Shown: positions 1 to 34,587, numbered from the stretch's first letter. The stretch: DNA of 34,587 nucleotides from Chiloscyllium plagiosum (GCF_004010195.1 NC_057718.1:2212361-2246947); one strand, 5' to 3'. Translations and numbers: made by a program. Notes: a model not told the origin generated them from the letters alone.

Positions 1-118
1 GGGGGTGGGGTGCAGACAGGGTTGGGGGTGGACGGGTTCTGGGCGGAGTGGGGTGCAGACAGGGTTGGGGGTGGGGGTGGACAGGGTTGTGGAATGATGG
101 ACAGGGGTGGGTGGGGGT
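1..118. repeat. G-rich low-complexity tract with 27-bp direct repeat
   Basis: GTGGGGTGCAGACAGGGTTGGGGGTGG occurs at 5-31 and 48-74; many G3-G5 runs. Confidence 0.8.
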
Positions 119-374
119 TCGCACACAGTGCGCTTCTGTCTTGTCTCCTGAACAGGGAGCGGACCTGTACGAAAACTCTGAGCCCCAGAGGAGAGGCATT
201 GAATCAATTAACCGAATAATAAATTATCTGAACGGAATTGTGCCCGCCCCTCTCGTTCAGATAATCGAGTTCCCCTGTAACCATGTTCACTCATAACCAT
301 CTTCTTCGTCAGTGTGGACTCGACTAGTCCAATGGCCTGCTTCCACATTGTCGGAAGTCTGCTCTAAAAACACT

Positions 375-555
375 ATCAATCTCACTCACTAATACCCTTC
401 AGTGAAGAAAAACTGCCATCCTTACTTGGCATGAGCTACGTGTAACTCCAAACCTACAGCAACATGGCTCAGTCTTAACTGCCCTCTGGGCGATTAGGGA
501 TGGGCAATAAATGGTGGTCTAGTCAGGGATCACAGCCCGTAAATGAATTTTTAAA
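375..555 (+). mobile_element. SINE 3' portion (same family as 23515-23790)
   Basis: ctgccatccttac...ttaactgccctctgggcgattagggatgggcaataaat matches the reverse complement of 23515-23660; tail also matches 29880-29945. Confidence 0.65.
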
Positions 556-1924
556 AATAGCAAGGTGTCGCCAAAATATATAATCTTCTGATTAAGCGTA
601 TAAGCTTGGATTTAAAACTACAAAGAAGTAAAGTGAATATTTATAGTAAGCAAAGAAATTAAATGACAAGCAGGAACCTCAGTACTATGCAAAAGGTGAT
701 CAAATAAAAAGGAACAAAAATCAGCCTAGACAAGCTGTAAATAAGAATGACAGAACAAACATCGACAGAACTGACAGACACAAGGAGACGGAATAATTTC
801 TAATCATTGGCAGAAAGCCAAGTTGTAGGTCCACGGATAGCTGTGGAACCACAGTCACAGAAACCGAGAAATCAGTCAACGTCTCTCACATCTCATTCCA
901 AGACCACTCTCTCTGGTAATACACACAATGACAGGATTGCAGAATAAAGGACAGTTTTACAGGAAATACCAATGTGAATTGATGTGTGTTCGGAATGTCC
1001 CAGTCAATGCAAGTCGAAAAGCTCTCATGTTTTTCAGCAATACAAGCTCTGAGCGACCAAACGATGATGCTTTGATACTGTCAGCTCTGAGCCGGGACTG
1101 ACTGAGTCACTTTTCATGATGCAATCCTGACTGTAATTTTAATGATTGCTCTTTGTGGCTATTTCCATTACAGGTCTGTCAGATTATGTAATTCAGAAGA
1201 GGGCTGTATCTGCTTTAAGTGCTTCAATACTTTCAACACACCTGTGGCATGAATGTGGAAATCTTCCAATGATAAATCCCACAAGTGACTGAATCAAGTG
1301 CTCTAACTGCTTGTAGCTTTTCCCTGACACCAGCCTTGACCCTGGCCATTGAGAAGGGCTGCTCCTGGTTCAATACCTCCATTGTACATGGGCAGGATCA
1401 GGAGCTGGACGAAACACAGCAAGGAGAGGCCAAGGGCATGTCAGAGATTGGATCCATATCTCACTTTACATAAAATCAAGAGGCTCCCACTCCAAGTGAG
1501 GACTCTGTTCACCAGAATCACACTTCATCCATGAACACACTACTGTGTTCACAATGACATCCCATTTTTAAATACACAGAAATAGAGAAACTAGAGTTTT
1601 AGTTTGTGATAGTTTGCCAATCGTCTCTGTTCTAGATGATGTCTTCATGGCAGCTCAAATCATACAGCCAGGCAGGAAGGTATTCATCCCATCAGATGTG
1701 TACTGGGTGCTTGAAAAACAGCTCTGCATTGGAGGAATCACTCACTGTGGGACAAAATTCATTTCCCACCTTACCAACATGGTCACAGCTCATCACTGCC
1801 TGCTCCCTGTGCTATCCCTTCCTGTTTTCCTGCTTCACACACCCCCATAACTCCCCCTCACTGCTCTCTCCTCCCAGTCCCCTCCCTTCTCTTCCGATCT
1901 GTCTATGTTGTAAATATACTCAAT

Positions 1925-2492
1925 GGCTTGGCCTCCACAGCCCACTGCAGCAATGGGTTCCACAGATACACCACCCTCTTTCCCCTCTCTGTTCTAAAGG
2001 ATCATCCCTTCACTCTGAGACTGTGCCCTTCGGTCCTAGTCTCTCCCACTGAGTGGAAACATCTTCTCCATGTCCCTTCTCTCCAGATCTCTCAGTATTC
2101 TCTAAGGTTCAATCAGATCCCCCTCATCCTTCTAAACTCCATCACATACAGACCCAGAGTCCACAACCATTCCTCATATGACAAGCCTTTCATCCCCAGG
2201 ATCATTCCTGTAAACCCCACTCTGGACCCGCTCCAAGGTCAGCACATCCTTCCTTAGATAGGGAGCTCAAAACTGCTCCCAATATCCCAAATGTGATCTG
2301 ACCAGAGCCTTATACAGCCTCAGCAGTACATCTCTGCTCCTGTATTCTAGCCCTCTTCAAATGAATGCTAACATTGCATTTGCCTTCCTAACTGCCACCT
2401 GAACCTGCATGTTAATGTGAAGAGAATCCTAAACAAGGACACCCAAGTCTCTTTGTGTTTTCAGATTTGAAAAACAGTCTATGCCTCTATTC
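1925..2492 (-). mobile_element. CR1 LINE 3' fragment (RT C-terminus)
   Basis: Similar to the other CR1 3' copies (e.g. 6780-7388, 15612-16452); interrupted by a SINE at 2493-2812. Confidence 0.8.
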
Positions 2493-2812
2493 CCTAGAGT
2501 ATGGAAACAGGCCCTTCAGCCCAACAAGTCCACACCAACTCCGAAGGATAACCCACCCAGACCCATTCTCCCTACCCTATATTTGCCCCTGACTAATGCA
2601 CCTAACCTACACATCTCTGAACACTATGACAATTTAGCATGGCCAATTCACCTGACCTGCACATCTTCAGACTGTGGGAGGTAACCGGAGCACCCGGAGG
2701 AAACCCACGCAGACACGGGGAGAATGTGCAAACTCCATACAGACAGACAGTCACCTGAGGGTGGAATCGAACCCGGGTCCCTGGAGCTGTGAGGCAGCAG
2801 TGTTAACCACTG
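2493..2812 (-). mobile_element. tRNA-derived V-SINE (HE1-like)
   Basis: Minus strand has B box GGGTTCGATTCC (2774-2763), V-domain GGAGTTTGCACATTCTCCCCGTGTCTGCGTGGGTTTCCTCC and a CR1-like 3' tail; second copy at 27297-27460. Confidence 0.85.
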
Positions 2813-3345
2813 CTTACTCTTCCAAACAAAGTATATAACCTCACACTTTCCCACACTGTACTGGATCTGCCACTTCTTTGCCCACTCTCCTAGCCTGTCC
2901 ATGTCTTTCTGCAGCCTCCTAGCTTCCTCAACATGATCTGTCCCTTCACCTAGCTTTGTGTTATCTACAAACTTAGCAATAATGTCCTCGGTTCTTCATC
3001 CACGCTATGAATGTATAATGTGAATAGATGTGGTCCCAACAGTGGAGGTCTGCTAGTCGCTAGTTGTCATCCTGAAAAAGATCTCTTTATCCCCACTCTC
3101 TGCCTTCTGCCAGTCAACCAATCCTCTATCCATGCCAGTACCTTGTCCCTAACACCATGGGCTCCTATATTATTTAGCAGCCTCCTGTGCAGCAGGTCTG
3201 GAAATCCAAATAAGGTCACGTCCACTGGTTTTCCTTTGACTAGCTTGTTTGTTACCGCATCAAAGAACTCAAACAGATTTGTCAGGATGACCTCCCCTTG
3301 ACAAATCTATGCTCAGTCTTATTTTACCATGCACTTCCAAATCGT
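2813..3345 (-). mobile_element. CR1 LINE RT fragment (continuation of 1925-2492)
   Basis: ORF 2648-2902(-) reads DRLGEWAKKWQIQYSVGKCEVI, typical of CR1 RT. Confidence 0.8.
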
Positions 3346-4519
3346 TCCAACACAAACCTCTTTTTGTCACGTGATTTTATGCCCACATCCATGAGTTTGT
3401 GTTCCAGACAGACCGGTCAAGGAGAAAGCAAGATGGAGAACTGTCTTCAGGCTTGTGTTTCTGTTCTAACTCTTTGTTACATAATGGAAAAGAAAGGCTG
3501 TAACAAGTGAGATTTTGAGACACACCATTCTTACTGTTACATTATTGAAAGAGTACTCCATAAACTCTATTCTCTAATACGAGTTTATCTTCTTCATTTG
3601 CTTCTCTCTATGTATTTCTAACATTCACACAGTTAGATTGCAGGCTCCTGCCTACTTCTCCATGTGTTTTTCTCTGCTGCCCTTACTCCACCCACTCTGT
3701 AATATTTGTACCCAATGGGGAACAGCTTTGTGACATCATGAGGTTACTCCAGGGTCCTAAAGCCTTTACACACAAAAAACCAAGTGAACATCTGATTTCT
3801 CTCAGAGGAAGACTAGGAAAGGACTCAGGGTTATAATGATATGGAGTGTTTATAGAAATTGAAGTAACAATTGAAATTGATAGAGAATGGCCTGGACGTT
3901 ATAGTAAGCGTGAATTTGCTGACAGCACTGTATGGCCAAATATACTCTTGTGAGGACTAAATGCTTGTTTAAATCGGGTGTTCTCGAAGTAAAGTCCTTC
4001 CAGCATTAACTTTGTATAGACAGTACCTCACTCTGCAAATCTTGCTGCAGCTGCATTTTAATTAGCCATTAAACTTGCCACAGGAACTTAAATATTGTAT
4101 TTACCAGAGTAACCTTTTAATGATCCAATAATTGTTCGTAACTATCAAGTCAATTTCTTACCCGAAGATGAATCACTTGGTTTGAAACTTCTTTTACTGC
4201 CATTGTAGATTTTAAAATGTCAGCTTTGTTTTTAAATTGTGCTGTTCCTTTCTGAGCTCTGCAGTTCTCTCTTCTACCCACTATTTGTTCCTCTCACTTT
4301 ATTTCTCTTCCTGCATCTCACTTGACACTGAATTCCCTCAAATCAAACTCCCCTGCCTTCTCAAATCTTTCATCTCACTGGTTCAGGATGTGCTGCAGTT
4401 CACAACGATTCTCAATATCCCATTGGACTCAGTGAGTGAGTGTGAGCTGAGGTGCACAAGGGAAAGTCTAACTAATGCTAGCTTTCTACACCCAGTTTTT
4501 AAAAAATCTAAAACAGGTG

Positions 4520-4853
4520 TATTGACATCTAGACTCAAGACATTAGCTAACTCTCAATGGATGCTAGGAGAAAGGGAGGACTGCAGATGCTGGAGATCAG
4601 AGTTGAGAGTGTAGTGCTGGAAAAGCGCAGCAGGTCAGGCAGCATCTGAGCAGCAGGAGTATCGACATTTCAAGCATAAACTCTGATTCCTAATGAAGAG
4701 CTTATGCTCAAAACGTCGACTCTCCTGCTCCTCAGATGCTGCCTGACTGGCTGTGCTTTTCCAGCAACACACACTTTGACTCCATGGATGCTCCCTGACC
4801 TGCTGCGATTTCCAGCGTTTGTTGTTTTCAGTACAGATTACAGCTTCTGCAGT
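4520..4853 (+). mobile_element. Old PLE terminal-repeat (pLTR) copy split by a nested fold-back insertion
   Basis: catctagactcaagacattagct...atggatgct | ccctgacctgctgcgatttccagc...cagcttctgcagta resembles the pLTRs at 8277 and 19392. Confidence 0.55.
4566..4779. mobile_element. Fold-back PLE pLTR insertion (family A)
   Basis: Inverted arms around a degenerate hammerhead motif; flanked by CTCAATGGATGCT (4553-4565) and CTCCATGGATGCT (4780-4792). Confidence 0.8.
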
Positions 4854-5559
4854 AATGTGGTACACATTGACAATGAATACAGTCTTAGCTCAACCTCCAG
4901 TCAATGTATTTGCCCGAAGCTAGCTCCTTCTAGGAACCATTTTGAGTCCTGTTTACAAAGATTGAGGAAGTTTAGATGCATCAAGCTCCTCTTGTAATAA
5001 GCAAAGTGTCAGTCTGATTGCAATGCAACAGGACCTCACCTACCTTCACAGGTTCCTGAACTGAACTACCCAGCTCAGTATATTAGCAGGGGCCCACAGA
5101 AAATTCCTTATCCTGTTTTCCAACCTGAGGGACTTTGTGTTTGAGTTGGATTGGAGGGGGAAGAGACAGTCAAATGGACACAGGAGGAACTGGGAGAGGG
5201 TGGCTGGGTGGAATGTATCCCATGTGAGGGAAAAACATTATTTGAGAATGATGAGTCATCCGTGGCTAAGAAAGAAATTTAAAGATTGCATGATTGTATT
5301 TAATTGAATGAAGGACAAGATATGCATATCTGTAAAGATTAACAGTAGGTCAGATGATTTGACAGACTTTAAGAACCAATGAAACATGACAAACAAAGTA
5401 TTAGAAATAATACTTTGGTAATTTTTAAATATGAGTTTGTATTGTAATACAAAAACAGCAAGAGATTGGACAAATATTAAAATAAGAAAGGAGGAACTGA
5501 AATTGGTGTTGGTTCAGAGTGATAGAGAAAGAGAGAGAGAGACAGAAAGATAGAGAGAG

Positions 5560-6470
5560 CAAGGGATTGATATCAGAAAACAGGTAATGAAAAGAGGCTT
5601 GAAACAGCTGTTTAGCATCTGTCTTCACAGTCAAAAACTTGGAAAATGTCCCAAAATTAAGGGAAAATGAAGAGGTGACAACAAGGGATAAACTTAAAGC
5701 AATTGCCATCATTAAAGAGAAGAGCTTAGGAAAATGATTGAACCCAAAGGCTGATCAGTCCCAGGAGCAGATGGTCTGAGGCTTCATGTCTTCACTGTGA
5801 TATCGGCACTGATAATTCATCCACTGGTTAGAGTAATCCAAAACTCCAGAGCTTTGGGAAGGGTCTCAGTGGGTTGAGAAATAACAAAAGCAACAACTTT
5901 AAATCAACAAAGCAGGGACAAACAGACCAGTAACACGTCTATCAGAGGAAGAAGAGAAAAGACTATTCTGAAGGAAATTATAGAAGAATAATTAGCAAAG
6001 CACAATGTGAACAGACAAAACCACCATGTTTTTATGAAAGAGAAACTGTGCTTAGCTATTGGGTTAAACTCTTTTGACAATATAGTGTGAATGGAGGATA
6101 GAGAGGGAACTGATAGATGTGCTAAACTTAGATTTCCAAAAGGCATTCAGTAAGCTGCTACATTACAATTTGCTAACAGCACATGTCGTAGGGGGCAACA
6201 TGTTAACATGGGTAAAGGGACTGCTTCACCTGTAGGAAGAGAACGTAGGGATAATTGGGTCATTTCCAGATTAGTGGACTCGACCAAGTGCAGTGCCACA
6301 GGGATCATGTTGTGGTTTAACTATTTACAACCATCAGAGCTACATTTGCTGATGCCTCCAAACCAGTTAGGAAAGTAAGTCGTCAAGAGATGGTAAGGAG
6401 TCCGCAACTAGATGTTGACAGGTTAAACAAGAGGGTATATACCACGGGTAAATATTCACCTGTTCTCTTT
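5560..6470 (+). mobile_element. Highly degenerate CR1 ORF2 (RT core)
   Basis: Decayed motifs: ASVFT (~5615), LDFQKAF (6128-6148), VPQGS (~6293), FAD (~6345). Confidence 0.75.
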
Positions 6471-6500
6471 GGCATAAACAAAAAAAAGTAAAAAACAATT

Positions 6501-6630
6501 CTGAAGGAGACACTCATATTGGACCTGAAACGTTAACTCTGTTTCCCTCTCTCCACCAATGCTGTCAGACCTGATGAGTAATTTCTACCATTATTACAAA
6601 TTTCCAGCATCTCAGTATTCTGATTTTATC
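6501..6630 (+). mobile_element. Degenerate PLE pLTR (family B)
   Basis: ctgaagga...ggacctgaaacgttaactctg...atgctgtcagacctg...ttccagcatct. Confidence 0.6.
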
Positions 6631-6686
6631 TGAAAAGCTAACAATCATGTAAATGGAGAGAGAACGTAGGACTCAGTGACACAGAG

Positions 6687-7388
6687 ACAATAGACAATAG
6701 ACAATCGGTGCAGGAGTAGGCCATTCTGCCCTTCGAGCCTGCACCACCATTCAATATGATCATGGCTGATCATCCTTAATCAGTATCCTGTTCCTGCCTT
6801 ATCTCCATAACCCTTGATTCCACTATCCTTGACAGCTCTATCCAACTCTTTCTTAAATGAATCCAGAGACTGGGCCTTCACTGCCCTCTGGAGTAGAGCA
6901 TTCCACACAGCCACCACTCTCTGGGTGAAGAAGTTTTTCCTCATCTCTGTCCTAAATGGTCTACCCCGTATTTTTAAGCTGTCCCCTCTGGTTCGGGACT
7001 CACCCATCAGTGGAAACATGTTTCCTGCCTCCAGAGTGTCCAATCCTTTAATAATCTTATATGTCTCAATCAGATACCCTCTCACTCTTCTAAACACAAG
7101 GGCATACAAGCCCAGCCACTCCAGTTTTTCAGCGTAAGATAGTCCCGCCATTCCAGGAATTGACCTCGTGAACCTACGCTGCACTCCCTCAATAGCCAGA
7201 ATGTCTTTCCTCAAATTTGGAGACCAGAACTGCACACAAATTTGGAGACCAGGTGCAGTCTCACCAGGGCCCTGTACAGCTGCAGAAGAACCTCTTTGCT
7301 TCTATACTCAATCCCTCTTGTTATGAAGGCCAGCATTCTATTAGCCTTCTTCACTACCTGCTGTACCTGCATGCTTACCTTCATTAAC
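6687..7388 (-). mobile_element. Relatively young CR1 3' end nested in the old CR1
   Basis: 151-aa ORF 6780-7235 (QFWSPNLRKDILAIEGVQRRFTR...FFTQRVVAVWNAL); 3' UTR stem GGTGCAGG/CCTGCACC; (ATTGTCT)n tail read as ACAATAG repeats at 6687-6705. Confidence 0.92.
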
Positions 7389-7409
7389 AGGGGTCACTCC
7401 ACCCTGGGG

Positions 7410-7800
7410 TGTGAATGACAAAATGTTAGCATGCAACAAGTCAGAAGAGAGAGGAGTGAAATGCATTGTAACATAAAAGTCAGGAAGATTCATTTCACCA
7501 CAGCATTGGCGAGACCACATCCAGAGTATAGTGTACACTATGTCCACTTCTAGTCTCCTTATTTGAAAAATAATAAAATTACTTTAGAAACAGTTCAGAG
7601 CAGGTTCATTCAATACATTTATGGGACAAAGGGCTTATTTAATGGGGAAAAGGTTGAACATTTCATTATCCACTGGAGTACAGAATAATGAGAAGTGATC
7701 TTATTACAACAAGAAAGATCTTGAAGGGGCTGGATTGGTTGGATCCCAGGAGGATATATCATCTCGTGTAGGAAATAACATAAAAATAAACCTGAAATAG
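7410..7800 (+). mobile_element. Degenerate CR1 RT C-terminus (continuation of 5560-6685)
   Basis: gagaccacatccagagtatagtgtacac resembles RPHLEYCVQ; agaagtgatcttatt resembles RGDLI. Confidence 0.6.
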
Positions 7801-7893
7801 AAACTCACATATACACAGTAACTGTAATGTATGAGTAATCTCAAAACATTCCTTTATAAAAATGCAAAAGAAACAAAACATTTGTAAAATACC

Positions 7894-8065
7894 TAGGAGA
7901 AAGTGAGGACTGCAGATGCTGGAGATCAGAGCTGGAAAATGTGTTGCTGGAAAAGCGTAGATCAGGCAGCATCCAAGGAGCAGGAAAATCGAAGTTTTGG
8001 GCATAAGCCCTTCTTCAGAAAAGGCTCTTTGGATGCTGCCTGACCTGCTGCGCTTTTCCAGCAAC
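7894..8065. mobile_element. Fold-back PLE pLTR insertion (family A)
   Basis: Perfect 16-bp direct repeat ACATTTGTAAAATACC at 7878-7893 and 8066-8081; inverted arms. Confidence 0.88.
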
Positions 8066-8276
8066 ACATTTGTAAAATACCGTTACATCGGCATGTTTTG
8101 AGTATTTAAAACACCATTGGTACAATACTGATACTCAAGTTGTTATATCTAACACCTGGACAGGTTTAATGTGGATTAAAGATTTAGACTGAAACTGAAA
8201 ATAACTTCTTCCTGGGGCTATCACACACCTGCTTGAATATGCTCAGCTGTGTGCTGAACTGCGGTGTTGAATTAAT

Positions 8277-8368
8277 CTGAGGAAGGGTCACTGGACCTGA
8301 AACATTAACTTGCTCTCTCCAAAGATGCTGCCAGACCCGAAGTTCTCCAGCAATTTTGCATTTTGTTA
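8277..8368 (+). mobile_element. PLE pLTR (family B) with hammerhead-like motif
   Basis: CTGAGGA-A-GGGTC-ACTG-GACCT-GAAA-CATT followed by agatgctgccagacc...ctccagcaatt. Confidence 0.7.
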
Positions 8369-8904
8369 CTAACTATGGGAACCCAGTTCAGGAGAACTGC
8401 TGTTATACAGCCAACCTATTCCAAGTGGGATTACCCCACTCAAAGTCAAACCTAAGAGTAAAAGACTCTCTCTCGAAACCATGAGCACTTCCATAAATCA
8501 AACCACCTTTCAGAACTCAGTAACAAACGTGAAGCCCCATTATTTCTTGTGATGGGTTAAAAACAAGCTATTTAAAGAATCAAAAACTGGCTCCAAAGCC
8601 AGACTTCAAAACCATGTTTAAAATAAAATCAACATGACGACAGGAAGGTGTACTGGACATGTTAATTATTAACTTCTGTCACACAGAAAAACCAGATACC
8701 CAAACTCACAACAATAAATTATATGTCAGTCATTCAGTTGACATCCCAGGAGCTGGGACCACAACCAGATGAGCCATGAGTTGACTGAATGTACAGCAGC
8801 TCAAAGGGCCAAATGGCCTATTCCTGCTCCTTTTTCAACGTTTCTCCAAGTCCCTTCAACTCTCTCAGCCAAGGGAGTTTTCAGAAAATGGACAGTGTGG
8901 GTAC

Positions 8905-9382
8905 AAATGCTAATTCTAGGAAGGATGTGGAAGCATTGGAAAGGGTGCAGAGGAGATTTACCAGGATGTTGCCTGGTATGGAGGGAAGGTCTAATGAAGA
9001 AATGCTGAGTGACTTGAGGCTGTTTTAGATAGAGAAAAGAATATTGAGAGGTGGTTTAATTGACAGAGGGTTAGATAGGATGGACTGTGAGTCTTTTTCC
9101 TCAGATGGGGATGGCTAGCATGAGGGGACATAGCTTTGAACTGAGGGATGATAGATATAGGACAGATGTCAGAAGTAGGTCGTTTAGTCAGAGAGTAGCA
9201 GGGGGGTGTGGAATTCTCTACTTGCAATAGTAGTAGACTCACTAACTTTAAGGGTATTTAAATGGTCATTGGATAGGTATATGGATGAAAATGGAATAGT
9301 GTAGGTTAGATTGGCTTAAGATTGGATTCACAGTTTGGCACAACATCGAGGGCTGAAGGGCCTATACTGCTGTAATGTTCTA
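8905..9382 (+). mobile_element. CR1 3' end
   Basis: [23 protein letters not shown]; same subfamily as 22500-23205; ends ctgtaatgttct. Confidence 0.88.
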
Positions 9383-10104
9383 ACTGGTCAGACAGCATAG
9401 AAGCAGAATCCTTGCAAGCAACTCATTTAGATGTAAACTCCGAGACACCATCGTTCTCCATGGAGAATAGTGAACCGATTCAGCTGGGTGCTCACTCCAT
9501 CGACTCAGGAGCTTCAGATTGCTCGGTGCTCTCTCCCTGTCACCCAATCACACGCGGCACTCAATCCTCAGCTAAATGAATGGCCAATCATGGACCGGGT
9601 CTAATGCTTCTGAATCAGATAGAGCACAGCTCTTGTGTTACCAGTTTATGAAAGGATACATCACAGTATCTTGCACCATCAACAGGCCATTCGCTCAGAA
9701 AACCACCTCTTCACTTCAACTTGAAAACCCTCACTGTACAGTCTATCTATTCGCAGCCATCGGTTAGATCCTGGCTTGATAACTGGTTTTCCAGAATAGC
9801 GTAATGGAGGCTTAGCCCGGCCATGAACATAGAGCAGCTTAGTCAACCTCAGGATGTTGTGGCGGACCCATTTACAGAAATATAATGACAAAGGCCAAGG
9901 AGGTGACGTTCTATTCAAACTAAGAATGAGCTGTGTGTTTCACGCAATTCTCAGAAGATTCTTTATTTTGAACAGTACACCTAATTGCACTCTGCTTACT
10001 GCTGATGACACACTACTCCAGTACAGATGTGATGAGCAGAGTGTTGTTTTTCTGAGCTATAATAATTCTATTGCTCTTTCTTACAAAAGAGTGACAATAC
10101 AGAG

Positions 10105-10212
10105 TTTCTGGAGAGTTGTCACTGGATTGGAGACACAGATGCTGCTGCGTTTCTCCAGCAATTTCTGCTTTTATTTCTGATCTTCAGCAGCTCAGTATTT
10201 TGCTTTCATTTT
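10105..10212 (+). mobile_element. Degenerate PLE pLTR (family B)
   Basis: gtcactgga...cagatgctgc...ttctccagcaatttctgcttttatttctgatcttcagca. Confidence 0.5.
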
Positions 10213-10549
10213 AGTTTGGGGAATAAGTGTTTTATAAAGATCTGACAGCAATTCAAAAACAGATCCGCTCAAACTCACACACCAATTTGACAAACACTAA
10301 AGAAACAATTCTATCTCCAGAAATATTGAAGGTTACTTTTAAAGCTTCATAGTTCATGTGTTGGATTGCTCGTCTAGCCATCCCAAGTGACTGAGAAGCA
10401 TAAATCTCTTTTATTCTAATCTATCGGTCACATTTTGGAGAAAGAAACCAAACTAAAACAAGACCAGTAGATTTACAGTTCGCTTCAAGGAGGGAAACAC
10501 TTGACACACTGCACCAATGGTCAAGAAACAAATGATATTTGTCTCAACA

Positions 10550-10935
10550 GTGTGGATTATAAAGCACCTTTCATATAGTCAGTGACAGGGCCATCCAGAG
10601 GAATGTCATCAAATAAAACACACAAGGCGACATAAGGTCATATTGGTGTAATGTTTAGCCAAATAGAGTGTTTTTCCACAGTGTCTTAAGGAAAGAGAGA
10701 GGTTTAGGGAGGAAATTCCAGAGCTCCAAGCCCAGAGAGGTGAAGGCACAGCTGCCAATGGTGACCTGATGGAAATAGAGGATGCCTCAAGAGGCCAGAG
10801 TTAGGGATGCAGAGATTTCAGAGGCTAGAGGAGGTTAGAGACAGGAAGAGGGAGGTGGCTGTGGAGGGGTTTGTAAATAAGGATGAGAGTATTATGAGGA
10901 GCCAATGTAGGTCAGCGATCCCAGAGGGTGATGTG
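10550..10935 (-). mobile_element. L2-like LINE 3' end, degenerate
   Basis: Purine-rich plus strand with gggaggaaattccagagc and tgaaggcacagctgccaatggtg, recalled as an L2-type 3' region. Confidence 0.45.
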
Positions 10936-11542
10936 TTAACAAGTGTCCACATTCACAATGCAATGTTCAGGGGCCTACTCTCATCCCACACAGTGTTAGG
11001 GTTAACTTTACTCAATATTGCACACTTTCCCAGTGTTACAGGGAGTCCAGATGGTTTCTCTGCCAAAGGTGGACGTACTATATTATTACAGACCATGAGG
11101 GTATACACGGTTCTGGTAGACTTCCAAATCCAAAATCATACCAAGGCCAACATAATGAAGCTGACCTTCAGGAAGCCGGCCTCCCTTTTGTCAATCACCC
11201 CAACGTGAATCACAGTCAAGGTGCCTCATCACAAATGTGACCAACAAGCAAACCCCAGGGACCAGGAAACAGCTGCTGAGACCTGAGTAGAAGACCCTCC
11301 CATTCCCGGGAATATCAGCACCCATAATCAGGAATGGGGAAACTGACTGCCAGCTGGTGAATGTTAATGATGAGAGCTCAGGCCCCAGCTCCAGATAAAC
11401 ATAAAGGCACTGCAAAACCTGATCACTAAGGTGGTGAGACAGCTGATCATCGGAATTTTATCTCAAAAGATATAAAGTTCAAAATGTAATGATGAAACAG
11501 GTATCCTACAATATTTGGAAATGGACTCTCCTCCTGACCATT

Positions 11543-11756
11543 GAGGAGAAAGTGAGGACTGCAGATGCTGGAGATCAGAGCTGAAAATGTGTTGCTGGAA
11601 AAGCGCAGCAGGTCAGGCAGCATCCAGGGAACAGGAGAATCGACGTTTCGGGCATAAGCCCTTCTTCAGGAAGAAGGGCTTATGCCCGAAACGTCAATTC
11701 TCCTGTTCCCTGGATGCTGCCTGACCTGCTGCGCTTTTCCAGCAACACATTTTCAG
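11543..11756. mobile_element. Young fold-back PLE pLTR insertion (family A)
   Basis: 90-bp arms 11578-11667 and 11670-11759 with one mismatch and a 2-nt loop; 15-bp TSD CTCCTCCTGACCATT at 11528-11542 and 11757-11771. Confidence 0.93.
11642..11669 (-). ncRNA. Minimal hammerhead ribozyme motif (PLE type)
   Basis: Minus strand reads CUGAAGA-A-GGGC-UUAU-GCCC-GAAA-CG-UC: core boxes, stem II, palindromic ACGU stem III, GUC cleavage triplet. Confidence 0.7.
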
Positions 11757-12014
11757 CTCCTCCTGACCATTCCACTGAACAGTGCAACACCATGAATTGT
11801 TGAAGAATTGGATTAACTTCAGAGAACTCCAGGTCATTGTGTTTGATTCCTGTTCTCAGTCACTCAGTGTGGACCCTGGGTTTCTTGGAATGTTGTCATC
11901 TTGTCTCATTCATTTCAATGACATGAAGATGTGAAGACCTTGTGTAACTTGTTTCCAAAACCCATAACCTTCGATGATTTTCTTTTTGAAGTCAACGTCA
12001 GATAGCAACTACTT

Positions 12015-12370
12015 AGACTTTGTGTGCAGTTCTGGAATCCACGTTATAGGAGGGACGTAATAGCACTGGAGATGGTGCAGAGGACATTCACCAGGATGTT
12101 GCCTGGGCTGGAGAGTTTGCAGTCTGAAGTGAGATTGGATAGACTGGGATTGTTTTCCTTAGAGCAGACATGATTGGGGGGGAACATGAACAAGATGGAT
12201 ATGACAGGGGGCATTGACAGGGTCGATAGGAAGGGCCTGTTCCCCTTGTTGGAAGGATCAATGACCAGGAGCAGAGTTTTAAGGGAAGGGGCAAAAGGTT
12301 TGGAGGAGATGTGAGAAAAAACCTTTTTCACCCAGAGATTGGTGAGAATCAGGAACTTACTATCAATTAG
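12015..12370 (+). mobile_element. CR1 RT C-terminal fragment
   Basis: tgtgtgcagttctgg (CVQFW), ttcaccaggatgttgcctggg (FTRMLPG), tttttcacccagaga (FFTQR). Confidence 0.8.
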
Positions 12371-12439
12371 GGCTTTTTTCTGTCCTGTAGATCTCTACAA
12401 TTCTATGATTCAAATCATCCCGAAATTCCTCTGGTTATA

Positions 12440-13572
12440 TTTTTATTCAGTCATGGGATGTGAGTATGACTGGCTGGGCCATGGTTTTATTGTCCCTCTG
12501 TGGATGCCCTGGAGGTGGTGGTGATGAGCGGAGATAGAGTCAGAGACAGACAGCACAGAAGCAGACCCTTTGGTTCAACCCGTCCATGCCGACCAGATAT
12601 CGCAACCCAATCTAGTCTCACCTGCCAGTACCCAGCCCATGTGCCTCTAACCATTCCTATTCATTTACCCATCCAAATGCCTTTTAAATGCTATAATTCT
12701 AGCAGCCTCTACCACATCCTCTGGCAGCTCATTCCATACACGTATCACCCTCTGTGTAAAAACATTGCTCCTTAGGTCCCTTTTAAATTTTTCTCTTCTC
12801 ACCTTAAACCTATGTCCTCTAGTTCTGGACTCCCCTCATGATTTTGTAAACCTCTATAAGGTCACCCCTCAGCCTCCGACGCTCCAGGGAAAACAGCCCC
12901 AGCCTATTCAACCTCTCCCTATAGCTCAAATCCTCCAATCCTTGTAACTCTTTTCTGCACCCTTTCAAGTTTCACATCATTCTTCCGGGTGAAGGGGAAC
13001 CCGAAGCTGGTAGTGCTCCCATGTATCTGCTGCCTTTGTCCTTCTAAATGGAAGTGTTCATGGGTTTGGACAGCGCTAGCTGAAGATTTTTGGTGAATTT
13101 CTGCAGTGCATCTTGTAGATAGTACACACTGCTGCTACTGAGTGTCAGTGGTGGAGGGAGTGGATGTTTGTGGATGTGGTGCCAATCATGCGGGCTGCTT
13201 TGTCCTGGATGATGTCAAGCTTCTTGAGTGTTGTTGGAGCTGCCCCCATCCAGACAAGTGGGGATTATTCCATCACACCCCTGACTTGTGCCTTATAGAT
13301 GGTGGGCAGGCTTTGGGGAGTCACAAGGGGAGTTACTGCAGAATTGCTCGTCTCTGATCTGCTCTTGTCGCCAGTGTTTATGTGGGGTGTCCAGTTGAGT
13401 TTTGGGTCCATGTTGTTGATAGTGGGGGATTCAGTGATGGTAACATCATTGAACGTCAAGCGGCAGTGCTTAGATTGTCTCTAATTGGAGATGGTCATTG
13501 CCTGGCCTTTGTGTGGCATGAATGTTACTTTCCATGTATCAGTTCAAACCTGGATATTGTCCAGATCTTGCA
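12440..13572 (-). mobile_element. Second CR1/L2-group LINE family, 3' end (split by a CR1 at 12532-12985)
   Basis: ORF 13265-13459(-) LNWTPHIN...TPQSLPTIYKAQVRGVME; tail at 12440-12528 matches 29880-29945. Confidence 0.75.
12532..12985 (-). mobile_element. CR1 3' end with internal deletions
   Basis: Collinear with 19497-20005 (cctctggcagctcattccatacac, ggtcacccctcagcctccga). Confidence 0.85.
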
Positions 13573-14345
13573 GTTTTTAATACAGATAACATTCCCTAAA
13601 ATGTAACAAGTGACAATGATGAAAGTTGCTTCTAATGTTTGAGGTGTTTATTTTTCAATTCACTGAGAGAAGGCTGCTGGAGTTACAGTTTGCATCATTC
13701 CTCCCCCTGTCCATCGTCCATGTTCGAGAGCAGAGAGCTGTGTGGACCCGAGCTGCTGGGGAAGGATCACTCCCAGAGTGGTTCCCAGGGTTAGGCAATG
13801 CAGGCAGGTCCACACTGATGGGAAGGTGTACACCTCATTCCTCTGCAATGTGTGGGAAGATTCATAACTCGTTGAGGCAAGCACACTTCACATTCCTGAG
13901 AGTGCGAATGCACACAAACACCTTCGGGAGTCTCAGCTGGAACACACCTCAGAGCCTCACCATTCCACTGAGGCAGCAGCTTGTTGGAAGGGAAGCTGAA
14001 ATGTTCAGGAGGCTTGTTTTCAGACCAGGTGTGATGATTCACCTGCTTATTCTCAAACACAGAGAACAACCGTCCGCCATGTTCTCACTGAGGAGGAAGC
14101 CAGGCTCAGCGCCGAAACACAGGGATCAGTCAGATCTTCCACTCCAGCAGACTTTCCCAAATCACTGCAATTTCAAATCCTGCAATTATCAATCAACTGA
14201 AGTTCCTGCACTAGGAAGCTTCTGAACAGTGGCGCCCACGTTATGACCAGCACCAAAACATTCAGGGACTTTGTCTAAAATGTGTTGTAGGCACAAGCTG
14301 ACAGGAAACAATTCACTATGTTTAGCACAACAGCCACAACTGCGT

Positions 14346-14382
14346 GTACACACACACACGTAGACACAAACACACACAGACA
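14346..14382. repeat. Imperfect (CA)n microsatellite
   Basis: acacacacacacgtagacacaaacacacacagacaga. Confidence 0.7.
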
Positions 14383-14389
14383 GATACCT

Positions 14390-14870
14390 GGAAGGTGGTG
14401 GGTGCTGCCTTCTCAACTGATACATTCCCTGGATCATAGGTATGTTCAAGGTGCCAGTCAAGTGAGCCGCTTTCTCCTGGATGGTGTCAAGCTTTTTGTT
14501 GGAGTTGCACCCATCCAGGGCAAGTGGGGAGTATTCCATCACACTCCTGACTTGTGCCTTGTAGATGGTGGGCAGGCTTTTGGGAGTCAGGAGGGGAGTT
14601 ACTCTCTGCAATATTCCCAGCATTTAACTAGCTCTTGTTGCCACCGTGTTCATGTGGTGAGTCCAGTTGAGCTTTTGGTCAATGTAACCCCCCACCCCCC
14701 CAGGATGTTGATCATGGAGGATTCAGTGATGGTAACACCGTCGAATGCCAAGGGGTGATGGTTTGATTCTGTCCTGTTGGAGATGGTCATTGCCTGGAGG
14801 TCACACGAGGTGAAGGTGCTGCCTACCAGTCAATGCCTGGATATTGTCTAGATCTTGCTGCATTTGGGTA
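14390..14870 (-). mobile_element. Second copy of the CR1/L2-group LINE RT C-terminus
   Basis: ORF 14189-14623(-) LLTPKSLPTIYKAQVRSVMEYSPLAL...KKLDTIQEKAAHL; collinear with 13170-13572. Confidence 0.8.
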
Positions 14871-15611
14871 TGAACTACTCCAGTTCCAATCCCTTCAGTC
14901 TCATTGTTATTCGGCACAGACTGTCCCAGCAAAGTACAGTACTGTTTTGACTGACAGTAAAACTCACTCTGTGATGCAGGTCAGCAACATTTCATCTGAG
15001 GTCATTCATTATCCATCCAGACACAGGATACAGCCGGTACTAACCTGCGAGGCCAACTAGGCACGCAAACAGGTTGCACCATTCCTGGGAGGGGCTTCTG
15101 TGAATATCAGGAACACATGAAAACTTTCAGAATGTCTTCAAATAGAGAAACACCAGGATTGAGGAGATTACAGACCCCTCTGATCTTTCCCTCATCTGAG
15201 GTCCAACTCCTCCAATTTTATCACTGAGGACGGGATTTTCCCTGTCTTGGGAAGTTGGAGACCTGGGATTTGCCAGCCTGCTTTAGTCTAAACAGTGCTG
15301 CCAGACTCCATGCCCACTCTGTGCAGCCATGGGAAGGGTTGTCTCCTACTCATTGGTTCCAGAAGCAGCCCCTGGGCAGCCAGGTTAGGGAAGAAAGCCT
15401 GGGAGGTCAGCCAGTTGTTGTAGAAGTTCCCTTAGTCCCTCTAGCTTCACCCACTGACCCCACAGCCACTGTCTGTGCTCCCTTCACTGTGACTCACACA
15501 GTGTCAGCAATGGGCACGCCTTCAGGAACCAATAGGCTCATACAGCTCTCATTCATGAAAAAAAATCCAGAATGACAGCCCAAGCTTTAAATCTCTGCAA
15601 GTGTCCAATCT

Positions 15612-16452
15612 ACTGTAGGAACCAGGAGCAGGGGTAGGCCGTCTGGCCCATCAAACCGCCCCGCCATTTAATAAGATCATGGCTGATCATTTCATGGCCT
15701 CAGCTCCACTTACCTGCCCTCTTACCATAACCTTTAATCCCTTTACTGTTCAAAAACATATCTTTGCCTTAAAGACATTTACTGAGGAAGCCTCACCTAC
15801 TTCACTGGGCAGGGAGATTCCTCTGAGTTCCTTCTCAGCTCAGTCCTAAATCTGTCCCCTCTAATCTTGAGGCTATGCCCTCTCGTTCTAGTTTCACCCG
15901 CCAGTGGAAACATCCTCTCGACTTCTATCTTATCTATTTTCTTCAGAATGTTATGTTTCTGTAAGATTCTCCCCTCATTCTTCTGAATTCCAATGAATAT
16001 AATCCCTGTGTACTCAGTCTCTCCTCATAAGCCAACTCCCTCGACTCTGGAACCAACCGAGTGAACCTCCTCTGCACCCCCTCCAGTGCCAGTACATCCT
16101 TTCTCAAGTAAGGAGACCAAAACTGCACACAGTACTCCAGGTGCGGCCTCACCAACACCCTGTACAGCTGCAGCATAACCTCCTGCTTTTAAACTCAATC
16201 CCTTTAACAATAAAGGACCAAATTCCATTTGCCTTCCTAATTACCTGCTGCACCTGCAAACCAATATTTTGTGATTCATGCAGAAGGACACCCAGGTCTC
16301 TCTGCACAGCAGTGTGTTGCAGTTTATAACCATTTAAATAGTAGTCCATTTTGCTGTTATTCTTACCAAACTGGATGCCCTCACATTTACCAAAATTGTA
16401 CTCCATCTGGCAGACCCTTGCCCGTTCACTTAACCGATCTATATCCATCTGC
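15612..16452 (-). mobile_element. CR1 3' end (RT C-terminus plus 3' UTR)
   Basis: ORFs 16149-16478(-) and 15943-16176(-): [47 protein letters not shown]. Confidence 0.9.
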
Positions 16453-16716
16453 ATTCGACATTGTAAAAGCAAATGCATTTCTGTTGAGGCTCAACAGCAA
16501 TCAATTAGGTCATCAGGCCATTGGGTCCAATATGGTCACCAACCTCATTTCATTTGGTGATCTCCCCCCTCCATCCCCACTGCCACCAGGCTGGTAGTCC
16601 CCCAGCCCCACACAGCTTACATCTACCTCCTTCCAAAAATCCACAGACCAGACAGCCTGGGAAGACCCGTTGTTTCTACCTGCTCCTGCCCCACAGGACG
16701 CAGCTCTTCCTACCTT

Positions 16717-16819
16717 CATCCTGGAGGCTTCCTGCCTCTATTCTTGAGAAACGTCGATTTTCCTGCTCCGCGGATGCTGCCTGACCTGCTGTGCTTTTCC
16801 AGCACCACTCTGATCTAAA
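16717..16819 (+). mobile_element. Short pLTR (family A) insertion inside the PLE RT
   Basis: 13-bp TSD CTCTTCCTACCTT at 16704-16716 and 16820-16832; contains gaaacgtcgattttcctgctcc...ttttccagcacc. Confidence 0.8.
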
Positions 16820-17044
16820 CTCTTCCTACCTTGACTCAGTCCTTTCACCCCGGTCCAGTCCCTGCCCACATACATCCAGGGTTCCTCTGATGCTTTACTC
16901 CAGCATCAGAATGTCCAGTTTGTGGGCTCTTATTCCCTCCTCTTTACAAAGCCTGTGCAATCCCTTTACACATCCATCCCCCAACCCCAGGATGGTCTCA
17001 GGACTCTCCACATCTCCCTGGAACAACAGCCGCAACCATCTCCG

Positions 17045-17970
17045 CCCAGCCAGGCCCATCCTCACCCTTAAACCTCCCCATCCCCATTACCCTCCTCCAC
17101 CCAGCTGGGCCCATCCTCACCCTGAAACCACCCCATCCCCCCCACCACCCTCCACCTGACCGGGCCCATCCTCACCCTGAAANNNNNNNNNNNNNNNNNN
17201 NNNNNNNNNNNNNNNNNNNNNNNNNNNNNNNNNNNNNNNNNNNNNNNNNNNNNNNNNNNNNNNNNNNNNNNNNNNNNNNNNNNNNNNNNNNNNNNNNNNN
17301 NNNNNNNNNNNNNNNNNNNNNNNNNNNNNNNNNNNNNNNNNNNNNNNNNNNNNNNNNNNNNNNNNNNNNNNNNNNNNNNNNNNNNNNNNNNNNNNNNNNN
17401 NNNNNNNNNNNNNNNNNNNNNNNNNNNNNNNNNNNNNNNNNNNNNNNNNNNNNNNNNNNNNNNNNNNNNNNNNNNNNNNNNNNNNNNNNNNNNNNNNNNN
17501 NNNNNNNNNNNNNNNNNNNNNNNNNNNNNNNNNNNNNNNNNNNNNNNNNNNNNNNNNNNNNNNNNNNNNNNNNNNNNNNNNNNNNNNNNNNNNNNNNNNN
17601 NNNNNNNNNNNNNNNNNNNNNNNNNNNNNNNNNNNNNNNNNNNNNNNNNNNNNNNNNNNNNNNNNNNNNNNNNNNNNNNNNNNNNNNNNNNNNNNNNNNN
17701 NNNNNNNNNNNNNNNNNNNNNNNNNNNNNNNNNNNNNNNNNNNNNNNNNNNNNNNNNNNNNNNNNNNNNNNNNNNNNNNNNNNNNNNNNNNNNNNNNNNN
17801 NNNNNNNNNNNNNNNNNNNNNNNNNNNNNNNNNNNNNNNNNNNTCCTCACCCTGAAACCTCCCCATCCTCTCACTCTCCTCCACCTGACTGGGCCCATCC
17901 TCACCCTGAAACCTTCCCATTCCACACCCCCCCCACTCTCCTCCACCCGGCCGGGCCCATCCTCACCTTT
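17045..17970. repeat. ~55-bp C-rich minisatellite spanning an assembly gap
   Basis: GGCCCATCCTCACC at 17053, 17108, 17163, 17892, 17954; N run 17183-17843. Confidence 0.85.
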
Positions 17971-19391
17971 AACAACTTCTCTTTTACCCCCTCTCCATTG
18001 CTTCAGGTCAGAGGGGTGGCCGTGGGTACTCACAATGGCCCCCGTGATGCCTGTCTCTCCATGGGGTAGACGGAACATTCTTTGTTCCAGTCCTACTTTG
18101 GCCCCCACCCACAACTCTCACCGATATATCGATGGTCCTATTCATGCTGCTTCTCTCTCTCGTCCAGAATTGGAAAAGTTCATCAATTTTGCTTCCAATT
18201 TCCACCCCACCCTCACCTTCAATTGGTCCATCTCGGACTTCCCCTTTCCTTCCTCAACATCTGTTTCTGGGGATAGACTGACCATTAATCTCCATGATAA
18301 ACCACCGACTCCCCCAGCTACCTGGACTATACATCCTCTCACCCTATTTACTGTAAAGACTCTATTCCACTCTCCCAGTTTCTCCCTCTCTGTTGCATAT
18401 GTTCCAATGAGGCCAACTTTGACAAGGGAGCCTCTGAAATGAGCACCTTCTTCCTCATCTGAGGATGCCCCAGCACTGTTGTTGACAGGGCCCTCAACTA
18501 CGTCTGGTCTATCTCCTGCACTTACACCCTTACTCCCTCCCATCCCCTGCAGCATCCACATCCAGAGGATCATCAGTTACCATATCCACCACCTCCAGTG
18601 AGATGCCTCCACCAGACACATATCCCCCTCCCCTCCCTTGTCCGCCTTCCACAGGGACTGTTCCTTCCGGGACACCCTGGTCCACTCCCAACACCCCCCA
18701 CATCCCCAGGCACCTTCCCCTGCACCCCCCGAAGGTGTCCCACCTGCCCATGTCCCTCTCCCTCCTCAGGATCCAAGGGCCCAAACACACCGTCCAGGTG
18801 AAGCAGCACTTTCCCTGCCCTTCCCACAATCTAGTCGACTGCACTCGCTGCTCACAATGTGGTCTCCCCTACACTGGGGGGAGCAAAGTGTAGACTGGGT
18901 GACCCCTTCACAGAACATCTACGTCCTGCCCACAAAACAGACCCTGAGCTTCCAGTTCCCTGTCACTGTAATCCCCCCCCACCCTGTTCCGGCCAACATC
19001 TCTGTCTCAGGCTGGCTGCAGTGCTCCAGTGAAGCTCAGCACAAGCTGGAAGAACAGCACCTCACCTTCCCCTCGGGGACCCTGCAGCCCTCCGCACTCA
19101 ATATCGAGTTCAGTAACTTTAGGGCCTGATCTCCCCCATGTCCCAGCCCCCTACCCCATACACCAGGCCTTGTTATCACATAGTCTGCCATTACACACAA
19201 CCCATTGTTAACCACTAACAGTCTCCATTAACAGTGATTCACCCTCCCAGCCTGATCATTATTCACTCCTTTGTCTGTCCAACTGCTCTTCACTCCCTTT
19301 GGACTCTATCCCCACCTATTGATTACTTCTAACCCCTCGCCCCATCCTATCTTCTGCATATAAACTAACTTTTTCCCAGTCACCATTAGTT

Positions 19392-19425
19392 CTGAGGAAA
19401 GGGTCACTCAACTTGAAACATTAAC
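19392..19425 (+). ncRNA. Degenerate hammerhead motif in the PLE 3' pLTR
   Basis: gtt-CUGAGGA-aaGGGUC-acuc-AACUU-GAAA-CAUU-aac; flanking GUU/AAC could form stem I. Confidence 0.45.
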
Positions 19426-19496
19426 ACTGATTTCTCTCCACAGATGCTGCCTGACCGGTTGAGCTTTTCCAGCAGTTGTGTTTTTGTCTGAGAGTA

Positions 19497-20005
19497 AATA
19501 GAGTCATAGAGGTGTACAGCATGGAAACAGACCCTTTGATCCAACCCGTCCATGCCAACCAGATATCCCAACCCAATCTAGTCCCACCTGCCAGCACCCG
19601 GCCCATATCCCTCCAAACCCTTCCTATTCATATACCCATCCAAATTCCTCTTAAATGTTGCAATTGTACCAGCCTCCACCACTTCCTCTGGCAGCTCATT
19701 CCATACACACCACCCTGTGTGTGAAAAAGTTGCCCCTTAGGTCTCTTTTATAATGTTTCCTCTCTCACCCTAAACCCATGCCCGCTATTTCTGGACTCCC
19801 CCATCCCAGGGAAAAGACTTTGTCTATTTACCCTATCCATGCCCCTCATGATTTTATAAACCTCTAGAAGGTCACCCCTCAGCCTCCGATGCTCCAGGGA
19901 AAACCGCCCCAGCCCACACAACCACTCCCTGTAGCTCAAACCCTCCAACCCTGGCAACATCCTTGTAAACCTTTTCTGAACCTTTCAGGTTTCACAACAT
20001 CCTTC
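19497..20005 (-). mobile_element. CR1 3' end
   Basis: ORF 19748-19960(-) MLPGLEGLSYREWL...RRLRGDLLEVYKIMRGMDRV; CTATGACT tail. Confidence 0.9.
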
Positions 20006-20188
20006 TGTTTGATTAGCTTCTTTACATTTCCTGTGAAACTGAGCTCAGACTCTCTGTATAGATTAGTCTTAGATTCAAACGTTAGCCAAGTCATTGAGTC
20101 ACAGAGGCTAACAGCAAGGTATTCAAAAAGGCACAAGGTCTTCAGAAATGCCAACTCGCATTGAGAGGGTGATTCTGCCTGAATCTGC

Positions 20189-20550
20189 ACCAGTCCAGTG
20201 CTTCTATTCAACACCGGCCCCATCTAAACAACCCAGGACACAGACAGCACGGGGTTAGACACAGAGTAAAGCTTCCTCTACATTGTCCCTCATCAAACAC
20301 TCCCAGGACAGGGACAGCACACCAGTCCAGTGCTTCTATTCAACACCGGCCCCATCTAAACAACCCAGGACACAGACAGCACGGGGTTAGATACAGAGTA
20401 AAGCTTCTTCTACATTGTCCCTCATCAAACACTCCCAGGACAGGGACAGCATGGGGTTAGATACAGAGTAAATCTCCCTCTACACTGTCCCCATCAAACA
20501 CTCCCAGGACAGGGACAGCACGGGGTTAGATACAGAGTAAAGTTCCCTCT
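20189..20550. repeat. 69-70 bp tandem repeat with a 132-bp higher-order duplication
   Basis: GGGGTTAGAYACAGAGTAAA at 20251, 20383, 20453, 20522; ACCAGTCCAGTGCTTC at 20189 and 20321. Confidence 0.9.
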
Positions 20551-20583
20551 ATAAACCAAAAGTAACACTCCGTTTGTATATTT

Positions 20584-21599
20584 GTCAAAAAGTGTGGTGC
20601 TGGAAAAGCACAGCCGGTCAGGCAGCACCTGAGCAGGAGAGTCGACGTTTCAAGCGTAAGCTCTTCATCAGGAATGAGGGGAAGGGGAAGGGGGCTGAGA
20701 GATAGATGGGAGGGGGTGGGGCTAGGAGGAGGAAGGTAGCTGGGAATGCGATAGCTAGATGAAGCTGGGGGTGAAGGTGATAGGTTGGAGCGGATAGGTG
20801 GGAAGGAAGATGGACAGGTAAGACAGTTCAAGAGGATGGTGCCGGGTTGGGGGGTTGGATCTGGGATGAAGTGGGGGGAGGGGAGATGAGGAAACCAGTG
20901 AAGTCGATGTTGGCGCTGTGTGGTTGGAGGGTCCCAAGGCAGAAGATGAGGTGTTCTTCCTCCAGGTGTCAGGGTGGCTAGCATTTGGTGATGGAGGAAG
21001 CCCAGGACCTGCATGCCCTTGGTGGAGTGGGAGGGGGAGGTTGAAGTGTTTGGCCACAGGCCGGTGGGGTTGATTGGTGCGTGTGTCCCAGAGATGTTCC
21101 CTGAAATGTTCCGTGAGTTGGCATCCTGTCTCCCCAATGTAGAGGAGACCACATCAAGTGCAATGTACACAGTAGGTGAGGTGTTTGGATATACAGGAAA
21201 ATCTCTACCGGATGTGGAAGGATCCTTTGGAGCCTTGGATGGTGAGGTGAGGTGAGAGGGGTGGGTGAGGGTTGTGACAAGGTCTTGTTGTGACAAGGGA
21301 AAGTGCTGGGTGTGGAGGGTGGGTTTGTGGGGTTGTGGACCTCACAAGGGAGTCATAGCGGGAATGGTCTCTGTGGAACAATGGTAGGAGTAGCGTGGGA
21401 AATATACCACTGGTGATAGGATCTTAATGGCGGAGTGTGATGCAATGTATGCGGAGGTTGGTGGGGTGGAAGGTAGGACCAGGGGGGTTCTGTCCTTGCT
21501 GCAGTTGGAGGGGTGGGGCTCAACTGCAGAAGTGAGGGAAATGGAGGAGATGCACTGGAATCGCTGACCACATGGAAAGGGAAATTGCAGTCCTTGAAG
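20584..21599 (-). mobile_element. PLE 3' part (GIY-YIG plus pLTR), left arm of inverted pair
   Basis: Minus strand ~21200-21090 reads KHLTYCVHCT*CGLLYIGETGCQLTEHFREHL; pLTR at 20584-20675. Confidence 0.88.
20644..20671 (-). ncRNA. Minimal hammerhead ribozyme motif
   Basis: Minus strand reads CUGAUGA-A-GAGC-UUAC-GCUU-GAAA-CG-UC. Confidence 0.65.
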
Positions 21600-21600
21600 T

Positions 21601-22495
21601 TGGTCGATGATGCCCTCCAATGTATCTCCCCCACTTCCTGCACCTCTGTCCTTGCAGCCCACCCCTTCCAAAGCAACAAGGACCAGAAACCGCGCCCACC
21701 CACCCGGTCCTCACCTTCCACCCCACCAACCTCTGGATACATGGCATTGCCCTCCGCCATTCAGATGCTACATTTCCACAACCTACAATTAGACCCCACC
21801 ACCAGAGGTGTATTTCCCTCCCACCCCCATCAGTGTTCTGCAGAGACTATTCCCTCTGTGCCTCCCTCGTTAGATCCACACCACCCCCACCAATGCATCC
21901 TCTACAACTGGCACCTGCCCTTGCCACTCCAGGAGGTATAAACCCTGCACCCACACCTCCTCCCCTCAATTCCATCCAAAGCCCCAAAGGATCCTTCCAC
22001 ATCTGGCAGGGATTTTCCTGCACATCCAAACACCTCATCTACTGTGTCCATTGCTCTCGATGTGGATTTGACAGGATGCCAACTCACTGAACACTTCATG
22101 GAACATCTCTGGGACACACGCACTAAACAACCCCAAGGCCCTGTGGCTGACCACTTCAACCTCAGATCCAACCCTCCAACTCGGCACTGCCCTCTTGAAC
22201 TCTCCAACCTGTCCCATCTATCCGCTCCACCCCCCTCTCTGACCTGTCACCATCACCCCCCAGCTCCACCTACCTGTCATATTCCCAGCCTCCTTCTCCC
22301 CAGCCCCACGTCCACCCCTTCAACCCCCTCCCATTTATCTCTCAGCCCCCTTGGGCACCTCCCACATTTCTGATGAAGGGCTTATGCTCAAAACGTCAAC
22401 TCTCCTGCTCGTCAGATGCTGCCTGACCTGCTGTGCTTTTCCAGCAACACACTTTTTGACTCTGATCTCCAGCATCTGCAGTCCTCACTTTCTCC
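21601..22495 (+). mobile_element. PLE 3' part (GIY-YIG plus pLTR), right arm of inverted pair
   Basis: PVLTFHPTNL, GPK-like SPKGSFHIWQGFSCTSKHLIYCVHCSRCG, PVADHFN; pLTR 22370-22495 ending gcagtcctcactttctcc. Confidence 0.88.
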
Positions 22496-22499
22496 GTCT

Positions 22500-23205
22500 G
22501 TAATGGTAAGATTCTTGGTAATGTAGATGAGCAGAGAGATCTCAGTGTCCAGGTACGTAAGATCCCTGAAAGTTGCCACTCAGATTGATAATGTTGTTAA
22601 GAAGGCGTACAGTGTGTTAGCTTCTATTGGGAGAGGGATTGGGTTTCAGAGCCACGAGGTCATGCTGCAGCTGTACAAAACTCTGGTGCGGAGGCACTTG
22701 GAGTATTGCGTACAGTTCTGGTCACCACATTATAGGAAGGATGTGGAAGTGTTGGAAAGGGTTCAGAGGAGATTTATTAGGATGTTGTCTGGTATGGAGG
22801 GAAGGTCTTATGAGGAAAGGCTGAGGATTTGAGGCTGTTTTTATTCGAGAGAAGAAGATTGAGAGGTGACTTGATAGAGACATTCAAGATGATCCGAGGG
22901 TTAGATAGGGTGGACAGTGAGAGTCTTTTTCCTCAGCTGGTGACGGCTAGCACAAGGGGGCATAGCTTTAAATTGAGGGGTGATAGATATAGGACAGATA
23001 TCAGAAATAGTTTCTTTACTCAGAGTAGTAGGGGAGGGAGCGCACTGCCTGCAACAGTAGTAGACTCGCCGACTTTAAGGGCACTTAAATGGTCATTGGA
23101 TAGACATATGGATGAAAATGGTTAGATGGGCTTCAGATTGGATTCGCAGGTCGGTGCAACATCAAGGGTCGAAGGGCCTGGACTGCGCTGTAATGTTCTA
23201 TGTTC
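22500..23205 (+). mobile_element. CR1 3' end
   Basis: ORFs 22527-22832 and 22829-23125: [36 protein letters not shown]; tail tgttctatgttc. Confidence 0.92.
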
Positions 23206-23514
23206 AACGTTGGCTGTCCAGCCAACTCATGCACACTGATGTCCTTCTACTCCTCCCCATCCTTCTGAATCCCATATCTCATTATACTCTCTGACCTTGC
23301 CCTCTCTGGCACTGACCAACTCCCCCACCCAGCAACTGGCTGTATTTTATCTGTTATCCCCAACCTCAGAAATAGTGGGGAAACACTACAGTCCACTAAC
23401 ACTCCTGATCCCCTCTCCGTGAGTTCTCACTTCCTGAGAGAGAGAGTTTGTGTGTGTGTGAGAGAGAAAGAAAGAGAGAATGTGCGACTATGTGCATGAG
23501 TATGAGAATGTTTT

Positions 23515-23790
23515 TTAATTCAATTACAGGATGTGGGTGTCACTGGCTCAACCGGAATTTATTGCTCATCCCTCATTCCCCAGAGGGCAGTAGAGAGTCA
23601 CCCACATTGCTGTGGGTATGGAGTCACATGTAGGCCACACCAGGTAAGGATGGCAGCTTCATTCCTCAAAGGCCACTCAGCAATGGTTTCATGGTGATAA
23701 TTAGGCTGCCACGGTGGAATGTGAACCTGGATCCACAGGACATTATCAGGGTCTCAGAATTAATAGTCTAACCATAATACCACTCGGCCT
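23515..23790 (-). mobile_element. tRNA-derived SINE
   Basis: Minus strand has a tRNA-like head (agtggtattat...GGTTCACATTCC B-box-like) and a body/tail matching 375-555. Confidence 0.65.
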
Positions 23791-23804
23791 TCATCTCAAT
23801 GGTC

Positions 23805-24025
23805 TGTGCACGTCTGTCTGAGTGCAAATGCATGTGTCTGTGTGTGTCTCTGTACTCACCTTTGTGTCTGTGTGTGTATGTGCGTGTGTGTGTCTGTATG
23901 TGTGCGTGTGCGTGCGTGCATCTTTGTCTGTGTGTGTGTGCCTGTCTGTTGAGTGCGTGTCTGTATGTGTGTGGGTCTCACTGGCAGTGCGTGTGCATTT
24001 CTGAGTGTATGAGTGTGCGTGCCTG
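23805..24025. repeat. Long degenerate (TG)n tract
   Basis: ~220 bp of TG/CG/TC dinucleotides. Confidence 0.9.
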
Positions 24026-24117
24026 AGTACGAATGTTGGTTTGTGTTCATAGCACAAGGCACTGCATGGTCTTTAACTACCATTTACTGTAGACATTTTA
24101 TCTTTTCGTGTTTACAG

Positions 24118-24292
24118 ATTTCTCCAAAAAGGAGCATTGGGAAAGACTCGGTCATGTTATTGAACCCGGGTTTTGCAAGATAACATCATCTTTAATTCAG
24201 ATTCAACTGGATCGGGCTTTTAACTGAACTGTTGCTTTAGTGGAAAGACATTAGGAAGAGCTGGATTGTAGGTTTGAGAATACGGAGACTTG
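24118..24292 (+). other. Candidate non-coding exon (175 nt)
   Basis: Acceptor tcttttcgtgtttacAG (ends 24117), donor TTG|GTGAGG (24293), downstream G-runs; stops in all three frames. Confidence 0.35.
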
Positions 24293-24459
24293 GTGAGGGG
24301 TCGGGGCTGGGGGGAGCAGTGGGGAGCCTTGTGAACAGGAACAGACAAACCTCAATCTAACCAACCCCAAGCAAGACATGAGATCCAGAACAAACCATCA
24401 GAATGAAAATGAAAAAGCGATTCAATTGAGTGGATTTAACAGAGCGCAGAATAAAGAGA

Positions 24460-25100
24460 CTTTGGAAACAGGAGCAAATTCAGGCTGTTCAGCCCCTCTC
24501 GCCTGCCCCTCCATCCAACACAATCACGGCTGATCTACTGATGTTTCAATCCTCCATTGCCATCTGCTAAGAATCAATCCCCCTCCACCATAAAAATATT
24601 TAAAATCCACATACCCCCACCCCCCCCCCCACCCTCCAGTATTCTGAGGCAGAGAGTCCCAAAGTTACACAACCCCCAGAGAGAGAATTATTCCCCTCCT
24701 CTCTGTTCTGAAAGAGTGATCACAATTTTATATCAGAGCTCTCTGATTCTGGACTGACCCACAAGGGGAAACACTCTTTCCACATCCATCTTGTCAAGCC
24801 CATTCAGGATCTGATGCACTACAATCAAGTCAATCCTCACTCTTTTCAACTCCAATGGGAACAAATCCATCCAACCTTTCCTCAAAAGACAAACCATTCC
24901 TTCCAGGGACTGATCCAATGACCCTCCTCTCAACCACCTCCCTCCTTCTTTCAATAAGGAGACCAACACTGCAATGCCCTGTCCTAACGGAGGCAGAACG
25001 TAAGAAGACCACAAGACATAGAGGCAGAAATTAGCCCATTTAGCCCATTGAGTCTGCTCCGCCATTCAATCATGGCTGATAAATTTCTCAGCCTCATTCT
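24460..25100 (-). mobile_element. Degenerate CR1 3' end plus a second short CR1 tail
   Basis: ORF 24733-25065(-) LELKRVRIDLIVVHQILNGLDKMDVERVFPL; tail-type sequence at 24460-24540 and 24995-25100. Confidence 0.75.
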
Positions 25101-25102
25101 TC

Positions 25103-26313
25103 TTAAACACAGGTGAGGTGCCGGAGGACTGGAGGGTTGCTCATGTTGTATTCCGGGTAACTGCAGACCAGTGAGCCTGACGTCAGTGGTGGGAAAGTTG
25201 CTGGAGAAGGTACGGAGGGATAAAATTTATTTATATTTGGAAAAGAATGGGCTTATCAGTGATAGGCAACATGGTTTTGTGCAGGGGAGATTGTGCCTTA
25301 CCAACTTAATAGAGTTCTTTGAGGAAGTGATCAAGTTGATAGATGAAGGAAGNNNNNNNNNNNNNNNNNNNNNNNNNNNNNNNNNNNNNNNNNNNNNNNN
25401 NNNNNNNNNNNNNNNNNNNNNNNNNNNNNNNNNNNNNNNNNNNNNNNNNNNNNNNNNNNNNNNNNNNNNNNNNNNNNNNNNNNNNNNNNNNNNNNNNNNN
25501 NNNNNNNNNNNNNNNNNNNNNNNNNNNNNNNNNNNNNNNNNNNNNNNNNNNNNNNNNNNNNNNNNNNNNNNNNNNNNNNNNNNNNNNNNNNNNNNNNNNN
25601 NNNNNNNNNNNNNNNNNNNNNNNNNNNNNNNNNNNNNNNNNNNNNNNTGCACAGGTGGATAGAGTGGTCAAGAAGACATATGGTATGCTTACCTTCATCG
25701 GACGGTGTATTGAGTATAAGAGCTGGCAGGTCATTTAAATTTGTACATGACATTGGTTCGGCCACATTTAGAATACTGTGTACAGTTCTGGGCGCCACAT
25801 TACCAAAAGGATGTGGACGCTTTGGAGAGGGTGCAGAGAAGGTTTACGAGGATGTTGCTGGTATGGAAGGTGCTAGCTATGAAGAGAGGTTGAGTAGGTT
25901 AGGATTGTTTTCATTAGAAAAAGGGAGATTGAGGGGGGACCTGATTGAGGTCTTACAGAATCATGAAGGGTATAGACAGGGTGGATAGAGACAAGCTTTT
26001 TCCCAGGGTGAAGGATTCAATAACAAGAGGTCATGCGTTTAAGGTGAGAGGCAAAACGTTTAAGGGAGATATACGCGGAAAGTACTTCATTCAGAGGGTG
26101 GTAGGTGTCTGGAATGTGTTGCCAGCAGAGATAGTAGAGGCAGGCACGGTAGATTCGTTTAAGATGCATCTGGACGGATGCATGAGTAGGTGGGGAGCAG
26201 AGGGACACAGATGCTTAGGAATTGGGCGACAGGTTTAGACAGTAGATTTAGATCGGCTCAGGCTTGGAGGGCCGAAGGGACTGTTCCTGGGCTGCAAATT
26301 TTCTTTGTTCTTT
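25103..26313 (+). mobile_element. CR1 ORF2 RT region to 3' end (gap 25353-25647)
   Basis: [58 protein letters not shown]; tail ttctttgttcttt. Confidence 0.92.
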
Positions 26314-26419
26314 AAATAAACAGCTAGAAATGTTTTAGGCTGAGTGGCCTGTTTCTTAGCTGTTACTTCTACACATCTCTCCACAAGATGGGGAGAAATG
26401 ATTTCCAGCAGTGGGAAAC

Positions 26420-26780
26420 AGGGGGGTGGAGGTGGTTAGGTGGGAAATTGGAAAACATTCCTTCAACATGGAGAAATCTGGACGCTATCTTCTTGAAGAC
26501 TGTCAGTGGTCAGTGAGAATTGGTGAGCGGGATATGTAGGGATGTGAACCCAAGGGAATCAAAGAGGGAATTTGGATTTGGAAAGTGCTGTCTGGCAGAA
26601 TAGTGGAGGCTGATCCCGTTGGAGGTTGCAAACAACTGAAGATATATTTGAAAATGAATGTAAAGGACTATAGAGATAGAGCTGGAGAATGAGACAAGCT
26701 GGATAGTTCTTTCAGGAATTGGTACAGACATGATGGGTTGAATGGCCTCTTTATTGTACTGAACAACTCTATGATTTAAT
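26420..26780 (+). mobile_element. Degenerate CR1 3' UTR fragments
   Basis: acatgatgggttgaatggcctct...actctatgatt tail. Confidence 0.5.
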
Positions 26781-27079
26781 GCATTCCCTACTCACACAGC
26801 ACGGACAATAGATTCTAGGTTCAGACTGAGCTTGATCTAAATACAGAGAGTGTGGCAGAAAGGTGGCAAATGGAATTCAATGTAGCTAAGTGTGAGGTGA
26901 TGGGGTGAAGACTGACGTCATGGGGGGTGTTAATTATGGACAGGGCTTATGCAGGCGCACACAGAAAAAGCAGCATGGCAGTTATTTAAATATTGATAGC
27001 CAGAGTGTGACAGGAAACGCTGAGCACACAAACATTCAACAGAAACTGGAATGATTTTTAAAAACGCAAAATTAACAGC

Positions 27080-27240
27080 TCTTCAAAGCAAATGGTATTC
27101 CAAAAATAAATGAACTAACAGCACAAATAGCAGCTGATGGATATGACCTAATAGCCATGATGGAGGCGTGACCACAATGGAAGCATGGTTATATGGAGAT
27201 CAAAGCTGGGCGCTAAAGTAATATAAGATGGAATAAGCAG
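27080..27240 (+). mobile_element. Decayed CR1 endonuclease N-terminal fragment
   Basis: KINELTAQIAADGYDLIAMME resembles NKADELMAQIIVNDYDVVGITE in the ORF at 33648. Confidence 0.5.
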
Positions 27241-27296
27241 GAAATCATCATGAATCAGATGCTATGGAATCCATATGGGTACATAAGATGCACATA

Positions 27297-27460
27297 GGCA
27301 AGGCTCAATGGTTAGCACTGCTGCCTCCCAGGGGCCTGGGTTCAATTCCAGCCTCAGGCAACTGACTGTGTGGAGTTTGCACATTCTCCCAGTGTCTGCG
27401 TGGGTTTCCTCCAGGTGCTCCGGTTTCCTCCCAAAATCCAAAGATGTGCAGGTTAGATGG
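27297..27460 (+). mobile_element. V-SINE (HE1-like) 5' half
   Basis: ggctcaatggttagcac A-box-like, GGGTTCAATTCC B box, V-domain nearly identical to the 2493-2812 copy. Confidence 0.85.
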
Positions 27461-28256
27461 AGTGGCATTCGGAGTTTAATTTGGATAAATGCAAGCTGTT
27501 ACATTTGGTAAAACACACAACAGCAGGGTTATATAATTAAACATAAGGACCTGGTTAGTTTTAATACAGCAGAGAGACCTCAGGGATCAGGTACATCATT
27601 CTTTGAAGTTTGTATAACACAGACAGGACGGTTAAGGAGGTTATGAGCATGGTTGCCTTTGTAGCTCAGACCTTTGAGTATCGGAGTTGGGACGTCACGT
27701 TGAGGTTGTACAGGACATTGGTAAGGCCCCTTCTGGAGTACTGTGTGTCGTTCTGGTCTCCGTGATATACAAAAGGATATTATTAAGCTGGAGAGATCCA
27801 GCAAAGATTTACTGGGATGTTGCCGGGAATGAAGGGCTTGAGTTAGAAGGACAAGCTGGGTCATTTTTCACTGGAGCGTAGGAGGTTAAGGGGTGACCAT
27901 ATACAGGTTTATAAAGTCATGAGAAGTGAATGGCAGGATGTCTTTTCCCTAGGGTGAGGGATTTCAAGATTGGGGGTATATTTTTAAGGTGAGAGCAGCA
28001 TGATTTTAAAAAGACATGAGGTGCAACGTTTTTACACAGAGGGTGGTTTGTGTGTGGAGTGAACTGCCTGAGGAAGTGGTGGATGCAGGTACAGTTACAA
28101 CATTTAAAATACATTTGGATAGCTACCTGAATAGAAAAGGTTTGGAGGGATATGGGCAAGGAGCGGACAGGTGGGACTTGTCTAGTTTGGGGTTATGATC
28201 GGGAATGGACTGGTTGGACCGAAGGGTCTGTCTCCATGCTGTGTGACTGTATGATC
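27461..28256 (+). mobile_element. CR1 3' end
   Basis: EFNLDKC, LYRTLVRPLLEYCVSFWSP, FTQRVVCVWSELPEEVV; tail ctgtgtgactgtatga. Confidence 0.88.
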
Positions 28257-28434
28257 CTAAAGTGAAAGGTCCTCTAATTATCCACCTCTCTTCTGTACTC
28301 TTGTTCACACCCAGATGTAAACAGGGACAGAGCATGTGATCTGCATTTTCCTGTAAAATCAGTGCCTACTGCAGTTCAGTGGGTCAGTAAACTCTGGCTA
28401 ATTATGGCAGAGATTCCGGTACAACTTTATTTTA

Positions 28435-28655
28435 GTAAAACAAAGTGCAGATGCTGGAGATCTGAAACAGGCAAATATTGCTGGAGAAGCTCAGCAGGTC
28501 TGGCAGCATCCGTGGAGAGAAAGCAGAGTTAATGTTTCAGATCAAGTGAGGTCCAGGATTGCTCCGAAGAAGGGTCACTGGACTCGAGATGTTAAGTCTG
28601 TTTCTCTTTCCAAAGACGTTGCCAGACCTGATGTGCATCCCCAGCAACTTCAGCT
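28435..28655. mobile_element. Old fold-back PLE pLTR insertion (family B)
   Basis: ttgctggagaagctcagcaggtctggcagcatc pairs with gacgttgccagacctgatgtgcatccccagcaa; degenerate hammerhead at ~28565-28593. Confidence 0.7.
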
Positions 28656-29359
28656 TGATCTTAAACTGCTTTGAATTCGTTAGCCATTATATAAATCTGC
28701 TTCAGACACGGTGCCCACCAATTTGAAGGGTTACCGGTGATGCCCATCTATGCTCTGGTGATAGTGATGGTGCCCAATGCTACACCTGTTTTTCCAAGCA
28801 CAATTAACATTGAACTGCCAAACAAACACATCCTGAGGAAGGGGATTACAACGTCGCTGGGAGTGAGAAACAGGCGGATCTTTTGTGATCTAGTCATGGT
28901 ACTCTGCACAACCAATCATCTCCCAGTTGGGATGGGGGATTCAGGTGCAGTGAATGGAAGGGTTTCACAAACGGTCCCTCAAATCACTCACAGACAAAAT
29001 GAGATCCCTCTGACTCTTTTTGCTGTAATAGGTGAACACAGAAATAATTCAGGAAGGCTACCCATCCTGCAGATGAAGTCACAGATTCCCATTTTTATAA
29101 AAACCAGCAGTTTGCCTTGTGAGCTTCCTGATGAGTCAGGTACTAAAACTGAAGTGGTGAAGTGATGATGAGTCATGTGACACATTGCCTGATTAAAGTG
29201 GAAGCCTTACAATCTCTTAATTATTTAAAAAAACTCTTAAAACGTTCTTACATTCTTCCTTAGAAAATAAAACTTGGTTTGGTTCGACAAAGATTTCCTA
29301 ATTTGATCTGTTTGTGCTCAGACCTTAGAGGGACTGGTAACAATGTTGGACAGCATCTT

Positions 29360-29540
29360 CCAAACTGACAACCACCACCATCTCAACACGGAGGTCACCC
29401 TAGCACCAGAGGACATTCGGATTATGCTCTCGTTATATAGAGAGACACAACTTGTTTGGGGGGGGAGGGGGTGGAGTTAACCTGAGGGTCACTTCAGGCG
29501 AGGGGAGAGGTTGAAAAAGTAGGACCTTTGTGGTAACGTT
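29360..29540 (-). mobile_element. Probable SINE/LINE 3' fragment, family uncertain
   Basis: Minus strand caacctctcccctcgcctgaagtgaccctcaggttaa, recalled as a common elasmobranch interspersed repeat; single copy here. Confidence 0.35.
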
Positions 29541-29574
29541 ATCTCAAAATGGTTTTCACTGCATTGAAACTGTT

Positions 29575-29945
29575 CCAGAGGGACAAGGGCAGCAGGTACA
29601 TGGGAACACCACCCCCTGCAAGCTGCCCTCAGAGCCATACATCATCCTGACTTGAAATATATCGCCACTCCTTCACTGTCGCTGGGTCAAAATCCTGGAA
29701 TTCCCTCCTTAAGAGCATTGGGGGCTAATCCATTTTTATTCACTCATGGGATGTGGGCATCACCAGCTGGGCCAGTGTTTCTTACCAATTTTTTGTTTCC
29801 TTGGAGAAGGTACATACAGTGATGGTCATGGGTTTGCAGTGGTTCAAGAAGGCAGCCTCCCACCATCTGAAATAGGGTAAGTAGGGATGGGCAATAAATA
29901 CTGGGCCCAGCCAGTGACACCTGCAGCCTACCAGGGAATAAAAAA
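29575..29945 (+). mobile_element. 3' end of the second LINE family with an inverted tail fragment inside it (29733-29810)
   Basis: ggacaagggcagcaggtacatggga is the reverse complement of 13017-13041; ends gggatgggcaataaatactggg...gaataaaaaa. Confidence 0.7.
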
Positions 29946-30409
29946 CTACTCAGTGTTGATGTCAGACTTCAGTGCAACACACCAGATTCCGTAAGATTAG
30001 TTTTGTATTGTAACAGCAATAACCATGTGGTAACAGCAGCTCTGCTGAAATATTCACTAGGTTATTCACCCTATAGATGATGCCAAATTTCCTGAGTATT
30101 TCTGACACTTTCTATTCTCATTTCCGGTTGCCAGTATCTGCAGTATTTTCTATTAGCAGTGTCTGCAGCAGTAAGTGATTCCGGCTGTAACGGTTTTAAT
30201 CTTTTAAAAGCATTTCGATATAAATATATTTCAAAATTCACCCGAGGTATTTCATGTGTCTGTTTTCCCAACTTCCCCCTTTGTGTTTCCGTTCTCAACA
30301 ATTCCTGTCAGAGGTTGAGACCCAGTGCTGTGTTTACGGCACCGTCTCCTGCTCAAATGCACGTTTGCTCTTAAACTCTTACTTTATTTTTTGTCTTGGT
30401 GTGTTCAGT

Positions 30410-30850
30410 TATAAGAATGTAAGAACTAGGAGCCACAATAGATTACCCTACATGTGGAAACATCCTCTTTACATGTACTTTGTAAACCCTCTTTAGCATC
30501 TTCTGTCCCTCAACTAAATCTCCTCCCTTCTGAACCCCAAAAAGTATTGGCCTCAACTGCTCAACCTCTCTTCATACGACAAAACCACTCATCTCTCGAA
30601 CCAATCTAGTGACCCTCCTCTGAACGGCCTCCAATACAACTACATCCCTCCTTAAGTAGGAATGCGGTCTCACTAACGTCTTGTACAATTGCAGCAATAC
30701 TTACCTACTTTTATACTTAATCCCTTTAGCAATAAATTTGCCATCCATATTACTTGTTGTCTCTGCACACTAATCTTCTGTGATTCATACACAAGGACAC
30801 CCAGATCCCTCTGCACCAAAGCACTCTGCAGTTTCTCTCCATTTCAATAA
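30410..30850 (-). mobile_element. Degenerate CR1 3' fragment
   Basis: ataagaatgtaagaactaggagc tail; aggacacccagatccctctgcac (VQRDLGVL on minus strand). Confidence 0.7.
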
Positions 30851-30884
30851 GAAGTCCAAGAAAAATCAGAAGAACAGAAACGTG

Positions 30885-31297
30885 AGGTCTTACCTTAACC
30901 ATGAGGATAGATTGGAGCAGGTGGGACTATTCTCTCAGAGAAGAGATTAGCAAAAAGCTATCAAGTTCAAGAGTGGGCTGGACAGATTAGATAGAGAGAA
31001 ACTGTTCCTGTTTGTAAAAGGAACAAGATCACAAGGGTGTTGTTTTAAAGTGTGGTGTACAAGCAGCAAGGGTGATGTGAGGAAAAAAAACTTTTCACCC
31101 AGCAAGCCATCAGGGTCTGGAATACCCAAACTGGTAATGAGGCAGAGGCAGGTTCCATTCAGGCATTCAAGAGGGGCTTTGGATAATGATTTTGAAAGAA
31201 TTGGTGTGCCGAGATATGGGGAAAAGGCAGGAGATTGGCACTGGTTGATAGACCCAGGCTGGTAGGAGGGGCTGAGGACTGTAACAATTCTGTGATT
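30885..31297 (+). mobile_element. Degenerate CR1 3' end
   Basis: gaggatagattggagcaggtgggactattctc (EDRLEQVGLFS), ttttcacccag, ATTCTGTGATT tail. Confidence 0.7.
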
Positions 31298-32149
31298 TAG
31301 CTCTGAGGCCTCATGAGTTCCCCCAGCTCAGTTTCCCTGGTCACTTTGGGCAGAGTGGGGTCCACAGTGGACACACACCTATTGGGTTACAAGAAGCAAC
31401 TGCTTTGCAGGGTGAAGGAGACTCAGAAGCTGACTGGTTGCAGAGGCCCAGGAGTGGAGCCGTTGTCTACTGACCACAAGGCTGTCTGAGTTCCCCAAAC
31501 TGAGGGGCTGCATTTCACCAAGACCTACCCTCAGAGGTAGGGGCAGAGGCAGAAGGGTCAGTGTGGGATTGTGGGATGACTTGTGGTAGTAGACAGGTTT
31601 CCAATGAGGAAGGCAGACAATGAGAGACCTCACACATCAGCCAAGGGTCATTGAGTGAGGCTGCCAACATTCTGTTGATTACAGAGAGCCCACCCACCCC
31701 CTCTCCTTTGGAGCTCACCAACTTCACAGACACTGACACCCCCACACACCCCCACCACATGCTTCAGGGATCTTGTGATTCACGTGGTGTGCACACCCAG
31801 GGGCACAATTCCAGGGGAGCCTTGTAACCAGCCTGTCTTGATACCTGGTCGTTTCCACATCCGATCTTTTTCCAAGATCAGTATCAAACTCTATCCTGCT
31901 CCCCTACCCTCCTGGTGAAAATCGGATCATACAGGGCCCTCAAAACCAAAAGTGGGAACATGCCATCACTTGAGCTCCCCAACAGGACAGTGAAAATGGA
32001 ACCTAACTCTAGAGATGTGGGCAAGGCTAGTGAGGGGGCAATAAGAGGCCATTTGGGAAAGCTGCTGTCACTCACTTTGGTTGTAAGCATAAAAAAAGCA
32101 GGAAACCTGTTTATGTTTCTCTTCGAAGAGACTTGGGTTTAGTTATATA

Positions 32150-32575
32150 AGGAATGCAGAAAGTTAGCCTGAGATACAACAAGTAGCAAGGAAAACAAAT
32201 GGGAAAAAAGGCCCTTACTGAAAAGGAATTGGGATATAACTGAAGAGAATGTTGGTGCAGTTCTCCAGGGTCTCAGGTGAGTCCATATCTGAGTGGTTGG
32301 TATTGGTCAGCAGTTTTAAGGAAGATATACCTGCTCGAGAGGCATTATTGTAAAGGTTCACTAGATTAATGTCCAAGGGTCATCCTGTGACGAGGGAGTA
32401 AGTAAACCAGGCTGATATTTCGCACTCTTCTAAAGGCCAGAGAATAAGAGACTCTGAAGGGAATGGATAGGATCAGTGCCAAGAAAACACTCCCTCTTAG
32501 CTGGGGACTTGGGAACAAAGGGGTGCAATCTCAGGGTCAGGGGACAGTTAGTTAGGAATGAGAGGGACAAAATTA
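32150..32575 (+). mobile_element. Very degenerate CR1 RT C-terminus
   Basis: caacaagtagcaaggaaaacaaatgg (QQV.RK.NG), aggttcactagattaat (RFTRL). Confidence 0.55.
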
Positions 32576-32577
32576 CT

Positions 32578-33075
32578 TAGAGTCATAGAGTCATAGAGAA
32601 AAAAGTCCATCCATGCTAACCCCATTTCCCTGTACTTGGTCCATATTCTTTTAATCCTTTCCTATCCTTGTATTTGTCCAAATGCTGTTAATGCACCTGC
32701 CTCAACCATTTCTACTGGCAGCTCATTCCATATGCGTACCACCCTCTGTGTAAAAGAGTTGCCCCTCAGGTTCCCTTTTATTCTTGAACCTTAAACTGAT
32801 GCTCTCTAGTCCTTGATTCCCCAACCTTGGGAAAAAGTCTGAATGCACTCACCCTATCCATGCCTCTCATCAAACAATACACTTCAATAAGATCCCCCCT
32901 CAGTCCCCTACACTCTAAAGATAAAAGTCCTAGCTTGTCCAATATAACTCAAACCCTTGAGTGCAGGTAACATCCTTGTAAATTTCTTCTGCACTCTTTC
33001 CAGTTTAATAACATCCTTCCTAAAACAAAACCAAACACAATACTCCAAGTGCGGCCTCACTACCTGTACAACTGC
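32578..33075 (-). mobile_element. CR1 3' end abutting the young element
   Basis: [31 protein letters not shown] in ORF 32908-33342(-); (CTATGACT)2 tail at 32581-32596. Confidence 0.88.
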
Positions 33076-33078
33076 ACC

Positions 33079-33630
33079 ATGGTGCAGAAGGCCATTCAAG
33101 AGGGGGGAGCTAATAGACAAGTAGTGGTTATAGGGGATTCTATAATTAGGGGGACAGATAGTATCCTTTGCAAGCCGGATCGGGAGTCTCGCATGGTGTG
33201 TTGCCTCCCCGGTGCCAGGGTGCGAGACATCTCCGACCGGCTTGAAAGGATATTGGAGCGGGAGGGGGAGGATCCAGTTGTTGTGGTCCACATTGGTACC
33301 AACAACATAGGCAAGACTAGGGTGGAGGACCTGTTTGGGCATTATGAAGCACTAGGCAAGAAATTGAAGCACAGGTCCTCAAGGGTCATAATCTCCGGAT
33401 TACTGCCCGAGCCACGTGCCAATTGGCATAGGGACAAGAAAATTAGGCAAGTAAACACGTGGCTAAGGGATTGGTGTGGGAAAGAGGGATTCCACTTCAT
33501 GGGGAATTGGCATCAGTTTTGGAACAGGGGGGATCTGTACCATTGGGACGGTCTCCACCTGAACCGATCAGGTACCAATATTCTAGCGAAGAGGATAAAT
33601 AGGATGGTCAGTAGGACTTTAAACTTCTGA
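33079..33630 (+). CDS. CR1 ORF1p C-terminal SGNH/GDSL esterase domain (N-terminus missing)
   Basis: Block I VVVIGDSIIRG, block II CLPGAR, block III VVVHIGTNNI, block V DGLHLN; ends RTLNF*. Confidence 0.9.
   Translation: MVQKAIQEGGANRQVVVIGDSIIRGTDSILCKPDRESRMVCCLPGARVRDISDRLERILEREGEDPVVVVHIGTNNIGKTRVEDLFGHYEALGKKLKHRSSRVIISGLLPEPRANWHRDKKIRQVNTWLRDWCGKEGFHFMGNWHQFWNRGDLYHWDGLHLNRSGTNILAKRINRMVSRTLNF
33618..33624 (+). promoter_or_regulatory. Candidate -1 ribosomal frameshift heptamer T_TTA_AAC
   Basis: In phase with ORF1 codons (ACT TTA AAC TTC TGA); -1 frame is closed by TAG at 33612-33614 and open from 33615 into ORF2. Confidence 0.5.
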
Positions 33631-33647
33631 GTGGGGGGGAAGGGAAA

Positions 33648-34583
33648 GTGAAAGCAACAGGGAGTATGGAGGTAAATGGCAAGATAAGCAGCAGGATAGA
33701 ATGTTTCCAGGCGGATTTAAAATTGAGGCAGACTGAGAATACAGTAAAAAGCAAGGATAACTTAGGACATATGACTTCCAACATCTCTAATGATAAGGAA
33801 GTTAGCATTAAGGCACTTTACCAGAATGCACGTAGCATACATAACAAAGCCGATGAACTAATGGCACAGATAATAGTGAATGATTATGATGTAGTAGGCA
33901 TCACAGAGACTTGGTTACAGGGGGGTCAGGACTGGCAGTTAAACCTCCATGGTTTTTCAACTTATCGAAAAGACAGAGAGGTGGGCAGAGGGGGTGGGGT
34001 TGCCTTGTTAGTTAAGAACAAAATTAAATCTATGGTATTGAATGACATAGCGTCGGATGATGTGGAGTCTGTGTGGGTGGAATTGAAGAACCACAAAGGC
34101 AAAAAAAACATAACTGGAGTTGTGTATAGACCTCCTAACAGTGGTCAGGACCAGGGACATAACATGTACCGGGAAATAGAGAAGGAATGTCAGAAAGGCA
34201 AGGTTACATTGATCATGGGAGACTTCAATATGCAGGTGGACTGGGTAAATAATGTTAGTGGATCTAAAGAAAGGGAATTCATGGAATGCTTACAGGATGG
34301 ATTTTTGGAACAGCTTGTCATGGAGCCCACAAGAGAGCAGGCTATTCTGGACCGAGTGCTTTGCAATGAACCAGACTCTATAAAAGATCTTAAAGTAAGG
34401 GAACCCTTAGGAAATAGCGACCATAATATGGTAGAGTTCAGGCTGGAGTTTGAAAGGGAGAAGGCAAAATCGGATGTAATGGTGTTAAGGTTGAATAAAG
34501 GTAATTATGAGGGCATGAGAGAGGAACTGACTAAAATAGACTGGAAGCAGAGGCTAACCGGGAAGACAGTAGAGCAAAAATAG
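33648..34583 (+). pseudogene. CR1 ORF2p apurinic/apyrimidinic-type endonuclease domain, with premature stop
   Basis: YQNARSIHNK, VGITETWL, GGGVALLV, GVVYRPP, IMGDFN, PTREQAILD, SDHNMV; TAG at 34581-34583 where Trp (TGG) would be expected. Confidence 0.9.
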
Positions 34584-34587
34584 CAGG

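Follow-up and report, generated by a model that had tools for sequence, protein, structure and literature searches.

A conserved candidate -1 frameshift site at the ORF1/ORF2 junction of esterase-type CR1 retrotransposons

We suggest that in CR1 LINEs with an esterase-type ORF1 the second open reading frame is reached by a conserved programmed -1 ribosomal frameshift at the ORF1/ORF2 junction, which would yield an esterase-EN-RT fusion; judging from the sequences, we give this reading a probability of about three in four. The junction feature is real and family-wide, and would work like a viral -1 frameshift site without the canonical 3' structure. The slippery site, its phase, a fixed -1 register and a pattern of conservation and covariation were observed directly. 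The junction was found near the end of the window, by which we mean the whole analysed stretch of 34,587 nucleotides of Chiloscyllium plagiosum DNA, where the following features are located:

32580-33075, minus strand: separate CR1 3' fragment with ORF2 C-terminus, 3' UTR and a TCTATGAC-type tail
33076-33630, plus strand: 3' part of CR1 ORF1 with the SGNH/GDSL esterase domain (Pfam PF13472), ending ...R-T-L-N-F-stop, TGA at 33628-33630
33612-33614, plus strand: TAG stop in the -1 (ORF2) frame
33615-34583, plus strand: ORF2 frame, -1 relative to ORF1, with a linker of ~65 aa followed by an APE endonuclease; TAG at 34584-34586
33618-33624, plus strand: U_UUA_AAC slippery heptamer in the ORF1 phase, proposed -1 shift site
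33633-33644, plus strand: G-rich tract, G7-AA-GGG here and T-G6-AA-GGG in most family reads, read as G/W-G-E-G in the ORF2 frame
33666-33668, plus strand: first in-frame ORF2 ATG, Met18 of the frame

ORF1 encodes an SGNH esterase (GDS ... DxxH; PF13472, E 1.3e-13) with G19-D20-S21 and D157-G158 conserved, and its profile matches the ZfL2-1 ORF1 esterase 4C1B at E 7.7e-40. It is 88% identical to P0001 and 79% identical to catshark P0003, its closest named homologues coming from sharks, rays, chimaera and coelacanth; P0003 agrees by eye with the translated start of the consensus ScyCan_CR1-19 (labelled CR1, PMC13343379), residue 2 excepted. Full-length homologues align only from 33076 (P0002 from 33070), and ORF1 of the window copy is 5'-truncated at about 33076; because of this truncation it lacks the N-terminal zinc finger and coiled coil which are present in the nearest homologues, P0001 and P0003. 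The endonuclease domain in the ORF2 frame (Pfam PF03372, E 1.6e-17) matches at about 33774-34424, and the frame is 68% identical to P0095, an intact ORF2 of 1002 aa bearing both EN and RT. The RT itself is outside the window, which ends at 34587, and placement in the CR1 clade therefore rests on ORF1 and EN. With its ORF1 truncated and its ORF2 frame stopped at 34584-34586, the locus is a dead copy of an esterase-type CR1 LINE.

The minus-strand fragment at 32580-33075 meets the element's truncated 5' end in head-to-head orientation and is outside the ORF1/ORF2 junction. Twin-priming inversion was ruled out as its origin, the piece being a 3' end with a tail. More CR1 3'-end fragments are present at 12686-12835, 19653-20005, 25900-26144 and 27773-28105. 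Other repeats in the window include a near-perfect palindrome of 182 bp at 11578-11759 (90-nt arms, 99%, 2-nt spacer), with related copies at 4566-4780, 7893-8071, 16748-16823, 20584-20680 and 22366-22495; an imperfect fold-back element of ~1.9 kb at 20584-22460, with nested inverted arms about 70-97% complementary and a centre near 21560-21615; and a tandem array at 20188-20551 with a period of 69 bp / 132 bp. Gaps in the self-alignment at about 17183-17843 and 25353-25647 correspond to the window's 956 N bases.

The elements which a sequence-only reading of this DNA had named at the junction could be reproduced in the window copy. ORF1 ends ACT TTA AAC TTC TGA with its stop at 33628-33630, TTTAAAC occupies 33618-33624 in the phase T_TTA_AAC, and the -1 frame, after TAG at 33612-33614, is open over 33615-34583 (322 aa, D-F-K-L-L-S-G-G-E-G-K-V-K...) and spans the endonuclease; GGG at 33642 and 33660 and the in-frame ATG at 33666 are likewise in place. 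Since TAG closes the ORF2 frame at 33612-33614, a shift into ORF2 could occur only at or after 33615. This is the only canonical heptamer in phase within the 183 ORF1 codons of the window copy, and local codon usage would bring its three codons together by chance in about 4% of cases. Taken as a single copy this is suggestive but weak evidence, and given the family evidence it is non-random.

That evidence comes in part from four runs mapped on 33400-33900 at a likeness of at least 80%, comprising 2671, 3932 and 2533 contigs from three organisms and 67 RNA reads (X24), with results drawn from 40 of 87 variant rows at a variant threshold of 4%. No substitution in 33605-33632 is found among these 40 rows in any of the four runs. 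The indels listed number four: one run has 1 nt deleted at 33526, and the other three, each of 3 nt, lie at 33767-33796. None is listed that alters the frame between 33527 and 33766 (4% threshold, four runs), so that no departure from the -1 register, which the sequence-only reading had allowed might vary within the family, is listed from the heptamer to EN. The 13 codons from heptamer to ATG carry two listed variants, too few to compare synonymous with non-synonymous change. The G7 run at 33633-33639, 8 nt past the heptamer, did not fare as well as the rest of the earlier description: it is present in this copy, but T stands at 33633 in 96-97% of the depth of the three DNA runs and in 8/8 RNA reads, the family tract is G6, and G7 is a private mutation of the window copy.

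The same junction is found in published CR1 consensus sequences by a motif-conditioned search of PMC13343379's Supplementary Table 2, covering the opening 400 nt of every sequence. TTTAAACT occurs there 44 times, 21 of these in CR1-labelled rows, and 18 of the latter stand, by eye, at the end of an ORF1 or the start of an ORF2. Conservation of TTTAAAC at vertebrate CR1 junctions is thus seen, within this motif-conditioned search, at 18 junctions from 11 species, which according to their abbreviations are alligator, crocodile, bearded dragon, bullfrog, coelacanth, bowfin, chimaera, stingray, sawfish, catshark and dogfish. The codon that follows is TAG in ten, TAA in six, TGA in one and TGT (no stop) in one, and GGG is present at most about 15 nt away in 17 of the 18 (by eye). 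Seven variant words, used as controls, were viewed at 40 of their 43 places, with 0 at the junction, the other three being TTAAATTAG. Two portions of the table that were read without a filter, 43 rows in all, have TTTAAAC in 4/4 rows that contain the whole site, and a fifth row starts inside it. Because bases are dropped in many consensus rows the register is dependable only in ScyCan_CR1-1a, which by eye can be read without a break of frame from F-K-L to the EN motif. AldAff_Crack-2, labelled Crack, resembles the end of an esterase ORF1 with TTTAAAC-TAG in its first 400 nt and is possibly mislabelled or chimeric, and two dogfish CR1 families, SquAca_CR1-3 and -18, carry TTTAAACTA in their 5' UTR as well. 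No junctions were found in the available portions of the supplements of PMC4120745 and PMC4316615. A metagenome scan for DNA of relatives returned one locus (L001), a 23-residue match with no junction, and genome contigs, viral contigs, plasmids and phages returned 0 loci.

The ORF1 pool of 232 proteins combined 94 homologues with 138 further representatives taken from the best 150 among 10,356 matches, and 167 of the 232 extend as far as the last helix. Their terminal tripeptide is compatible with X_XXY_YYZ in 115 of 167 cases, compared to 1616 of 44108 internal tripeptides (3.7%), and in 67 of 106 representatives at 50% identity. The endings are L-N in 105 and G-N in 10 of the 167. Residues that lack any T-ending codon (K/E/Q/M/W) stand before terminal LN in one protein of 105 and before terminal GN in 9 out of 10, the counts for representatives being 1/57 vs 9/10 (Fisher 2e-9, relatedness ignored); at offsets -4 and -5 from the LN end the same residues occur in 16/57 and 22/57. 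Before terminal G-N the residue is Q in nine proteins and S in one, and codons of both can end in G. R/T/S-K-N was seen in six ORF1 proteins, terminal in one and followed by 10-12 residues in five. We suggest that LN, GN and KN correspond to U_UUA_AAC, G_GGA_AAC and A_AAA_AAC, with the preceding residue changing as the heptamer would require; for the GN and KN groups both heptamer and -1 register are deduced from protein. In distant ORF1 groups the distance from the catalytic His to the terminal Asn ranges over +20 to +35 residues, and since it varies the terminal motif tracks the end of the ORF and not the fold.

An ORF1 tree of 46 selected rows, with terminal residues left out and 10 rows dropped by the motif filter, places the vertebrate L-N group in a single clade (100/98) and S-G-N and S-K-N in a sister pair (100/96); the labels of its six groups change at least 13 times. 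Independent heptamer switches number only a handful, and the Fisher value of 2e-9 ignores this kinship. P0197 ties one of the distant ORF1 groups to an EN-type ORF2, and P0272 and P0296 fall near eukaryotic GDSL-type clusters (Atlas). Termini incompatible with a heptamer were found in 52 of 167 homologues and 39 of 106 representatives; among them are some decayed copies or L2-type proteins, the five with xKN 10-12 residues before the stop, and ends of the kinds xFFR/H, RG, SG and EN, which match no canonical heptamer. DGxHP-type esterases (L2-like) have the LN end in 1/7. Three distant ORF1s ending in x-F-F-R/H (P0269, P0287 and P0347) resemble the UUU_CGN +1 motif named in PMC5052127, and a different recoding event may operate at their junction.

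On the ORF2 side, 120 homologues were listed (best of 794), and 15 of these models carry F-K-L at 69-101 aa ahead of the EN motif: 13 from wood stork, one from ibis and one from stingray, representing about three independent hosts. L-N in frame 0 combined with F-K in frame -1 forces TTTAAAY. In the stingray gene model P0097 the esterase runs straight into F-K-L, and P0038 from the same species ends in G-G-G-G-L-N; together they show the -1 register in a ray, with P0097 being a gene model. Three poison-frog ORF2 models read V-K-L, which implies a putative G_UUA_AAC that would break the XXX rule and be invisible to the protein test; we take this to be the site of equine arteritis virus. G-[ED]-G is kept in ORF2 models of shark, turtle and bird. 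Among 8000 candidates scored no natural single-ORF esterase-EN-RT family was found, a weak result, the 33 longer matches all being single-copy gene models. P0026 and P0103, a CR1 ORF1 and ORF2, are deposited as Pseudomonas aeruginosa and Carnobacterium maltaromaticum on contigs of 3-4 kb and are probably contaminating animal DNA.

The sequence of events that we propose is as follows. Most ribosomes would end ORF1 at the stop 0-1 codon past the heptamer and release ORF1p, while a minority would slip by -1 on U_UUA_AAC, with tRNA-Leu and tRNA-Asn re-pairing from UUA-AAC to UUU-AAA. The slipped ribosomes would read ...T-L-N-L-L-S-W/G-G-E-G..., a variable linker of 50-100 residues, and then EN and RT, giving a low-stoichiometry, Gag-Pol-like ORF1p-ORF2p fusion. 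Both the slippage and the role of the fusion as working ORF2p are what we infer from sequence.

What might stimulate such a shift is less apparent from folding. The RNA downstream of the heptamer folds no better than its shuffles (z +2.4 and +1.1; -0.1 with the site included; pseudoknots are outside the scope of the tool), and no 3' hairpin is predicted 5-9 nt downstream. The sequence-only reading had pointed to a G-quadruplex formed from G7 and the two GGG runs, an explanation that overlaps with simple frameshifting and that is consistent with the minimum-energy fold of the window copy (ViennaRNA), which includes a quadruplex, with the G-tract being conserved at 17/18 junctions, and with the stimulation of shifting by G-quadruplexes in synthetic constructs (PMC5009743). 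This stimulator finds no support in the family: the G7-based quadruplex needs G33633, which is lacking in 96-97% of family depth, it is lost in 3/3 windows that carry the majority letter and is specific to the window copy, and the family sequence does not have four G3 tracts, only two G-tracts being conserved. We regard it as quite unlikely, a two-tier or intermolecular quadruplex being possible. The two conserved G-tracts (G-[ED]-G) could instead be a hinge rich in Gly, a place where a protein binds, or a piece of some structure beyond what the tools can model, and the tract at 33633-33644 is possibly a spacer or stimulator, or such a hinge. At the same time, the stop is near-invariant directly after the Asn codon, and we read from this that slow termination would assist the slip; our candidate stimulator is the adjacent stop codon together with the conserved G-tract, possibly protein-bound.

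The serious rival is termination-reinitiation, in which ribosomes that had finished ORF1 would restart in the -1 frame at UAAUG, at a near-cognate codon or without AUG, with the heptamer aiding pausing or tethering. It would account for a stop that nearly always follows right after the Asn codon (105/167 ORF1s end in LN) and for the lack of predicted RNA structure, it has precedents in SART1 and L1 (PMC3894237, PMC5009743), and it agrees with UAAUG, with its AUG in the ORF2 frame, at 3/18 consensus junctions, GTG in place of that AUG in two more, and the M-G-G-E-G N-terminus of P0095, which is consistent with UAAUG. However, the overlapping AUG is missing from 15/18 junctions and from the window family, SART1-type UAAUG coupling being absent at the window junction; the codon after CTA varies between ATG, GTG, GTT and ATT within one shark-ray lineage, as an ordinary Met/Val/Ile position would, with the heptamer invariant; the five KN-type ORF1s carry their motif 10-12 codons ahead of the stop; and the switch among three X_XXY_YYZ heptamers is left unexplained. 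We therefore consider reinitiation on its own unlikely, and it may be that frameshifting and reinitiation coexist in some families. Two further explanations fit worse than either. L-N could be kept for protein reasons, as a helix end or C-terminal binding motif, with no recoding and with ORF2 translated by leaky scanning or internal initiation from a lineage-specific AUG such as 33666, which has no variant among 40 of 87 rows in the window family. An amphipathic helix in the predicted model ends with Leu181, which continues its i+4 hydrophobic face, so conservation of Leu181 may be partly structural, and the stork and turtle families each have a well-kept Met standing 13 or 24 aa ahead of the EN motif. 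Such Met offsets are lineage-specific (13, 24 and 1 aa in 24, 21 and 20 of 112 models), 17/112 models have no Met 6-110 aa ahead of the motif, many being gene models and maybe partial, the first Met of Xenopus models falls within the first EN strand, and P0095 has G-G-E-G-K-V upstream of the place of the window's Met18 with no Met there. Protein-level selection also sits poorly with a penultimate residue that swaps between L, G and K, a codon-level constraint on the residue before it, a varying distance from the catalytic His and 0 synonymous variants at the junction in the 40 places viewed, making this explanation very improbable. A change at the RNA level, by means of a splice acceptor (CTAG/G) or polymerase slippage giving an in-frame or ORF2-only transcript, would suit the TAG after the heptamer at 10/18 junctions, the many bird gene models that begin an exon nearby and the in-frame esterase and F-K-L of P0097; but AG is absent at 8/18 junctions and in the window family, no long homopolymer is found in TTTAAA, the bird models are predicted genes whose support is uncertain, and no splice joint across the junction is listed in the 67 RNA reads, a thin sample for expression or splicing. 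We give this explanation hardly any credence.

Programmed -1 frameshifting, by comparison, retains the core of what the sequence-only reading had claimed for it. Neither of the two signs at the sequence level that could have told against it, a wandering register and synonymous variation in the Leu-Asn codons, was seen in the rows and places viewed, and covariation across three heptamers has been added in its favour; the part that fell is the G-quadruplex. A broader version of the proposal would have the -1 frameshift ancestral and general for ORF2 in esterase-type CR1 of sharks, coelacanth, amphibians, reptiles, birds and more distant relatives, with an esterase-EN-RT fusion serving as the working RT and assembling along with ORF1p much as Gag-Pol does, the shift driven without a classical pseudoknot by the adjacent stop and the G-tract or a bound protein, and the heptamer swapped among U_UUA_AAC, G_GGA_AAC and A_AAA_AAC. 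We lean towards this broader version, if only slightly. Were it true, the actual CR1 product would differ from the 'ORF2p' annotated from the first Met, the RT would be linked to an esterase ORF1p that binds membranes and associates with itself, and CR1, whose group supplies the dominant retrotransposons of most vertebrates (PMC13343379), would give animal genomes a natural -1 frameshift of very wide occurrence that apparently does without a standard RNA structure. A full-text literature search found no proposal of frameshifting in CR1; older CR1 literature is outside its coverage, and an earlier passing proposal is possible. 'CR1' occurs 0 times in the first 300,000 of the 449,034 characters of the 2016 frameshifting review PMC5009743.

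Among known systems the nearest is canonical CR1 with an esterase (type IV) ORF1 (CR1 subgroup 7 of Metcalfe and Casane 2014, PMC4120745; Canonical-CR1 in PMC13343379), which like the window has an esterase ORF1 followed by an APE ORF2. The word 'frameshift' is absent from the main text of both papers, no mode of ORF2 translation was found there, and translation of LINE ORF2 has been called an open question (PMC3894237). ZfL2-1 of the L2 clade (PDB 4C1B, PMC3905857) has the same SGNH esterase ORF1 as CR1; its aligned stretch stops four profile positions short of the end, and the chain has two more residues, before the L-N position. For the APE-type non-LTR elements TRE5-A and TRE3-A of Dictyostelium a -1 frameshift is stated to be necessary for ORF2 (PMC5911963), and LINE frameshifting therefore has a precedent; these elements differ from CR1 in clade and host, with no esterase described and no slippery heptamer given in the portions of that source available. 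SART1, with its UAAUG stop-start, and mammalian L1, with AUG-independent reinitiation, share with CR1 a bicistronic LINE RNA and low ORF2 output, but they yield free ORF2p, whereas in CR1 it is the heptamer that is conserved and not the AUG. The closest likeness in mechanism would be to -1 frameshifting of the viral and retroviral type (U_UUA_AAC of IBV and coronaviruses, G_GGA_AAC and also A_AAA_AAC; PMC5009743). Unlike those sites, the CR1 junction belongs to a non-LTR retrotransposon, has no predicted pseudoknot or stem-loop 5-9 nt downstream, and usually has its 0-frame stop in the very next codon. The heptamers, their phase and the short overlap are the same, the three heptamers are among the four most shifty on mammalian ribosomes (Atkins et al., PMC5009743), and in both a structural ORF lies upstream and a polymerase downstream in the -1 frame.
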